Shown here in pieces: positions 1 to 64,000 of a stretch of 64,000 nt of DNA. The notes beneath the pieces were generated by a model. That model saw nothing but the letters and a program-made list of their open reading frames with translations, did not search any database and was not told the origin of the DNA. This DNA is from Alphaproteobacteria bacterium. GTDB lineage: Bacteria > Pseudomonadota > Alphaproteobacteria > UBA828. The DNA is taken from assembly GCA_965214705.1 (NCBI GenBank), contig OZ243972.1, positions 2,240,001-2,304,000 on the forward strand, in the 5' to 3' direction. The translations under genes and the position numbers were made by a program. Each line of letters opens with the position of its first letter. The first letter of the stretch is position 1.

Positions 1-96
1 GGCGGGGCGCCTGGAGCGGCAGCCCGGCAACCGCGTTTCACTTTCCCGGCCGGCGGCGTAGCGCCGCCCGATGACGCTACCAACAATCGTTTCAGG

Positions 97-2715
97 ATGA
101 ACGTCGTCGTCGTTGAATCGCCCACCAAGGCGTCCACCATCGGCAGGTACCTGGGGCCCGACTACAAGGTCGTGGCCTCCTACGGCCACGTGCGCGACCT
201 CCTGCCCAAGGACGGCTCGGTGCGGCCGGACGATGCCTTCGCCATGGACTGGACCGTCGCCGACGGTGCCGAGAAGCACATCGGCGCCATCCGCAAGGCG
301 CTCCGAGGCGCGAACCATCTCTATCTCGCCACCGACCCCGACCGCGAGGGCGAGGCGATCTCCTGGCACGTGCGCGACGAGCTCGGCCGGCGCGGGCTGC
401 TGGACGGCGTTGCGGTCAAGCGCGTGGTCTTCACCGAGGTCACCAAGTCCGCCGTGCTCGACGCCATGGCCGCCCCCCGCGACCTCGACGACAACCTGAT
501 CGACGCCTACAGGGCGCGCCGCGCGCTCGACTATCTGGTGGGCTTCACGCTCTCGCCGGTGCTCTGGCGCAAGCTCCCCGGCTCGCGCTCGGCCGGCCGC
601 GTGCAATCGGTCGCGCTCCGCCTGATATGCGCGCGCGAGCTCGAGATCGAAGCCTTCAAGCCGCGCGAGTACTGGTCGATCGAGGTCGATCTCGACACGC
701 CCAGGGGCGAGCGCATGGTGGCCCGCCTCGCTGCCCTCGACGGCGAGAAGCTCGGCAAGTATGCGCTCGGCGACCAGGCTGCGGCCGAACAGGCAGCCAA
801 ACTCGTCCGCGCCGGGCGCTACTGCATCGCTGCCGTCGAGCCCAAGCGGGTCAAGCGCAATCCGGCGCCCCCCTTCACCACCTCCACCCTGCAGCAGGAG
901 GCCTCGCGCAAGCTCGGCTTCGCCGCGCGTCGCACCATGCAGGTGGCCCAGCAGCTCTACGAGGGCATCGCCGTAGGCGGCGAGCAGGTGGGCCTCATCA
1001 CCTACATGCGGACCGACGGCGTGCAGATCGCCGAACAAGCGCTGCGCCAGGCACGCGACGTGATCGGGCAACGCTACGGCTCCAACTACGTGCCCGAGAA
1101 GCCCCGCCGTTACCGCACCAAGGCGAAGAACGCACAGGAGGCCCACGAGGCGATCCGCCCCACCGATCTCGCCCGCACGCCTCAGTCGCTCTCGGCCGTT
1201 CTCAAGAAGGATCAGGCGCGGCTCTACGAGCTGATCTGGAAGCGCGCGCTCGCGAGCCAGATGGCAAGCGCCGAGATCGACCGGGTGAGCGTGGATATCG
1301 CCTCCGACGACGGCCGCACTGGCCTCCGCGCTACTGGCCAGACGATCGCCTTCGACGGCTTCTTGCGCGTCTATCAGGAGGGCCGCGACGACGCCCGGCG
1401 CGACAACGGCGACGACGCGGACGGCGAGCGCAGGCTGCCGGCGGTCACCGTGGGCGAGGCGATGGCGGTCGCCGGCGTCACCCCGAACAAGCACGTGACC
1501 GAGCCGCCGCCGCGTTTCTCCGAAGCGAGCCTGGTCAGGCGACTGGAGGAGCTCGGCATCGGCCGCCCCTCCACCTACGCCTCGATCATCTCGGTGCTGC
1601 AGGACCGCAACTACGTACGCCTGGAGAAGCGCCGCTTCGTGCCGGAGGACCGCGGGCGCATCGTCACCGTGTTCCTCGAAAACTTCTTCAGCCGCTACGT
1701 CGAGTACGATTTCACCGCCTCGCTCGAAGGCCAGCTCGATACCATCTCCGCCGGCGAGATCGACTGGCGGGCGGTGCTGAGCGATTTCTGGCGGGACTTC
1801 GCGGGCGCGGTCGAGGAGACCAAGGGGCTCCGGGTCAAGCATGTGCTCGACGCCCTCGACGAGACCCTCGGCCTGCACCTCTTCCCCGCCGAGGACGGCG
1901 GCGAGGACCGCCGCTGCCCCTCCTGCGCGGACGGACGGCTCGGGCTCAAGCTCGGGCGCTACGGCCCCTTCGTCGGCTGCGCCAACTATCCCGAGTGCAA
2001 GTACACGCGCCCGCTCGCCGACAACGGCGGCGATGCGGCGGAGCCCCGCGCGCTGGGGAACGACCCCGAGAGCGGGCTGCCGATCCTGCTGAAGCGCGGT
2101 CCCTACGGCCTCTACGTCGAGCGCGGCGTGGACGGCACCACCAAGGAGAAGCCCAAGCGGGTCTCCCTGCCCCAGGACCTCGCGCCCGACCTGGTCGATC
2201 TCCAGACGGCGCTCGGTCTGCTCTCGCTCCCGCGCGAGATCGGCGCTCATCCCGAAACCGGCAAGCCGGTCACCGCCGGCATCGGCCGCTTCGGCGCCTA
2301 CGTCAAGCACGATGGCGCCTATCGCTCGCTGCCGCGCGGCGAGAACGTGCTGGACGTGGGCCTGAACCGTGCCGTGGTCCTGATCGCCGAGAAGAAGGGC
2401 GGCGCGCGTCTGCTCCGCGAGCTCGGCGCCCATCCCGACGGCGGCCAGGCTGTAACGCTCCACACAGGCCGCTACGGGCCCTACGTCCAGCATGGGAGGC
2501 TGCGGGCCTCGCTGCCCAAAGGCGCGTCCGACGACGATCTCACCTTGGATGAGGCGGTCAAGCTGCTCGCCGCCAAGGCGGCCAAGGGCGGCGCCAAGAA
2601 GAAGAGTGCCGGGCGCGGGCGCAAGTCCGCAACGGCCAAGACCGGCACGGCGCGGTCGAAGGCCAAGCGCGGCTCGCGCCGACAAGCGGACGCGCCGGCC
2701 GACGGCGCGCCCTAG
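97..2715 (+). CDS. topA: DNA topoisomerase I (type IA)
   Basis: TOPRIM N-terminus (VVVESPTKA, ATDPDREGE), SAGRVQS, ITYMRTD catalytic Tyr, zinc ribbon, C-terminal Toprim_C repeats, Lys-rich tail. Confidence 0.98.
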   Translation: MNVVVVESPTKASTIGRYLGPDYKVVASYGHVRDLLPKDGSVRPDDAFAMDWTVADGAEKHIGAIRKALRGANHLYLATDPDREGEAISWHVRDELGRRGLLDGVAVKRVVFTEVTKSAVLDAMAAPRDLDDNLIDAYRARRALDYLVGFTLSPVLWRKLPGSRSAGRVQSVALRLICARELEIEAFKPREYWSIEVDLDTPRGERMVARLAALDGEKLGKYALGDQAAAEQAAKLVRAGRYCIAAVEPKRVKRNPAPPFTTSTLQQEASRKLGFAARRTMQVAQQLYEGIAVGGEQVGLITYMRTDGVQIAEQALRQARDVIGQRYGSNYVPEKPRRYRTKAKNAQEAHEAIRPTDLARTPQSLSAVLKKDQARLYELIWKRALASQMASAEIDRVSVDIASDDGRTGLRATGQTIAFDGFLRVYQEGRDDARRDNGDDADGERRLPAVTVGEAMAVAGVTPNKHVTEPPPRFSEASLVRRLEELGIGRPSTYASIISVLQDRNYVRLEKRRFVPEDRGRIVTVFLENFFSRYVEYDFTASLEGQLDTISAGEIDWRAVLSDFWRDFAGAVEETKGLRVKHVLDALDETLGLHLFPAEDGGEDRRCPSCADGRLGLKLGRYGPFVGCANYPECKYTRPLADNGGDAAEPRALGNDPESGLPILLKRGPYGLYVERGVDGTTKEKPKRVSLPQDLAPDLVDLQTALGLLSLPREIGAHPETGKPVTAGIGRFGAYVKHDGAYRSLPRGENVLDVGLNRAVVLIAEKKGGARLLRELGAHPDGGQAVTLHTGRYGPYVQHGRLRASLPKGASDDDLTLDEAVKLLAAKAAKGGAKKKSAGRGRKSATAKTGTARSKAKRGSRRQADAPADGAP

Positions 2716-2730
2716 CGGCGCGCGGCGCTC

Positions 2731-4935
2731 TTGACGAGCAAGCCGGCTCCCTTTCCGACCAGGGACGAGGTTCTGCGCTTTGTTCGGGAGAGTCCGGGCA
2801 AGACGGGAATGCGTGAGATTGCCCGCGCCTTCAACATCCGCGGCAACGACCGCGCCGCGCTGAAGGATCTCGTGCGCGCGCTGGAGGCGGAGGGCGCAAT
2901 CGACGCCCGCCGCACGCGGCGGCGCCCCGCCGGCACCCTGCCGTCGGTCACGGTGCTGGAGGTCGACGGGCTCGACCAGGACGGCGCGCTCACGGCTCGT
3001 CCGACGCGCTGGGACGAAGACGATCCGCCCCCGCGGATCACCCTCGACCCCGCCCCCCGCGGCGTGCCCGAGCCGGGGGAAGGCGATCGCGTGCTTGCGC
3101 GGCTCAGGCCCGCGCCCGATGGCGGCTACCTGGCGCGGCCCATGCGCGTGCTCGATGCCGGCCCCCGCCGGGTGGTCGGGGTCTTCCGCGCCACCGGTAG
3201 CGGCGGGGGCGTGATCGCGCCGGCCGAGCGCCGCGCCCGCCGCAGCCTCGCGGTGCCGGCGGAGCAGACAGCCGGCGCCCGCACGGGCGAGCTGGTGGTG
3301 GGCGAGACCGAGCCCGGCAGCCGCCTCGGGCTGGCCGACGCCAAAGTAATCGAGCGGCTGGGCGACGCGGACTCGCCCGGCGCGATCAGCCTCGCCGCGA
3401 TCCACGCCCACGACCTACCGTTCCGCTTCTCCGACGCGGCGCTGGCGGAGGCGGAGCGTGCAACGCCGCCGGGCCTCGACGGACGCGCCGACCTGCGGAC
3501 GCTGCCTCTCGTGACCATCGACGGCGCGGACGCCCGCGATTTCGACGACGCGGTCTGGGCCGAGCCCGATCCATCGCCCGACAACAATGGCGGCTGGCGC
3601 GCTCTCGTCGCCATCGCCGACGTGGCCCACTACGTGCGGCCCGGCAGCGCCCTCGACAAGGCGGCGCAGGAGCGCGGCAACTCCACCTACTTCCCCGATC
3701 GCGTGGTGCCGATGCTGCCGGAGGCGCTCTCCGCCGAGCTCTGCTCGCTGAAGCCGGATGTCGACCGCGCCTGCCTCGCCGCGCACCTCCGCATCGACGC
3801 CGAGGGCGAACTACGCGACTGGCGCTTCGAGCGCGCGCTCATGCGCTCAGCCGCCCGGCTCACCTACGACGAGGTTCAGGCCGCCGCCGAGCGCGACGGC
3901 GAGGGCCTGGCGGCGCCGGTTCGTGCCTCGATCGCCGCGCTCTACGGCGTCTACGGCGCGCTCAAGGCAGCGCGCGACCGGCGCGGCGCGCTCGACCTGG
4001 AGCTGCCGGAGCGTGAGATCACGCTGGCAGAGGACGGCACGGTCGCCCGCATCGGCTTCGCCCGCCGCCACGACAGCCACCGCCTGATCGAGGAGCTGAT
4101 GATCGCGGCCAACGTCGCCGCCGCCAGCGCCCTCGAAGCCAAGCGCATGCCCTGCGTGTACCGCGTCCACGACCGGCCCGATACCGCGAAGCTGGACGTG
4201 CTGCGCGAGTTCCTCCGTAGCCGCGGGATCGCTCTGCCGCGCGGCGGGGCCATCCGTCCCGACGCCTTCAATCGCTTCCTCGCCCTGCTCGAGAACCCGC
4301 GCGATGCCGGCATCGCCAGCCTGATGATCCTGCGCGCCCAGGCGCAGGCCGCCTACAGCCCGCGCAACATCGGCCACTACGGGCTCGGCCTCGTGCGCTA
4401 TGCCCACTTCACTTCGCCCATCCGCCGCTATGCCGACCTGCTGGTGCATCGCGCCCTGATCGACGCTCATGACCTCGGGTCGGGCGGGCATGGCCGCACC
4501 GAACCGGAGGCGCTGGAGCGCATCGGCACGCACATTTCCTCCACCGAGCGGCACGCGCAGGCCGCCGAGCGCGATGCCGGGGATCGCTATTGCGCCGCCT
4601 ATCTGGCCGATCGCGTGGACGCCGAGTTCTCCGGCCGCATCGCGGGCGTGACGCGATTCGGCATCTTCGTCGCCCTCGACGAGACCGGCGCCGAGGGCCT
4701 GGTGCCTGGCGCGACCCTCGGCGCCGCCCGTCCGCGTTTCGACTCCCGCCGGCACTCGCTCGCGGTCGACGGCCGCGTGCTGCGACTGGGCGATTCGGTG
4801 ACCGTGACGCTCCGCGAGGCCGATCCCGTGGCCGGCGGCCTCGTCTTCTCGCTCTCTGCCGTGAACGGCGAGGCCTGGGAGTCGTCGCGGGGCCATGACG
4901 GCGGGCGGCGCGGAAGGCCGCGGCGGCGGCGCTGA
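2731..4935 (+). CDS. rnr: Ribonuclease R
   Basis: TIDGADARDFDDA RNB motif, HFTSPIRRYADL, C-terminal S1 domain; TTG start; follows topA. Confidence 0.95.
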   Translation: MTSKPAPFPTRDEVLRFVRESPGKTGMREIARAFNIRGNDRAALKDLVRALEAEGAIDARRTRRRPAGTLPSVTVLEVDGLDQDGALTARPTRWDEDDPPPRITLDPAPRGVPEPGEGDRVLARLRPAPDGGYLARPMRVLDAGPRRVVGVFRATGSGGGVIAPAERRARRSLAVPAEQTAGARTGELVVGETEPGSRLGLADAKVIERLGDADSPGAISLAAIHAHDLPFRFSDAALAEAERATPPGLDGRADLRTLPLVTIDGADARDFDDAVWAEPDPSPDNNGGWRALVAIADVAHYVRPGSALDKAAQERGNSTYFPDRVVPMLPEALSAELCSLKPDVDRACLAAHLRIDAEGELRDWRFERALMRSAARLTYDEVQAAAERDGEGLAAPVRASIAALYGVYGALKAARDRRGALDLELPEREITLAEDGTVARIGFARRHDSHRLIEELMIAANVAAASALEAKRMPCVYRVHDRPDTAKLDVLREFLRSRGIALPRGGAIRPDAFNRFLALLENPRDAGIASLMILRAQAQAAYSPRNIGHYGLGLVRYAHFTSPIRRYADLLVHRALIDAHDLGSGGHGRTEPEALERIGTHISSTERHAQAAERDAGDRYCAAYLADRVDAEFSGRIAGVTRFGIFVALDETGAEGLVPGATLGAARPRFDSRRHSLAVDGRVLRLGDSVTVTLREADPVAGGLVFSLSAVNGEAWESSRGHDGGRRGRPRRRR

Positions 4936-4937
4936 TC

Positions 4938-6149
4938 GTGTCCCCCGCCCGCACCCGTTGGGACATCGTGGCCCTCGCCTTCACGGCCGGCTACATGGTG
5001 GGCATGCAGGTCGGCAAGGTGCCGCCCGCGCTGCCGATGCTGGAGGCGGAGCTCGCCCTGCCCCGCGTCATCGCGGGGCTGATCGCGTCATCCTTCTACG
5101 GCCTCGGCGCGGTCCTGGGCGTTGCCGGCGGGGTGATAGTCGACCGGGCGGGCATCGGGCGCATGGTCTTCGTGGGCGGCGCCGTGATGGCCTGCGCGAG
5201 CCTCGCCGGCGGCTTCGCGGAGAACGGGGCGCAACTGCTCGCGGCCCGCGTCGTCGAAGGCTTCGGCTTCGCCACCCTCACGGTCGCCGGGCCCAAGATG
5301 CTCGTCGCCGCGACCGATCCCGGCGTGCGCCGCTTCGTCCTCGGCGTCTGGGGCACCTACATGCCGGTCGGCATCGCGCTCTCGCTGGTGATCGCGACGG
5401 TGCTGCTGGAGACGGTCGGCTGGCGCGGTCTCTGGTTCATCAATACCGGGCTTATCTTGCTCTTCCTCGTGACTTTCGCTTGGGTCGCGGCGCCGGGGCG
5501 CTGGCAGATGCCGGCGGCGGTCAGCACGTTCGACCGCGCCGGCGTGCGCGCGACTCTGGCGCGGCCGGGACCGTGGCTTTTCGGCGTTGCCTTCGCGATA
5601 TTCGCCGTGCAGTGGCAGGCGCTGATGGCGTGGCTGCCCACCTTCCTGATCGAGACGCAAGGCCGCTCGGTCGAGGCTGCCGCGCTCTTCACCGCGCTCT
5701 TCGTCCTCGCCACCACTGTGGGCTCCGTAACCAGTGCGTGGCTCTTGCAGCGCGGCGTCGCGCGTTGGCTGCTGCTGGGCCTCACCTTCACAGGCATGGG
5801 CGTGTGCGCCGCGACGCTCTTCGCGCCCTTCACGCCTGTCGGCGCCAAGATCCCGCTGGCCGTCTGCTTCGCCTTGGCGGGTGGCCCGCTGCCCGCCGTC
5901 TGCTTCGAAGGCGGCATCGCCCACGCGCCAAGCCAGGCGCAGGTGGCGATGGCCGGCGGTTTCGTCGCGCAGGGAGCCGCGCTCGGCGCCGTGCTCGGCC
6001 CGCCGCTGCTGGCTGCGGTGACCGAGGCCCTGGGCGGTTGGGACGCCGCGTGGTGGACCATGCTGGTCTGGTCCTCCCTCGGCATGGCGGTCGTGGTCGG
6101 TGTGTGGCGGGCGGACGCACGTCTCGGGCGATTGCCGGCTGCGGCATGA
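4938..6149 (+). CDS. MFS transporter (CynX-like)
   Basis: 403 aa with about 12 hydrophobic segments; DRAGIGR resembles MFS motif A. Confidence 0.85.
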   Translation: MSPARTRWDIVALAFTAGYMVGMQVGKVPPALPMLEAELALPRVIAGLIASSFYGLGAVLGVAGGVIVDRAGIGRMVFVGGAVMACASLAGGFAENGAQLLAARVVEGFGFATLTVAGPKMLVAATDPGVRRFVLGVWGTYMPVGIALSLVIATVLLETVGWRGLWFINTGLILLFLVTFAWVAAPGRWQMPAAVSTFDRAGVRATLARPGPWLFGVAFAIFAVQWQALMAWLPTFLIETQGRSVEAAALFTALFVLATTVGSVTSAWLLQRGVARWLLLGLTFTGMGVCAATLFAPFTPVGAKIPLAVCFALAGGPLPAVCFEGGIAHAPSQAQVAMAGGFVAQGAALGAVLGPPLLAAVTEALGGWDAAWWTMLVWSSLGMAVVVGVWRADARLGRLPAAA

Positions 6150-7138
6150 TGGGCGGGCGCTCTCTGGTGCGCACCCTCATTGCAGCAGCCATGGTCGGCG
6201 CGCTGGCGCTGGCCTGCGGCTATGCGTTCGCGGCATCCACCTCACTCTCTGCGCGCCCGGTCGCCCTCGACCCCACCGACCGCACGGTGCAGCGCGTAGG
6301 CCGCCTGCACTTCCTTGGCGGGTTGGACCTGCGCAGCAAAGAGGCGGCATTCGGGGGTCTCTCCGGCCTCGATGTCACGTCCGACGGGCAACTCACCGCC
6401 ATCACCGACCGCGGCCACTGGTTTACCGCCCGCATCGTGCGGGACGATGCCGGACGCCTCGTGGGCCTGGCGGACGCCGCGCTGGGACCGCTACTCGACA
6501 CGAAGGGCCGGCCGCTGCAGGGTGAGTGGCGCGACGCCGAGGCACTGGAGCGCCTGCCGGGTGGCGACTGGCTGGTGAGCTTCGAGCAGCGTCACCGCGT
6601 CTGGCGCTACCCGGCGGAGACCGGCGGGCTGCAGGGCCGCCCCGCGCCTTTCCAGACGCCGAAGGGTATCGCGGCCGCCCCCGGCAACGGCGGGCTGGAG
6701 GCGCTCACGCCGCCTGCCGACGGCCGCATCCTGATGCTGGCGGAGAGCCTCGGGCGCGCCGGCGGCTCCCGCGCCGGCTGGGTCGTCGGTGAGGGCGGCG
6801 TCGAGCCCCTCGGCTACCGCACCGCGCGGGACTTCAAGCCGACCGATGCGGCCACCCTGCCCAACGGCGACATGCTCGTGCTTTCGCGCTATTTCAAGCT
6901 ACTCGGCGGCTTCAAGGCGCGGCTCGAGCGGATTCCCGCCGGCGCCATCGAAGGCGGCGCCGTGCTGAAGGGCGAGCTTCTCGCCCGCTTCGCACCGCCG
7001 CTCACTGTGGACAACTTCGAGGGCCTGGCGGTCACGCGCGATGCGGACGGCGCAACACTCGTCTACATCCTCTCCGACGACAACTTCCATTTCCTCCAGC
7101 GCACGCTCCTGCTCCTCTTCCGCCTGAACGAACCCTGA
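6146..7138 (+). CDS. Secreted 'esterase-like activity of phytase' family protein
   Basis: ATGA overlap with the MFS stop; signal-like N-terminus; FGGLSGL, DAEAL, DNFEGL and LSDDNF motifs. Confidence 0.8.
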   Translation: MMGGRSLVRTLIAAAMVGALALACGYAFAASTSLSARPVALDPTDRTVQRVGRLHFLGGLDLRSKEAAFGGLSGLDVTSDGQLTAITDRGHWFTARIVRDDAGRLVGLADAALGPLLDTKGRPLQGEWRDAEALERLPGGDWLVSFEQRHRVWRYPAETGGLQGRPAPFQTPKGIAAAPGNGGLEALTPPADGRILMLAESLGRAGGSRAGWVVGEGGVEPLGYRTARDFKPTDAATLPNGDMLVLSRYFKLLGGFKARLERIPAGAIEGGAVLKGELLARFAPPLTVDNFEGLAVTRDADGATLVYILSDDNFHFLQRTLLLLFRLNEP

Positions 7139-7215
7139 CAGCCGCAGTTCCGCGCGGCGCCCGGCCGATGGTGCTACCATCGGGCCGAGAGGCAGAGCGG
7201 CGCGGGCGGAGAGTT

Positions 7216-8499
7216 ATGGGCTACACGATCGCGGAAAAGATCATGGGGCGCGCGAGCCGGGCGGGCGCGCCAGTGCCGGCCGGCGCGGAAGTCGAGGTCA
7301 AGCCCGACTACGTGCTGGGCTACGACTTCCCCGGCTACCTCGACCTCATCTTCAAGCAGATGAAGGAGGAGTTCGGCATCGAGCGCGTCGCCGAGCCGGA
7401 ACGCTACGCCCTCTTTATCGACCACATGGTGCCAGCCAACTCGCCCGAGGAGGAGGAACTGCACATCGTCACCCGCACCTGGTGCGCGGAGAACGGCGTC
7501 AGGCTGCACGAGCGCGAAGGCATCGGCCATCAGGTGGCGGCGGAAGCGGGCTACGCGGTACCCGGCGGCTTCGTCGTCCACTTCGACGGCCACATCGCGC
7601 AGCTCGGCGCCTTCGGCACGCTCGCCATCGGCATCCACACGCAGCTGCTGGAGGCCTTCGTCCGCGAGCGCATCGACTTCACCGTGCCCGAGACCACGCG
7701 GGTCAACCTCACCGGCACGCTTAGCCCCGGCGTCATGGCGCGCGACGTGTTCCACCACCTGGTGCGCGTGCTCGGGCCCCGCTCCTGCCGCTTTCAGGTG
7801 CTGGAGCTGGGCGGGCCGGCACTGGGCGACATTTCGCTGGAAGGGCGCCAGACCATCACTGGCCTCGCCATGTTCACCGGCGCGCTCACCGCGATCTGCA
7901 ACCCGGACCAGCTGGCCCTCGACTACGCACGCGCCCACGTGGCCCAACCCTTCGAGCCGCAGGCGAGCGACGAGGACGCCACCTACGCCGCGCTGCACGA
8001 GGTCGACCTGACCGATCTCGCGCCCATTGTCGTGGTGCCGCCCAACCCCGCCGCCACCGCCGATCTCGCGGACCACGCCGGGCTCGAAGTCCAGGCCGGC
8101 TATCTCGGCTCCTGCGCCTCCGGCCGGCTGGAGGACCTGCGCGCCGCCGCGGCGGTGCTCAAGGGCCGCCGCGTCGCGCCGGGATTCCAGCTCCACATCG
8201 TGCCGACGAGCCAGGCGATCATGGCCGACGCCGCCCGCGAGGGCCTGCTGACCACGCTGATCGAGGCCGGCGCCTTCGTCACCTCGTCGTCGTGCGACTA
8301 CTGCTACGGGCGGATCGCCACCATGACCGCCGGCCAGCGTGCGGTCTCCACCGGCACGCTCAACGTCACCGGGCGCATGGGGAGCCCGGATTCCGAGATC
8401 TATCTCTGCAATGCAGCGGCGGTGGCGGCATCGGCGCTGGAAGGGCGGATCGCCGACCCCCGCCCCTACCTCGCCGAAGGTATGGAGACTCGCCCGTGA
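7216..8499 (+). CDS. Aconitase-family large subunit (LeuC/HacA/DmdA-like, divergent)
   Basis: TIAEKI, IDH, GIGHQ, GSCASGR and SSCDYC (three Fe-S Cys), GRMG. Confidence 0.88.
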   Translation: MGYTIAEKIMGRASRAGAPVPAGAEVEVKPDYVLGYDFPGYLDLIFKQMKEEFGIERVAEPERYALFIDHMVPANSPEEEELHIVTRTWCAENGVRLHEREGIGHQVAAEAGYAVPGGFVVHFDGHIAQLGAFGTLAIGIHTQLLEAFVRERIDFTVPETTRVNLTGTLSPGVMARDVFHHLVRVLGPRSCRFQVLELGGPALGDISLEGRQTITGLAMFTGALTAICNPDQLALDYARAHVAQPFEPQASDEDATYAALHEVDLTDLAPIVVVPPNPAATADLADHAGLEVQAGYLGSCASGRLEDLRAAAAVLKGRRVAPGFQLHIVPTSQAIMADAAREGLLTTLIEAGAFVTSSSCDYCYGRIATMTAGQRAVSTGTLNVTGRMGSPDSEIYLCNAAAVAASALEGRIADPRPYLAEGMETRP

Positions 8500-9014
8500 G
8501 CCTCACTCCCCTGCGTGGCCGCGTCGCCTACGTCTTCGAGGAGGCGGACTTCGACGTGGACCAGATCGTGGGCGTCGAGAACATCCGCCTCACCGATCCC
8601 GACGCGCTCGCCACTTGCGCCATGCGCCGCTTCGACCCCGGCTTCGCGGAGAAGGTCGCGCCTGGCGACGTGGTCGTCGGCGCCGAGAATTTCGGATACG
8701 GCCATCCCCACTTCGCACCGATGATCGGGCTGCGCCATCTGGGCATCCGCGCCGTCATCGCGGACTCCTTCGCCACCGGCTACTGGCGGGAAGAGATCGC
8801 CGAGGGCTTCCCCCAGATCGCCTGCCCCGGCATCACCGGCCTCGTCCAGCGTTGGGACGAGATCGAGATCGAGTGGGATACTGCCGAAGTTCGCAACCTG
8901 AGCCGGGGCGGTGCGCTGGCCATCGCCCCCTATTCCACCGCCGAGCGCGGCATGCTTCAGGCCGGCGGCCTGATCCCCTACCTGCGCGAAAAGCTCGCCG
9001 CCGGCGGCGGCTGA
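8496..9014 (+). CDS. Aconitase-family small subunit (LeuD/HacB-like, divergent)
   Basis: GTGA overlap with the large subunit; DVDQI, GAENFGYG, VIADSFA, AGGL motifs. Confidence 0.85.
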   Translation: MSLTPLRGRVAYVFEEADFDVDQIVGVENIRLTDPDALATCAMRRFDPGFAEKVAPGDVVVGAENFGYGHPHFAPMIGLRHLGIRAVIADSFATGYWREEIAEGFPQIACPGITGLVQRWDEIEIEWDTAEVRNLSRGGALAIAPYSTAERGMLQAGGLIPYLREKLAAGGG

Positions 9015-9020
9015 GTCCTT

Positions 9021-9482
9021 TTACGATCCGGAGCGGTACTTCTCCGGCATCTGCGGGCTGTTGGCCGGATTGGTGTCGTGCTTGGCGAGCCGGGTCACCA
9101 CGCCGACGCCCACCAGCGGCGCGAGCGCGTCCCCCAGGGCGTCCGCCTTGTCCTTGGCGTAGACCTCCGCGCCGGCGACATGGATCGAGAACGATTTTTG
9201 GTACTTCGCCTGCTTGGCCGGGTCAGCGATCACCGCCTTGGTCCAGGCATAGAGGGGATAGTGCTCGATGCCGTGCTCCTCGGCCTCCGCGCAATAGCCG
9301 GCAAAGGCGTCGTATTGGCAGATCAGTCGCGCATCGTGGGCGGCGAGAATGTCCCGCAGCGGCCCGAGCCCCGGATGCTCCCCGCCGGCGCGCGCCGCCT
9401 CAGCGGCATCCTCCGCCAGATCGACGCGAAGCTGGTATTGCCACTGCTCCGCCGTCTCAGGCGCCAACGGCTCTTCCGCCAT
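9021..9482 (-). CDS. Hypothetical protein (153 aa)
   Basis: ATG preceded by GGAGG; globular-looking sequence (QYDAFAGY, YPLYAWTKA, HDTNPAN). Confidence 0.75.
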   Translation of the reverse strand: MAEEPLAPETAEQWQYQLRVDLAEDAAEAARAGGEHPGLGPLRDILAAHDARLICQYDAFAGYCAEAEEHGIEHYPLYAWTKAVIADPAKQAKYQKSFSIHVAGAEVYAKDKADALGDALAPLVGVGVVTRLAKHDTNPANSPQMPEKYRSGS

Positions 9483-9578
9483 ACGAGTGCCTCCATTCCG
9501 CGCGCTCGCGCTGCGCGCCCATGGTGACGCGTCTCCCTGCCCCGCGCCAACGGCGAATCGTCCGCTATGATGCGCGGC

Positions 9579-10442
9579 ATGCGCTATGAGGAACCCTTGG
9601 TCGCGCCCAACGGCGACCGCTTCGTTCTGATCGAGTTCGGCGACGACGGCGGGCTCCGGCTCAACCTGCAGGCCCGCGGCTTCGCCAGGGCCGTGGACGA
9701 GGCCCGCATTCCCGGCGTGATCGAGACCAATCCGGGCTTCAACTCCGTGCTCATCGAGTACGACTGGCAGCGCATCGCCTACGACGACCTCGTGCGCGAG
9801 GCGCTGGCGCTGGCCGACGCGGTGGGGACTCCCGACGAGATCGAAAGCCGGCTGGTCCACGTGCCCACCCTCTACCTCGACCCCTGGACCCGCGCCTGCA
9901 TGGAGGAGTACCACCGCACCATCAAGGAGCGGCCCTACGACCCCGAGTTCATCGTGGCGGAGAACGGGCTCTCCGGCCTCGACGAGCTGGTTGCGCTCCA
10001 TTCGGCGACCGAGTACTGGATCGGCATCATCGGCGCCTATCCCGGCCTGCCGCTCATGCGCCCGCTCGACCCGCGCTGCATCATCTACGCGCCCAAGTAC
10101 GACCCGCCCCGCATGTGGACGCCCCAAGGCGCGGTGGTCTGCGCCGGCGGCCAGAGCGCGATCCAGACCCTGCACTCGCCCGGCGGCTTCAACATGATCG
10201 GCCGCACGCCGCTCCCGATGCTGGACCCGGAGGGACGCATCCCGGCCTTCGGCGGCGGCATCGCGCTGCTCCGCGTCGGCGATCGCATCAAGTTCGATCC
10301 CATTGACCGCAGCGAATACGACCGCATCGAGGCGAAGCTGGCGGAAGGCACCTACCCCTTCAACATCGTCGAGTATCAGCGCTTCTCCCTATCCGCCTAC
10401 GAGGCCTGGGTGGCGACGCTCGACGCGGAGCAGAGGCACTGA
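9579..10442 (+). CDS. Carboxyltransferase subunit (PxpB/KipI, allophanate hydrolase subunit 1-like)
   Basis: GDRFVLIEFG, APKYDPPRMWTPQGAV, SPGGFNMIGRTP, GDRIKF; start at 9579 chosen because TATGAT lies 7 nt upstream (alternative 9567). Confidence 0.85.
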   Translation: MRYEEPLVAPNGDRFVLIEFGDDGGLRLNLQARGFARAVDEARIPGVIETNPGFNSVLIEYDWQRIAYDDLVREALALADAVGTPDEIESRLVHVPTLYLDPWTRACMEEYHRTIKERPYDPEFIVAENGLSGLDELVALHSATEYWIGIIGAYPGLPLMRPLDPRCIIYAPKYDPPRMWTPQGAVVCAGGQSAIQTLHSPGGFNMIGRTPLPMLDPEGRIPAFGGGIALLRVGDRIKFDPIDRSEYDRIEAKLAEGTYPFNIVEYQRFSLSAYEAWVATLDAEQRH

Positions 10443-10456
10443 GCGCGACGCCCGTC

Positions 10457-11440
10457 ATGGAGGTGCTGAAGCCCGGCCTGGAGACCACGGTCCAGGACTA
10501 TCCGGGCCGTGTCGGCGTGGTCAGCACCGGCTACCCGATCTCGGGCCCGATGGACGGCTGGTCCTTCCGCATCGCCAACCGCCTGGTGGGCAACGACGCC
10601 AGCGCCGCGGGGCTCGAATGCCAGTTCATCGGCCCCACCCTGCGCTTTCACGACGACCGCGTGGTCGCGATTTGTGGCGCCGAGATGCCCGCCGCGCTGG
10701 ATGGCACGCCCTTCGAGGGCTGGACCAGCATCGCGGTGCGCGCCGGCCAGACCGTGACACTGGGTTCGGCAACACGGGGCGCGCGCGCCTATCTCGCGGT
10801 CTCCGGCGGCATCGACGTGCCGCCCTTTCTGGGCTCACGCTCCACCTATCGCCTCGGGCAGATCGGAGGCGCCGGGGGAGAGCCGCTCAAGGCCGGGCAG
10901 CATCTGCCCCTCGGCCCCGGTGAGGGCACGCCGGGGCGCCGGGCCGCAGTTCACGCCCGGCCGCGCTTCCCCAATGACCGGATCTGGTCGGTCGAGGCGG
11001 TGCCGGGGCCCAGGGAGGACTGGATCGACGAGGCCGGCCACGCCCGCTTCCTGACGCACGACTGGCGCGTCTCCGCCCACAGCAACCGGGTGGGGGTGCG
11101 CCTCGAAGGGCCGGAGTGGACCTTCACCCGCCGCGCCTACGACAAGTCGCCGGAGAACGGCACGCACCCCTCCAACATCATCGAGCACGGCTATGGCCTC
11201 GGCTCGATCAACCTCTGCGGCCAGACGCCCATCGTCCTCGGGCCGGACGGCCTCACCCTCGGCGGCTTCATCAACCCCTACACCGTGCCGACCGGCTCGC
11301 TCTGGAAGCCCGGTCAGGCGCGGCCCGGCGACATCTTCCGCTTCCGCGCCGTCAGCGTGCGCGAGGCGCAGGAGGCCCGCGCCGCGCTCGATGCGCTTTG
11401 CGCAGCACCCGACGCCATCGAGGAGATCGGCGCAGGCTGA
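10457..11440 (+). CDS. Carboxyltransferase subunit (PxpC/KipA, allophanate hydrolase subunit 2-like)
   Basis: PGLETTVQD, SGPMD, ANRLVGN, GARAYLAVSGG, SNRVGVRL, DGLTLGG. Confidence 0.88.
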   Translation: MEVLKPGLETTVQDYPGRVGVVSTGYPISGPMDGWSFRIANRLVGNDASAAGLECQFIGPTLRFHDDRVVAICGAEMPAALDGTPFEGWTSIAVRAGQTVTLGSATRGARAYLAVSGGIDVPPFLGSRSTYRLGQIGGAGGEPLKAGQHLPLGPGEGTPGRRAAVHARPRFPNDRIWSVEAVPGPREDWIDEAGHARFLTHDWRVSAHSNRVGVRLEGPEWTFTRRAYDKSPENGTHPSNIIEHGYGLGSINLCGQTPIVLGPDGLTLGGFINPYTVPTGSLWKPGQARPGDIFRFRAVSVREAQEARAALDALCAAPDAIEEIGAG

Positions 11441-11475
11441 GGGCACGCCAGTCCCCGCCGCACCGGTGTCCATCC

Positions 11476-12312
11476 ATGACCTCTGCCCGATTCCGGCCCC
11501 ACCATGCGCTCGGCCTCGCGGCGGCGCTGACCTTCGCGCTCTTCCCCGTCTTCTGGATGGTCTCCACCTCGCTCAAGCCGCTTGCCGAGTGGGCGGCGGT
11601 GCCGCCGCCCTGGGTGCCGCGCGACGTGACGCTCGGGAACTACGCGCCGCTCTTCCAGCGCTACGAGGAGAGCTATGTCACCGCGCCGAGGACCGGGCTC
11701 GGCGCCATTCTCGACTCCTTCATCATCGCCGGCGGCACCACGGCGCTCGCGCTGGCGATCGGGCTGCTCGCGGCGATCGGCTTCTCACGCTACCGCGCGG
11801 GCAGCGACCGGCTCGCCATCGGGATCCTCGCGGTCCGCGCCGTGCCGCCGATCACGCTCGCAATCCCGGCGCTCTTCCTCTTCACCTCGATGGGCCTGCG
11901 CGACACCCACATCGGCATCATCCTGGTCCACGCTGCCTTCGGCGTGCCGTTCTCCTTCTGGATGCTGAAGAGCTTCATCGACGAGGTGCCGCCCGCCATC
12001 GAGGAGGCCGGCATGATGGACGGCATGAGCCGTCTGCGCGCACACCTCGTCGTCACCGTGCCGATGATCCGGGGCGGGCTCGCGGTCACCGGCCTCTTCA
12101 TCTTCATCCTCACCTGGAACGAGTTCCTGCTGACGGTCACGCTGAGCGACAAGCTGATCGTTACCGTACCGATCTATCTGCACCATCACACCGGGGTCTA
12201 TGGCGTGCAGGCGGCGCTCGCGGTCGCAGCCGCGATGCCCATCGTGCTCTTCGGCTTCCTGATTCAGAAGCACCTCGCCCGCGCGTTTACCCTGGGCGCA
12301 ATCAAGCAGTAG
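11476..12312 (+). CDS. Carbohydrate ABC transporter permease (MalG-like), orphan
   Basis: EAA loop (IEEAGMMDG), FILTWNEF, about 6 TM segments. Confidence 0.88.
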   Translation: MTSARFRPHHALGLAAALTFALFPVFWMVSTSLKPLAEWAAVPPPWVPRDVTLGNYAPLFQRYEESYVTAPRTGLGAILDSFIIAGGTTALALAIGLLAAIGFSRYRAGSDRLAIGILAVRAVPPITLAIPALFLFTSMGLRDTHIGIILVHAAFGVPFSFWMLKSFIDEVPPAIEEAGMMDGMSRLRAHLVVTVPMIRGGLAVTGLFIFILTWNEFLLTVTLSDKLIVTVPIYLHHHTGVYGVQAALAVAAAMPIVLFGFLIQKHLARAFTLGAIKQ

Positions 12313-12322
12313 GGAACCCGCC

Positions 12323-13645
12323 TCAGCCGAGCGCCGCGTCGACCTCGTCCAGGATCGTGTCGAAAACCCCGATGGCGTCGCCGATCTGCTCGGCGTCGAT
12401 ACAGAGCGGCGGGCCGATCAGGAGGCCGTTGAGGCAGGTCCGGGCCTCCAGCCCGTGCTCGATCATCCGGCGCTTCATCATCTCGTTGAGCGCCGCGTGG
12501 TTCGGCGCCGTCGAGAACGGCGCATCGGTCGCCGCATCGGCGGTGAGCTCGATGGCGCCGAGCAGGCCCAGCGAGCGCACGTCGGAGACGCACGAATGCC
12601 GCTTGAGGTCCTCCAGTCCCGAAGCCAGCACCTTGCCCATCCGCGCCGCGTTCTCGATCAGTCCGTCGTTCTCGTAGGCGTCGAGCGCGGCGCAAGCTGC
12701 GGCGCAAGCGATGGGGTTGCCGGTCTGGGTCGAGCCGAGCGGGAACCAGTCGTCGTCGAAGTGCGCGGCGACATGGGGCCGCATCAGCACGGCGCCCATG
12801 GGGATGTAGCCCGAGGTGATGCCCTTCGAGACCGCCATCAGGTCGGGCACCACGCCCCAATGCTCCATACCGAACCAGCGCCCGGTACGGCCGAAGCCGC
12901 AGATCACCTCGTCCGCGATCATCAGGATGTCGTAGCGGTCGCAGATCTCACGCAGCATGGGGAAATATTCAGGCGGCGGCTTGATCCCGCCGCTCGCCGC
13001 CGTCATCGGCTCGACGATGACCGCAGCGATCTGCCCCGGCCCCTCGCGCTGGATCACCTCCTCCACGCTCTTCGCGCATTGCACCTCGCAACCGGGGTAG
13101 GAGAGCGAGAAGGGGCAGCGGTGGCAGTAAGGGTCAAGGAAGCGGACGATGTTGGGATGTTCGTAACCGATGGCGAGGCGCCGGGGATCGCCGCTCGCCG
13201 ACATCGAGCCCGAGGTGGTGCCGTGGTAGGAGCGGTACTTGGCGAGGATCTTGCGTCGCCCGGTCACCAGGCGCGCGACCATCATGGCAATCTCGGTGGC
13301 CTCGCTGCCGCTCCCAGTGAAGAAGGCGGTCTGGATGTCGCCCGGCGCGATCTCGGCGAGCTTGCGGCCGAGCTTCTCGCGCGCGGCCGTGGTGTGGTGC
13401 GGCCCGATGTAGCAGAGCCTGCCGGCCTGCTCCTGAATCGCCGCGATCACCTTTGGATGCTGGTAGCCGAGATTGACGTTCACCAGCTGCGACGAGAAAT
13501 CGAGATAGCGCTTGCCTCCCGTGTCAAAGATGTAGGCGCCCTCGCCGCGCTCCATTTCGATCACCGGGTCGAGCGCGTTCTGCGCCGCCCAGGGGATGAT
13601 GTCGTAGCGCCGGTTCGCGCCGGCGGTTGCCATCGCCTCGCTCAT
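12323..13645 (-). CDS. Class III PLP aminotransferase (taurine/omega-amino acid type)
   Basis: YLDFSSQLVNVNLG, GSGSEA, SYHG, IADEVICGFGRTG, SKG PLP lysine. Confidence 0.93.
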   Translation of the reverse strand: MSEAMATAGANRRYDIIPWAAQNALDPVIEMERGEGAYIFDTGGKRYLDFSSQLVNVNLGYQHPKVIAAIQEQAGRLCYIGPHHTTAAREKLGRKLAEIAPGDIQTAFFTGSGSEATEIAMMVARLVTGRRKILAKYRSYHGTTSGSMSASGDPRRLAIGYEHPNIVRFLDPYCHRCPFSLSYPGCEVQCAKSVEEVIQREGPGQIAAVIVEPMTAASGGIKPPPEYFPMLREICDRYDILMIADEVICGFGRTGRWFGMEHWGVVPDLMAVSKGITSGYIPMGAVLMRPHVAAHFDDDWFPLGSTQTGNPIACAAACAALDAYENDGLIENAARMGKVLASGLEDLKRHSCVSDVRSLGLLGAIELTADAATDAPFSTAPNHAALNEMMKRRMIEHGLEARTCLNGLLIGPPLCIDAEQIGDAIGVFDTILDEVDAALG

Positions 13646-13682
13646 GTCTCCCTCCTGCGTCCTTCGGCGGACACGGCGGCCG

Positions 13683-14030
13683 CTAGCGCGCGGCCACTAT
13701 CATGATCTCGACTGTGTAGTCCGGTGTCGCCAGCCTGCTCTCGACACAGGCGCGGCAGGGCGGGTTCTCCTTGGAGACCCAGGGGTCCCACACGCTGTTC
13801 ATCTCGTTGAAGGTCCGGATGTCGGAAAGCCAGACGTTGGCGGTGAGAATCTGCTCCTTCGACGAGCCCGCCTTTGCCAGCAGGGCCTCGATCTTGGCGA
13901 GAATCTGCCGGGTCTGGCCGGCGACGTCCTCGCTGGTGTCGTCCGCCACTTGGCCGGCGAGGTACACGCGATCCCCGTGCGTCACCGCCTGGCTCATGCG
14001 GGGGCCCTTGTCGAAGCGTTCGATTGTCAT
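13683..14030 (-). CDS. RidA family protein (YoaB-like)
   Basis: RMSQAV, YLAGQVA, MNSVWD, PCRACVE, VEIMIVA. Confidence 0.92.
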   Translation of the reverse strand: MTIERFDKGPRMSQAVTHGDRVYLAGQVADDTSEDVAGQTRQILAKIEALLAKAGSSKEQILTANVWLSDIRTFNEMNSVWDPWVSKENPPCRACVESRLATPDYTVEIMIVAAR

Positions 14031-14088
14031 GGCTGGTCTCCACTCCTTGTCGATGGTCGTCGGGGTGATCGTAGCGGGCAAAGGCCCT

Positions 14089-15381
14089 TCACGCACCGGC
14101 GCGGGCCTCGAAGGCTCGCGCGGCGTCTGTGACGGCCTCGATGGTCGAGTACGTGGCGCCGTTCACAAGCAGCTCCCGGCCGAGGAGCAGGGCCGGGCGC
14201 TCGCAGGCGGCGCGGCGGTCGGGATCCTCGATCCACTCGAAGTCGATGTTGTGGGCGATCCCCAGGATGCGCCGGATCATCTTGGCGGCGCCGAACTGCA
14301 GCGTGTCGGTGAAGAGCGCGGCGATGGCGTCATCGCGTGCTTGCGCAAGCGAGGCCTCACCCTCTTCACCGGCGAAGAGGGCTGCCGGGTAAGCGTCACC
14401 CGCGCGCTCGGCCCAGAGCGCGCCGTAACACTCGGCGAAGGCGTGCCAGAAGGTCTCGGCCGTTTCCAGCACCCATGCCTTGTAGGCGGCGCGGTCGTCC
14501 GCCTCGGTCGCGTGACCGTCCTGGCTGAAATAGTTGAGCAGCAGGTTGCCGACGAAGGCGCCGGTGTCGAACCCCATCGGCCCGTAGAACGCGAACTCGG
14601 GATCGATCACGCGGGTGTCGTCCTGCGTCACCATGATCGAGCCGGTGTGCAGGTCGCCGTGGATCAGCGCTTCGGCGTTCCCCATGAACTTGCACTTGAG
14701 GCGGGAGACCGCACGCTTCAGCGGGGCATCGGCCCGAAACGCGGCGGCGAGGTCATCGAGCTGCGGCGAGGTCCACCAGTTGTTGTCGTGGACCATGTAG
14801 GGCTCGGTAAAGATCACGTCCTCCGTGAGCTTGCAGAGCGCAGTGTTGCCGCAGAAGAGAGCGACGCGCGCCTTCTTCTCTGCCGCGCCGGTGCCGAGGT
14901 CGGAGGTGAAGAAGAGCGTCCGCGCCATGTACTCCGCCACGTCGGTGGCAGCGCGCGGGTAGCGGATGCCCTGGATCATGCCCCGCCGCATGATGATGTG
15001 GGGCTCCAGCAGTTCCATCACGATCAGCATCAGCACGGGATCGAAGCGGTAGATCTCAGGCGTGAGCCCCGGCGCATGGCGGCCGTGCTCCGCCAGCGCC
15101 TCGTGCTCGAAGAAGGCGCGGTTGAGCGGTAGCGGCCAGCTCTCGCCCACCAGCCGCACGTAGGGCAGCGCCTGCTTCACGCAGAGGCCGCCGGCCGGGC
15201 CGTGCACCAGGAAGACCAGGTTGAGGTTGCCGTCGCCGACCTCTTCCACCCGCCAATCGCCTGGCGTGCCCCCGAGGCGCGCGCGCAGTTCCGGCTGCTC
15301 CGCGAGATAGGGGGCGAGGGTATCGGTATCGAGCGGCCGGTATCCCTCGGGAATGACGATCGCGGGTTGGTCTGCGCTCAA
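14089..15381 (-). CDS. mtnK: S-methyl-5-thioribose kinase
   Basis: EVGDGNLNLVF, KQALPY, HGDLHTGS, IDPEFAFYGP, RRILGIAH. Confidence 0.95.
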   Translation of the reverse strand: MSADQPAIVIPEGYRPLDTDTLAPYLAEQPELRARLGGTPGDWRVEEVGDGNLNLVFLVHGPAGGLCVKQALPYVRLVGESWPLPLNRAFFEHEALAEHGRHAPGLTPEIYRFDPVLMLIVMELLEPHIIMRRGMIQGIRYPRAATDVAEYMARTLFFTSDLGTGAAEKKARVALFCGNTALCKLTEDVIFTEPYMVHDNNWWTSPQLDDLAAAFRADAPLKRAVSRLKCKFMGNAEALIHGDLHTGSIMVTQDDTRVIDPEFAFYGPMGFDTGAFVGNLLLNYFSQDGHATEADDRAAYKAWVLETAETFWHAFAECYGALWAERAGDAYPAALFAGEEGEASLAQARDDAIAALFTDTLQFGAAKMIRRILGIAHNIDFEWIEDPDRRAACERPALLLGRELLVNGATYSTIEAVTDAARAFEARAGA

Positions 15382-15466
15382 GTCTCGATCGATCCGTGTT
15401 GTTGCGCGGCCCGACCTTAGTCAATCGCCGCAGCGCCGCAATCTTCCTTGTGGCGAGCGGCGGGGG

Positions 15467-16477
15467 CTATTCGCCCCAGACCTCGCGGAAGACCCTGACC
15501 CAGTTGCCGCCTAGAATCTTCTTGGTCGTTTGCTCGCTGTAGCCGCGTTCCAGTAGGCGCCTGGTCAGGTTCCGCATTTCGCGGGGCGTGGCGATCCCGT
15601 CGGGGAAGTGGTGCGGCGGTGGCGGGTAGGACTCGGGCCGCCAGTCGCCGATCGCGACGCGGTGCTCGTACATGCGTGTGGCCTCTTCGTCGTCGACCAC
15701 CGGCACTTGCCCCCGGTAGTAGTCGAGGCCGAGGCCGACATGATCGTCGCCGACGAGCCCGACCGCATAGTCGATGTGGTCGACGAACTCGTCGAGGGTC
15801 GGTCTCGGCGAGGCGCTGACGAAGGACGGGAAACCGACCATGCCGACAAGACCGCCGGTCGCTGCGGCCGCCTTCATCTGTTCGTCGGTGATGTTGCGGC
15901 GCGACTCCCGCACCGCCTTCGGGTTCGCGTGGGAGAAGACCACGGGGCGCGAGGATGCCTCGATCGCCTCCATGGTCGTGCGGTAGCCGGTGTGGGAGCA
16001 ATCGACGACGATGCGCGCCTCGTTGAGACGCTCGACCACCTTGAGGCCGAAGGTGCTGAGCCCGGCGTCCGTTCGTTCCTCGCAGCCGTCGCCCACCCGG
16101 TTCTTCACGTTGTAGGCGAGCTGAATCATGCCGACGCCCAGTGCCTTGTAAGCATCGATCAAGTTGAGGTCGTCCTCGATCGGCTCAGTCCCCTGGAAGT
16201 GGAAGAACAGGCCGAACTTGCCCGCGGCCTTGGCGGTCGCGAAGTCGGCGGCGCGCCTGATGTGGACGAGCCTCGGGTCCTGATCGATGGCGCGAATCCA
16301 GTCCCCCAGCGCCCTGAGCGTCGGGCCGGCGCGCTCGAAGGCGCCGGCGGTCGGACCCGCCGCGCTGACGCCCCCTTCGATCCACCAGTCGATGTATTCG
16401 CGGCGCACCATGAGCGGGCAGACCGCGTCGATCACGACGGCCTCGTCGTGGATGCGCTCGAAATCGGGCTTGGCCAC
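15467..16477 (-). CDS. Membrane dipeptidase (peptidase M19, amidohydrolase fold)
   Basis: QLAYN, VDCSH, SHAN, RNITD, GLGLD, KILGGNW. Confidence 0.9.
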   Translation of the reverse strand: MAKPDFERIHDEAVVIDAVCPLMVRREYIDWWIEGGVSAAGPTAGAFERAGPTLRALGDWIRAIDQDPRLVHIRRAADFATAKAAGKFGLFFHFQGTEPIEDDLNLIDAYKALGVGMIQLAYNVKNRVGDGCEERTDAGLSTFGLKVVERLNEARIVVDCSHTGYRTTMEAIEASSRPVVFSHANPKAVRESRRNITDEQMKAAAATGGLVGMVGFPSFVSASPRPTLDEFVDHIDYAVGLVGDDHVGLGLDYYRGQVPVVDDEEATRMYEHRVAIGDWRPESYPPPPHHFPDGIATPREMRNLTRRLLERGYSEQTTKKILGGNWVRVFREVWGE

Positions 16478-16606
16478 GCCGTCCTCCCCCTACGCTGCCC
16501 GTTATGACTCCGCGATCAGGCCCCTCATGTCCATGACCTCTTGCGGGGTGGGCGCAGGGAACCACATGGACTAGGAATCTCTTCTCGTCTCGAAAAGGTC
16601 TCCTCC

Positions 16607-18697
16607 ATGCCCGCGTCCGACCCCAAGCCCCCCGTTGCGCTCCGAAAGCCGGTCACGGCAATGCTGCACGGCATCGCGCGCAGCGACGACTACGCCTGGC
16701 TCAAGGATGCCGACTGGCAGCGGGTGATGCGCGTGCCGGAGACGCTCGACCCCGATATCCGCGCCTACCTGGAGGCCGAGAACGCCTACACCGACGCCTT
16801 TCTCGCGCCCCACAAGGCGCTCAGGGAGGCGCTGGTGGCCGAGATGCGCGGGCGCATGAAGGAGGACGACTCCTCGGTGCCGGCACCCGACGGCGCGTGG
16901 GCCTACTACCGCCGCTACGTGGAGGGCGGCGAGCATCCGCTTTTCTGCCGCGCTCCGCGCGACGACGTAGTGGCAGAGGTGCTGCTGCTCGACGGCAACC
17001 GCGAAGCCGAGGGCCAAGTATATTTCCGGATCGGGGATTGCGAGCACAGCCACGACCACCGCCGCCTCGCCTACACCCTCGACCTCAACGGCTCCGAGCG
17101 CTACCGCCTCTTCGTCCGCGACATCGCCTCCGGCGCGGTGATCGACGGGCCGATCGAGGACGCCTACGGCGATGTCATTTGGGCCGCCGACGGCGAGACC
17201 GTCTTCTACACCGTGCTCGACGAGAGCCACCGCCCCTACCAGGTGCGCCGTCACCGCGTGGGCAGCGCGGCGGAGGCGGACCCCGTGGTCTACGAAGAGT
17301 CCGATCCCGGCTTCTTTCTCAGAATCGGCGAGTCCGAGAACCGACGCTTCGTCCTGATCTCGGCCCACGACCACACGACCTCCGAGGTTCATCTGATCGA
17401 CGCCGCGGCGCCCGAGTCAGAACCCCGCCTCGTCGCCGCCCGAGAGCGCGGCATCGAGTACGACGTCGCCTTGCAAGGTGATCGCCTCTTCATCCTGACC
17501 AACGCCGACGGCGCCACCGACTTCAAGATCATGACCGCGCCGCTGGGGACGCCGGAGCGCGCGGCGTGGCAGGACTGGCTTCCCCACGAGGCCGGCACCT
17601 ACGTGCGCGCGCAGCTTCTCTTCGCCGGCCACCAGGTGCGGCTGGAGCGGGTCGGCGGCCTGCCGCGCATCGTCGTCACCGACCTGGAGACCGGCGAGGC
17701 GCACACCGTCGCCTTCGAGGAGGAGGCCTACGACCTCTCGCTCCTGCCTGGCTACGAGTTCGAGACCGAGACGGTCCGCTTCGTCTACAGCTCGATGACG
17801 ACACCGGCGCAGACCTTCGACTACGACATGCGCACGCGCACCCGCACGCTGCGCAAGACACAGGAGGTGCCGAGCGGCCACGACCCCGCCGACTACGTCA
17901 CCCGCAGGCTGACCGCCGTGAGCCGTGACGGCGCCGAGGTGCCGGTCTCGCTGCTCCATCGCCGCACGACCCCGCTGGACGGCACCGCCCAGCTCCTTCT
18001 TTACGGCTACGGCGCCTACGGCCACGCCATCCCGGCTGCGTTCTCCACCAACCGGCTGAGCCTGGTGGATCGCGGCTTCGTCTGCGCCATCGCCCACATC
18101 CGCGGCGGCTCGGATTGCGGCTATGGCTGGTATCTCGACGGCAAGCTCGCGAAGAAGACCAACACCTTCGCCGACTTCATCGCCGCCGCCGAGCACCTGA
18201 TCGCCGAACGCTACACCGCGAAGAGGCGGATCGCGGCCCACGGCGGCAGCGCCGGCGGCATGCTGATGGGGGCGGTCGCGAACCTGCGGCCCGACCTCTT
18301 CGCCAGCATCGTCGCCGAGGTGCCTTTTGTCGACGTGCTCAACACCATGTGCGACCGGGACCTGCCGCTCACGCCGCCGGAATGGCCGGAGTGGGGCAAC
18401 CCCATCGAGGACGAGGCCGCCTACCGAACCATCGCGGCCTATGCGCCCTACGAGAACGTGACCGCCCAGGCCTACCCGGCGATCTTCGCAACCGCAGGCC
18501 TCACCGACCCGCGCGTCACCTATTGGGAGCCGGCCAAGTGGGTGGCGCGGCTACGCAGGCTCAAGACCGACGGCAATCCGCTGCTGCTCCACACCAACAT
18601 GGAGGCCGGCCACGGCGGTGCCTCCGGCCGCTTCCGCCGTCTCAAGGAGGTGGCGATGGCCTACGCCTTCGTCCTCGCCATCGCCGACCGGGCCTGA
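16607..18697 (+). CDS. ptrB: Oligopeptidase B (S9A)
   Basis: DDYAWL, beta-propeller region, GGSAGG Ser, DPRV Asp, AGHGG His. Confidence 0.93.
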   Translation: MPASDPKPPVALRKPVTAMLHGIARSDDYAWLKDADWQRVMRVPETLDPDIRAYLEAENAYTDAFLAPHKALREALVAEMRGRMKEDDSSVPAPDGAWAYYRRYVEGGEHPLFCRAPRDDVVAEVLLLDGNREAEGQVYFRIGDCEHSHDHRRLAYTLDLNGSERYRLFVRDIASGAVIDGPIEDAYGDVIWAADGETVFYTVLDESHRPYQVRRHRVGSAAEADPVVYEESDPGFFLRIGESENRRFVLISAHDHTTSEVHLIDAAAPESEPRLVAARERGIEYDVALQGDRLFILTNADGATDFKIMTAPLGTPERAAWQDWLPHEAGTYVRAQLLFAGHQVRLERVGGLPRIVVTDLETGEAHTVAFEEEAYDLSLLPGYEFETETVRFVYSSMTTPAQTFDYDMRTRTRTLRKTQEVPSGHDPADYVTRRLTAVSRDGAEVPVSLLHRRTTPLDGTAQLLLYGYGAYGHAIPAAFSTNRLSLVDRGFVCAIAHIRGGSDCGYGWYLDGKLAKKTNTFADFIAAAEHLIAERYTAKRRIAAHGGSAGGMLMGAVANLRPDLFASIVAEVPFVDVLNTMCDRDLPLTPPEWPEWGNPIEDEAAYRTIAAYAPYENVTAQAYPAIFATAGLTDPRVTYWEPAKWVARLRRLKTDGNPLLLHTNMEAGHGGASGRFRRLKEVAMAYAFVLAIADRA

Positions 18698-18724
18698 AGG
18701 AGGCCAGCGGTATTCATGCCCGGC

Positions 18725-20083
18725 TCACGCCTTCCTCAGGCGCCGGCCGTACATCATGCGCCCGTAGAAGTTGAACCACTTCCGTGCCTCGGAATCCCGG
18801 AACGGATAGTCCGCACCCATCTGTCTCGCCGTAACGAGGCCGGAGACGAAACAGGTTTCCTGGCTGTTGATCAGGGTATGGGCGCCGCAGTGCCACGAGC
18901 GCCGCTTGCCCTGAATGAAGCGAAACAGGTGGATCAGAAGAGCCACGTGACGCACGTCGTGAACGATGTGCTGAAACCACCACGTCTTGACGATCTTTGC
19001 TTCGTCGATGCGGCTGATTGGATTATAGGTCACGAGGCACGGTTTATCGGATCGTTTCGCCCAAGGCTGCTGGTTGTGCATGATGTAAGTAATTTCATAA
19101 TTGTCGGGCCTTGTACCGTATTGCTCGATGTGATTGCTTCGGGAGGCGAGCGGTTCGACCTCGTTGTCCGGAAGAATTGATGCATCCGAATGAATGACCG
19201 TGTGGTTGTGGAGTTCGCTCTCGTAACGGATTGAAGAGAGAATATAGCTTTCCCATAACGTCGGTTTATCCAGCATCATCAACGTTTGGTTGGCGTTGCA
19301 CGCGAACACAACGTCGTCGAAGGTCTCCGTCTCCCCGTTCTCGTCCTCGACGACGACATCGGATGAGCGGCGATAGACTTTTCGAACCGGTCGGTCGAGG
19401 TAGATCTTGTCCCGAAAGGCGGCCGACATTTTCTCATAGATGCGCCGCGTGCCCCGGTCCCAGGTCTGCATCGGCGTCGCTTTCTCGATATCGAAGAACT
19501 CCAGGTATCGGGAAAAGAGGGACGCAGGCATGTCGAACACGTTGGTCGCCATCAGGAAGTTGACGAACATGGGTTTCAGTATCTTGTACCTGAAATCTCC
19601 AGAAAACCTGCCAAAGTTGAGAACAGTACCCATGCTGATGTAGTTGTACGGGTTGAGAGCATTGAGCAATCTTGACCTGGACCGGTTGAGTCGACCAAAC
19701 CACTTCAGTCGTCTCAGCACCTTCTGAAATTTCTCGATTTCCGGTTGCAATTGCCGCCTGATTTCCGAGTCGAAATCGTGGGCATAGACTTCACCGCGGT
19801 ACTTCACACTGTAGCTGAACCTGGTATCGACAAGCTCGATACCGTGTTGCTGCATGAACAGAACGATATGGTGGTAAACCGTGGGAATGCACGCGGTGAC
19901 GGAAATATCGAACGGAATCGAGGTCCCGTCGTCCTGCGGCATATCGGCCGTAATGGCATTTCCGCCGACCTGAGACTGCGCTTCGAACACGCGAAAATCG
20001 AATTGATCGGGGTGCCGATTCAGCGCCCACGCCACGCCTAGTCCCGAGACTCCCGCACCGATAATGGCAACCCGTCGTGGCAT
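18725..20083 (-). CDS. FAD-dependent oxidoreductase (amine-oxidase-like, COG2907-type)
   Basis: IIGAGVSG Rossmann motif, VIHSD, LVTYN, WHCGA; visibly more AT-rich than its neighbours. Confidence 0.82.
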   Translation of the reverse strand: MPRRVAIIGAGVSGLGVAWALNRHPDQFDFRVFEAQSQVGGNAITADMPQDDGTSIPFDISVTACIPTVYHHIVLFMQQHGIELVDTRFSYSVKYRGEVYAHDFDSEIRRQLQPEIEKFQKVLRRLKWFGRLNRSRSRLLNALNPYNYISMGTVLNFGRFSGDFRYKILKPMFVNFLMATNVFDMPASLFSRYLEFFDIEKATPMQTWDRGTRRIYEKMSAAFRDKIYLDRPVRKVYRRSSDVVVEDENGETETFDDVVFACNANQTLMMLDKPTLWESYILSSIRYESELHNHTVIHSDASILPDNEVEPLASRSNHIEQYGTRPDNYEITYIMHNQQPWAKRSDKPCLVTYNPISRIDEAKIVKTWWFQHIVHDVRHVALLIHLFRFIQGKRRSWHCGAHTLINSQETCFVSGLVTARQMGADYPFRDSEARKWFNFYGRMMYGRRLRKA

Positions 20084-20107
20084 CGCCGTCCCTCACAAAC
20101 GGAGTGG

Positions 20108-21184
20108 TTACACCAGCGGGATCACCTCGCGGGCGAAGCGTTCCATCGAGCGATGGCGGCTTTCGGCGGGTCGGCTGGGCTGCGCCGTGTTGATGGCGAA
20201 CTGGGTGATGCCGATCTCCCGGTAGCGCCGCACCTGGGCCGCCACCTGCTCGGGCGTGCCGACCAACTGGTGTTCGAGGAAAGGCGGCAGGTTGGCGGGA
20301 TCGGCCATCGCCTCCATCCGCTCCATCTGCTGCACGTTGCGCTCGTAGGTCGGCACATCCTTCCACGGGTTGGCATGGGTCTCGTAGTGCCGGACCACCG
20401 CGCGGAAGAAGGCCACGAGATAGGTGATCGCTTCGTCACGCGCTTCCTCTTCGCTGTCGGCGATAAAGCAGTGGATCCAGAGCGGGATGTTGGCGTCGGC
20501 CTGCCCGCCCTTGGACGCTGTGATCGCCTTCCACGCGGCGATGGCGTCGGTGTTCAGCTGGACGGGCGAGGCCGAGGTGCAGAGCAGCCCAAGGCCCATC
20601 TCCGCCATGCGCTCGGCGGTGCCGGGATTGTTGCAGGCGCCGTAGAGGTGGATGCGATCGCGCACCGGCCCCGGTCGGAGCGACACCTCGCGCGGGATGG
20701 TGGCGTGGGCGCCGTCGTAGCGGAAGGGGTCGCCGCCAAGCAGCCCCTGGGCGACCTCGCAATGCTCTTGGAAGAGCTCACGGGAATGCGCCATGTCGAT
20801 GGCGCGCGCGTCGTATTCGATCCGGGCCACGCCGCGACCGAGGCCGATATGCAGGTCGGCGTCGGTCATCAGGCTCAGCATCGCCAGGTCTTCGGCGAAC
20901 CGCACCGGCTCGTACCAGGGCAGCACGATGACGGCGGTGCCGAGCCCCAAGCCGGGACAGGCCGCCGCCACGTGGCTCAGGAAGAGCAGCGGCGAGGGCG
21001 AGGGATAGTAGTCGGTAAAGTGGTGCTCCAGCACCCAGACGCTGCCGAAACCGAGTGCTTGCCCGAAACGACAGTCGTCCAGCATCTCGCGGTAGCGCTG
21101 CCGGTCGCCGGCGGCGCCGTCCTGCTCGGCCGGCATCACCGGGCCCACGGTGAAGCCGAAGGCCGGATTACCCCGTTCGCTCAT
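20108..21184 (-). CDS. Luciferase-like (LLM) flavin-dependent oxidoreductase
   Basis: VWVLEHHF, GTAVIVLP, GLGRG, LVGTPEQV, FAREVIP. Confidence 0.9.
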   Translation of the reverse strand: MSERGNPAFGFTVGPVMPAEQDGAAGDRQRYREMLDDCRFGQALGFGSVWVLEHHFTDYYPSPSPLLFLSHVAAACPGLGLGTAVIVLPWYEPVRFAEDLAMLSLMTDADLHIGLGRGVARIEYDARAIDMAHSRELFQEHCEVAQGLLGGDPFRYDGAHATIPREVSLRPGPVRDRIHLYGACNNPGTAERMAEMGLGLLCTSASPVQLNTDAIAAWKAITASKGGQADANIPLWIHCFIADSEEEARDEAITYLVAFFRAVVRHYETHANPWKDVPTYERNVQQMERMEAMADPANLPPFLEHQLVGTPEQVAAQVRRYREIGITQFAINTAQPSRPAESRHRSMERFAREVIPLV

Positions 21185-21288
21185 GCCCGAGTCCTAACGG
21201 ACCCAGCGTGTACACCACAAGCGGCGCGAAGAGCCGCGGCGCCGGGCCGCCGGGCCCATGCGCCGACTCTCCGCGACTCTCGGCAGCG

Positions 21289-21801
21289 CTATTGGGTGAT
21301 GACGCCGCAGGCGATGCGGGGCCCGGCCGCGCCCGCAGGATCGGACACGTAGTCATCGGGGCCGTCGTGAATCACGATCGCCGCGCCGTCCTCGTCAAAG
21401 AGCGAAGCATCCAGCCGCAGCTGCGTGTTCAGCACCTCGATTTCCAGCGCGCCCGAGTCCGGCACGTGGATGTTGGGCATGTCGCCCGCGTGCATCCCCT
21501 CGGCATTGTCGATCCCGTGCTTCGCACCCGTCGGATTGAAGTGACCGCCCGCCGACTTGAAGGGCGGCTCGCACTTGCCGACCGTATGAACGTGGAACGC
21601 ATGGGCGCCAGCCGGCAGGTTCTCCAGCTTCGCGTGTAACAGCGTGCCCTGCGGCGTCTCACGCAGCGTGACCGCGCCGACGGAGTCTCCGTTCGCGTTC
21701 ATCATTGCAGCACTCGCCTGGTCTGCCGCGCCCGCCATCTGGGACGTCGCTGCCAATGCCATGCCGGCCACAAGAATGGTGACTGCAATCAGCTTCGTCA
21801 T
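21289..21801 (-). CDS. sodC: Periplasmic Cu/Zn superoxide dismutase
   Basis: Signal peptide; FHVH, SAGGHFNP, KHG, HAGDMPN, IVIH, RIACGVI (metal ligands and disulfide present). Confidence 0.95.
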   Translation of the reverse strand: MTKLIAVTILVAGMALAATSQMAGAADQASAAMMNANGDSVGAVTLRETPQGTLLHAKLENLPAGAHAFHVHTVGKCEPPFKSAGGHFNPTGAKHGIDNAEGMHAGDMPNIHVPDSGALEIEVLNTQLRLDASLFDEDGAAIVIHDGPDDYVSDPAGAAGPRIACGVITQ

Positions 21802-21917
21802 TGTCCTGTCCTCGTCGTTAGCGTCTTTGTACCAGATGAATGTTATCACCGCCGGCCCGAGTTCGACTGTCTGGTCCCTGCCGCGTCGGGAAAAACGCAC
21901 TCGCCCCTGTACCGGCT

Positions 21918-22400
21918 CTAAAAGATGCCGTTGGCCTTCTGCAGCTCGCGCACGTAGCGCGTGATCTTGATGACGTCCCCGTCCGAGACGCCCTCGACCG
22001 GCGGCATGTCGCCGAAGTTCCAGTGGTGGGCGCGAACGCCCTGCCGCGCAGCCAGGCGGAACGACATGTCGCCGTGGTGATTGGGTTCGTAGATGCGGTG
22101 GACCAGCGGCGGCCCCTGGTCCGAGCCTGTCGCGTGGGTGCCGTGACAGGTCACGCAGTTCTCCTCGAACAGCGCGTGGCCGGCCTCCGCCTGGGCAGTG
22201 AAGGCCGGGATGGTCAGTGCCGCACGTCCATCGCCGTGCTGCGCGTGGTCGTCGTCGAACCATTGCAGCCATCCCACCACGCCCACGACCACCGCCGCCG
22301 CGATGACGACGAGGTAGAGCTTGTCTGTCAGCTTCTTCCTCTTGGTTCGGCTTGAGGAAGCGGACCCGCGAGGTCGGCGAGGATTGGGGCTTTTCTTCAT
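21918..22400 (-). CDS. Membrane-anchored monoheme cytochrome c, His-rich
   Basis: N-terminal TM helix, CVTCH, distal GDMPP; 4-bp overlap with the cueR stop. Confidence 0.87.
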   Translation of the reverse strand: MKKSPNPRRPRGSASSSRTKRKKLTDKLYLVVIAAAVVVGVVGWLQWFDDDHAQHGDGRAALTIPAFTAQAEAGHALFEENCVTCHGTHATGSDQGPPLVHRIYEPNHHGDMSFRLAARQGVRAHHWNFGDMPPVEGVSDGDVIKITRYVRELQKANGIF

Positions 22401-22801
22401 TGTGCGTCTCCCGCAGACGGGCCTGCGAGGTCGTCCAGAATGGGACAATCCGGCCGCTCGTCGCCGTGGCAGCGCGCTACGAGGGTTGCGAGCGTGCCGC
22501 GCAGCCCTTCGAGCTCGGCGATCTTGTGGTCTATGCGGCGCAGATGGGCCTCGGCCAGCGCTTTGACATCGGCGCTGGCACGCGCGCGGTCCTCGTAGAG
22601 CGAAAGCAGCGTGCGGCACTCCTCGATCGAGAACCCGAGGGAGCGTGCGCGGGCGAGGAACCTCAGCTTGTGCACGTCGGTTTCGACGAACGCGCGGTAG
22701 CCGTTCGTGCCCCGCGCCGGCCGCACCAGGCCGATGTCCTCGTAATAGCGGATCGTCTTTGCCGAGAGCCCGCTCGCTTGTGCGACGTCGGCTATCTTCA
22801 T
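22397..22801 (-). CDS. cueR: Cu(I)-responsive MerR-family regulator
   Basis: TIRYYE HTH, RSLGFS, CHGDERPDCPIL metal loop; GGAGG RBS. Confidence 0.95.
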   Translation of the reverse strand: MKIADVAQASGLSAKTIRYYEDIGLVRPARGTNGYRAFVETDVHKLRFLARARSLGFSIEECRTLLSLYEDRARASADVKALAEAHLRRIDHKIAELEGLRGTLATLVARCHGDERPDCPILDDLAGPSAGDAQ

Positions 22802-22819
22802 GGCCACCTCCGCGACCCC

Positions 22820-22850
22820 TTCGTACAGGTTCCAGCCACAGGAAGGTCAA
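22820..22850 (-). promoter_or_regulatory. CueR-type promoter/operator for cueR-cytC-sodC
   Basis: Minus strand reads TTGACC, 19 bp (TTCCTGTGGCTGGAACCTG), TACGAA; TTCC-N7-GGAA dyad. Confidence 0.8.
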
Positions 22851-22861
22851 CACACCACTGC

Positions 22862-22892
22862 TTGACCTTCCAGTCACTGGAAACCCTACATT
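22862..22892 (+). promoter_or_regulatory. CueR-type promoter/operator for copA
   Basis: TTGACC, 19 bp, TACATT, with perfect dyad TTCCAGT-C-ACTGGAA at 22868-22882. Confidence 0.92.
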
Positions 22893-22979
22893 CCTGAGTC
22901 ACAACCCATCTTTGCCATTTTGGCGCGCGCCTGCGACCTAAGTAGTTGCGATGATGGGCTGATTTTCTGGCCCATCTGG

Positions 22980-22993
22980 GATTATGGCACTAC
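22980..22993. repeat. Internal 14-bp direct repeat of the IS, copy 1 (GATTATGGCACTAC)
   Basis: Exact match to 24889-24902. Confidence 0.9.
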
Positions 22994-23003
22994 GTTTGTG
23001 CGC

Positions 23004-24830
23004 TCATCGCGACACTCCCGGGAGCACGGCCCGGCGCCTGTGGGGATCCACCGTGAGGCCCGCCGCCTGCGCGATGACGCGCGCCTCGGCGTCGGGTTGA
23101 GCATCCTGGCGGATGACGATGCGGTTTCCGTCCACCTCCCGGATGGTGGAGGTGAGACGCACCCAGCCCGCGAGCTTGTCGCGGATCGTACTCCAGCGGT
23201 CATGCAAGCCGTGCGCCGCCAGACGGGTTCGCAGCAGATGAACCGCGTGGTAGGCGAGGACGGCGATGAACAGGTGGGCGGCGATGCGCGAGGTCTTGGA
23301 GTGCCAGACCGGGCGCAGGCCGATTTCGGATTTCAGGCTGCGGAAGGTGGCCTCGAGCTCTGTGAGCTTCCAGTAGGTTCGGACCACGGTTTCAAGATCC
23401 CACTCGACGTGGCTGGTGCGCAGCACATAGATGCCCGCTTGGCGGTCGCGCTCGGCATGGAGAGCGTTGCGCCTCCAGCGGACCGCACTGGCCCGCCCCT
23501 TCTCTCCGGGCTCGACCTCGATGTCGTACTGACGGTGGACGCGCCTGTACCTTTCCTTCAGCCGGCCCAGCTTCTCCATCACCTTGGTGAACTGCTTGAT
23601 GTGGTTCTTCTTCGACAGCCCGCCATGCAGGGCGCGCAGGGCGTCCTCGAAGTTGTGACGCTGACGGGCGAGCACGGCCTCGTCCTTCTGCTGGCGCTCA
23701 TGGCTCCAGACGCACAGGTGCGCTTCGTCGTCCCCTGCCGCGAGACGCCAGGCGCGGGCATCGTGGCCGGCCCGGGTTTCGAAGGCGGCATCGGCTTCGC
23801 GCCCGGGCGGCGCCGAGACGCCGCGGCGAACGGTGATCCAGTGATAGCCGCCCGCCCGCAGCCAGGCGAGGTTGGCCTCGGTGGAGATGCCGGCGTCCAT
23901 GATGACCGTGGGCCTGGGGGCGTTGCTGCCGCGCGCTTGGCATTCCAGCCGCCCGATGGCGTCGGCGAGAGTGGCCGGCTCGGAGATGTTGCCGGGCAGG
24001 ATCTCGCTGTGCTGCGGAAAGCCGGCCTGGTTCAGCGACAGGGCCAGGGTCACGATCGGACAATCGTCACGCCTCTGCTTCGAGCGCCCGAAGCGGGCCA
24101 GCGCGGAGCTGGGCCGTCCGGTCATATGGGTGTTGGTCAGGTCGAAGAAGACGATGGTGTCGGGGATGCCGAAGAGATCGCGCTCCCGGGCGCACAGCGC
24201 CTCTTCAAGCGCCGCGCGGTGACGCCACAAGAGGTCGCCGATGCGGTAGAGCTTGCTGAGCGTGAGCGACTTGCCGCTGTCGACATCGAGCAACTCCAGG
24301 GTCGCGCTGTTCGCGCTCAGCCAGCGGAAGGCCTCGCGCTCGCTGGAGGGATGGATCATGCGCGCGACCACCAGTGCCGCCGCGATGCGTGCGTCGCGCT
24401 CACTTGCGCCCAGCCTCTCCAGCGTCTCGATGAAGCGAAGGTCGTCAAGCGCGGCGAGAGCCAGGCGCTCGCAGCCCACCGAGCGGACCTGTTCGTGGGA
24501 GAGGCTATCGAGACGGACCGTGGCCAGGTCGCTCTCGTCCCCGGGCCGCGACGCGCCGAGATCGCGGGCGTGAAGCCGCCGTACGACGTCCTCGGCGACG
24601 GGGCGCAAGGCGGCATCCGGCTCCAGCAGCGGCTCGCTGCCGGCGAGAAGGGTTTCGATCAGAAGCGCCAATTCGCGCCATTGCTCCTCGGGCACACCGA
24701 AGTCGGCGCCGAGATTGAGGAGCGTGACCTGGCGCACCCTTCCGCCGATGCGTTCGCTGCGCACGAGGCGGTAGGTGGCATAGCGCTCGCCACCGTCTCC
24801 GCGACCGGTGAGGGTTTTGCGAATGAACAT
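23004..24830 (-). CDS. IS1634-family DDE transposase (608 aa)
   Basis: MFIRK start, FFDLTNT (D), FGRSKQRRDDCP, IMDAGI (D), ELEATFRSLKS (E), LRPVWH. Confidence 0.92.
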   Translation of the reverse strand: MFIRKTLTGRGDGGERYATYRLVRSERIGGRVRQVTLLNLGADFGVPEEQWRELALLIETLLAGSEPLLEPDAALRPVAEDVVRRLHARDLGASRPGDESDLATVRLDSLSHEQVRSVGCERLALAALDDLRFIETLERLGASERDARIAAALVVARMIHPSSEREAFRWLSANSATLELLDVDSGKSLTLSKLYRIGDLLWRHRAALEEALCARERDLFGIPDTIVFFDLTNTHMTGRPSSALARFGRSKQRRDDCPIVTLALSLNQAGFPQHSEILPGNISEPATLADAIGRLECQARGSNAPRPTVIMDAGISTEANLAWLRAGGYHWITVRRGVSAPPGREADAAFETRAGHDARAWRLAAGDDEAHLCVWSHERQQKDEAVLARQRHNFEDALRALHGGLSKKNHIKQFTKVMEKLGRLKERYRRVHRQYDIEVEPGEKGRASAVRWRRNALHAERDRQAGIYVLRTSHVEWDLETVVRTYWKLTELEATFRSLKSEIGLRPVWHSKTSRIAAHLFIAVLAYHAVHLLRTRLAAHGLHDRWSTIRDKLAGWVRLTSTIREVDGNRIVIRQDAQPDAEARVIAQAAGLTVDPHRRRAVLPGVSR

Positions 24831-24836
24831 GGCGGC

Positions 24837-24865
24837 AGGGTCACGGACAGTTTGCGGACTGTCAA
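24837..24865 (-). promoter_or_regulatory. Putative leaderless transposase promoter
   Basis: Minus strand TTGACA, 17 bp, GACCCT, 6 nt, ATG; dyad GACAGT-N6-ACTGTC overlaps the -35 box. Confidence 0.55.
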
Positions 24866-24888
24866 GGAGCGCCGGCCCACAGACCAAA

Positions 24889-24902
24889 GATTATGGCACT
24901 AC
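24889..24902. repeat. Internal 14-bp direct repeat of the IS, copy 2
   Basis: Exact match to 22980-22993. Confidence 0.9.
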
Positions 24903-25023
24903 AATGGACTTCCCAAAACACAATCCAACAAAATCAGTGCCTTAGATCCCAAAGGCTACCCAAAATCAGGCCTTCGGGACCGAAAAGTGGCAAAGATGGG
25001 ACAAAGTCCACAAGGGGTTTGCG

Positions 25024-27330
25024 GTGGAACCGGCAGCGACGGTCGAGGAGACGGCGCGCGATCCCGTTTGCGGGATGAGCGTGGAGTGTGCCGGCGCGCG
25101 CCACACGGTGCGGCACGAAGGGCAGACGTACTATTTCTGCTGTGCCCGGTGTCGGGAGCGCTTTGCCGCGGCGCCCGAGGATTTCCTCGGCGAACGCCCG
25201 GCGCCGGAGCCCGCGCCCGAGGGCAGCCTCTATACCTGCCCGATGGACCCCGAGATCGTGCAACCTACGCCGGGCGACTGCCCCATCTGCGGCATGGCGC
25301 TGGAGCCCATGGTGCCGGTGGCCGACGAGGGGCCATCGCCCGAGCTTCGCGACCTGCGCCGACGGCTCTGGCTTGCCGCACCGCTCGCGGCCGCCGTGTT
25401 CGCGCTGGACATGGGGAGCCACGCCGGCATTCCCTTCGACTCCTGGCTCGGGCCGCGCGTCTTTATTGCCCTCCAGTTCTTGCTCGCGACACCGGTGCTC
25501 TGGATCGCGCGCGCGTTCTTCCTGCGCGGCCTCGCCTCGGTGCGCAATCGCTCGCCAAACATGTGGACGCTGATCGCGCTCGGCACCGGCGCCGCCTGGC
25601 TCTTCAGCCTCGCAGGTCTGCTCGCGCCGGGCATCTTCCCCGAAGCGGTTCTCACCGCAGGCGGGCAGCCACCGGCCTACTTCGAGGCCGCCGCGGTGAT
25701 CCTCGTGCTCGTGCTAGTCGGTCAGGTGATGGAGACGGTTGCCCGTGAGCGGACGGGCGATGCGATCCGCGCGCTCATGGGGCTCGCGCCGAAGACGGCA
25801 CGCAGATTGGAAGAAGAGGGCGAGTCCGACGTGCCCCTCGACGACGTGCGCCCCGGCGACCGGCTGCGGGTGCGGCCCGGCGAGAGCGTGCCCGTGGATG
25901 GCGTGGTGACAGAGGGCCGCGCCACCCTCGACGAGAGCATGATTACCGGCGAGTCGCTCCCGGTGGAGAAAGGGCCGGGCGATCCGCTGACCGGCGGCAC
26001 GCTCGCCAGGTCCGGCAGCCTGGTGATGCGGGCGGAGCGGGTCGGCGCTGAGACCACGCTCGCCCGCATCGTCGCCCTGGTGGCGAAGGCGCAGCGCAGC
26101 CGCGCGCCGATCCAGGCGCTGGCGGACCGGGTCGCCGGCATGTTCGTGCCGGCCGTGGTCGCCGTCGCCGTGCTGGCAGCCATCGGCTGGGCCGTGGCCG
26201 GTCCGTCGCCCGCTCTGGCCTACGCGCTGACCGCAGCCGTAAGCGTGCTCATCATCGCCTGCCCGTGCGCGCTCGGCCTGGCGACGCCGATGTCGATCAT
26301 GGTGGCCGCCGGGCGCGGCGCCCAGGCGGGCGTGCTGGTGCGCGACGCCGAGGCCCTGGAGCGTCTCGCCAAGGCGGACCTGCTCGTCGTCGACAAGACC
26401 GGCACGCTCACCGAGGGACGTCCCGCCGTGACCGACGTCATTCCGCTGGGCGACGCCCATCGACCGAGGCTGCTCGCGCTCGCGGCGGCGCTGGAGCGGA
26501 GCGCCCAGCACCCGCTCGCCGAAGCGGTCGTCGAGGCGGCGGAGGCGGCAGGCGCCCCATACCTCACGGCGAGCGGCGTGGAGTCCGTGGCCGGCAGGGG
26601 CGTGCACGGGCAAGTCGAGGGCCGCGGGGTCGCGCTCGGCAATGCCGCCATGATGAAAGCACTGGGTATCCCGCTGGGCGAACAAGCAGACGAGGCAGAA
26701 GCGTTGGAGGACGCCGGCAAGACCGCGATGTATGTCGCGGTAGACGGCGTGCTCGCAGGCGTGATCGCGGTTGCCGACACGGTGCGGGAGACCGCGCCCG
26801 AGGCCCTGCGCGCCCTCGAGGCGATGGGCCTCAAGGTCGTCATGGCGACCGGCGACAGCCCCCGCGTCGCCGGGACCGTCGCCGCCGCTTTGGGTATCGA
26901 TGAGGTGCACGCCGCGCTCGGGCCGGAAGAGAAAGGCGCGCTGGTCGAGCAGTTCAGCCAACAGGGCCGCACCGTCGCCATGGCCGGCGACGGGGTGAAC
27001 GATGCGCCGGCGCTGGCCCTGGCCGATGTCGGTATCGCCTTGGGCACCGGCGCCGACATCGCGATGGAGAGCGCCGGCATCACGCTGGTCAAGGGCGACC
27101 TGCGCGGCATCGTGCGCGCCCGCAGGCTGGCACGGGCGACCATGGGCAACGTGCGCCAGAACCTCTTCCTCGCCTTCGTCTATAACGCGGCGGCCATCCC
27201 CATCGCTGCCGGCGTGCTGTTCCCCCCGTTCGGCATCCTGCTTTCGCCCATGATCGCCGCCGCCGTGATGAGCCTTTCCTCCGTCTCGGTCATCGGCAAC
27301 GCGCTCCGCCTCCGCGCGGCGCGGGTCTGA
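25024..27330 (+). CDS. copA: Cu(I)-translocating P1B-type ATPase with YHS domain
   Basis: DPVCGM/YYFC YHS domain, YTCPM..CPICGMAL, TGES, CPC, DKTGT, GDGVND, YN and MSLSS transmembrane ligands. Confidence 0.95.
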   Translation: MEPAATVEETARDPVCGMSVECAGARHTVRHEGQTYYFCCARCRERFAAAPEDFLGERPAPEPAPEGSLYTCPMDPEIVQPTPGDCPICGMALEPMVPVADEGPSPELRDLRRRLWLAAPLAAAVFALDMGSHAGIPFDSWLGPRVFIALQFLLATPVLWIARAFFLRGLASVRNRSPNMWTLIALGTGAAWLFSLAGLLAPGIFPEAVLTAGGQPPAYFEAAAVILVLVLVGQVMETVARERTGDAIRALMGLAPKTARRLEEEGESDVPLDDVRPGDRLRVRPGESVPVDGVVTEGRATLDESMITGESLPVEKGPGDPLTGGTLARSGSLVMRAERVGAETTLARIVALVAKAQRSRAPIQALADRVAGMFVPAVVAVAVLAAIGWAVAGPSPALAYALTAAVSVLIIACPCALGLATPMSIMVAAGRGAQAGVLVRDAEALERLAKADLLVVDKTGTLTEGRPAVTDVIPLGDAHRPRLLALAAALERSAQHPLAEAVVEAAEAAGAPYLTASGVESVAGRGVHGQVEGRGVALGNAAMMKALGIPLGEQADEAEALEDAGKTAMYVAVDGVLAGVIAVADTVRETAPEALRALEAMGLKVVMATGDSPRVAGTVAAALGIDEVHAALGPEEKGALVEQFSQQGRTVAMAGDGVNDAPALALADVGIALGTGADIAMESAGITLVKGDLRGIVRARRLARATMGNVRQNLFLAFVYNAAAIPIAAGVLFPPFGILLSPMIAAAVMSLSSVSVIGNALRLRAARV

Positions 27331-27337
27331 GGGTGGC

Positions 27338-27799
27338 GTGCGGTTGACAGCACGGACAGTGGCCGCAGCGACGGCGGCCATCGCTGGCTGGCTGCTGGCC
27401 GGGCACATCGCCTCGGCATCGGACGATCTCGCGCAGGGCGCCGCGCTCTACGCCGAACACTGCGCCTCCTGCCACGGCAAGTACCTCGAAGGCGCGCCGG
27501 ACTGGCGCAGGCAGGGCGAGGACGGGCTCTATCCCGCGCCGCCCCATGACGCGACCGGCCACACCTGGCATCACGGCGACCAGATGCTCTTCGACTATAC
27601 GAAGCTGGGCGGCGAGGGGTTGCTGGCGTCGCGCGGGATCACCAACTTCGAAAGCGGTATGCCGGGCTTCGCCGAGATTCTCACTGACGATGAAATCCGG
27701 GATGTCCTCGCCTTCATCAAGTCCACATGGCCCGAGCCCCTGCGCAGTCACCAGGAGGACATGACGCGGCACGAAGCCGAGTTCCTACCGCGGGAATAG
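27338..27799 (+). CDS. Periplasmic monoheme cytochrome c
   Basis: Signal peptide, CASCH, APPHDATGHTWHH, GMPGF. Confidence 0.88.
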   Translation: MRLTARTVAAATAAIAGWLLAGHIASASDDLAQGAALYAEHCASCHGKYLEGAPDWRRQGEDGLYPAPPHDATGHTWHHGDQMLFDYTKLGGEGLLASRGITNFESGMPGFAEILTDDEIRDVLAFIKSTWPEPLRSHQEDMTRHEAEFLPRE

Positions 27800-27807
27800 A
27801 CGCTGAA

Positions 27808-28251
27808 ATGGCGGATCTCTCCCGGCGCCGGCGGTCGCAAGCCTCCTTCTATGCCGCGGCGCTGCTATGGCTGCCGGCGGGCGTGCTGGCGTCGGCCGTG
27901 ATCCGCTTCGGCCCAACTTCGATGGCGCCCGGCGAGGGGGCGACGGCGACGCTCATGGCCGTGCCGTCGCTGATCGTGGCCGCGGTCTGCGGCCTGCCGC
28001 TGGCATGGGCTTGCCGGCGGCTGGGGCGGCTCGATCACGCGCGCGCGGCGTGGATCGCGGGCGTGTTTCTCGGGGTCGCCACGGTGGCGGCGTCGCTCCC
28101 CGCCGGCCTGTTCGGCCCGCCGGGCATCGCCATCGTCGCCTTGGTGCTGAGCCTCCCGGTCTGGATTGCCGTGATCTGGCTCCGCCGGCGGGCGCAGGCG
28201 AATACCGACGCGGCGAGGCCACCCCTGGACGGGCCGGATCGCCACCCATAG
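27808..28251 (+). CDS. Hypothetical 4-TM membrane protein
   Basis: Four hydrophobic stretches; 8 bp after the cytochrome c stop. Confidence 0.65.
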   Translation: MADLSRRRRSQASFYAAALLWLPAGVLASAVIRFGPTSMAPGEGATATLMAVPSLIVAAVCGLPLAWACRRLGRLDHARAAWIAGVFLGVATVAASLPAGLFGPPGIAIVALVLSLPVWIAVIWLRRRAQANTDAARPPLDGPDRHP

Positions 28252-28307
28252 GCTGACCGCGCGCCACCCATTCGAGCCACCGTGGCGCGTCCAACCGTGG
28301 AGCGCCG

Positions 28308-29513
28308 ATGGAATCGCGACTGGGTGCGGCTCTGCGCCCGTACTTTCCGCTCGCTGCGGGGGTCCTGATCAACCTCTCGACCGGGATCCTTTACGCGTGG
28401 AGCGTCTTCGTGGCGCCGCTCGAAACCGAGTTGGGCGCCGACCGCGCGACGGTGAGCGGCGCGCAGTCGCTATGCCTCTTCACCGCGACGATCGGCTGCT
28501 TCGTGATGCATCGGCTGCTGCACTGGTTCACGCTCCCGCAGCTCACCCTGGTCATGGCGGCGGTGACGGCGGCCGGGTTCGCGCTCGCGGGCTTCGGCCA
28601 ATCGGTCGCGGCACTCTATATCGGCTACGGCGTGTTCTTCGGCTTTGCCGTCGGCGTTGTCTATTTCGTCGCGATGACCGCGGCGAGCATCGACGGGCCG
28701 GTGAGGCCCAGCATCGCCATGAGTATCAACATGTCGGCGGTCGCCATGGGCGGCATCGCCTGGTCACCCGGTCTTGCCATCCTGATGGCTGCGATGGGGC
28801 CAGAGGCGACCTTCGGCGTGACGGCTGCGATAAATTTCCTGGCCATTGCGATCGCGGCCGCGCTCATCATGCTCTCCCGCAAGACGCCGCCGGCGACCGG
28901 CGCAACCGGGCTCTTCCAGGACATACTGACCGACCGGCCCCGCGTGGTAATCGCGATCTTTCTGGGTTTTCTCTGTATCGCCTTCACGGCGCTCGTGGTC
29001 ATCGGTCACGCGGCGACGATGTTGGCCTCGTGGGGTGGGTCCGCAGGCGAGACCCAGTTCGCACCGATGCTGAGTAGCGCCGGCTATGTGGTCGGCGGGC
29101 TGGTCGGCGGCCTGCTCGTCGATGCGTTGACGGGCCGGCGTGTGCTCGTGGGTGTCGGTCTCGTCATGGGGGTGTTTCTGCTGGCGCTCTTCTTCGCGCC
29201 CGGCGTCGTCATGGGGCTCACCGCCATTGCCGCAGTCGGCTTGGCCTTCGGCGTGCTCGCGAGCGCCCACCCCGTGACCATCGCGGGCTATTACGGGGCG
29301 GCGGCGCTGCCGCGGGTCTTCGGCCGCATCGCCCTCGCTTACGGCCTGGGCGGCCTGCTCGGGCCGTTCTCGGCAGGGGCGATCTACGATGCCGATCAAC
29401 ACTACGGCAGCGCGGTCATTCTGATCGCCGTACTCGCGTTCCTGGGCGCGCTATTCTATGCCTGCTTGCCCCGCCGCGAGCGGCTCGGCGCATCGGCGCG
29501 GCCGGCGGCTTGA
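28308..29513 (+). CDS. MFS transporter (OFA-like)
   Basis: GILYAWSVF, LYIGYG, about 12 TM segments. Confidence 0.85.
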   Translation: MESRLGAALRPYFPLAAGVLINLSTGILYAWSVFVAPLETELGADRATVSGAQSLCLFTATIGCFVMHRLLHWFTLPQLTLVMAAVTAAGFALAGFGQSVAALYIGYGVFFGFAVGVVYFVAMTAASIDGPVRPSIAMSINMSAVAMGGIAWSPGLAILMAAMGPEATFGVTAAINFLAIAIAAALIMLSRKTPPATGATGLFQDILTDRPRVVIAIFLGFLCIAFTALVVIGHAATMLASWGGSAGETQFAPMLSSAGYVVGGLVGGLLVDALTGRRVLVGVGLVMGVFLLALFFAPGVVMGLTAIAAVGLAFGVLASAHPVTIAGYYGAAALPRVFGRIALAYGLGGLLGPFSAGAIYDADQHYGSAVILIAVLAFLGALFYACLPRRERLGASARPAA

Positions 29514-29528
29514 GGAGGAGACGGAACT

Positions 29529-30356
29529 ATGCCGCATGTCACGACGAATGACGGAATCCGCCTTCACTACGTGGAGAAGGGGAGCGGCACGCCCCTCGTC
29601 ATGATCCCCGGCTGGTCGCAGACCGCCGCGCAGTTCGAGGCTCAGATCGAGGGGCTTTCGGCGAGCCGCCGGGTCATCGCCTTCGACATGCGCGGGCACG
29701 GCGAGTCCGACAAGCCGGAGCACGGCTACAAGATTCAGCGCCTCGCCATGGACGTGCGCAACGCCATTGAGGCGCTCGGGCTGGAGCGGGTCAGCCTGCT
29801 CGGCCACTCCATGGGGTGTTCCGTGATCTGGTGCTACATCGACCTCTTCGGCGAAGCGGGGCTGGAGCGGCTGGTCCTCGTCGACCAGATGCCCGCGATC
29901 ACCGCGCGCAGCGAGTGGTCAGAGCAGGAGAAGCAGGACGCCGGCGCGATCTTCAATGGCGCGAGCCTCTACGAGACCATCGGCGCCCTCGCGGGGAAAG
30001 AAGGCGTGGCGACCACCAAGGGCTTCATCGGCGGCATGTTCACCAGCGGCTTTCCAGAGGAGCAGGTGGCGTGGGTCATCGAGCAGAACCGCAAGATGCC
30101 GCGCCGCCACGCGGCCACGCTGCTTCTCAATCACGCGACGCAGGATTGGCGCGACCTGATCCCCCGCATCACGCTGCCTGCGCTTATCGTCGGCGGCCGT
30201 GTCAGCCTGATCGACTGGCGTTCGCAGGAATGGATGCACCGCCAGATCGCCGGCTCGCAGCTCGAAATATTCGAGGAGGCCGATGGCGGCAATCACTTCA
30301 TGTTCATGGAGAACCCGGAGCGCTTCAATCGCGTGGTGGATGCGTTCCTCCGCTGA
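29529..30356 (+). CDS. Alpha/beta hydrolase (non-heme haloperoxidase-like)
   Basis: DMRGHGES, GHSMG nucleophile elbow, GNHF His; GAGGAGGAG RBS. Confidence 0.9.
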   Translation: MPHVTTNDGIRLHYVEKGSGTPLVMIPGWSQTAAQFEAQIEGLSASRRVIAFDMRGHGESDKPEHGYKIQRLAMDVRNAIEALGLERVSLLGHSMGCSVIWCYIDLFGEAGLERLVLVDQMPAITARSEWSEQEKQDAGAIFNGASLYETIGALAGKEGVATTKGFIGGMFTSGFPEEQVAWVIEQNRKMPRRHAATLLLNHATQDWRDLIPRITLPALIVGGRVSLIDWRSQEWMHRQIAGSQLEIFEEADGGNHFMFMENPERFNRVVDAFLR

Positions 30357-30371
30357 CCTTTAGCCTCCGCG

Positions 30372-32126
30372 CTACGCCCTCGCCTCCACGCGGATCGTGA
30401 CGATGTCCGTGTCGTGATACTGCTGGTGGTGGACGGAAGACGCGAGGTGGCGCAGCAGCCGTAGCGACACCTCCCGCTCCGGCGCATCCTCGGACGCCTC
30501 GCCCATGAGCGCGATGCGGTCCTCCAGGTTCTCTTCGCCAGGGGCGGCAATGAATTCCAGTACCGCGGCGCCGCCCTCCTTGTGGGCGGTGAGCAGCAGG
30601 CGGCGCTTCCGGTGCGGTGCGCCTTCCGCCTCTTCCTCTTCGTCGTGCCGCAGCAGCGTCAGAATCGCCTCCTCAGCGGCTGCGTCGAGACGGTGCGCCA
30701 TCGCTTCGCCCCAGCCGCTGCGTGACGCGAAGGATTGGAGGAACTCCCTGATCTTCGGCAGCGAGGCGACCTCGAACGGCGCCTGGATGCGACGCCGGCG
30801 GGGTGCCGCCAGCTCCACGAAGAGCGTGAGGAGGATCGCCGTCATCCCGCCGGCCGTCATGCCGTTCTCCAAGAGCCCGCCGGCGATGCCCGAGACATGC
30901 TCTGGAAAGATCACGCCGTTCTGGAAGCCGACCCCGATCCAGAAGGACACCCCTGCGATCAGGCCCTTGCGGTAGTCCACCCCGTCCTGGATGACGATCC
31001 GCATGCCGACCACGAAGAGCAGCCCCAGAAGAACCGTGATGTAAGCCGCCGCAACCGGCCCCGGTATTGCCAGCACAACGGCGAGTGCCTTTGGAATGAA
31101 CGCCACCACGACGAACGCGATCCCGAGTGCGACGCCCACGCTGCGGGCGCCCACGCCGGTGAGCGCGGTCACGGATATGCTTGTGGAATAGGTCGTGTTG
31201 GGCACGGTCCCCATCAGGCCGGAGAGTAGGTTGCCCACGCCGTCCGCGCCTACCGCTCCTTGCACCGCCCGAAAATTCACCGCGCGCGGCTTGCGCCAGG
31301 AGACGCGCTGGATGGCGATACCGTCGCCCACCGTTTCGACGGCGCCGACCAGGGTCACGAAGACGAAGGCCGGGAGCAGCCCCCAGAAGACCGGCCCAAA
31401 TTCGATATCGAAGCCTGGCCATCCGCCCGATGGCACACCCACCCACGATGCTGCTGCGATGCCGGCGACGTCGTAGAAGCCGAAGTACCCGGCAACCCCG
31501 CAGCCGGCGACGATGCCGATGACCGGCGCCCAGAGTCTGAGCGCGCCCGTGGCTTTCAGCGAGATACCGCACAGGACGAGCACGGTCACAAGCGCCGCGA
31601 GCGGCGCGCCGAGCTCCGATGTGCCCTCCGGAACCTGACCCAACATGCCGAAGACGATCGGCATCACCGTGACCGGGATCAGCATGATGACGGTGCCCGA
31701 GACGGTCGGCGTCAGAATCCGCCGGAGCAGCGAGAGCCGCCACGCGAGCAGGAATTGGAACAGGGCGGAGATCACCACCAGCGTCGCCAGCATCGCCGGG
31801 CCGCCCTGGGCAATCGCGCCGACGCAGATCGCGATGAAGGCCCCGGAGGTGCCCATGACGAGCACGTAACCGGCACCGATTCGCCCGACGCGGACCGCCT
31901 GCAGCACCGAGGTGATGCCGCTGATCAGGACGGCGCCGAAGACTGCCCACGTCAGATAGGATTCCGCCCCGCCGGCGGCGCGGACCACGATCGCAGGCGT
32001 CAGTGCGACGCCAGCGATGCAAAGGACGGCGAGCTGCAGGCCGAGGCCGCAGCTGAGCGCAATGGGCGGTCGTTCGTCGGGCTCGTAGCGAACGCCGCCG
32101 GGCCGCTCGGAGCCGCCTGTCGTCAT
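30372..32126 (-). CDS. NCS2 (xanthine/uracil permease) family transporter with a C-terminal RsbW-like domain
   Basis: YEPDERPP, GLQ, ETVGD, ADGVGN, PNTTYS, AIPGPV; about 140-aa soluble tail. Confidence 0.85.
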   Translation of the reverse strand: MTTGGSERPGGVRYEPDERPPIALSCGLGLQLAVLCIAGVALTPAIVVRAAGGAESYLTWAVFGAVLISGITSVLQAVRVGRIGAGYVLVMGTSGAFIAICVGAIAQGGPAMLATLVVISALFQFLLAWRLSLLRRILTPTVSGTVIMLIPVTVMPIVFGMLGQVPEGTSELGAPLAALVTVLVLCGISLKATGALRLWAPVIGIVAGCGVAGYFGFYDVAGIAAASWVGVPSGGWPGFDIEFGPVFWGLLPAFVFVTLVGAVETVGDGIAIQRVSWRKPRAVNFRAVQGAVGADGVGNLLSGLMGTVPNTTYSTSISVTALTGVGARSVGVALGIAFVVVAFIPKALAVVLAIPGPVAAAYITVLLGLLFVVGMRIVIQDGVDYRKGLIAGVSFWIGVGFQNGVIFPEHVSGIAGGLLENGMTAGGMTAILLTLFVELAAPRRRRIQAPFEVASLPKIREFLQSFASRSGWGEAMAHRLDAAAEEAILTLLRHDEEEEAEGAPHRKRRLLLTAHKEGGAAVLEFIAAPGEENLEDRIALMGEASEDAPEREVSLRLLRHLASSVHHQQYHDTDIVTIRVEARA

Positions 32127-32222
32127 TCCGCACCCTCCCTGTCCAGAGCGCGGGCGGCACTGTGGCACATGATCGTGCTGTAACGAAGCGGCATACGGCG
32201 GCCGGAAGCGCGATCGCCGGGG

Positions 32223-33125
32223 TTACACGTCGTATTCGAGCCCGATGTCACGGTAGCGCTCAGGGTCCTCAAGCCAGCGCTGGCGCACCTTGACGAAGAG
32301 CTTGAGGTCGATCGGGCGACCGAGAATATCGGAAAGCTCGGCGCGCGCCGCCGTGCCGATCGCCCTGATCCGCCGCCCACCCTTGCCGAGGACGATGCCT
32401 TTGTGCGTCTCCCGCTGCACGTAGATCACCTGCTCGACCCGTGCGCCTCCGTTGCGGGCACTGGTCCAGCCTTCGGTCTCGACCGCGACGGCATAGGGCA
32501 ACTCCTGGCGCAGCTGCAGGAAGAGCTGCTCGCGCGTGATCTCCGCCGCCAGCAGGCGCTCCGATATGTCGGTGAGCTGGTCTTCCGGGTAGAGCCAGGG
32601 GCCCGGCGGCATCCGCGCCTTGAGCACATCCAGCAGGTCGTCGACCCCGTCGCCGTCGAGCGCCGAGACCATGAAGATATCGGCCGCGAGCCCGGTTTCC
32701 TCGACCCCCGCTGCGAGTGGCAGCAAGGCGTGGCGCGGCACCAGGTCGATCTTGTTGAGCGCCACCAGGGTCTTGCGCCCGGTCTCCTTGAGCCGGTCGA
32801 TGATGGCCCTGGTCTCGCCCGTCAACCCACGCCGTGCATCCACCAGCAGCAAGATGGCGTCGGCGTCGTGCGCGCCGCTCCAGGCGGCGTGGACCATTGC
32901 GCGCTCGAAACGGTGCCGGGCGGCGAAGATACCGGGCGTGTCGACGAAGACGAGCTGGACGTCGTCGATCACGCGGATGCCGCGCAGTCTGCTCCGCGTG
33001 GTCTGCACCTTGGGCGAGACGATGGCGACCTTGGCGCCCACCAGCCGGTTGACCAGGGTCGACTTGCCGACATTGGGCGCCCCCAGCACGGCGACGAAGC
33101 CCGCGCGGGTGCCGCCCTCAGCCAT
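32223..33125 (-). CDS. era: GTPase Era
   Basis: GAPNVGKS, QTTR, DTPG, NKID, KH domain (LGKGG). Confidence 0.97.
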   Translation of the reverse strand: MAEGGTRAGFVAVLGAPNVGKSTLVNRLVGAKVAIVSPKVQTTRSRLRGIRVIDDVQLVFVDTPGIFAARHRFERAMVHAAWSGAHDADAILLLVDARRGLTGETRAIIDRLKETGRKTLVALNKIDLVPRHALLPLAAGVEETGLAADIFMVSALDGDGVDDLLDVLKARMPPGPWLYPEDQLTDISERLLAAEITREQLFLQLRQELPYAVAVETEGWTSARNGGARVEQVIYVQRETHKGIVLGKGGRRIRAIGTAARAELSDILGRPIDLKLFVKVRQRWLEDPERYRDIGLEYDV

Positions 33126-33819
33126 CGCCGTCGCTCTCGCTATCGGCGATGCGCGCGAGTAACGCGCCGGCGGCGCATTGCTCGGCTGCGCGCTTGGTGG
33201 CGCCGGTGGCGACCGTCTTGCCGAGCCTGGCGACCTCCGCCTCGACCTCGAAAAGCGGGGCGTGGGCGGGGCCGGTGGAGGACAGCGTGCGGTAGACAGG
33301 CAGCCCGAGCGCCCGCGATTGCGTCCACTCCTGAAGCCGGGTCTTGGGATCGCGCGGCGGTTCGGGATCGGCGTTCATCGCCGGCGCCCAGTGGCGGCGA
33401 ATGAAGCGCTCGGCGGCTTGGAGACCGCCGTCGATATAGAGGGCGCCGATGATCGCCTCGCAGGCATCCGCCAGATTGGCCGGATTGTCGCGTCCGCCGC
33501 CGGTGCCCTCGCTGCGGCTCAGTGTGAGCCGGTCGCCGAGCGCGAGGCTGCGGGCCACGCCCTCCAGCGCCTCGCGACGAACCAGAGCCGAATAGCGTTG
33601 CGAGAGGGCGCCCTCGGCCTCGTGCGGGAACGCCTCGTAGAGCATCGCCGCCACGACCATGCCGAGCACGCGATCGCCCAGGAATTCGAGGCGCTGGTTG
33701 CTGCCCGCCTGCGTGCCGGCGCTCGGATGGCGGAGCGCTAGAGCGAGCAGCGCCGGTCGCGCGAAGCGGTGGCCGAGAGCCTCTTCGAGCGAGCCGGCCG
33801 CTGCGGCGTCTTCTGCCAC
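33118..33819 (-). CDS. rnc: Ribonuclease III
   Basis: NQRLEFLGD, DACEAIIGA, dsRBD (DPKTRLQE); GTG start with GGAG RBS. Confidence 0.95.
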   Translation of the reverse strand: MAEDAAAAGSLEEALGHRFARPALLALALRHPSAGTQAGSNQRLEFLGDRVLGMVVAAMLYEAFPHEAEGALSQRYSALVRREALEGVARSLALGDRLTLSRSEGTGGGRDNPANLADACEAIIGALYIDGGLQAAERFIRRHWAPAMNADPEPPRDPKTRLQEWTQSRALGLPVYRTLSSTGPAHAPLFEVEAEVARLGKTVATGATKRAAEQCAAGALLARIADSESDGDG

Positions 33820-33854
33820 CGGCTCCGGCGGCGGCTCAGTTGCGCCTCTGGGCG

Positions 33855-34622
33855 CTAGTCGATCGCCTTGAATACTCGCTCGCCGCGTGTCGCGCTCGGC
33901 CAGTTCCAGACCTCCCCGATGCTGGTTCCATCTTCCAGCGAGTGGAAGATGAACTCGGCCCGGCCCACGAGGTTTTCGGACGGGATGAACCCGACCGAGG
34001 GTACACGGCTGTCGAGCGAGTTGTCCCGGTTGTCGCCCATGGCGAAGTAATGGTCGGCGGGCACGGTGTAGATCTGCGTGTTGTCGAGGCCGCCGGTGGG
34101 CGTCGCGTCGAGGGTCATGTAGCTCACGCCGTTCGGCAGCGTCTCGCGATACTGGCGCAGGACCCGCTCCCGGCCGTAGCGGTCCGTGTAGCTGTAGTCG
34201 TCCACGCGTTCGCGCTTCACCGGCGTCCCGTTGATGTGGAGCACGCCCTTGAGCACCTGGATGCGGTCTCCCGGCAGCCCGATGATGCGCTTGATGTAGT
34301 CGGTCTCGTTGTCGCGGGGCAGCTTGAAGACCGCGACGTCGCCCCGATCGGGTGGGCTGTCGATGATGCGGCCGTCGAAGATATCGACGCCCCACGGCAG
34401 GGAGTACGTGCTGTAGCCGTAGGCGTACTTCGACACGAACAGGTAGTCGCCCACGAGCAGGGTCGGGATCATCGAGCCCGATGGGATGTTGAAGGGCTCG
34501 ATGGCGACGGTGCGGACGATCAGCGCAGCCAGCACCGCGTAGATCAGGGTCCGGATCGTGTCCCAGAAGCCGCTGAATCTGCGCTTGGCTGAGCCCTTGT
34601 CTTGAGATTTGGCGCGCGCCAT
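33855..34622 (-). CDS. lepB: Signal peptidase I
   Basis: IPSGSM, YIKR, GDNRDNSLDSR. Confidence 0.97.
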   Translation of the reverse strand: MARAKSQDKGSAKRRFSGFWDTIRTLIYAVLAALIVRTVAIEPFNIPSGSMIPTLLVGDYLFVSKYAYGYSTYSLPWGVDIFDGRIIDSPPDRGDVAVFKLPRDNETDYIKRIIGLPGDRIQVLKGVLHINGTPVKRERVDDYSYTDRYGRERVLRQYRETLPNGVSYMTLDATPTGGLDNTQIYTVPADHYFAMGDNRDNSLDSRVPSVGFIPSENLVGRAEFIFHSLEDGTSIGEVWNWPSATRGERVFKAID

Positions 34623-34681
34623 GTGCGGTCGGTTCGGTTCCAGCTGTTCGCGGCCCGGGCCGCCCGCTGCCCTCGTTGCCG

Positions 34682-35086
34682 TCAGTCGGTTGCAGGGATT
34701 GCAGTAATCACCACGATGGCCTGGGCGATGGGTGGCTCATCGGTCATGGTCACGTCGATCCGGCACCTCATGCCCGAAGGCGTGAGCGATTGCAAGCGCC
34801 TGAGCGCGCCGCCGCTGAGCTCGATGGTCGGCTGGCCGCTGGGCAGGTTGACCACCGCCATGTCGCGCCAGAAGACACCTTGGCGGAGCCCGGTGCCGAG
34901 CGCCTTCGCGCAGGCCTCCTTGGCGGCGAAGCGACGGGCGTAGGTTTCCTCCGGCCTCAGCCGGCGCTCGGCACGTGCGCGTTCGACTGCGGTGAAGACA
35001 CGGTGGGTGAAGCGTGCACCGAAGCGGTCGAGCGTGCCCGCGATCCGCCTAATGTCGACGATGTCGGCGCCGAGGCCGACGATCAT
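34682..35086 (-). CDS. acpS: Holo-ACP synthase
   Basis: GLGADIV, RFAAKEA; alternative GTG start at 35119. Confidence 0.95.
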
Positions 35087-35132
35087 AGGCCAGGCCGGTG
35101 GCTCGGCAACGGCGCTCACCGCACGCGCCCCA

Positions 35133-35891
35133 TCAGCGGCCGCGGTCCACCAGCACCTGGTCGAGATGGGTCACGTTCGCGGCGGCCGGCTGGGCGTCGC
35201 CCTGGGCGGGCTCAGGGGCTGCATCGGGGATGGTGATTTCGTCATCCGCCTGCCGTGTGGGGTCCAGTTTGGCGCGGCGCTCCTCGTCGAGTATGCGCCT
35301 GCGCCGCAGGCGCCTGGTTTGGCGGTGGTGCTGGTAGTTGCCCACCACCCGCCGGATCGGGAAGAAGAACAAAACCCACACGACCACCGCCGTCGGCAGG
35401 CCGCCCACCAGCATGGGCAGCAGCACCGTACCCGGCTCCTCGAAAATGGTGCCGATCGTCATATCGGCGGGCAGCTCCTGGCCGCGCTCGTAGCCGAGAA
35501 TCCAGGTTCCGAGCCAAATGATCCCCGCCCAGATGAACGGGAATGTCCACGGATTGCCGACCGCGGTGCCGATCGCCGACGCGATGACGTTGCCGCGCAG
35601 CGCCCAGGCGAGTACGGCGGCGAGAATGAAGTGGAACCCGATCAAGGGCGTGAACGAAACCGCCGCTCCGCACGCGAAGCCGCAGGCGATGGCGTAGGGC
35701 GAGCCTTGCAGGCGTTTAAGCTTGAAGGTCCAGTATCGAAGAACCCGGCCCCAGTTCATGTTGGGCCACACGAACCGCCGCACGCGGGCCCATCGGCTCA
35801 GCTTCTTGCGTCGGCGAAACAGGCTCAAGGCGGCCCTCGCCTCAGCCCGCGCTCCGCTGGACTCTCCGCCCCAGCCAAGCGCGCGACGCAC
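35133..35891 (-). CDS. DUF2062 membrane protein
   Basis: [19 protein letters not shown]; usual position upstream of acpS; start uncertain. Confidence 0.8.
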
Positions 35892-36065
35892 GACCGGAAG
35901 CTACCGCCCATGTCATCGCCATCCTCCCAACTGCGGGTCCACCCTTCTTATTTTTCCTCCCTAATCCGAGACTTAGCCCATGTTCGGGCGGTCGTGCAAG
36001 GCTTGGCGCACCTGCGCGCCCGATCCCCGAACGGGTCTCCGTGCCTATATCTAGCCAAGTCCGCC

Positions 36066-36093
36066 TTGCATTTTGTATGGGGTACTGTATATT
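36066..36093 (+). promoter_or_regulatory. Putative sigma70 promoter of gcrA
   Basis: TTGCAT, 16 bp, TATATT in an AT-rich intergenic region. Confidence 0.45.
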
Positions 36094-36161
36094 GGGAGTT
36101 TAGGGCACAGCGCGACAATATTTGGACCGGTGCAAGCCCGGCACCGCACGGAGGGACGGTT

Positions 36162-36623
36162 ATGACAGCCTGGACGCCGGAGCGGGTCGCCACCGTGACC
36201 CGGCTGTGGAACGAAGGACTCACGACCGCCGAGATCGGGCGTGCGGTCGGCATGTCAAAGAATGCCGTCGTCGGCAAGGCACATCGCCTGCAGCTGCCGC
36301 CGCGCCCGTCGCCGATCCGGCGCGGAAAGAGTTATTCGCGCACACCGAAGGCCAAGAACGGCGTGAACGGTGCAAACGGTGTGCATGGCACGAACGGGCG
36401 CAAGTCGGCAACGGCGCAGTCCGGGATCGTGGTGCCGGCAAGATCGCGAGCGCCGGAGCCGCCTCTCGCCGTGGGCAGCTCGGCGTGCAAATGGCCGATC
36501 GGCCATCCGGACGAGCCCAGCTTCCACTTCTGTGGCGAGCTTGCGCTACTCGGCAAGCCCTACTGCCTGGAGCACTACCGCAGGGCTTACGTGGCCGTCA
36601 GGTCCCGCTCCGACGCGGCCTGA
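36162..36623 (+). CDS. gcrA: GcrA cell-cycle regulator
   Basis: WTPER..LW.EG, SKNAVVGKAHRL, CKWPIGHP..FHFCG..PYC..H. Confidence 0.92.
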   Translation: MTAWTPERVATVTRLWNEGLTTAEIGRAVGMSKNAVVGKAHRLQLPPRPSPIRRGKSYSRTPKAKNGVNGANGVHGTNGRKSATAQSGIVVPARSRAPEPPLAVGSSACKWPIGHPDEPSFHFCGELALLGKPYCLEHYRRAYVAVRSRSDAA

Positions 36624-36630
36624 TCCATCC

Positions 36631-36651
36631 CCGGCGGGGCCTCGCCGCCGG
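36631..36651. terminator. GC-rich hairpin between convergent gcrA and DUF962 genes
   Basis: CCGGCGG-N7-CCGCCGG; no U tract. Confidence 0.4.
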
Positions 36652-36656
36652 CGTCG

Positions 36657-37010
36657 CTACGATGCCGGCTGGTCGGGCTTGGACGAGGCGGACAGCCGCT
36701 CGACTTCGGCATCCATGCGGCCCTGCCACATCAGCGCCCACATGTGAAAGTCGCCGGCCAGGCTGAACAGCGGATAGGTGAACGTCGCCGGCCTGTTGCG
36801 CTCGATCAACAGGTGGCTGAGCCAGGCAAAGAAGTAGCCGCAGACAAGCGCGGCAATTAGCAACAGGGGCTCTCCCAAGACGCCGGCGATGACGACCAGG
36901 GCAACGGAGCCCGTGGTGCCGATGAAGTGCATCCGGCGGGTTCCGGGCCGGCTGTGCTCGGACACATAGTAGGGCCAGAAGGCTCGATACCGACGGAACC
37001 GCTTGCTCAT
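36657..37010 (-). CDS. DUF962 (Mpo1-like) membrane protein
   Basis: FWPYYVSEH, HFIGT, AWLSH..IERNRPATFTYP. Confidence 0.88.
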   Translation of the reverse strand: MSKRFRRYRAFWPYYVSEHSRPGTRRMHFIGTTGSVALVVIAGVLGEPLLLIAALVCGYFFAWLSHLLIERNRPATFTYPLFSLAGDFHMWALMWQGRMDAEVERLSASSKPDQPAS

Positions 37011-37158
37011 CGTCGCTACCCCCGATCTCGCTCACGCCCGCAACGCCGCCATCATGTCGCCCACTTCGTTGCGTTTTTGGGCTATGCTTGTGATTCTACA
37101 CCATCGTTCTCGACCCACGATCACGCGTTGAACCCGCACGGTTAGGGAGACCACGCCC

Positions 37159-37716
37159 ATGGCGGCGATGACCACACCCGTCTGCGATTTCGGCTGGAAA
37201 GCGGTGGACTTCCGGCTGGAGGGGACCGACGGCAAGACCTATACGCTGGCGGACTGCGCCGGCGAGCGCGGCACGCTGGTGATGTTCCTCTGCAACCATT
37301 GTCCATTCGTGAAGGCCGTTATCGACCGGATCGTGGGGGACGTGGACGCACTCAAGAGCCACGGGATCGGCGCGGTCGCCATCATGCCGAACGACACCGA
37401 GGCCTACCCCGCCGATTCGTTCGAGAACATGAGACTGTTCGGTGCTCAGCACGGGTTCGGCTTCCCCTACCTCATCGACCCGACCCAGGAGGTTGCGCGC
37501 GCCTATGACGCGGCGTGCACGCCGGATTTCTTCGGCTTCGACCGCGGTCTCGGCCTGCAATACCGGGGCCGGCTCGACGCCTCGCGGATGGAGCCGGTGC
37601 CGGATGCGCGCCGGGAGCTCCTCGAGGCCATGATCCAGGTCGCCGAGACCGGGCGCGGGCCCGAGGAGCAGCTGCCGTCCATGGGCTGCTCGATCAAGTG
37701 GCGCGAAGCCGCTTGA
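37159..37716 (+). CDS. Thioredoxin-fold protein (AhpC/TSA-like)
   Basis: CNHCPFV, ACTPDF, PSMGCSIKW. Confidence 0.9.
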   Translation: MAAMTTPVCDFGWKAVDFRLEGTDGKTYTLADCAGERGTLVMFLCNHCPFVKAVIDRIVGDVDALKSHGIGAVAIMPNDTEAYPADSFENMRLFGAQHGFGFPYLIDPTQEVARAYDAACTPDFFGFDRGLGLQYRGRLDASRMEPVPDARRELLEAMIQVAETGRGPEEQLPSMGCSIKWREAA

Positions 37717-37770
37717 GCCGGTCTCCCGGGCTTTGCGGGCAGGCTGAGCGGCGCTGACGGAGGCACGCGC

Positions 37771-38514
37771 GTGGCGGATATCTTCCGAGAGGTCGATGAG
37801 GACCTTCGGCACGAACGCTATCTCAAGCTGTGGCGGCGGTGGCGCTACTGGCTGCTCGGGGTGGGCGTGGCAGCGCTCGGCGCCGCGGTCGCAGTTGTGA
37901 TGATCGCCGATGCCAGGGACAGCGCCCGCGAGGCCGAGGGGCGGCAGTTCGCGGCCGCCATGGCCGGGATCGAGTCCGGGCGCAGTGCGGAAGCCGTCGA
38001 GCAGCTGGCGGTGCTTGCTGCCGATTCCGAGACCGGGTACGCAGCGCTCGCCCGGCTCGCGGAGGCCGACGCGCGCGCCGGGCGCGGGGATATCAGCGGC
38101 GCTATCTTCGTCTACGACCAGATCGCCGCGGACTCCCGGCTCGACCCCCTCTATCGCGACCTGGGCGCCCTGCTCGCCGCGCAACGACTGATCGACCGTG
38201 CATCCGCTGCAGAAGTCAGCCAGCGGCTCGCGCCCCTGCTGGCGGGCCATTCGCCGTGGCGGCCGCTGGCGACGGAGCTTTCCGCCATCGCCGAGCTGCG
38301 CGCCGGCAACGAGGCGGCGGCGCGCGGGCTCTTCGCCGAGCTCGTGAGCGACCCGGCCGCGCCGCTGGGCTTGCGGCAGCGGGCGGCTGAGCTGTTGATG
38401 AGCCTTGGCGGCGATTTGGAGGCGGCGCTTGCGGGCGGTGCCCAGTCGGCCGACTGGGATGACGCCGACGCCGGAGGCTCGGACGACGCAGCCGCCGGGA
38501 GCACGGCGGAATGA
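37771..38514 (+). CDS. YfgM-like TPR membrane protein
   Basis: DIFREVDEDLR, single TM helix; precedes bamB-der. Confidence 0.88.
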   Translation: MADIFREVDEDLRHERYLKLWRRWRYWLLGVGVAALGAAVAVVMIADARDSAREAEGRQFAAAMAGIESGRSAEAVEQLAVLAADSETGYAALARLAEADARAGRGDISGAIFVYDQIAADSRLDPLYRDLGALLAAQRLIDRASAAEVSQRLAPLLAGHSPWRPLATELSAIAELRAGNEAAARGLFAELVSDPAAPLGLRQRAAELLMSLGGDLEAALAGGAQSADWDDADAGGSDDAAAGSTAE

Positions 38515-39866
38515 GGCGCGCCGCACCCAAGGGCATCGCGCGTGGCGCCACCCTGCTCGGCCTTTGCGTCCTCTTGGGCCTTGGCGGCTGCGACACCGTC
38601 TCGGGATGGTTTGGCGACGAAGAGGCGTCGCCGGTGCCGGGCGAGCGGTTTTCGGTGATTTCCCTCGAACGGCAGCTCGAACCGGACCCCGGCGCCGACG
38701 CGCTGACGGTGCGCCTGCCGCCGCCCTACATGAACCAAGACTGGCCACAGTCGGGCGGCTACCCCCACCACGCCATGCATCACTTGGCTGCGGCAGACGT
38801 TCTCACCGAGCGCTGGCGGGCCAGAATCGGCAGCGGCACCGACGACGACGGGCCCGCTCTCGCATCGCCGGTCGTGGCCGCCGGGCGCGTCTTCACCATG
38901 GACACGAGGAGCCTGATCTCGTCCTTCGACGCCGACACCGGTGCAAGGCTATGGGCCGCCGACATGCTGCCGGAGGACGATGACGAGGGTGCATTCGGCG
39001 GCGGCCTTGCAGTGGCAGGGGGCTGGCTGTTCGCGACGACGGGGCTTGGCCACGTGCTCGCGCTGGATGCGGAGACAGGTGCTTTGCAATGGCAGCAGTC
39101 GGTCGGCGTGCCCGTGCGCACTCCGCCCGTGGTCTCCGGCGGCCGCGTCTTCGCCATAAGCCACGACAATCGGTTGTGGGTGCTGGATGCCCGCACCGGC
39201 GCCGTGCAATGGAGCCATGCGGCGATCGCGGAGAGCGCGGGCTTTCTCGGCGGCGCGGCCCCGGCAGTGGATGGCGGCATCGTGGTGGCACCCTTCTCGT
39301 CCGGCGAGTTGACGGCGCTTCGGGTCGAGAACGGCCGCACGGTCTGGGCCGACATCCTCGCCGTCCAGGGCGTCCGTATCGGCGCCATCGCCACGTTCAA
39401 CGATACCGACGGCAACCCCGTGATCGACCGCGGCATGGTGTTCGCCATCGGGCATGGCGGGCGCATGGTCGCGATCGACGAGCGCAGCGGCCGGCGCATT
39501 TGGGAGCGGGACATCGCCGGTCTCGACACGCCCTGGGTCGCGGGCGACTTCATCTTCGTGTTGACCGCAGACGGCGAGGTTCTCTGCGTCGCGCGCGAGA
39601 GCGGCGCCATTCTCTGGGTGCGGTCGCTGCCGCGCTTCGAGGACCCGGAGGAGCGCGAGGACCCGATCTTCTGGTCCGGCCCGATCCTCGTCGGCGATCG
39701 GCTCATCGCTGCGGGGTCGGACGGCAGGATTCTCGCGGTCTCGCCCTACGACGGTCGCATTCTCGGCGGGCGCGATGTCGGGAGCGCCGTTCGCGAGCCG
39801 CCCGTGGTCGCCGATCGGACGCTCTTCCTCCTGACCGACGCAGCGGATCTGATCGCGCTGCGCTGA
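38511..39866 (+). CDS. bamB: PQQ-like beta-propeller lipoprotein (BamB)
   Basis: Lipobox LGGC, repeated Trp-docking PQQ-like motifs, yfgM-bamB-der synteny. Confidence 0.85.
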   Translation: MRRAAPKGIARGATLLGLCVLLGLGGCDTVSGWFGDEEASPVPGERFSVISLERQLEPDPGADALTVRLPPPYMNQDWPQSGGYPHHAMHHLAAADVLTERWRARIGSGTDDDGPALASPVVAAGRVFTMDTRSLISSFDADTGARLWAADMLPEDDDEGAFGGGLAVAGGWLFATTGLGHVLALDAETGALQWQQSVGVPVRTPPVVSGGRVFAISHDNRLWVLDARTGAVQWSHAAIAESAGFLGGAAPAVDGGIVVAPFSSGELTALRVENGRTVWADILAVQGVRIGAIATFNDTDGNPVIDRGMVFAIGHGGRMVAIDERSGRRIWERDIAGLDTPWVAGDFIFVLTADGEVLCVARESGAILWVRSLPRFEDPEEREDPIFWSGPILVGDRLIAAGSDGRILAVSPYDGRILGGRDVGSAVREPPVVADRTLFLLTDAADLIALR

Positions 39867-39882
39867 GGCTGAGGCCGGGCCT

Positions 39883-41214
39883 GTGGCCTTCACCGTTGCC
39901 ATCGTGGGACGCCCCAACGTCGGCAAGTCGACGCTCTTCAACCGGCTGGTCGGCCGGCGCGCGGCCCTCGTCGCGCCGACGCCCGGCGTAACGCGGGACC
40001 GGCGCGAAGGCTGGGCGCGCATCGGCCCGCTCAGGTTCCGCGCCATCGACACCGCCGGGCTCGAGGAAGCGGCGCCGGAAACCATCGCCGGCCGTATGAT
40101 GGCGCAGACCGAACGGGCGTTGGAAGAGGCCGACGCCGCGTTGCTTCTGATCGACGGGCGGGCAGGGGTGACGCCGGCGGACGAGTTCTTCGCGAACCAG
40201 CTCCGGCGGCTGCACGTGCCGGTCGTCCTCGCGGTCAACAAGTGCGAGGGCGGCGCGGCCGAGAGTGGGGTCGCCGAGGGTTATGCCCTCGGGCTCGGGC
40301 AGCCGATCCCGATCTCGGCCGAGCACGGCGAGGGCCTTGCGGACCTCTATGACGCACTCAGTCCCTTCGATTCCGAGACGTCGGAGGACGCAGCCCGTGC
40401 GGACGACGTGCTCCGGCTCGCCATCGTCGGCCGCCCCAATGTCGGCAAGTCGACGTTGCTCAACCGGCTGGTGGGCGAGGCGCGGGTCATCACCGGCGCG
40501 GAGCCGGGGCTCACGCGGGATTCGATCGCCGTGCGCTGGTCCTATGAAGGCCGCGCGGTCGAATTGGTGGATACGGCTGGCTTGCGCCGCCGAGCCAAGA
40601 CCGTGGCAGCGCTCGACAAACTCTCCGCGCGCGATGCCGAACGGGCGCTGGGCCAGGCGGCGGTGGTGCTTGTCGTGTTCGACGCCACCGACCCCGCCGG
40701 CCGTCAGGACATGGCGATCGCCGCCCGCGCAGCAGACGAAGGCCGGGCCGTCGTCATCGTGCTCAACAAGTGGGACGTGGTGCGGAACCGCGCGGCCACC
40801 CGCGCCGCCATCCAGGACCGGCTGGAGACCGCACTCGCGCAAGTCAAAGGGGTTCCGGTGGTGACCTGCTCGGCGCTGACCGGCGCGGGGATCGACGGCA
40901 TCATGCCGGCGGTGCTCGCCGCCTTCGATACCTGGAATCGCCGCGTGCCCACCGCCCAGCTCAACCGCTGGCTGGAAGGAGCGGTCGCCCACCATCCGCC
41001 GCCGCTCGCGGCCGGCCGAAGGCTCAGGCTCCGCTACATCACCCAGGTGAAGGCCAGGCCGCCCACCTTCGCCCTCTTCGCGAGCAAGCCGCAGGCCCTG
41101 CCCGAGAGCTACCGCCGCTATCTGGTGAATGGGATCGGCGCCGAATTCGGCCTCGCCGGCGTGCCCATCCGCCTGCTGCTGCGCGCCGGCAAGAACCCTT
41201 ATGCACCAGGGTAG
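39883..41214 (+). CDS. der: Ribosome biogenesis GTPase Der
   Basis: Two GRPNVGKS/DTAG/NKxx G domains plus KH-like C-terminus. Confidence 0.97.
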   Translation: MAFTVAIVGRPNVGKSTLFNRLVGRRAALVAPTPGVTRDRREGWARIGPLRFRAIDTAGLEEAAPETIAGRMMAQTERALEEADAALLLIDGRAGVTPADEFFANQLRRLHVPVVLAVNKCEGGAAESGVAEGYALGLGQPIPISAEHGEGLADLYDALSPFDSETSEDAARADDVLRLAIVGRPNVGKSTLLNRLVGEARVITGAEPGLTRDSIAVRWSYEGRAVELVDTAGLRRRAKTVAALDKLSARDAERALGQAAVVLVVFDATDPAGRQDMAIAARAADEGRAVVIVLNKWDVVRNRAATRAAIQDRLETALAQVKGVPVVTCSALTGAGIDGIMPAVLAAFDTWNRRVPTAQLNRWLEGAVAHHPPPLAAGRRLRLRYITQVKARPPTFALFASKPQALPESYRRYLVNGIGAEFGLAGVPIRLLLRAGKNPYAPG

Positions 41215-41367
41215 GGTGGATTTCTCGCCGAGGCAGCGTTAAGGGCGTCGATGCCTGTCCGCGCGCGTCATGCGCAATGCGGAAGGCCGGGGAAGGAAAC
41301 AAAATCGAAAATTACAAAACGAACCCAATTTCTCATAACGCGTTGTTTCGCAACGAAATATTATGGG

Positions 41368-42906
41368 TCACGCTGATCCCTCCGCCTCCAGCTCTTCGCG
41401 CAGGGTGCGCTTGAGCACCTTGCCGTAGTTGTTCTTGGGCAGGCCCGCCACGATGCGGTAGGCGCGCGGGCGCTTGAAGCGGGCGATGCTCTCCAGGCAG
41501 AGCCGGTCGAGCCGGTCTTCGGTGACGCTCTGGCCGTCGTGGGGCACGACGAAGGCGACCACCTCCTCCCCCCACTCGGAATGCGCGCGGCCGACGACCG
41601 CGGCCTCGCGCACCGCTTCGTCGCGCAGCAGGACCTCCTCGATCTCGCGCGGGTAGATGTTGGTTCCGCCGGAGATGATCATGTCCTTGGCGCGGTCGAG
41701 CAGGGTGAGGAAGCCGTCCTCGTCGAAGCGGCCGACATCGCCGGTGTGCAGCCAGCCGCCCTTGAGCGCGCTCGCGGTGGCCTCCGGATTCTCCCAGTAG
41801 CCCGGGATCACGACATCGCCGCGCACGATGATCTCGCCGCTCTCTCCCGCAGGGAGGGGGCGGTCCTCTTCATCGACGACGCGCACCTCGACATCGGTGC
41901 GTGCGATCCCGGCCGAGCCCAGGCGTTCGCGGTAGCGCGGGTGATTCCTGTCTTCGTGATAGGCCCTGGAGAGTGCGGTAATCGTCATCGGGCTCTCGCC
42001 CTGTCCGTAGATCTGGGCGAGCTTGGGGCCGAAGGCCGCGAGAGCGCGTTCTACGTCGGCCACGTACATCGGGCCGCCGCCATAGATGATGAGGTCGAGG
42101 TTGGCGGTGTCGGCGCTGCCGAGCGCCGGGCTGTCCAGCAGCCGCACCACCATCGTCGGCGCTGCGAACATGCTGAGGCCGGGGTGCTGCTCGATCAGGT
42201 TGAGCACCTCCGCCGGCTCGAAGCCGCCGCTCTCGGGAATCACGTTGTTCGCGCCCTTGGCGATGAAGGGCAGCGCGTAGAGGCCGGAGCCGTGGGAGAG
42301 CGGCGCCGCATGCAGCACGCAATCGTCGGGCGTGATTGGGTTGAGGTCGGCGAAGTAGCTCAGCGTCATCATCATCAGGTTGCGGTGAGTGATGGTGGCG
42401 CCCTTGGGCCGGCCCGTGGTGCCGCTGGTGTAGAAGAGCCAGGCGGGTTCGTCGGGTCGGGCTGCGGCGGGACCTTCCGCGTCGTGGCCGAGCATGGCGC
42501 GCCAGTCGTCCGAGCCCGCGACCAGCGGCGCTGCAAGGCCCGGCACCTCGCCACGCACGCTCTCGATCCCCTCGGCGTGGCCCTCGTCGGTGATGCAGAG
42601 CCGGGTCCCTGAATTGCCCAGGATGTAGGCGACCTCGCGCGGGTGCAGCTTGGCGTTGACCGGGACCGCGACGAGCCCTGCGTACCAGATGCCGAACAGC
42701 GCTTCCAGGTAGTCCGCCCGGTTCGCCATGACGATGGCCACCCGCTCGCCGGATTCGAGCCCGTGAAGCGCCCGGAGCGCGCCTGCGATCGCCCCGGCAC
42801 GCCCGTGAAGCGTGCCGTAGTGGGCGGTGACCTCGTCGCCGAGCGAGACCGCAGGCCGCTCGGGTAGGCTCCGCGCGGTCTTCGCCAACAGCGCCGCAAT
42901 ATTCAT
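41368..42906 (-). CDS. AMP-binding acyl-CoA synthetase
   Basis: [35 protein letters not shown]. Confidence 0.92.
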
Positions 42907-43073
42907 GGTCGAGCCCCGTTTCCCTCTTTCGTCTCCCGGCCTTCCTATACCTGCGAGGCCAAGGCCGCGCTACCGGCTACAAGCTGCAAACGATCGCGGC
43001 ACAAACGCTTTGTCCGCCATGCTGGCCGCGGTTATTCTCTCCGCCAGACGCGATTCACGGGTTGGGGGGTAGC

Positions 43074-43547
<474 letters not shown>

Positions 43548-43671
43548 GCGGTTCGGGAGTAAATCGTATGACCGCCTGTCATACCAAGGCGCACATCGCC
43601 CGGTGCAAGGCGGGCGTCTTGTGGTGTAGAGTGTCGGTGAGCGCCTGAGAGGCGCGAAGGGGGTAACGAAC

Positions 43672-44151
43672 GTGCAGAAATCGCTTCATATCGACCCGGA
43701 CAAGTGTACCGGATGCCTGCAATGCGAGCTGGCCTGCTCTCACGTGAATGAGGGGGTGTTCAACCCCGCCAAGTCTCGCATCAAGGTGTTCAACTTCCAC
43801 GATCAGGGGCGGATGGTCCCCTACACCTGCACCCAGTGCGACGAGGCGTGGTGCATGCAGGCCTGCCCGGTCGATGCGATCACGCTGGATGCGGAGACCG
43901 GCGCCAAGGTGGTCTCCGATGCGCTCTGCGTGGGCTGCAAGGTGTGTACCATCGCCTGCCCCTTCGGGACCGTGAACTACAACGCGTCCACCGGCAAGGT
44001 GATCAAGTGCGATCTCTGCGGCGGCGATCCCGAGTGCGCCAAGGCGTGCCCGACCGCGGCGATCACCTACGTGGACGCGAACTGGACCGGCCTGGATCGG
44101 ATGCGTCAGTGGGCGGCCAAGACCGACGCCGGCGCGCAAGCCGAGGCCTAG
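43672..44151 (+). CDS. Polyferredoxin with four [4Fe-4S] clusters (AorA-like)
   Basis: CTGCLQC, CTQC..C..ACP, CVGCKVC..ACP, KCDLC..C..ACP. Confidence 0.9.
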   Translation: MQKSLHIDPDKCTGCLQCELACSHVNEGVFNPAKSRIKVFNFHDQGRMVPYTCTQCDEAWCMQACPVDAITLDAETGAKVVSDALCVGCKVCTIACPFGTVNYNASTGKVIKCDLCGGDPECAKACPTAAITYVDANWTGLDRMRQWAAKTDAGAQAEA

Positions 44152-44163
44152 GGAGGACTCGTC

Positions 44164-46008
44164 ATGGCATGGGCAAGGAACGTGCTGCGGGTGAACCTCA
44201 CCGAGGGCACCTGCGCGAACGAGCCGTTGAACATGGATTGGGCCCAGAAGTACCTGGGCCAGCGGGGGCTCGCGACCAAGTATCTGGTCGAGGAGACCGA
44301 CCCGAGGGTCGATCCGCTCTCGCCCGATAACAAGATGATCATGACCACCGGCCCGTTGACCGGCACCTGCGCGTCGACGGCCGGGCGCTATTCGGTCGTG
44401 ACCAAGGGCGCGCTCACCGGCGCCATCGCGTGCTCGAACTCCGGCGGCTTCTTCGGCAACGAGATGAAGAACGCCGGCTACGACATGATCATCTTTGAAG
44501 GCCGGTCGCCGAACCCGGTCTACCTCCTGGTCGAGAACGACAACGTCCAGCTGATCGACGCCAGCGAGTTCTGGGGCAAGTCGGTCTGGGACACCGAGGA
44601 GGGGATCAAGGCCAAGCACCAGGATCCGCTGATCCGCGTCGCCTCCATCGGCGTCGCCGGCGAGGCTGGCGTGAAGTTCGCCTGCGTGGTGAACGACATG
44701 CACCGGGCCGCCGGGCGCTCCGGCGTCGGCACGGTGATGGGGTCGAAGAACCTCAAGGCTGTCGCGATCCGCGGCACCCTGGGCGTCTCGGTCGAGGATG
44801 TCGGCTCCTTCATGCAGGCGACCGCCGAGGGCAAGCAGACCCTTGCGGACAACGCCGTCACCGGCCAGGGCCTGCCGGCCTACGGCACCCAGGTGCTGAT
44901 GAACGTCATCAACGAGGTCGGTGCGCTGCCCACCCGCAACCATCGGGACGTGCAGTTCGAGGGCGCGAAGAACATCTCGGCCGAGGCGATGGCCGAGCCC
45001 CGTGCCGACGGCAAGCCGAACCTGGTGACCAACGCCGCCTGCTTCGGCTGCACCATCGCCTGTGGACGGGTTTCCACGGTCGAGCGCAGCCACTACACGG
45101 TGGCGGAGCGGCCGGAGTACCAGATTGCCTCCGGCGGCCTCGAGTACGAGGCGGCCTGGGCGCTGGGCGCGGCAACGGGCGTGGACGATCTCGACGCGCT
45201 CACCTTCGCCAACTTCATCTGCAACGAGCAGGGCATCGACCCGATCTCCTTCGGCGCCACCGTCGGCGCCGCCATGGAGCTCTATGAAGAGGGCGTCATC
45301 GGTGACGCCGAGACCGGCGGCATCGAGTGCAAGTTCGGCTCCGCCAAGGCGCTGACCGACCTCGCCGAGCTCACTGGCAAGGGCGAGGGTTTTGGGGCCG
45401 AGATCGGCCTCGGCTCCAAGCGGCTCTGCGAGAAGTACGGCAAGCCGGAGCTTTCGATGTCGGTCAAGGGCCAGGAGTTCCCGGCCTACGATTCGCGCGG
45501 CATCCAGGGCATGGGCCTCGCCTATGCGACCGCGAACCGGGGCGCCTGCCACCTGCGGGCCTACACCGTCTCGTCCGAGATCCTGGGCGTGCCGGAGAAG
45601 ACCGACCCGCACGTGACCGAAGGCAAGGCGGGTCTGGTCAAGGCCTTCCAGGACGCGACCTCCGCGGTCGATTCTTCCGGCCTCTGCGTCTTCACCACCT
45701 TCGCCTGGTCGCTCGACGACATCGCACCGCAGATCAACGCGGCCTGCGAGGGCGACTGGACGGCGGAGAAGCTGCTGGAAGTCGGCGAGCGGGTCTGGAA
45801 CCTGGAGCGGCAGTACAACTGTGCGGCGGGCTTCACGGGCAAGGACGACAACCTGCCCGCGCGTCTCCTCAAGGACGCGGCGAAGACCGGCCCGGCAGAG
45901 GGGCTCACCAACGGCCTCGACCAGATGCTGCCGGAATACTACGAGGTGCGCGGCTGGACCGACGAGGGCGTGCCCAGCAACGAGACGGTGGAGCGCCTAG
46001 CGCTCTAG
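44164..46008 (+). CDS. Tungsten aldehyde:ferredoxin oxidoreductase family catalytic subunit (AorB-like)
   Basis: SNSGG, AAGRSGVGTVMGSKNLKA, CFGCTIAC, EYEA, GACH, EYYEVRGW. Confidence 0.93.
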   Translation: MAWARNVLRVNLTEGTCANEPLNMDWAQKYLGQRGLATKYLVEETDPRVDPLSPDNKMIMTTGPLTGTCASTAGRYSVVTKGALTGAIACSNSGGFFGNEMKNAGYDMIIFEGRSPNPVYLLVENDNVQLIDASEFWGKSVWDTEEGIKAKHQDPLIRVASIGVAGEAGVKFACVVNDMHRAAGRSGVGTVMGSKNLKAVAIRGTLGVSVEDVGSFMQATAEGKQTLADNAVTGQGLPAYGTQVLMNVINEVGALPTRNHRDVQFEGAKNISAEAMAEPRADGKPNLVTNAACFGCTIACGRVSTVERSHYTVAERPEYQIASGGLEYEAAWALGAATGVDDLDALTFANFICNEQGIDPISFGATVGAAMELYEEGVIGDAETGGIECKFGSAKALTDLAELTGKGEGFGAEIGLGSKRLCEKYGKPELSMSVKGQEFPAYDSRGIQGMGLAYATANRGACHLRAYTVSSEILGVPEKTDPHVTEGKAGLVKAFQDATSAVDSSGLCVFTTFAWSLDDIAPQINAACEGDWTAEKLLEVGERVWNLERQYNCAAGFTGKDDNLPARLLKDAAKTGPAEGLTNGLDQMLPEYYEVRGWTDEGVPSNETVERLAL

Positions 46009-46036
46009 CCCGCATCGTTCGTTACTCTTGTGACGG

Positions 46037-46075
46037 CGGGGGGCCGCGCGCGCTGAACAGGGCGTCGGCCCCCCG
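46037..46075. terminator. Intercistronic hairpin between the aorB-like and aorC-like genes
   Basis: CGGGGGGCCG ... CGGCCCCCCG, perfect 10-bp stem. Confidence 0.55.
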
Positions 46076-46180
46076 GCTTGTATCGGAGAAGACGGCACTG
46101 AACGCGACGAAACGGGCCATTCCCTGCCGCGCACGGGCGCGGGCGCAGGGGACGGCGCGAACAGCCAAGCGGGAGCCAAC

Positions 46181-47428
46181 ATGCAGCATGTGATCGTGGG
46201 TGCCGGCCCGGCCGGCGTGGTCGCAGCCGAAACCTTGCGCAAGGGCGACCGGAACGCCGACATCGTTCTCATCGGCGACGAGCCGGAGCCTCCCTATTCG
46301 CGGATGGCGATCCCTTACGTCCTCGAAGGGATGATCGAGCAGAGCGGGACCTACCTCCGCAAGACTGACGGGCACTACGAGGGCCTCGGCATCCAGTATC
46401 GCCAGGGGCGGGCGGAATCCGTGGCAGCGGCTGACGGCACGCTCACTCTCAGCGGCGGCGAGAGCGTCTCCTACGACCGCCTGCTGATCTCCACCGGCGC
46501 GACCCCGCTCAGCCCGCCGGTGCCCGGCCTCGACCTGCCCGGCGTGCACAACTGCTGGACCCTCGAAGATTGCCGCGGGATCGCCAAGTTGCTCAACGAG
46601 GACGCCAACGTCGTGCTGATCGGCGCAGGCTTCATCGGCTGCATCATCCTGGAGGCGCTCGCCAAGCGCTGCGGCAACCTCACCGTGATCGAGATGGAAG
46701 ACCGCATGGTCTCGCGCATGATGGACGCCACGGCAGGCGGGATGCTGCAACGCTGGTGCGGGGCCAAGAACATCCGCGTCCTGACCTCGACTCGGGTCGC
46801 CGGTATCGAGGCGGCTTCCGGTGCGGGCGGCGACAAGGCGGTGGTGCTGGATAACGGCGAGAAGATCGACGCCCATCTGGTCGTGCTCGCCGTCGGCGTC
46901 GTACCCAATATCGGCTTCCTGGAGGGGAGCGGAATCAAGACCGACCACGGCGTGCTCGTCGATCAGCACCTGGAATCCAGCGCCAAGGGCGTGTTCGCCG
47001 CAGGCGACATGGCCCAGGGCCTCGACTTCTCCACCGGCGAGTACTCGGTGCACGCTATCCAGCCGACCGCGACCGAGCACGGCCGCATCGCGGCGCTCAA
47101 CATGCTGGGGCAGAACGCGCACTACAAGGGCAGCCTCAACATGAACGTGCTGGCGACGGTGGGGCTCGTCTCGAGCTCGTTCGGCAGCTGGGAAGGCGTT
47201 GCCGGCGGCGACAGCGGTGTCGCCGTGGACGAGGACGGGTACAAGTACCTCCGGCTGGAATTCGAGGGCGACCATCTGGTCGGTGCGCTCGGTATCGGGC
47301 TGACCGACCACGTGGGGGTGATCCGCGGCTTGATCCAGAACGAGACTGCGCTCGGCGACTGGAAGGAGCGGCTGCAGGAGAACCCGCACCGGGTGATGGA
47401 GGCCTACGTCGCCCACAGCCAGACCTGA
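46181..47428 (+). CDS. FAD/NAD-dependent oxidoreductase (AorC-like)
   Basis: GAGPAG, PYSR, GAGFIG, FAAGD. Confidence 0.9.
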   Translation: MQHVIVGAGPAGVVAAETLRKGDRNADIVLIGDEPEPPYSRMAIPYVLEGMIEQSGTYLRKTDGHYEGLGIQYRQGRAESVAAADGTLTLSGGESVSYDRLLISTGATPLSPPVPGLDLPGVHNCWTLEDCRGIAKLLNEDANVVLIGAGFIGCIILEALAKRCGNLTVIEMEDRMVSRMMDATAGGMLQRWCGAKNIRVLTSTRVAGIEAASGAGGDKAVVLDNGEKIDAHLVVLAVGVVPNIGFLEGSGIKTDHGVLVDQHLESSAKGVFAAGDMAQGLDFSTGEYSVHAIQPTATEHGRIAALNMLGQNAHYKGSLNMNVLATVGLVSSSFGSWEGVAGGDSGVAVDEDGYKYLRLEFEGDHLVGALGIGLTDHVGVIRGLIQNETALGDWKERLQENPHRVMEAYVAHSQT

Positions 47429-47479
47429 GCCGCGACGGCCGCGATCACGGCGCCACGCTACAGGCTCCGCGAATTCGCC

Positions 47480-47731
47480 ATGAAGGTGACCGTCAAGCTC
47501 TACGCCCTGCTGAGCGACTATCTCCCCGCCGGCGCCGTGGACAACCAGGTGGAGCTCGACCTGGACGACGGCACCACGCCCGAGGATGTGTTCGCCAGGT
47601 TCAACCTGCCCCGCCAGTATTGCTCCATCGTGCTGGTGAACGGCATCTACGTGGAGCCGAGCGAGCGTGGCTCCCACGCGCTGAGCGAGAACGACACGCT
47701 GGCGATCTGGCCGCCCGTGGCCGGTGGTTAG
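47480..47731 (+). CDS. MoaD/ThiS sulfur carrier (AorD-like)
   Basis: LVNG, C-terminal PPVAGG. Confidence 0.92.
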   Translation: MKVTVKLYALLSDYLPAGAVDNQVELDLDDGTTPEDVFARFNLPRQYCSIVLVNGIYVEPSERGSHALSENDTLAIWPPVAGG

Positions 47732-47773
47732 ACTGGCGAGATCGGCACAAGTCCCCGTCGCACGTCCGAGCCC

Positions 47774-48049
47774 GTGATCTTCGAGAAGGAGATGGCGATC
47801 GAGCGCCACGAGTTCCGGCGCACGCTGCGCCGCGCGCTCCCGGAGGCCCACATCTCGGAGCATGGCGACACGATCACGGTCCGCGAAGGGACCGGCACGC
47901 TGGAAATCACGCTCTCGTCCAGGCCAGAACGCCGCATCGGCCTGCTGGCGCTGCCGGTTCTCGCCGCGCGCTTCCACTACAGCGGTTACGACGACCCCGA
48001 AGGGCATCTCGCCCGGCTCGATATCTCCTTCCAGCGCGGCGGCGGATAG
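47774..48049 (+). CDS. Small protein with C-terminal GGG (AorE-like)
   Basis: 91 aa ending FQRGGG; last gene of the aor-like cluster. Confidence 0.72.
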   Translation: MIFEKEMAIERHEFRRTLRRALPEAHISEHGDTITVREGTGTLEITLSSRPERRIGLLALPVLAARFHYSGYDDPEGHLARLDISFQRGGG

Positions 48050-48127
48050 CCCTATCGCGCATTGCGCTCGCCGAACTTTCCGTCCACCATCGCGGGCTGT
48101 CTCAAATAAAAAGGGGAGGGACGGGCA

Positions 48128-48571
48128 ATGGCATACACGCGCGCGAAGGTCGTAGAGGAGATCAGTGCGTCGGCTGACCGTGTCTTCGGAGAGATCGGGG
48201 CCTTCAACAATCTGACCGCAATCATGGCGGGCACCATCACGCGGAGCACGCTCAACAAGAAAGGCACGGTGCGGACGCTCAAGGTCAAGGGCGTGAAGGG
48301 CGCGCTCGACGAGACGCTGCTGAAGTACGACACGGCGACGCGCACGCAGGTCTACGCAATCACCGCCGATCCGGACAACATGGTGCCGTTTTCCGACTAC
48401 ACCGCCACCATCAAGGTGAAGCCGGTTACCTCACGGCGCAGCGAGGTGGAGTGGACCAGCCGCTTCGTGCCAAAGAAGGGCAAGACCAAGGCGGAATGCC
48501 TGGAGTTCGTCGAAGGCATCTACCGCACCGGCATCGCGGGCACACGGGAAGTGCTCGGGGTCAAGAAGTAG
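48128..48571 (+). CDS. SRPBCC/polyketide cyclase-like protein
   Basis: Length and pattern (GTVRTL, YTATIKV, VEWTSRF, C-terminal helix). Confidence 0.75.
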   Translation: MAYTRAKVVEEISASADRVFGEIGAFNNLTAIMAGTITRSTLNKKGTVRTLKVKGVKGALDETLLKYDTATRTQVYAITADPDNMVPFSDYTATIKVKPVTSRRSEVEWTSRFVPKKGKTKAECLEFVEGIYRTGIAGTREVLGVKK

Positions 48572-49337
48572 CGCGCGATACCGTCGGCCGCGACGCCGGC
48601 GGATAGAGCACCGCTTCGAGATAGAGGCCGTAGGCCGGCGCCGTCGGGCCGCTCCGGCGCCGGTCGCGGGCCGCGAGCGCGGCGCCCACCTCGGCCGGCG
48701 TCCGCCGGCCGTCGCCCACCTCGACCAGCGTGCCCACAATTGCGCGGACCTGGTGGTGCAGGAAGGAGCGCGCCCAGGCGCGGATCGCGATCTCCTCTCC
48801 GGTTCGCGAGACGGCGAGGCTCTTCAGGGTGCGGACCGGGGAGTCCGCCTGGCACCTCGCAGCCCGAAAGGTCGTGAAGTCGTGGGTGCCTTCCAGCAGG
48901 CGCGCGGCCTCGGCCATGACGCCGGCATCGAGCGGGCGCGCGATGTGCCAGGCGCGGTATTTTTCGAGCGCGAGCGGCGTCTTGCGATTGACGATCCGGT
49001 AGAGATAAACCCGCGCCACGGCATCGCGCCTGGCATCGAAGTCGGGCGGCACTTCGGCCGCGTCGAGAACGACGACCGGCGCGGGCCGCAGGTGTGCGTT
49101 GAGCGCATCGCGCAGCACCGCCGGCTCTGCCTGCCGGGTAAGGTCCAGATGGCAGCACTGGCCCAACGCGTGAACGCCGGAATCAGTGCGGCCCGCGCCG
49201 TGAACGCGGACCTGCTCGCCGCAGAAGCGTTCGACCGCGCGCTCCAGCGCCTCCTGCACCGAGCGCCCGTCGCCCTGATACTGCCAGCCGACGAAGCCGG
49301 TGCCGTCGTATTCGAGGGTCAGCTTGTAGCGGGGCAT
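48561..49337 (-). CDS. truA: tRNA pseudouridine(38-40) synthase
   Basis: YDGT.F.GWQ, GRTDSGVHA, HDFTTFR, SFLHHQVR. Confidence 0.97.
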   Translation of the reverse strand: MPRYKLTLEYDGTGFVGWQYQGDGRSVQEALERAVERFCGEQVRVHGAGRTDSGVHALGQCCHLDLTRQAEPAVLRDALNAHLRPAPVVVLDAAEVPPDFDARRDAVARVYLYRIVNRKTPLALEKYRAWHIARPLDAGVMAEAARLLEGTHDFTTFRAARCQADSPVRTLKSLAVSRTGEEIAIRAWARSFLHHQVRAIVGTLVEVGDGRRTPAEVGAALAARDRRRSGPTAPAYGLYLEAVLYPPASRPTVSRATS

Positions 49338-50266
49338 GGCAGGCGCGTGCCGGCCGCGATCGGGCGCCCGCGCAGGAAGGCGTCCGTCCCCATCGTGGCC
49401 TTGCCGGCGCGTTGAAGGCGGGTCGGGCGCAGCGCGGAACCGTCGCCGCAGGCGACGGTCAGTGCCTTGTCAATGATCGTCCCCGGCGCCGCGCCCGGCG
49501 TTGCGGCAGCTTCTTCGGCCGCCAGCACCTTGATGCGCTCCCCATCGTGATCGAACCAGGCACTGGGTCTCGGCGCGAGCGCGCGCACCGTGCGCTCGAT
49601 TTGCGCCGCCGGCGTGCGCCAGTCGATGACGGCCTCGTTCTTTTTGAGCTTGGCCGCGTAGGTCGCGCCCTCGTTGGACTGCGGTGTCTCCTCAATACTT
49701 CCTGCCGCAAGGGCGTCAATCGCCTCCACCACCAGCGGGGCGGAAAGCGCGGCGAGCGTGTCGTGCAGCGTGCCGCCCGTGGTCTCGGGCCCGATCGGCA
49801 CGCGCTCGGCCATCAGGATGGGACCCGTGTCGAGGCCCTCGTCCATCCGCATGATGGTGACGCCGGTCTCGGTATCGCCCGCCATGATCGCCCGCTGGAT
49901 CGGCGCCGCGCCGCGCCAGCGCGGCAACAGCGAGGCGTGGGCGTTGATGCAGCCGAGCCGGGGTGCCGCCAGCACCGCCGACGGCAGGATCAAGCCATAG
50001 GCGACCGTGACTGTAAGATCAGGTTCGAGCGCCGCGAACGCCGCCTGCGCCTCCTCGGATTTCAGGCTCGGTGGGGTTCTCACCTCGGTCCCGGCAGCCT
50101 CCGCGCGGACGGCCACCGGCGTCGGCCGCACGTTGTGCCCGCGCGCGGCGGCCCGTGGCGGCTGGGTATAGGCGGCGACGACCGTGTGGCCGCTCGCGCA
50201 GAGCGCGTCGAGGGTGGGTACGGCGAAGGCCGGCGTTCCCATGAACACCAGCCTCATGGGTTGCAT
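49319..50266 (-). CDS. fmt: Methionyl-tRNA formyltransferase
   Basis: FMGTP, VAYG, HASLLPRWRGAAPI, LDTG. Confidence 0.97.
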   Translation of the reverse strand: MQPMRLVFMGTPAFAVPTLDALCASGHTVVAAYTQPPRAAARGHNVRPTPVAVRAEAAGTEVRTPPSLKSEEAQAAFAALEPDLTVTVAYGLILPSAVLAAPRLGCINAHASLLPRWRGAAPIQRAIMAGDTETGVTIMRMDEGLDTGPILMAERVPIGPETTGGTLHDTLAALSAPLVVEAIDALAAGSIEETPQSNEGATYAAKLKKNEAVIDWRTPAAQIERTVRALAPRPSAWFDHDGERIKVLAAEEAAATPGAAPGTIIDKALTVACGDGSALRPTRLQRAGKATMGTDAFLRGRPIAAGTRLPCPATS

Positions 50267-50315
50267 GGGGTCCTGCGCTGGCGAGGCCCGGCTCGCAGAC
50301 GGAACCGCCGCCACC

Positions 50316-50831
50316 TCAGCCGGTGGCGGCGCGGCGCGCCTTGGTCAGCTTGCGCAGGATGATGCTGCGCTTGACCAGCGACAGGTAGTCCACGAAGAGC
50401 ACCCCCTCCAGATGGTCGATTTCGTGCTGGAGGCAGACGGCGAGCGTGCCGACGGCCGTGATCTCCTGCGCCGCGCCGGTCTCGTCCAGATAAGCCACCG
50501 TCACCGATGCCGGTCGCTCCACCTCGGCGTAGTGGTCGGGGAAGGAGAGGCAGCCCTCCTCGCGGCTCACGCGTTCGTCGGAGCGCCAGACGATCTCGGG
50601 ATTGACCAGCTTGAGCGGTGCAGCCGGCTCGTCCGCCAAATGCACGTCGGCCACGATGCAGCGCCTGGGCACGCCGATCTGGATGGCGGCAAGCCCGATG
50701 CCCTCTGCGGCGTGCATCGACTCCATCATGTCATCGAGCAGCGCGCGCACCTCGTCATCGACGACCTCGACAGGTGCGGAGCGCGCCTTCAGCCGCTTGT
50801 CGGGCGCAGTGATGATCGGGCGTATGGCCAT
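50316..50831 (-). CDS. def: Peptide deformylase
   Basis: GIGLAA, EGCLS, QHEIDH. Confidence 0.97.
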   Translation of the reverse strand: MAIRPIITAPDKRLKARSAPVEVVDDEVRALLDDMMESMHAAEGIGLAAIQIGVPRRCIVADVHLADEPAAPLKLVNPEIVWRSDERVSREEGCLSFPDHYAEVERPASVTVAYLDETGAAQEITAVGTLAVCLQHEIDHLEGVLFVDYLSLVKRSIILRKLTKARRAATG

Positions 50832-50933
50832 CGCGATCGACCGGAACAGGAACCTGCACTTAGCTATGTCGGCGCGCGACGGAGGTCAAGCACCCCCGCC
50901 GGATGAAGCGCGGTATCGCACGCGGTGTCGCGC

Positions 50934-51740
50934 TCAGCGCTTGGTGTCTCGCCAGGCAATGGCGGCGCGCAGGCCCTGGGTCCGCGCGATCTCGAGGAAT
51001 TCGCGCTTGGTGGCCGTGCCCTCACCCTCGATCGCGGTGTCCTCCTCGAGCGCCATCTCGAGTGTCTCGTCGAAGGCCATAATGGCGTACATGCGATTGA
51101 TCGTGGCCTTGGTGCGCCTGAGCAGGGCCGGCTCGATGGCCGCCATGCGGCGGGCGAGGGTGAGCGCGGTCTCGACCTCCTCGCCCACCGGCACGACGCG
51201 GTTGACGAGGCCGATTTCGTAGGCGCGGCGGGCGCCGATCTCGTCCTCGCCGGTGAGCAGGATCTCTTTCGCGTGCTTCGGTCCCGCAAGCCAGGGCAGC
51301 AGCATCACGACGATGCCCGCGCCGAAGCGCAGCTCGGGCTCGCCGAAGCGGGCGTCCTCCGCTGCCACGGTCACGTCGCAGGCGAGCGCAAGCTCGCAAG
51401 CGCCGGCGAGCGCAGGGCCGCGCACCGCGGCCACCGTCGGCTTCGAGAGGTGCCAGAAGCGCATCACAGTATCGAAGTCGTCCCGCAGCACGTCGCGCCA
51501 CTCGGCGACACCTCGGGGCGGGGCCGCGGCCTGCTCCTTGAGATCGAAGCCCGAGGAGAACACGCCGCCCGCCCCGGTCACCACCAGCGCGCGGATCGTC
51601 TCGTCTGCCTCGACTGCATCGCACGCGGCGTTGAGCTCCGCCAGCATGGCGCGGTTCATGGCGTTGGCCCGCTCGGGTCGGTTGAGCGTGAGCAGCCCGA
51701 CCGCCTTCCGTTGCTCGAACGTAATGCATCGATAGTCCAT
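50934..51740 (-). CDS. Enoyl-CoA hydratase/isomerase family protein
   Basis: LNRPE..NA, FSSGFDL, GACEL, FGEPE. Confidence 0.9.
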   Translation of the reverse strand: MDYRCITFEQRKAVGLLTLNRPERANAMNRAMLAELNAACDAVEADETIRALVVTGAGGVFSSGFDLKEQAAAPPRGVAEWRDVLRDDFDTVMRFWHLSKPTVAAVRGPALAGACELALACDVTVAAEDARFGEPELRFGAGIVVMLLPWLAGPKHAKEILLTGEDEIGARRAYEIGLVNRVVPVGEEVETALTLARRMAAIEPALLRRTKATINRMYAIMAFDETLEMALEEDTAIEGEGTATKREFLEIARTQGLRAAIAWRDTKR

Positions 51741-51906
51741 CGCAGGCCTCCGGAACGGGTGCGCGAGGCACGACGATACCATTCTGTGTTCGCAAACCGG
51801 CCGGCGGCCGGCCGTGGCGTGCGGACCGGCACTCATTTAGCATAGCCCCGATGACCGGGCGCTCGCCCGGACGGACGTTGCAACCCCGGGTTCTCAGGAG
51901 GACTCC

Positions 51907-53394
51907 ATGGCCTTTCGCGTCGAAGAAGCCACCATCTCCGGTATCCACGCGGCTTATCGCTCGGGCGATCTGAGCGCAGCGGAGCTCGTGTCGCGTTATC
52001 TCGCGCGGATCGAAGCCTACGATCGAAACGGCCCCGCCCTGAACTCGGTCATCAACGTCAACCCGCGGGCGGTGGAAGAGGCCGAGGCGCTGGACAAGGC
52101 ATTCGCCGATGGCGGACTTGCCGGGCCGTTGCATGGCATTCCGGTGGTTGTAAAGGACCAGGTCGAGACGGCCGACATCATCACGACCTTCGGCTCGATC
52201 GCTGCGAAAGACTACCTGCCGGAGAAGGACGCGACGGCGATCAGGCTGATGCGCGAAGCCGGTGCGATCATCCTCGCGAAGACGGCGATGCCCGATTTCG
52301 CGACCTCGTGGTTCGGCTATTGCTCGGCCATCGGCGAGACCAAGAACCCTTATGATCTCGAACGCGATCCGGGTGGATCGAGCGGCGGGACGGGGTGCGC
52401 GGTCGCCGCGAATCTCGGCGCCATCGGCCTCGGCGAGGATACCGGGGGCTCCGCGCGCCTGCCGGCCTCGTTCGACAACCTGGTGGGGCTCAAGGTAACG
52501 CCGGGCCTGATCAGCCGGGCCGGCATGTCGCCGCTGGTCATCTTCCAGGACTCCGCCGGGCCGATGTGCCGCACCGTCACCGACACGGCCAAGCTGCTCC
52601 AGGTCATCGCCGGCTTCGACCCCGAAGACCCCTATACCTCGACCGCGCTGGTTGCCGGCAATACGGATTACGTGGCCTGCCTCGATAAGGACGCGTTATC
52701 GGGTAAGACCATCGGCGTGGTGCGCTCCGCCTTCGGCGACTCGTCAAACCCAAATGCGGCGGTGGTCAACGCGGTCATCGAGGATGCCCTTGGCGCGCTG
52801 AAGGGCGCGGGCGCGACCCTCGTCGATGTCGAAATCCCAGACCTCATGGACCACATCCTGTACTCGTCGCTCTACATCAATCATTCGCGGAGCGCGATCG
52901 ACGAGTTCATGGCGTCCCGCCCCTCGTTGGCGGCGGAAAGCGTACGCGCACTCATCGACACCAAGCAGTATCATCCGATGCTCGATCTGCTCGAAGAGAT
53001 CGCGGAGGGTCCGGAAGACCCCTATTCGGATCCGGAGTACTACCCACGCTACACGACCTCGGAGAAATTCCGGCGGATCGTGATCAATCAGATGGGCAAG
53101 GCCGGTGCGGCCGCACTGGTCTATCCGACCACCCAGGTGCAATCGCCACGGCGCGACGATCTCAACGCCGGGCAATGGAAGACACTCGAGTTCCCCACGA
53201 ACACCCTGATCGGCGCGCAGACCTGGATGCCGGCGATCAGCGTGCCAGCCGGCTTTACGTCGGGGGGTGTGCCGGTTGGCATGGAAATCCTGGGCTTGCC
53301 TTACCGCGAGGACGACCTGCTGGCGCTCGCCTATTCCTTCGAGCAGGCGACGCAACATCGCCGGGCGCCGGCCTCATCGCCGGAGCTCGCCTGA
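51907..53394 (+). CDS. Amidase signature enzyme
   Basis: VVKD, GGSSGG, EDTGGSAR catalytic triad. Confidence 0.92.
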   Translation: MAFRVEEATISGIHAAYRSGDLSAAELVSRYLARIEAYDRNGPALNSVINVNPRAVEEAEALDKAFADGGLAGPLHGIPVVVKDQVETADIITTFGSIAAKDYLPEKDATAIRLMREAGAIILAKTAMPDFATSWFGYCSAIGETKNPYDLERDPGGSSGGTGCAVAANLGAIGLGEDTGGSARLPASFDNLVGLKVTPGLISRAGMSPLVIFQDSAGPMCRTVTDTAKLLQVIAGFDPEDPYTSTALVAGNTDYVACLDKDALSGKTIGVVRSAFGDSSNPNAAVVNAVIEDALGALKGAGATLVDVEIPDLMDHILYSSLYINHSRSAIDEFMASRPSLAAESVRALIDTKQYHPMLDLLEEIAEGPEDPYSDPEYYPRYTTSEKFRRIVINQMGKAGAAALVYPTTQVQSPRRDDLNAGQWKTLEFPTNTLIGAQTWMPAISVPAGFTSGGVPVGMEILGLPYREDDLLALAYSFEQATQHRRAPASSPELA

Positions 53395-53410
53395 CCGATA
53401 CGGCCCTGCC

Positions 53411-54430
53411 TCACGCGCCGGAGCGCGTCGCCACCCGGCGGGCGAGCACGTCGAGCGCGAGCGCGCCGACGATGATCGAGCCCTTTATGATGTCCTGATA
53501 GAAGACGTCGATGTCGAGCAGGACGAAGCCGTTTGAGATGGTGGCGATGATGCCGAGGCCCACGACAGTCCGCCACATCGAGCCGAAGCCGCCGGCAAGC
53601 GAAGTACCACCCACGACTACGATGGTCAGCACATCGAAGATGATGACCGGGTCCAGATTGGCCTGGGCCGAGTTGAGCTGGGATGCCGTGAGCGTGCCGG
53701 CGACGCCCATGCAGACGCCGGACAGCACGTAGGTGCTGCCGATCACGGTGCGGACGCGAATGCCGGAGAGCCGGCTCGCCTCCCGATTGCCGCCGACCGC
53801 GTAGATCGCCTCGCCGTAGACGGTCTTGGCGAGCACCAGCCCGCCAACCAGGAGGAAGGCGATCAGCATCATCCCTGAAAAGGGAAAGCCGTGCCAGCGG
53901 CCGGCGCCGAGATCGCCGAAGGCCATGTCGGGCACCACGAACGCGGCGTTCTTCGTGACCACGTAAGTGACGCCGCCCAGGATGAATCCCGTTCCCACCG
54001 TGGTGATGAACGGGTTGATGTTGACGCCGACCACGAGCACCGCGTTGAGCAGGCCGACGAAGAATCCCGCCGCGATGGCGGCGAGAAACGCGTAGGCCGG
54101 GTCCACCAGGATGCCGACCCCGGCGGCGACCACCGCGCAGAGCGAGTAGCCCGACGCGATGGAGAGATCGAAGCCGCCGGTCAGGATGACGTAGGTCATG
54201 CCCACCGCCATGATCCCGGCCGGCGCCCACTGGGACAGCATGTTGAAGATGTTGCCTTGGGAGAGGAACGCGGGATTGCCGATGGAGACGACGATGACCA
54301 GGATCACGAAGGCGACGATGATCCCGTAGGTGCGGAAGGCAACGCCGCCGTACCGCCGCAGCAGGTTCGCGCCCCGTTCGGCACGGCTCTCGGGCGCGTC
54401 CGGCGGCAGCGAGGGCGGGCTCTCGGTCAT
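53411..54430 (-). CDS. Sugar ABC transporter permease (RbsC-like)
   Basis: GGFDLS, AVGGN.EASRLSG, VVGGTSLAGG. Confidence 0.92.
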   Translation of the reverse strand: MTESPPSLPPDAPESRAERGANLLRRYGGVAFRTYGIIVAFVILVIVVSIGNPAFLSQGNIFNMLSQWAPAGIMAVGMTYVILTGGFDLSIASGYSLCAVVAAGVGILVDPAYAFLAAIAAGFFVGLLNAVLVVGVNINPFITTVGTGFILGGVTYVVTKNAAFVVPDMAFGDLGAGRWHGFPFSGMMLIAFLLVGGLVLAKTVYGEAIYAVGGNREASRLSGIRVRTVIGSTYVLSGVCMGVAGTLTASQLNSAQANLDPVIIFDVLTIVVVGGTSLAGGFGSMWRTVVGLGIIATISNGFVLLDIDVFYQDIIKGSIIVGALALDVLARRVATRSGA

Positions 54431-55968
54431 GCCGCAGCCTCCCCCTCCACGCCGAAGGTCATGGCGAGGACACGCTCCAGGGACAGCTCCCCGCGCTCCA
54501 GAATCGCGGCCTGCTGTCCCTTGGCCAGCACCAGCACCCGGTCGGCCAGCTCGACCACCTCCTCCAGCTCCGACGACACCATGACGATGGCCATGCCCTC
54601 GTCGGCGAGGCGGCGCATCACGGCGAACATCTCGCCCTTCGCGCCCACATCAATGCCCCGCGTTGGTTCATCCATGAGGAGGACCCGAGGCCGGCGATGA
54701 AGCCACTTGCCGACGACGAGCTTCTGTTGATTGCCGCCGGAGAGCGTGCCCGTCAGTGCTCCGAGCCGACGCGGATCGAAGGCAAGCGAGGCGGCGATGG
54801 TCTCCGCCGCGGATTTGCGTCGCCCGCTGCGCACGATCGCGCCGGGCGCGAGGCCGCGCATGTCCGTCATCGTGACGTTCACGAAGCCGTTCTGGCTTAG
54901 CACCAGCCCCTGTCCCTTGCGGTCTTCGGGTGCGAGCGCGATCCCGAGCGCCAATGCGCGCCCGACGGTGCGCGGCAGGGGTTGCGTGCGGCCGTCGATG
55001 GTGAGCGTCCCGCTGGCACCGGGTTGGGTGCCGGCCAGCGCGCGCAGGAGCTCGGTCCTCCCGGAACCCACCAGCCCCGCAATCCCGAAGATTTCGCCAG
55101 CGTGGAGGACGAACGAGATATCCTGCAGCTTGCCGGGCACCGAGACGCCCTCGACGCGCAACAGTTCCTCAACCTCGGCGGCGTGACGGCGGGAGGGCGG
55201 CGCGCGCAGTTCCGTCCCCAACATGGTGTTGACCAGCTTCTCCTTGTCCCAGGCATCGACGTCGGCGGTGGCGACCATCTCCCCGTCGCGCAGGACCGAA
55301 ACGCGGTCAGACAACCTGATCACCTCGTCAAGGTCGTGGGAGATATAGATGACCGACGCGCGCTCGTCCCGGAGCCGCCCCACCGTCTCGTAAAGACGCT
55401 CGCGTTCGTTGGGCCCGAGGGACGCCGTGGGCTCGTCCATGATGAGGATGCGATGGTCGGCCTGCAGCGCCCGCATGATCTCGAGCATCTGCTGGTTCGC
55501 CACCGAGAGATCGCCCGCACGGGCGCCGGGGGGGATGTCGACCCCGAGACGGTCGCCTAGTTCCCGAAAGCGCTGTTCCATGGCGCGGCGTTTGACCATG
55601 GGGCCTCGCCGCATGGGGCGCCCGAGAAAGACGTTCGAGGCCGCGGACATGTCCGCGACGACGGTGAGTTCCTGGTAAATGGCAGCGACACCGGCGCGCT
55701 GCTGGGCGCGCGGGCCGTGCTGCTCGACCGGTTCGCCGAAAATCTCCACGCTGCCGCTATCCGCGGTATAGGCGCCGGTGAGAATCTTGATCAGCGTCGA
55801 CTTGCCGGCGCCGTTCTCGCCGACGAGGCCATGGACCTCGCCCTCGTGGAGCACGAAGTCGACGTCCTTCAGCGCCTGGACGCCTGGAAACGCCTTCGAG
55901 ACCCGCTCGACGCGGATGGCGTCAAGTTCGGCGGACGATGTCACGGGCGGGTCGATCCGTGCCTCCAC
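54427..55968 (-). CDS. Sugar ABC transporter ATPase (RbsA-like, two domains)
   Basis: GENGAGKS, MDEPT twice, LSGGNQQK. Confidence 0.93.
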   Translation of the reverse strand: MEARIDPPVTSSAELDAIRVERVSKAFPGVQALKDVDFVLHEGEVHGLVGENGAGKSTLIKILTGAYTADSGSVEIFGEPVEQHGPRAQQRAGVAAIYQELTVVADMSAASNVFLGRPMRRGPMVKRRAMEQRFRELGDRLGVDIPPGARAGDLSVANQQMLEIMRALQADHRILIMDEPTASLGPNERERLYETVGRLRDERASVIYISHDLDEVIRLSDRVSVLRDGEMVATADVDAWDKEKLVNTMLGTELRAPPSRRHAAEVEELLRVEGVSVPGKLQDISFVLHAGEIFGIAGLVGSGRTELLRALAGTQPGASGTLTIDGRTQPLPRTVGRALALGIALAPEDRKGQGLVLSQNGFVNVTMTDMRGLAPGAIVRSGRRKSAAETIAASLAFDPRRLGALTGTLSGGNQQKLVVGKWLHRRPRVLLMDEPTRGIDVGAKGEMFAVMRRLADEGMAIVMVSSELEEVVELADRVLVLAKGQQAAILERGELSLERVLAMTFGVEGEAAA

Positions 55969-55980
55969 TCGTCATCGCGT

Positions 55981-56005
55981 CACGACCGGGCTTGTCCCGG
56001 TCGTG
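55981..56005. repeat. REP-like palindrome between the SBP and ATPase genes
   Basis: CACGACCGGG-CTTGT-CCCGGTCGTG, perfect 10-bp stem. Confidence 0.7.
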
Positions 56006-56056
56006 GAAGGGTCGCGGGGGCGGGTCTAGCATCCCCGCCCCCAAAGCATGGCGCCC

Positions 56057-57145
56057 TTAGTACTTAGGTTCGGTCATCGTGTCGGCGTTTTCCTTGGTGA
56101 TGATGATCGTGCCGGGGCCGTCCGCCACCGCCGGCAGGTCCGCTTCGTTGATGTAGCCGTTGATCGGCTCGCCCTCGAGCGCGGCGATCAGCGCAACGGC
56201 GGCGTAGTAGGACTCCTCCCAGGGGAGCAACACCGTCGTCTCGTTGTAGGTGCCGGCCTTCACCTTGGCGATGCCATCCTTGGTCGCACCGATGGAATAG
56301 ATGCGGATGTCCGTGCCCGGTGTCTTGCCGGCAGCCTCGACCGCCTGCTCGACGCCACGCGACATGTCGTCCCATGACGAGAGAATCACCGTGATGTCGG
56401 GATGCGCGAGCAGCGCGTTCTGGATCTTCTCGAGCGCCACGCGCGGGTCGAAGTTCGCCGGCTGGTCCACGACGATCTCGGCATTCGGGAACTTCTCCGC
56501 GCCCTGTTGGATGGCCTTCTCCCAGAAGCCGAACAGGTCGGAGCCGACGAAACCGCCGACCGCCGCGACCTTGCAGGGCTCCGTGCAGGACGCCAGCGCG
56601 TGATCGACGTGCGCGTTGTAGTAGGCCTGTCGCTGCATGGTGACCGTCGCCGCCAGCCCCTCGGAATAGTCGGCGTCTTCGCACATGGGCAGATCGAGCG
56701 AGACAGTGGGCTCGTCGAGCGGCTGCAAATGGCGCTTCCACATCGAGCAGGCGGGCGCGGCCGCCGTCGGCGCGAACAGGTAGCCGTCGAAGCCCTCGGT
56801 GATCGCGTTCTGCACCTGCTTGATCTGCGTCGCCGGATTGAAGTTGGCGGCGAAGCGCTTGTATGTGAAGCCGTACTTCTGCGCCGCCGCTTCAAGGCCC
56901 GCGCGCCGTGCCGAGCAATAGGGGTTCTGGCCGCACTCGGACAGATAGGCGATCCGGTAGGCTTTCGACGGCGTGATGTTTCGCGCATCGAACTCCAGAA
57001 TCTTCTTGGCGTTCGCGACGGGGTCGTCCGCTGCCGAAGGCGTGGCGCCAAGCCCCGCGAGCAGTGCGACGCCCATTCCAATCGCGACGGCCGCCGTCAA
57101 CGGACCCCTCAGCGCCCGACGCATTTTGTTACCCAGCTTCACCAT
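56057..57145 (-). CDS. Sugar ABC transporter substrate-binding protein (RbsB-like)
   Basis: Signal peptide, NPY, periplasmic binding protein type 1 pattern; GGAGG RBS. Confidence 0.88.
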   Translation of the reverse strand: MVKLGNKMRRALRGPLTAAVAIGMGVALLAGLGATPSAADDPVANAKKILEFDARNITPSKAYRIAYLSECGQNPYCSARRAGLEAAAQKYGFTYKRFAANFNPATQIKQVQNAITEGFDGYLFAPTAAAPACSMWKRHLQPLDEPTVSLDLPMCEDADYSEGLAATVTMQRQAYYNAHVDHALASCTEPCKVAAVGGFVGSDLFGFWEKAIQQGAEKFPNAEIVVDQPANFDPRVALEKIQNALLAHPDITVILSSWDDMSRGVEQAVEAAGKTPGTDIRIYSIGATKDGIAKVKAGTYNETTVLLPWEESYYAAVALIAALEGEPINGYINEADLPAVADGPGTIIITKENADTMTEPKY

Positions 57146-57387
57146 GACATTACCTCCCTGGTTGAGATGGCCCCGATCGACCGAGCAAAGCCTGCGGGCA
57201 TCGGAGATCGACCGGGGGCCAACGCACATACTGTCCAAGGTACCCCATTCGCTTACGGCCCGCGAGCGCCGCAGCCCCAAGGAGACTTTTGATGCGGCCC
57301 ATACGCACGCCTGCCGTCGGTTGGACCCAGGCCGACACGGATCATAAGGTAGCGGGCGGACGGGAGCGGTCGAGAAGGACGAAGCTC

Positions 57388-59172
57388 ATGGACGGTGTGC
57401 GCCTCGCGATCCTGAACAAGCGCTTCGAGGGCATCTGCCGGAAGATGGCCAACACGCTGTTCCGCACCGGGCGCTCCGGCGTGCTCAACACGGCGCGCGA
57501 CTTCTCCTGCTGCATCGTCACTGCCGACTGCGACCTGCTGGCGACCGCCGAGAGCCTGCCGATCCACGTGCTGAGCGGCCCCGACCTGATGGCCGCCTCG
57601 ATGAAGGAGTTTCACCCGGCGCTACAGCGGGGCGATGCCTTCCTGCACAACTCGCCCTACCACGGCTGCTCGCACCCGGCCGATCACACGATTCTGGTGC
57701 CGGTGATCGACGACGACGGGCGCCACCGCTTCACGGTGCTCGCCAAGGCGCATCAGGCCGATTGCGGCAACTCCATCGCCACCACCTATCACGGCAGCGC
57801 CCGCGACGTGTACGAGGAGGGTGCGCTGATCTTCCCGGCAGTGCAGGTGCAGCGCGGCTACGAGACCATCGAAGACATCGTCCGCATGTGCCGCATGCGC
57901 ATTCGCGTGCCGGACCAGTGGTGGGGCGACTTCCTCGCCATGCTGGGTGCAGCCCGGGTGGGCGAGCGGGAAGTGCTCGCACTTGCCGACGAGGTCGGCT
58001 GGGAGACGCTGGATGGCTTCGCGGCCGAGTGGTTCGACTACAGCGAGCGGCGCATGGTGGAGGCGCTGAAGGGATTGCCCGCCGGCAGCCTCACCGTCGG
58101 CAGCACTCACGATCCCATACCCGGCGCGCCCGAGGGCGTGAGAGTCAATGTCTCCATACGGGTCGACCCGGTTGAGGCGCAGATCGGGGTCGATCTGCGG
58201 GACAACGCCGATTCCCTCCCATTCGGGCTCAACATGAGCGAGGCCTGCGCGCGCACCTCGGCGATGGTGGGCATCTTCAACGCGCTGCCACACACCGTGC
58301 CGCCCAACGCCGGCGCCTTCCGCCGCATCGACGTGAAGCTCAGGCAAGGCTGCGTCGTGGGCATCCCCGAGCATCCGACCTCGTGCTCGGTCGCCACCAC
58401 CAACGTCGCCGACCACATCGCGAACGGCGTGCAGCGCGCCATCGCCGAGCTCGGCGACGGGCACGGCATGGCCGAGGTCGGCGGCGTGATCCCGCCGAGC
58501 TGTGGTGTGATCTCGGGCACCGACCCGCGCAGCGGCGCGCCGTTCGTGAACCAGGTCTTCCTCGGCTTCGGTGCGGGTGCGGCGGCGCCCGAGACGGACG
58601 CCTGGATCGCCATCGCCCACGTCGGCAACGCCGGTCTCTGCTACCAGGATTCAATCGAGGTCGACGAGATGGTCTTCCCCATCACCGTGAAGGGCCGCCA
58701 CTTCATCACCGACAGCGGCGGTGCCGGGCGCCAGCGCGGCGGGGCAGGGGCCTTCGTCGAGTTCGGCCCGGTGGAGGGCTGCCGGCTCGAGGTGGGCTAT
58801 GTCAGCAATGGCGCAGTCAACCCGGCGAACGGCGCGCGCGGCGGCGGCCAGGGCGCCGTCGCCCGTCAATACCGCCGCAACCACAATGGCGAGCTGGTGG
58901 CCCTGGACGCCTGCGCCCAGGTGGCCGTTGCACCGGGCGAGACGATGGTCTCGATCTCAGCCGGGGGCGGCGGTTACGCAGCGCCCTATACCCGGGAGCC
59001 CGAGCGCGTCGCCCACGACGTGCGAGAGAAGTGGGTTTCTCCCGAAGCTGCCCGAGACATCTACCGCGTGGCCCTTGATAGCGCTGGCAACGTCGACGAT
59101 GCCGACACGCACCGGCTCAGGGCCGCGGCCGCAGCAGAGTCCGGCGCTCGGGTGCAGACTGCGGCGGAGTGA
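57388..59172 (+). CDS. Hydantoinase B/oxoprolinase family protein, orphan
   Basis: RDFSC, LPIH, NSPYHG.SH..D, AHQAD, DSGGAG..RGG, GGGGY. Confidence 0.9.
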   Translation: MDGVRLAILNKRFEGICRKMANTLFRTGRSGVLNTARDFSCCIVTADCDLLATAESLPIHVLSGPDLMAASMKEFHPALQRGDAFLHNSPYHGCSHPADHTILVPVIDDDGRHRFTVLAKAHQADCGNSIATTYHGSARDVYEEGALIFPAVQVQRGYETIEDIVRMCRMRIRVPDQWWGDFLAMLGAARVGEREVLALADEVGWETLDGFAAEWFDYSERRMVEALKGLPAGSLTVGSTHDPIPGAPEGVRVNVSIRVDPVEAQIGVDLRDNADSLPFGLNMSEACARTSAMVGIFNALPHTVPPNAGAFRRIDVKLRQGCVVGIPEHPTSCSVATTNVADHIANGVQRAIAELGDGHGMAEVGGVIPPSCGVISGTDPRSGAPFVNQVFLGFGAGAAAPETDAWIAIAHVGNAGLCYQDSIEVDEMVFPITVKGRHFITDSGGAGRQRGGAGAFVEFGPVEGCRLEVGYVSNGAVNPANGARGGGQGAVARQYRRNHNGELVALDACAQVAVAPGETMVSISAGGGGYAAPYTREPERVAHDVREKWVSPEAARDIYRVALDSAGNVDDADTHRLRAAAAAESGARVQTAAE

Positions 59173-59181
59173 CCCCCGCGC

Positions 59182-60150
59182 TTACGCGTCGGCCTTGGGG
59201 CGCACCTCCTCGGCGAACCCGGTGATGACGTCGAGGGTTTCCTCGAGGGTCTCGCGCAGGACCTGGATCGCGAGGTGGCGCACCCCGAGTTCGCGCATCG
59301 CCCGGATGTCGCCCGCGATGTCGTCCGCCGAGCCCGTGAGCAGCATCCGCTCGCCCGTGTCGGTGATGATCGGCTCCGCGCTGGCGCCGTACCACACGGC
59401 CCAGAAGGCGATGTCGATGCTGGCCGGGTCGCGGCCCTCCGCCTCCGCCATGGCGCGCAAATCGTCGAGGCCGGCGGCGAAGCGCCCAAGCGTGTCCATC
59501 GGGAAGCGCGGGTTGCAGCCGATCGGGAACCAGGCGTCGCCGTAGCGCACGGTCCGCCGCTTGGCCGGCTTGCTCTCGCCGCCGACCCAGATCGGCGGAT
59601 GCGGCTTCTGCACCGGCTTCGGATGGAACAGGATGTTGTCGAACGACGTGAACTCGCCCTCGTACTTGGGCGCGTCGGCGGTCCAGAGCTCCTTGTAGAT
59701 GCGCAGGTATTCGTCGGTCGCCCGGCCTCGGGCCTCGAAGGGCGGCGCATCCACCGGCGGGAACTCCTCGGCCATCCAGCCGGCGCCGACGCCCACCACC
59801 GCGCGCCCGCCCGAGAGCAGATCGATGGTGGAGAGAAGCTTCGCCGTCAGAACCGGTTGCCGGTAGGGGACCACCATCACCGAGGTGAGCAGCCGCATCT
59901 CTTTGGTGACACCCGCGAGATAGGCCATCAGCGCGAGCGGCTCCAGGCATTCTCCGGCGAGCAGGGTGGGGAAGTTGAGCGTGCCGTCGGGCGAGTAGGG
60001 GTAAGGCGAATCAATGCCCTTGGGCACCACGATGTGATCCGGAATCGCGAGGATTCGGTAACCCAATTTTTCGCCATGCTGGGCGAGGGTCGCGATGTGT
60101 TCCGGCACGGCCAGCGGCCCGCCGTTGGGTACGTTGAAGCCGTATTCCAT
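59182..60150 (-). CDS. LLM-class oxidoreductase (Rv2161c-like, F420 or FMN)
   Basis: PDHIVVP..YPY, GAGWMAEEF, PKPVQKPHPPIWVGG. Confidence 0.9.
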   Translation of the reverse strand: MEYGFNVPNGGPLAVPEHIATLAQHGEKLGYRILAIPDHIVVPKGIDSPYPYSPDGTLNFPTLLAGECLEPLALMAYLAGVTKEMRLLTSVMVVPYRQPVLTAKLLSTIDLLSGGRAVVGVGAGWMAEEFPPVDAPPFEARGRATDEYLRIYKELWTADAPKYEGEFTSFDNILFHPKPVQKPHPPIWVGGESKPAKRRTVRYGDAWFPIGCNPRFPMDTLGRFAAGLDDLRAMAEAEGRDPASIDIAFWAVWYGASAEPIITDTGERMLLTGSADDIAGDIRAMRELGVRHLAIQVLRETLEETLDVITGFAEEVRPKADA

Positions 60151-60275
60151 TCCCCTAATCCCGTCAGGTCTGATGATTGCCGCGACATTGCGGCCCGGTA
60201 GGCAGAGAGAGCGGTTCTAGCGTCATCCTGAGGGGTGCGGCAAGGATCGATCCCGGCGGTAGGCCGCCGGCGGGT

Positions 60276-61262
60276 TCACACGTAGCCGTTGGCCTGAAAC
60301 CAGCAGAGCGCGTCGGCCAGTGCCCGTTCGGCGGGGCGCGCCGTGTAGCCGAGCTCGCGCTCGGCCTTGGCGGACGAGAAGAACATCATCTTGCGCGCCA
60401 TGCGCAGGCTGTCGCGGGTGAGCCGCGGCTCCCCGCCCGCGACGCGCGCCCAGGCTTCGCCGGCAGCGGCCACCGGCGCGAGCAGCCGGTGCGAGAGTCG
60501 GATACGCGGGGCGGGGCGCCCCGTGAGCCGCGCGAGGCACTCAAGAATCTCCCGGAGCGTCATGTCCTCGCCGCCCAGGATGTAGCGCTCCCCCACGGCC
60601 CCACGCTCCAGCGCCTGCAGGTGGCCGGCAGCGCAGTCATCCACGTGGACCACGTTGAGGCCGGTATCGACATAGGCCGGCATCCGGCCGGTCGCGAAGT
60701 CGACGATGATCCGCCCGGTGGGCGTCGGCTTGATGTCGCGCGGGCCGATGGGTGCCGAGGGGTTGACGATCACCGCCGGCACCGCCTCGTCGCGAACCAG
60801 CGCGCGCACCGCCTCCTCCGCCAGATACTTGGAGCGCTTGTAGTGGCCGATCATGGCGGCCTCGGTCACGGGCGTCTCCTCGTCGGCCGGCGAATGGTCC
60901 GCGTTGAGGCCGAGCGTGGCGACGCTCGAGGTGTAGACGATGCGCGTGGCACCGGCGGCGGCGGTGGCGCGCAGCAGGTCGCGGGTGCCGTCAACGTTGG
61001 TGCGATAGATCGCGGGCGGGTCGGGAATCCAGAGCCGATAGTCGGCTGCCACGTGGAAGAGCGTGTCGCAGCCCTGCGCGGCCTTCTCCAGCGAGGCGCG
61101 GTCATTGAGGTCGCCGATTGCCCGCTCCACATCAAGGCCATCGATGTTGCGCATATCGGCTCCCTGCCGCGTCAGCACGCGTACCGCGTGGCCAGCGTCG
61201 AGCAGCGCGCGGGCGACGGCGGAGCCAAGAAAGCCGGTCGCACCTGTGACGAGCGTGGTCAT
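60276..61262 (-). CDS. hpnA: Hopanoid-associated sugar epimerase
   Basis: TGATGFLG, HVAADYRLW, YKRSK, GPRDIKPTPTG. Confidence 0.9.
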   Translation of the reverse strand: MTTLVTGATGFLGSAVARALLDAGHAVRVLTRQGADMRNIDGLDVERAIGDLNDRASLEKAAQGCDTLFHVAADYRLWIPDPPAIYRTNVDGTRDLLRATAAAGATRIVYTSSVATLGLNADHSPADEETPVTEAAMIGHYKRSKYLAEEAVRALVRDEAVPAVIVNPSAPIGPRDIKPTPTGRIIVDFATGRMPAYVDTGLNVVHVDDCAAGHLQALERGAVGERYILGGEDMTLREILECLARLTGRPAPRIRLSHRLLAPVAAAGEAWARVAGGEPRLTRDSLRMARKMMFFSSAKAERELGYTARPAERALADALCWFQANGYV

Positions 61263-61942
61263 GACGGGGCCTCCGGCGGCTTGCCGAACAGCAGCCCGCG
61301 CTCCTTCCAGGCAAGCCAAACCACGTAGAGCGGCGGTAGCGCGACGCCGGCGAGCAGCAACACGATCAGACCGCCGCCCCAGGTGATGGGACCGATGAAA
61401 TACATCGCGTCCTCCAGGTGGATTCCCTTGAACATCGGCTGCCGTGCCTGGCGCGTGCCGGCGCGCTGCTCGATCCGCCAGAACATGAGGAAGAGTGCCG
61501 AGACCGAGACCCCGGCGATCAGCCCGAGATAGGGCGCCCAGCTGCCGATCCAGCTGTCCTGCAGGCCAATGCCGATGCAGACGAAGAGCGTCACGTGGAT
61601 GAAGGCGTCGGAGTAGTTGTCGTAGTGATAGCCGAAGCGGCTGGACTTGCCGGAGAGCCGCGCCAGCTCGCCGTCCATGTGATCGACGAAGTTGGAGAGC
61701 ATGAAGAGCCCGGCGGCGTAGAGAATCTCTGGCCGCGTGCCCATCGCGAAGAGGCCGCAGGCTGCGAGCCCGAGAAGAAGCCTGACCGTGGTGATGTGGT
61801 TCGGCGTGACCGGGGTATGCACGAGCGGCCGCACCATCCAGCGGGCGAGCCGCTGATCCCAGGCCAGGCGCGGCTTTGCCTTGGCGGGAGCGGCGCTCTC
61901 GCCGCTGCCCTCGTCGCTTTCGCCCATCTTGCGTTCGACCAT
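61259..61942 (-). CDS. CDP-alcohol phosphatidyltransferase family protein
   Basis: TPN; D..DGELAR...G...D...D motif; 4-bp overlap with hpnA. Confidence 0.92.
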   Translation of the reverse strand: MVERKMGESDEGSGESAAPAKAKPRLAWDQRLARWMVRPLVHTPVTPNHITTVRLLLGLAACGLFAMGTRPEILYAAGLFMLSNFVDHMDGELARLSGKSSRFGYHYDNYSDAFIHVTLFVCIGIGLQDSWIGSWAPYLGLIAGVSVSALFLMFWRIEQRAGTRQARQPMFKGIHLEDAMYFIGPITWGGGLIVLLLAGVALPPLYVVWLAWKERGLLFGKPPEAPS

Positions 61943-61993
61943 GGGCCGTCATATAGCCCGAAACGGGGCTATGACAACGCCGGACATTCCGCC

Positions 61994-62728
61994 ATGCGCG
62001 CCGTCATCCTCGCCGCCGGAGTGGGGCGGCGTCTGGGGCTCGATAAGCCCAAGATTCTGTTGCGATTCGGCGGCCGCACTCTGCTGGAACGTCATCTCGC
62101 CATCCTTGCCGCGCTCGGTGTCCGCGAGGTGGTGATCGGAATCGGCCACGAGGCGCTCGCGATCGAGCGCGCGCTGGAAGCGCTGGGCGAGACCGATGTC
62201 TCGACCATCTACAACCCCGACTACGAGCAGGGCAGCATCCTGACGCTCCGGTGCGTGCGGGAGGCGCTCATGGCGGGCGGGCCGGTCCTTCTCATGGATG
62301 GCGACGTGCTCTACGGCCGCCGTGTGCTCGCGCCCTTGATCGAGACCCGCCACGCCGATTGCCTGCTGGTTGACCGCGCCTACGAGCCCGGCGACGAACC
62401 GGTCAAGGTGGGCGTCGTTGACGGCGTGCCCACCGATTTCGGCAAGATCATCGATCCTGCGCTCGAGCCCTACGGTGAATCGGTGGGCTTCTTCCGCCTC
62501 AGCGAGGGGACGGCAAACGCGCTCGTCGAAACTGCCGGGCGCATGATCGAACAGGGAGGCAGAGAACGCCCGATGGAGGACGCCGTCGCCGCCGTCATCC
62601 GCGCCGCCAGCCCGGCCTTCGGCTTCGAGGACGTGACCGGCCTGCCCTGGATCGAGATCGACTTTCCCGAGGACGTCGAGCGCGCTGAGACCGAGATACT
62701 GCCAAAGCTCGCGGATGACGACGGCTGA
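61994..62728 (+). CDS. Phosphocholine/sugar-phosphate cytidylyltransferase (LicC-like)
   Basis: ILAAGVGRRL..PK, MDGD, GESVG, WIEIDFPED. Confidence 0.88.
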   Translation: MRAVILAAGVGRRLGLDKPKILLRFGGRTLLERHLAILAALGVREVVIGIGHEALAIERALEALGETDVSTIYNPDYEQGSILTLRCVREALMAGGPVLLMDGDVLYGRRVLAPLIETRHADCLLVDRAYEPGDEPVKVGVVDGVPTDFGKIIDPALEPYGESVGFFRLSEGTANALVETAGRMIEQGGRERPMEDAVAAVIRAASPAFGFEDVTGLPWIEIDFPEDVERAETEILPKLADDDG

Positions 62729-62742
62729 CAACAAATCCCGGC

Positions 62743-62778
62743 TTGTGCGCCTCGGATACTTAGCTATATAGTTAGCTA
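62743..62778 (+). promoter_or_regulatory. Toxin-antitoxin promoter/operator
   Basis: TTGTGC, 18 bp, TATAGT flanked by two TAGCTA palindromes (62761-62766, 62773-62778). Confidence 0.65.
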
Positions 62779-62803
62779 GAATTTTCGCCCGAGTAGGTGC
62801 GTC

Positions 62804-63037
62804 ATGACTGTCGTGAATGTCCACGAGGCCAAGACCCAGCTTTCCCGATTGCTTGCGCGCGTGGAGGGCGGCGAGGAGGTGGTGATCGCCCGCCGCGGAG
62901 AGCCAGTCGCACGGCTCGTCGCCTGCAAGCCGCGGAAGAAGCGCCGCCCCGGTCGGCTCAAGGGCAAGGTCGTCATTCCCGACGATTTCTTCGACCCGCT
63001 GCCGGAAGAGGAGCTAAAGCTCTGGGAAGGCGGATAG
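62804..63037 (+). CDS. Phd/YefM-family antitoxin
   Basis: VNVHEAKTQLSRL, GEEVVIAR.GEPVARL. Confidence 0.93.
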   Translation: MTVVNVHEAKTQLSRLLARVEGGEEVVIARRGEPVARLVACKPRKKRRPGRLKGKVVIPDDFFDPLPEEELKLWEGG

Positions 63038-63040
63038 TCA

Positions 63041-63427
63041 GTGCGGGTGCTGCTGGACACCCATGCATTCCTATGGTGGGTCGAGGCCAGTCCTTACCTT
63101 GTTGCAACCGCACATCGGGTAATCGCCGACGAGGCCAACGATATCGTCGTGAGCGCGGCCTCCGCATGGGAAATCGCCACAAAATACCGTATCGGTAAAC
63201 TGCCGGAGGCTGAAGCCGTCGCGACGAACGTCGCCGGCTGCATTGCAGACGAAGGCTTCGAGGCGCTTTCGGTCAGCGTCGCCGATGCCGAACGTGCCGG
63301 GCGATTGCCCGGAATCCACCGTGATCCCTTCGACCGAATGCTTATCGCGCAAGCCCTGGGACATGAACTGGTAATCGTCTCGATCGACAGAACCTTTGAT
63401 CGCTATGGCGTGAGTCGGCTCTGGTGA
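63041..63427 (+). CDS. vapC: VapC PIN-domain toxin
   Basis: LLDTH, SAWE, HRDPFDR, SID. Confidence 0.92.
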   Translation: MRVLLDTHAFLWWVEASPYLVATAHRVIADEANDIVVSAASAWEIATKYRIGKLPEAEAVATNVAGCIADEGFEALSVSVADAERAGRLPGIHRDPFDRMLIAQALGHELVIVSIDRTFDRYGVSRLW

Positions 63428-63523
63428 GAAGGGCTCTTACTCGCCGCCCGCCCATTGCACGCAGGCGTGCGGCCTCACCATAATGAGCGCCACACAAGGG
63501 GAACGCCGCCAGGGAGGCGCACC

Positions 63524-64000
63524 ATGAAGCTCGGCATGTTCATGCACCCGATCCAGGATTTTCGGCGGGGCTATCACACGCTGCTGAAGGAAGACTTCGA
63601 GATCATCAAGTGCGCCGATGCGGTCGGTTTCGACGAGGTCTGGCTCGGCGAGCATTTCGCGCTTCCCTCCGAGCCGATCCAGTCGCCGCTGATGCTGTTC
63701 GCGACGCTGGTGCCCCAGACCGAGCGGATCAAGTTCGGCTCCGGCGTCCTCTGCCTGCCCTACCAGCACCCGGCGATCGTGGCGGGCCAAGCCGCGCAGT
63801 TCGACCATATCTCCGAGGGCCGCTTCCTCATGGGCATCGGGCCCGGCGCTACGCCGCCCGACTTCGAGATGTTCAAGATCACCGACCTCGATCGTATGGA
63901 GATGCTGGTCGAGTCCATCGACATGATCCACGGCATCTGGGCTTCGGACCCGCCCTACGAGTTCCACGGCAAGTACTGGGACTTCGAGATCAAGGACAAC
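63524..64000 (+). CDS. LLM-class flavin monooxygenase, 5' part (runs off the window)
   Basis: GGAGG RBS; translated by hand as MKLGMFMHP...GFDEVWLGEH...; absent from the ORF track because there is no stop in the window. Confidence 0.87.
   Translation, partial: MKLGMFMHPIQDFRRGYHTLLKEDFEIIKCADAVGFDEVWLGEHFALPSEPIQSPLMLFATLVPQTERIKFGSGVLCLPYQHPAIVAGQAAQFDHISEGRFLMGIGPGATPPDFEMFKITDLDRMEMLVESIDMIHGIWASDPPYEFHGKYWDFEIKDN

Follow-up and report, generated by a model that had tools for sequence, protein, structure and literature searches.

A LeuC/LeuD-like gene pair with His-x-His in place of Ser-Ser-Arg points to a sister family of putative enzymes in the isopropylmalate isomerase/homoaconitase branch

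Here, we analyzed a stretch of 64,000 nucleotides from an alphaproteobacterial genome (contig OZ243972.1; hereafter, the window), in which two genes on the forward strand encode homologs of the two subunits of isopropylmalate isomerase. The first gene (7216..8499) starts with ATG, is preceded by GGAG at 7208-7211, and encodes a LeuC/HacA-like large subunit of 427 aa that comprises aconitase domains 1-3; the second (8496..9014) starts with GTG, is preceded by GGAG at 8484-8487, and encodes a LeuD-like small subunit of 172 aa, equivalent to aconitase domain 4. The start codon of the small subunit overlaps the TGA stop codon of the large subunit in the tetranucleotide GTGA, and the start at 8496 is backed by the small subunits of relatives, which align from residue 1. 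The preliminary description of this DNA, made from the letters alone, had both reading frames intact at these coordinates and translationally coupled; the frames, the coordinates, and the overlap were all confirmed. The neighbors of the pair are topA, the gene for RNase R, a phytase-like gene, an ORF of 153 aa, and PxpB/PxpC-like genes. A scan of positions 6500-10000 detected no promoter-like site and one terminator-like site (9598-9619), against 0.8 expected by chance, and an Rfam scan of the same interval returned no RNA family. In the RNA-library run X20, contigs 88-99% alike extend over 28 of the 30 bins of 6900-9600, and bins 9357-9538 are uncovered in both X20 and X8. Because these contigs come from relatives and carry no strand or level, and because libraries of this kind can contain DNA, X20 offers at most a weak hint of transcription.

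By sequence comparison, the pair is of the archaeal LeuC/LeuD-like type. The only Pfam families matched by the two proteins are PF00330, by the large subunit (210.6 bits, cut-off 28.7), and PF00694, by the small subunit at just under its cut-off (21.7 against 22.8); none of the AcnX families is among these matches. The large subunit stays under all NCBIfam cut-offs for LeuC and HacA (346 against 385 at best), and the equivalog scores are all under cut-off as well, both for TIGR02083 (261 against 611), TIGR00170 (151 against 560), and TIGR02084 (76 against 246) and for the HacA/HacB models NF040615 (235 against 550) and NF040604 (90 against 230). The small subunit falls just short of TIGR02087 (108 against 108.95), which NCBIfam names ‘LeuD/DmdB family’. 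Among solved structures, the best matches are the chains of Methanocaldococcus jannaschii LeuCD, namely, 4nqy_A for the large subunit (E 4e-71, 243 bits; see also 4kp1) and 3vba_A for the small subunit (E 1e-30, 110 bits), the latter match making the homology of the small subunit clear. Second come those of the methanogen homoaconitase HacAB (4kp2 and 2pkp; 194 and 79 bits), which has the same fold and architecture. The two-subunit architecture and the subunit lengths are the same as in the archaeal LeuCD, and the pairing of LeuC with LeuD is textbook knowledge. The product of the pair can be inferred to be an enzyme of the isopropylmalate isomerase/homoaconitase branch that forms a heterodimer and binds a [4Fe-4S] cluster.

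Residues were mapped on gap-free HMMER alignments to 4nqy (large subunit) and 3vba (small subunit), and aconitase residue numbers were taken from an alignment to pig mitochondrial aconitase (1aco). The predicted cluster ligands are retained: Cys358, Cys421, and Cys424 correspond to C300, in GSCASGR (8107..8127), and to C360 and C363, in C-D-Y-C (8293..8304), and all three are invariant in 54 rows of the family defined below (HxH) and 9 canonical rows. Also retained are D69-H70 in the motif IDH (7420..7425), the equivalent of Asp100-His101, which is conserved in HxH and canonical rows alike, as well as H105 (His147), D124 (Asp165), H126 (His167), N383 (Asn448), and R387 (Arg452). In aconitase, Asp100-His101, His147, Asp165, and His167 handle the leaving hydroxyl. 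By contrast with 4nqy, the large subunit reads DGHI for DSHT, GLAMF for NMAIE, GSCAS for GSCTN, SSCDYC for PSCSAC, and STGTLNV for STSNRNF. In aconitase numbering, Ser166 is replaced by G125 in H122-F-D124-G125-H126 (7579..7593), Asn258 and Glu262 by G216 and F220 in G-L-A-M-F (7861..7875), and Asn446 and Arg447 by T381 and L382 in S378-T-G-T-L-N-V-T-G-R387 (8347..8376); F220 is found in 96% of the HxH rows, whereas Glu occupies this position in 9 of 9 canonical rows. In the small subunit, G67-Y-G-H70-P71-H72-F-A-P (8694..8720) stands in place of G-C-G-S-S-R-E-H-A in gap-free alignments to 3vba, 2pkp, and 1v7l, converting Ser642, Ser643, and Arg644 into His, Pro, and His. His70 takes the position of the first Ser of GSSRE, which we take to be Ser642, in these three solved LeuD/HacB chains. 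New residues that are invariant in the HxH rows are Tyr36, His122 (Gly in canonical proteins), Arg176, His180, and Asp361 of the large subunit, with four new invariant histidines in the pair as a whole (H122 and H180 of the large subunit, H70 and H72 of the small). Every motif quoted in the preliminary description is present, and its readings of the three cysteines and the DH histidine as retained, of a carboxylate-binding arginine (Arg447) as lost, and of GYGHPHFAP as lying at 8694-8720 all hold in these alignments.

We define the HxH family by G-H-x-H in the small subunit combined, in the large subunit, with D[GAT]H, C-D-[YF]-C, and absence of the NMxxE Glu and the NRN Arg. This combination occurs in the pair from the window, in 53 of 53 metagenomic pairs, and in the two HxH pairs of a phylum sample. 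Among the best 120 homologs, which come from alpha- and beta-proteobacteria at 70-96% identity, GLAMF and STGT.N are each found in 119 and GSCAS in 113, and 50%-identity representatives still show NFGYGHPH at identities as low as about 35%. The 53 metagenomic large subunits (33-95% identity) were chosen solely by the DNA motif of the partner's small subunit (NFGYGHPH), and all of them carry D[GAT]H, lack the NMxxE Glu and the NRN Arg, and keep the three cysteines. Conversely, in a sample of 401 genomes, canonical GSSRE small subunits are paired with DSH/NMxxE/NRNF large subunits in 9 of 9 cases. The two subunits, then, change together. Both phylogenies separate the groups: the small-subunit tree (106 rows) places 57 rows on the canonical side (47 of them SSR) and 49 on the other (33 HxH, 13 xxH, and 3 other) with a support of 96, and the large-subunit tree (40 rows) divides 30 HxH-paired rows from 9 canonical rows and 1 other with an SH-aLRT of 100. 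Measured against lineage mates, dN/dS is 0.05-0.10 for the large subunit and 0.09-0.16 for the small subunit, that is, both are under strong purifying selection in the lineage of the window. The preliminary description had entertained the possibility that the substitutions are unique to this genome and reflect decay. However, because the same changes recur together in relatives down to 33% identity, the trees separate, and dN/dS is low, the substitutions are not decay, and the pseudogene reading was rejected; recurrence in all relatives examined, from the best 120 homologs to the 53 metagenomic pairs, puts the pattern far beyond chance and marks a conserved clade. We regard HxH as an old and widespread sister family within the isopropylmalate isomerase/homoaconitase branch.

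When 20 other genomes of the genus were examined, 17 proved to carry the pair. It was not found in the remaining 3, two of which are 100% complete, and one further genome of the genus has a small subunit interrupted by an IS element; the pair is therefore dispensable. Close relatives of this lineage occur in sequencing runs labeled sponge metagenome. The carriers of an HxH pair together with the lyase module described below include genera that are common in soil and water, among them Variovorax, Pseudacidovorax, Alsobacter, Microvirga, and Azospirillum. Full-text literature searches yielded no characterized member of the clade, although DmdAB and HbzIJ could be weighed by description only. Source annotations call the relatives 3-isopropylmalate dehydratase, the names among the homolog matches listed (two listings, the best 120 each) are generic only, and the Protein Atlas holds just generic clusters, ‘putative 3-isopropylmalate dehydratase’ and ‘LeuD/DmdB’.

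Comparison of gene neighborhoods, another line of inquiry suggested at the outset, covered the window and 38 of 80 genome loci (ORFs of at least 110 aa within 6 kb, all-against-all BLAST), the other 42 being mostly near-identical lineage mates or loci on short contigs. A gene of the PEP_mutase/ICL family lies within 6 kb of the pair in 32 of these 39 loci, usually directly downstream, and at 26 of the 33 metagenome loci with enough flank; it also adjoins pairs that are just 36-45% identical to that of the window (L117, L119, and L125). The gating loop of this lyase reads K[RK]CP (KRCPA in 28 cases, KRCPI in 11, other variants in fewer), as opposed to the canonical KRCGH. Against solved structures, the lyase scores 97 bits with dimethylmalate lyase (3fa3) and 121 bits with methylisocitrate lyase; the lyases treated in PMC9804861 and PMC8471276 are of PrpB type only. 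The loci of relatives also carry IclR regulators and transporters, either for carboxylates or of LIV type, from the LIV-type ABC, TRAP, or MFS classes. In most other lineages, pair, lyase, regulator, and transporter have the look of a catabolic module with two steps. The pair in the lineage of the window, by contrast, is linked to none of these partners, neither lyase nor IclR regulator nor transporter. A K-R-C-P lyase was not found anywhere in the genome either; the loops of its PEPM/ICL paralogs read KKCGH or KRCGH or are of the PEP-mutase type, never KRCP. The pathway argument is thus borrowed from relatives. Furthermore, no lyase accompanies the HxH pairs at the greatest distance (33-45% identity; L102, L133, L156, L172, and L177), whose gene contexts are different, so that a single function for the whole family is not required.

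Several characterized systems provide points of comparison. M. jannaschii LeuCD shares with the pair the three cysteines, the Asp-His pair, GHQ, the Asp and His of DxH, and the equivalent of Arg452, whereas the pair from the window has DVD for DTD, the active-site replacements given above, and no leucine-pathway context. Identical replacements of catalytic and substrate-contacting residues set it apart from HacAB. Considering catabolic enzymes, DmdAB is the dimethylmaleate hydratase of nicotinate fermentation, a LeuCD-like Fe-S hydratase that adjoins the gene for Dml, the ICL-family dimethylmalate lyase catalyzing the next step, and the gene logic of most HxH loci is the same. Unlike DmdAB, which is known here by description only, HxH operons occur in aerobic proteobacteria along with IclR regulators and transporters, and the pair from the window adjoins no ICL/PEPM-family lyase at all. 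HbzIJ, a maleate hydratase likewise compared by description only, is another LeuCD-like two-subunit hydratase employed in catabolism rather than in amino-acid synthesis; it belongs to the gentisate pathway, which goes on via D-malate dehydrogenase and not via an ICL-family lyase. Finally, according to PMC8184944 and PMC10040528, AcnX provides a precedent for hydro-lyases of the aconitase superfamily whose substrates are not tricarboxylates and whose active site has for the most part been re-invented, and some AcnX occur as large plus small subunits. In PMC8184944, however, AcnX keeps a Ser homologous to Ser642, which is missing from the protein in the window, and the S70A variant of AcnX retains hardly any activity. 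The same 2021 structural survey gives the domain-4 Ser as the general base of aconitase, AcnD, HACN, and IPMI, and proposes it for AcnX, with Ser assigned or proposed as the general base in all eight aconitase subfamilies; given that this Ser is missing here, loss of activity is a real possibility.

On balance, we propose that the pair probably encodes an Fe-S enzyme, either a hydro-lyase or an isomerase, whose substrate is a non-canonical organic acid and which belongs to a subfamily for which we found no description, DmdAB and HbzIJ having been weighed as described. In this subfamily, Ser-Ser-Arg of domain 4, including the general-base Ser, is replaced by His-x-His and, in concert, at least five substrate contacts of the large subunit are exchanged (Ser166, Asn258, Glu262, Asn446, and Arg447). 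Under this scenario, the free iron of the cluster and the retained Asp-His pairs would still activate a substrate hydroxyl or water, and proton abstraction may have been taken over by one of the new histidines. The substrate would be an organic acid lacking those carboxylates that Arg447 and Arg644 usually bind. The adjacent K-R-C-P enzyme of the isocitrate lyase/PEP-mutase family would then, in most lineages, cleave the product, completing a two-step catabolic module. In the family of the window, the pair is kept under purifying selection although lyase, IclR regulator, and transporter are not linked.

The reading that departs least from current annotation, an ordinary second isopropylmalate isomerase or homoaconitase, seems to us highly improbable. 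It draws on the structural matches, with the M. jannaschii isopropylmalate isomerase ahead of homoaconitase, and on the label 3-isopropylmalate dehydratase attached to relatives, but the scores lie under every LeuC, LeuD, HacA, and HacB cut-off and the defining catalytic residues are absent (DGHI, GLAMF, TLNV, and GHPHF instead). Besides, bona fide leuC (760 bits, cut-off 560) and leuD (248 against 116) reside on another contig, so the pair is not needed for leucine synthesis, and its neighbors include neither leuA nor leuB nor lysine genes. That the pair should instead belong to the characterized hydratases DmdAB or HbzIJ and act on a maleate- or (di)methylmaleate-type acid is an idea favored by the adjacency of pair and ICL/PEPM-family lyase, which mirrors the DmdAB-Dml arrangement, and by the near-threshold score with the ‘LeuD/DmdB family’ model. 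We nevertheless consider it rather unlikely: no DmdA, DmdB, or maleate-hydratase name appears among the matches listed (the best 120 in each of two listings), and the partner lyase matches 3fa3 no better than it does methylisocitrate lyase and differs from Dml in its loop. Moreover, PMC8307300 reports maleate hydratase activity for the canonical M. jannaschii LeuC enzyme, so that maleate-type substrates need no rewired site.

Departures of a more radical kind can also be envisaged. The scaffold might have been kept for chemistry other than (de)hydration, such as cis-trans or allylic isomerization, decarboxylation, or an elimination that releases an amine or thiol, perhaps with the help of a second metal site formed by the new histidines and Asp361. 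Four new invariant histidines, Asp361, and Tyr36 indeed arise together as the Ser base and two arginines vanish, and the neighbors of lyase-less pairs include lactam- and hydantoin-opening enzymes, hinting at nitrogen-containing substrates: PxpB/C-like genes in the window, LamB/YcsF with hydantoinase A/B at L022, and hydantoinase A at L019. However, these neighbors lie up to 5 kb away and may belong to other operons, every residue with a role in handling the leaving hydroxyl is retained, and the conserved partner is an ICL/PEPM-type lyase, which needs a 2-hydroxy acid; we deem this alternative unlikely. Still less probable, in our assessment, is a non-catalytic derivative, that is, an Fe-S or metabolite sensor or a pseudoenzyme, for which the iron-regulatory proteins among the aconitases would be the analogue. 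The loss of the general-base Ser and of several substrate contacts would fit such a role, as would the solitary position of the pair, devoid of pathway partners, in the lineage of the window. Against it stand the strong purifying selection on both subunits, the invariance of active-site positions, replacements included, across 33-95% identity, and the catabolic operons with transporter, regulator, and lyase in other lineages; nor is there any nucleic-acid-binding or signaling domain among the Pfam matches of the pair.

Returning to the hydro-lyase or isomerase that we favor, a bolder version, to which we grant somewhat less than an even chance, is that HxH constitutes a ninth, unrecognized aconitase subfamily, in which the Ser-alkoxide base was dropped for a His dyad beside the [4Fe-4S] cluster, possibly acting with His122 and Asp361. 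Together with its dedicated K-R-C-P lyase, such an enzyme would form a new two-step degradation route for an organic acid on which bacteria are not yet known to grow by such chemistry, and the lineage of the window would have re-purposed the Fe-S enzyme without the lyase.

Aconitase-family enzymes serve as the standard textbook example of Fe-S Lewis-acid catalysis combined with a serine-alkoxide base. If a large, old, and strongly conserved family retains the cluster ligands but exchanges the base and a carboxylate-binding Arg for His, it would show how this scaffold changes its chemistry or its substrate class, and the name ‘3-isopropylmalate dehydratase’ would have to be corrected in thousands of database entries. 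The recurrent pairing with an unusual gene of the isocitrate lyase family provides a testable handle on what may be a catabolic pathway in common soil and water bacteria.

The LeuC/LeuD-like gene pair occupies two overlapping forward-strand ORFs, at the coordinates claimed in the preliminary description, in a window of about 69% G+C. The large subunit (7216–8499, 427 aa) has an ATG start with GGAG 4 bases 5′ of it, and the small subunit (8496–9014, 172 aa) a GTG start with GGAG 8 bases 5′; this GTG and the TGA of the large subunit overlap as GTGA. Longer starts are listed at 7168 and 8292 for the large and small subunits, respectively, and the alignments of relatives begin at residue 1 of the shorter forms. 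The large subunit belongs to the aconitase family by Pfam (PF00330, 210.6 bits), and the small subunit scores slightly below the Aconitase_C cut-off (21.7 versus 22.8). In NCBIfam, both fall under every cut-off of the curated LeuC, LeuD, HacA and HacB models, with LeuC equivalogs scoring 151–261 against cut-offs of 560–611. The top NCBIfam score of the large subunit is with the generic ‘aconitase/IPM dehydratase large subunit family’ (346 versus 385), and the small subunit reaches 108 against 108.95 for the ‘LeuD/DmdB family’. A true leuC (760 bits versus 560) and leuD (248 versus 116) adjoin on another contig of the same genome.

The best solved relatives are the isopropylmalate/citramalate isomerase of M. 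jannaschii (4nqy/4kp1, 243 bits; 3vba, 110 bits) and homoaconitase (4kp2, 2pkp), and alignments to them, free of gaps at every motif, reproduce each motif substitution initially described. D69-H70 of the large subunit corresponds to Asp100-His101 in the alignment to 4nqy. With classical numbers taken from the alignment to pig mitochondrial aconitase, and roles of residues other than Ser642 as known from the aconitase literature, His147 (H105), Asp165 (D124), His167 (H126), the cluster cysteines Cys358, Cys421 and Cys424 (C300, C360 and C363), Asn448 (N383) and Arg452 (R387) are kept, whereas Ser166, Asn258, Glu262, Asn446 and Arg447 are replaced by G125, G216, F220, T381 and L382. In the small subunit (nt 8694–8720, forward strand), G-S-S-R-E-H-A becomes G-H70-P71-H72-F-A-P. 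PMC8184944 divides the aconitase superfamily into eight subfamilies, names Ser642 as the general base and the cluster as a Lewis acid, and reports that aconitase X retains the homologous serine, its S70A variant being almost inactive. We refer to pairs in which G-H-x-H replaces Ser-Ser-Arg of canonical LeuD as the HxH family. His70 and His72 are invariant in its rows, which is circular in that the rows were chosen by this motif; in the large subunits, Tyr36, Glu110, His122 (canonical Gly), Arg176 (Lys), His180 (Leu), Asp361 and Ser390 are invariant or nearly so, and different or variable in canonical enzymes.

A word-indexed search recovered 2438 relatives among 7999 scored candidates. The best 120 of these, from alpha- and betaproteobacteria, are 70–96% identical and carry GLAMF (119/120), STGT.N (119/120), IDH (all 120), the SC..C pair (114), a first cluster-cysteine motif reading GSCAS (113), GSCVS (6) or GSCAA (1), and FDGHI (77, with a pattern that required Ile). 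A one-genome-per-species scan yielded 307 relatives, of which 80 were retained, among them Variovorax, Pseudacidovorax, Xenophilus, Ramlibacter, Paraburkholderia, Cupriavidus, Alsobacter, Microvirga, Tianweitania, Borborobacter, Mesorhizobium and Marivibrio. With gene pairs of gapped or absent BLASTN alignment excluded, dN/dS against lineage mates is 0.05–0.10 for the large gene (L006, L007, L021) and 0.09–0.16 for the small one (L006, L007, L010, L014, L021). The substitutions are thus neither a product of decay nor peculiar to this genome.

The family extends well beyond these relatives. When the small subunit was searched exhaustively with HMMER, 1807 cluster representatives were returned (E ≤ 0.001), in which NFGYGHPH or near variants of G-H-x-H are seen down to about 35% identity. 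Distant HxH homologs, named generically only, are present in Actinomycetota, Bacillota, Spirochaetes and Anaerolineae. A FastTree of 105 full-length representatives plus the window separates, with local support of 96, 57 rows (47 canonical SSR, 10 other) from 49 (33 HxH, 13 xxH, 3 other), the window’s small subunit lying within a 21-row clade of which 19 rows are HxH (support 99). Metagenome contigs scanned for DNA able to encode NFGYGHPH gave at least 120 matches; among the 80 loci taken, 53 have a near-complete large subunit just 5′ of the motif, 33–95% identical to the window’s. In all 53, D[G/A/T]H replaces DSH, the Glu of NMxxE is absent (..AMF, ..VMF or INY), the Arg of NRN is absent (xLN or xIN) and the three cysteines are present, with GSCASGR and C-D-[Y/F]-C in nearly all. 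In an IQ-TREE quick search of 40 large subunits, a branch with SH-aLRT 100 sets the 30 HxH-partnered ones apart; some long end branches (L156, L117) leave the deepest placements unsure. The proposed co-occurrence of DGH, TLNV and GHPH as a conserved clade is therefore borne out, by the substitution pattern in 53/53 pairs and the separation on trees. In a contrast sample of 401 genomes across the phylum, the small subunit was matched in 12 at E ≤ 1e-8. Apart from the window’s genome, these gave two HxH pairs (56% identity, one family) with DGH/..AMF/TLN large subunits, nine pairs canonical in both subunits, and one pair of a third type with a GGGGK small subunit and an NESH large subunit. The large-subunit partner of the GGGGK type reads NESH/NYCSD and keeps NRN. 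This type and another, GSHRE, may represent other unstudied subfamilies; non-canonical LeuD-like variants include L090:4260-6075 (G256:C4), P0231, P0247 and P0267, and P0185, P0264 and P0266.

When neighbour ORFs were clustered for the window and 38 of the 80 genome loci, 32 of these 39 proved to have a 290–300-aa PEP_mutase/isocitrate-lyase-superfamily gene, usually directly 3′ of the small-subunit gene; a LIV-type ABC transporter is inserted between the two in Variovorax, Pseudacidovorax and Xenophilus. Also recurrent are a divergent IclR regulator and either LIV-type transport genes (binding protein, permeases and ATPases) or a TRAP/MFS transporter, joined at some loci only by an MBL-fold lactonase-like protein, FAD-linked oxidases or a 543-aa alpha/beta-hydrolase. 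Of 33 metagenome loci with upstream flanks of ≥2.6 kb and downstream flanks of ≥1.5 kb, 26 hold the lyase-like gene, which lies upstream of the pair in a subfamily of 48–51% identity and was confirmed by Pfam beside pairs just 36–45% identical to the window’s (L117, L119, L125). Its gating loop reads EDQ..PK-R-C-P (KRCPA 28, KRCPI 11, others fewer), unlike the KRCGH of solved methylisocitrate lyases, and it scores 152 bits against the PrpB equivalog cut-off of 354. Given the retained loop cysteine, presumably a sign of C-C lyases rather than mutases in this superfamily, the partner looks like a C-C lyase. It constitutes a separate subfamily (K-[RK]-C-P versus K-[RK]-C-G-H; L066:9808-10695 and 44 further loci such as L024:9783-10661), for which we found generic names only. 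The most distant HxH pairs (33–45% identity) stand without the lyase, either with CoA-transferase, thiolase-like and 2-hydroxyacid-dehydrogenase genes or with enoyl-CoA hydratase, FAA-hydrolase and acyl-CoA-dehydrogenase genes; these contexts, too, are acid catabolism, by a different pathway. On metagenome contigs L102 and L177, one labelled human gut, a distant pair (36% identity) is flanked on one side by D-2-hydroxyacid dehydrogenase, family III CoA-transferase and thiolase-like/DUF35 genes and on the other by CitMHS and TAXI-TRAP transporters.

The neighbourhood comparison that had been proposed thus shows lyase-linked operons to be common in relatives and the window’s lineage to be the exception. 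Here, topA, RNase R and a phytase-like gene lie upstream, and no counterpart of the relatives’ operon partners occurs near the pair; across the whole window, they are matched only by two ABC ATPases at ~55 kb and, weakly, by an alpha/beta-hydrolase at ~29.5 kb. Directly 3′ lies a convergent 153-aa ORF (9021–9482, reverse strand) without Pfam or NCBIfam match, which is conserved beside the pair in L158 (78% identity), L225 (82%) and so among lineage mates, and then, on the forward strand, PxpB-like (CT_C_D, 9567–10442) and PxpC-like (CT_A_B, 10457–11440) genes, which also resemble the middle region of urea carboxylase; the window holds no LamB/YcsF (PxpA) gene. Loci L018–L020 and L022 (71–84% identity) also lack the lyase and have neighbours including hydantoinase/oxoprolinase A/B, LamB/YcsF, short-chain dehydrogenases and esterases. 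The occurrence of LamB/YcsF with hydantoinase A/B (L022) and of hydantoinase A (L019) makes a recurring link between lyase-less pairs and lactam-opening enzymes possible. Five PEPM/ICL-family matches in the window’s genome share no more than 37% identity with the partner; the loop is KKCGH, KRCGH or PEP-mutase-type EDKLFPKTNS in four of them, and none, including the fifth, in which no such loop was found, has KRCP. The PEP-mutase-type gene (L087, G000:C3:2228791-2229327; EDKLFPKTNS), within a 591-aa open frame, suggests that phosphonate biosynthesis is encoded elsewhere in this genome. In the tree of large subunits, the window is nested in a 17-row clade (support 99), whose other sampled members with enough flank all carry the lyase except L158, a near-copy of the window; by parsimony, therefore, the linkage would have been lost secondarily in the window’s lineage.

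The pair was detected in 22 of 49 genomes of an order-level sample. By rank, it was detected in 17 of the 20 genus genomes other than the window’s, in 21 of 43 for the family and in none of the five from the sister family; three genus genomes, with completeness of 62%, 100% and 100%, yielded no pair. The small-subunit gene of one further genus genome (L225, G437:C6, ~4117–6128) is interrupted by a ~2-kb insertion with a DDE-transposase ORF and is partly duplicated, since residues 1–68 and 21–171 flank the insertion. The window’s assembly is 7.9 Mb, with an estimated contamination of 8.7%; the other 20 genus genomes are 2.8–6.3 Mb. Parts of the stretch are present in runs labelled sponge metagenome, and contigs of one RNA-library run, 88–99% alike over 28 of 30 bins, give a weak hint that relatives of the pair are transcribed.

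In the full-text literature searched, we found nothing on the HxH clade. PMC5144071 presents aconitase X as then the sole functionally unannotated superfamily member, and PMC8307300 describes maleate hydratase activity of the M. jannaschii leuC enzyme; PMC8184944 and PMC10040528 provide a precedent for hydro-lyases of the superfamily with non-tricarboxylate substrates and a largely re-invented active site. Among the alternatives, an ordinary LeuCD or HacAB copy is very improbable, the family resemblance standing beside sub-threshold scores in every curated model; a non-catalytic derivative, with the base replaced and the cluster ligands kept, appears quite unlikely. Membership in one of the LeuCD-like two-subunit families DmdAB (dimethylmaleate hydratase) or HbzIJ (maleate hydratase) is unlikely, although the small subunit scores just under the cut-off of the LeuD/DmdB model; other chemistry on the same scaffold, given the new residue set, has a small chance of being correct.

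Aconitase-type residues that handle the leaving hydroxyl are retained in the pair, aconitase-type arginines bind substrate carboxylates, and lyases of the isocitrate-lyase family type cleave 2-hydroxy acids. The parts holding the cluster and handling the hydroxyl are thus intact, the base and carboxylate-binding arginines have given way to a conserved, histidine-rich new set, and the family sits in acid-catabolic operons directly beside this type of lyase. As far as sequence reaches, this supports the original view of a distinct hydro-lyase or isomerase with a non-canonical substrate. The simplest reading, which we hold with moderate confidence, is that the pair acts on a non-canonical acid as an Fe-S hydro-lyase or isomerase, uses a histidine base and would feed a lyase of the adjacent type.
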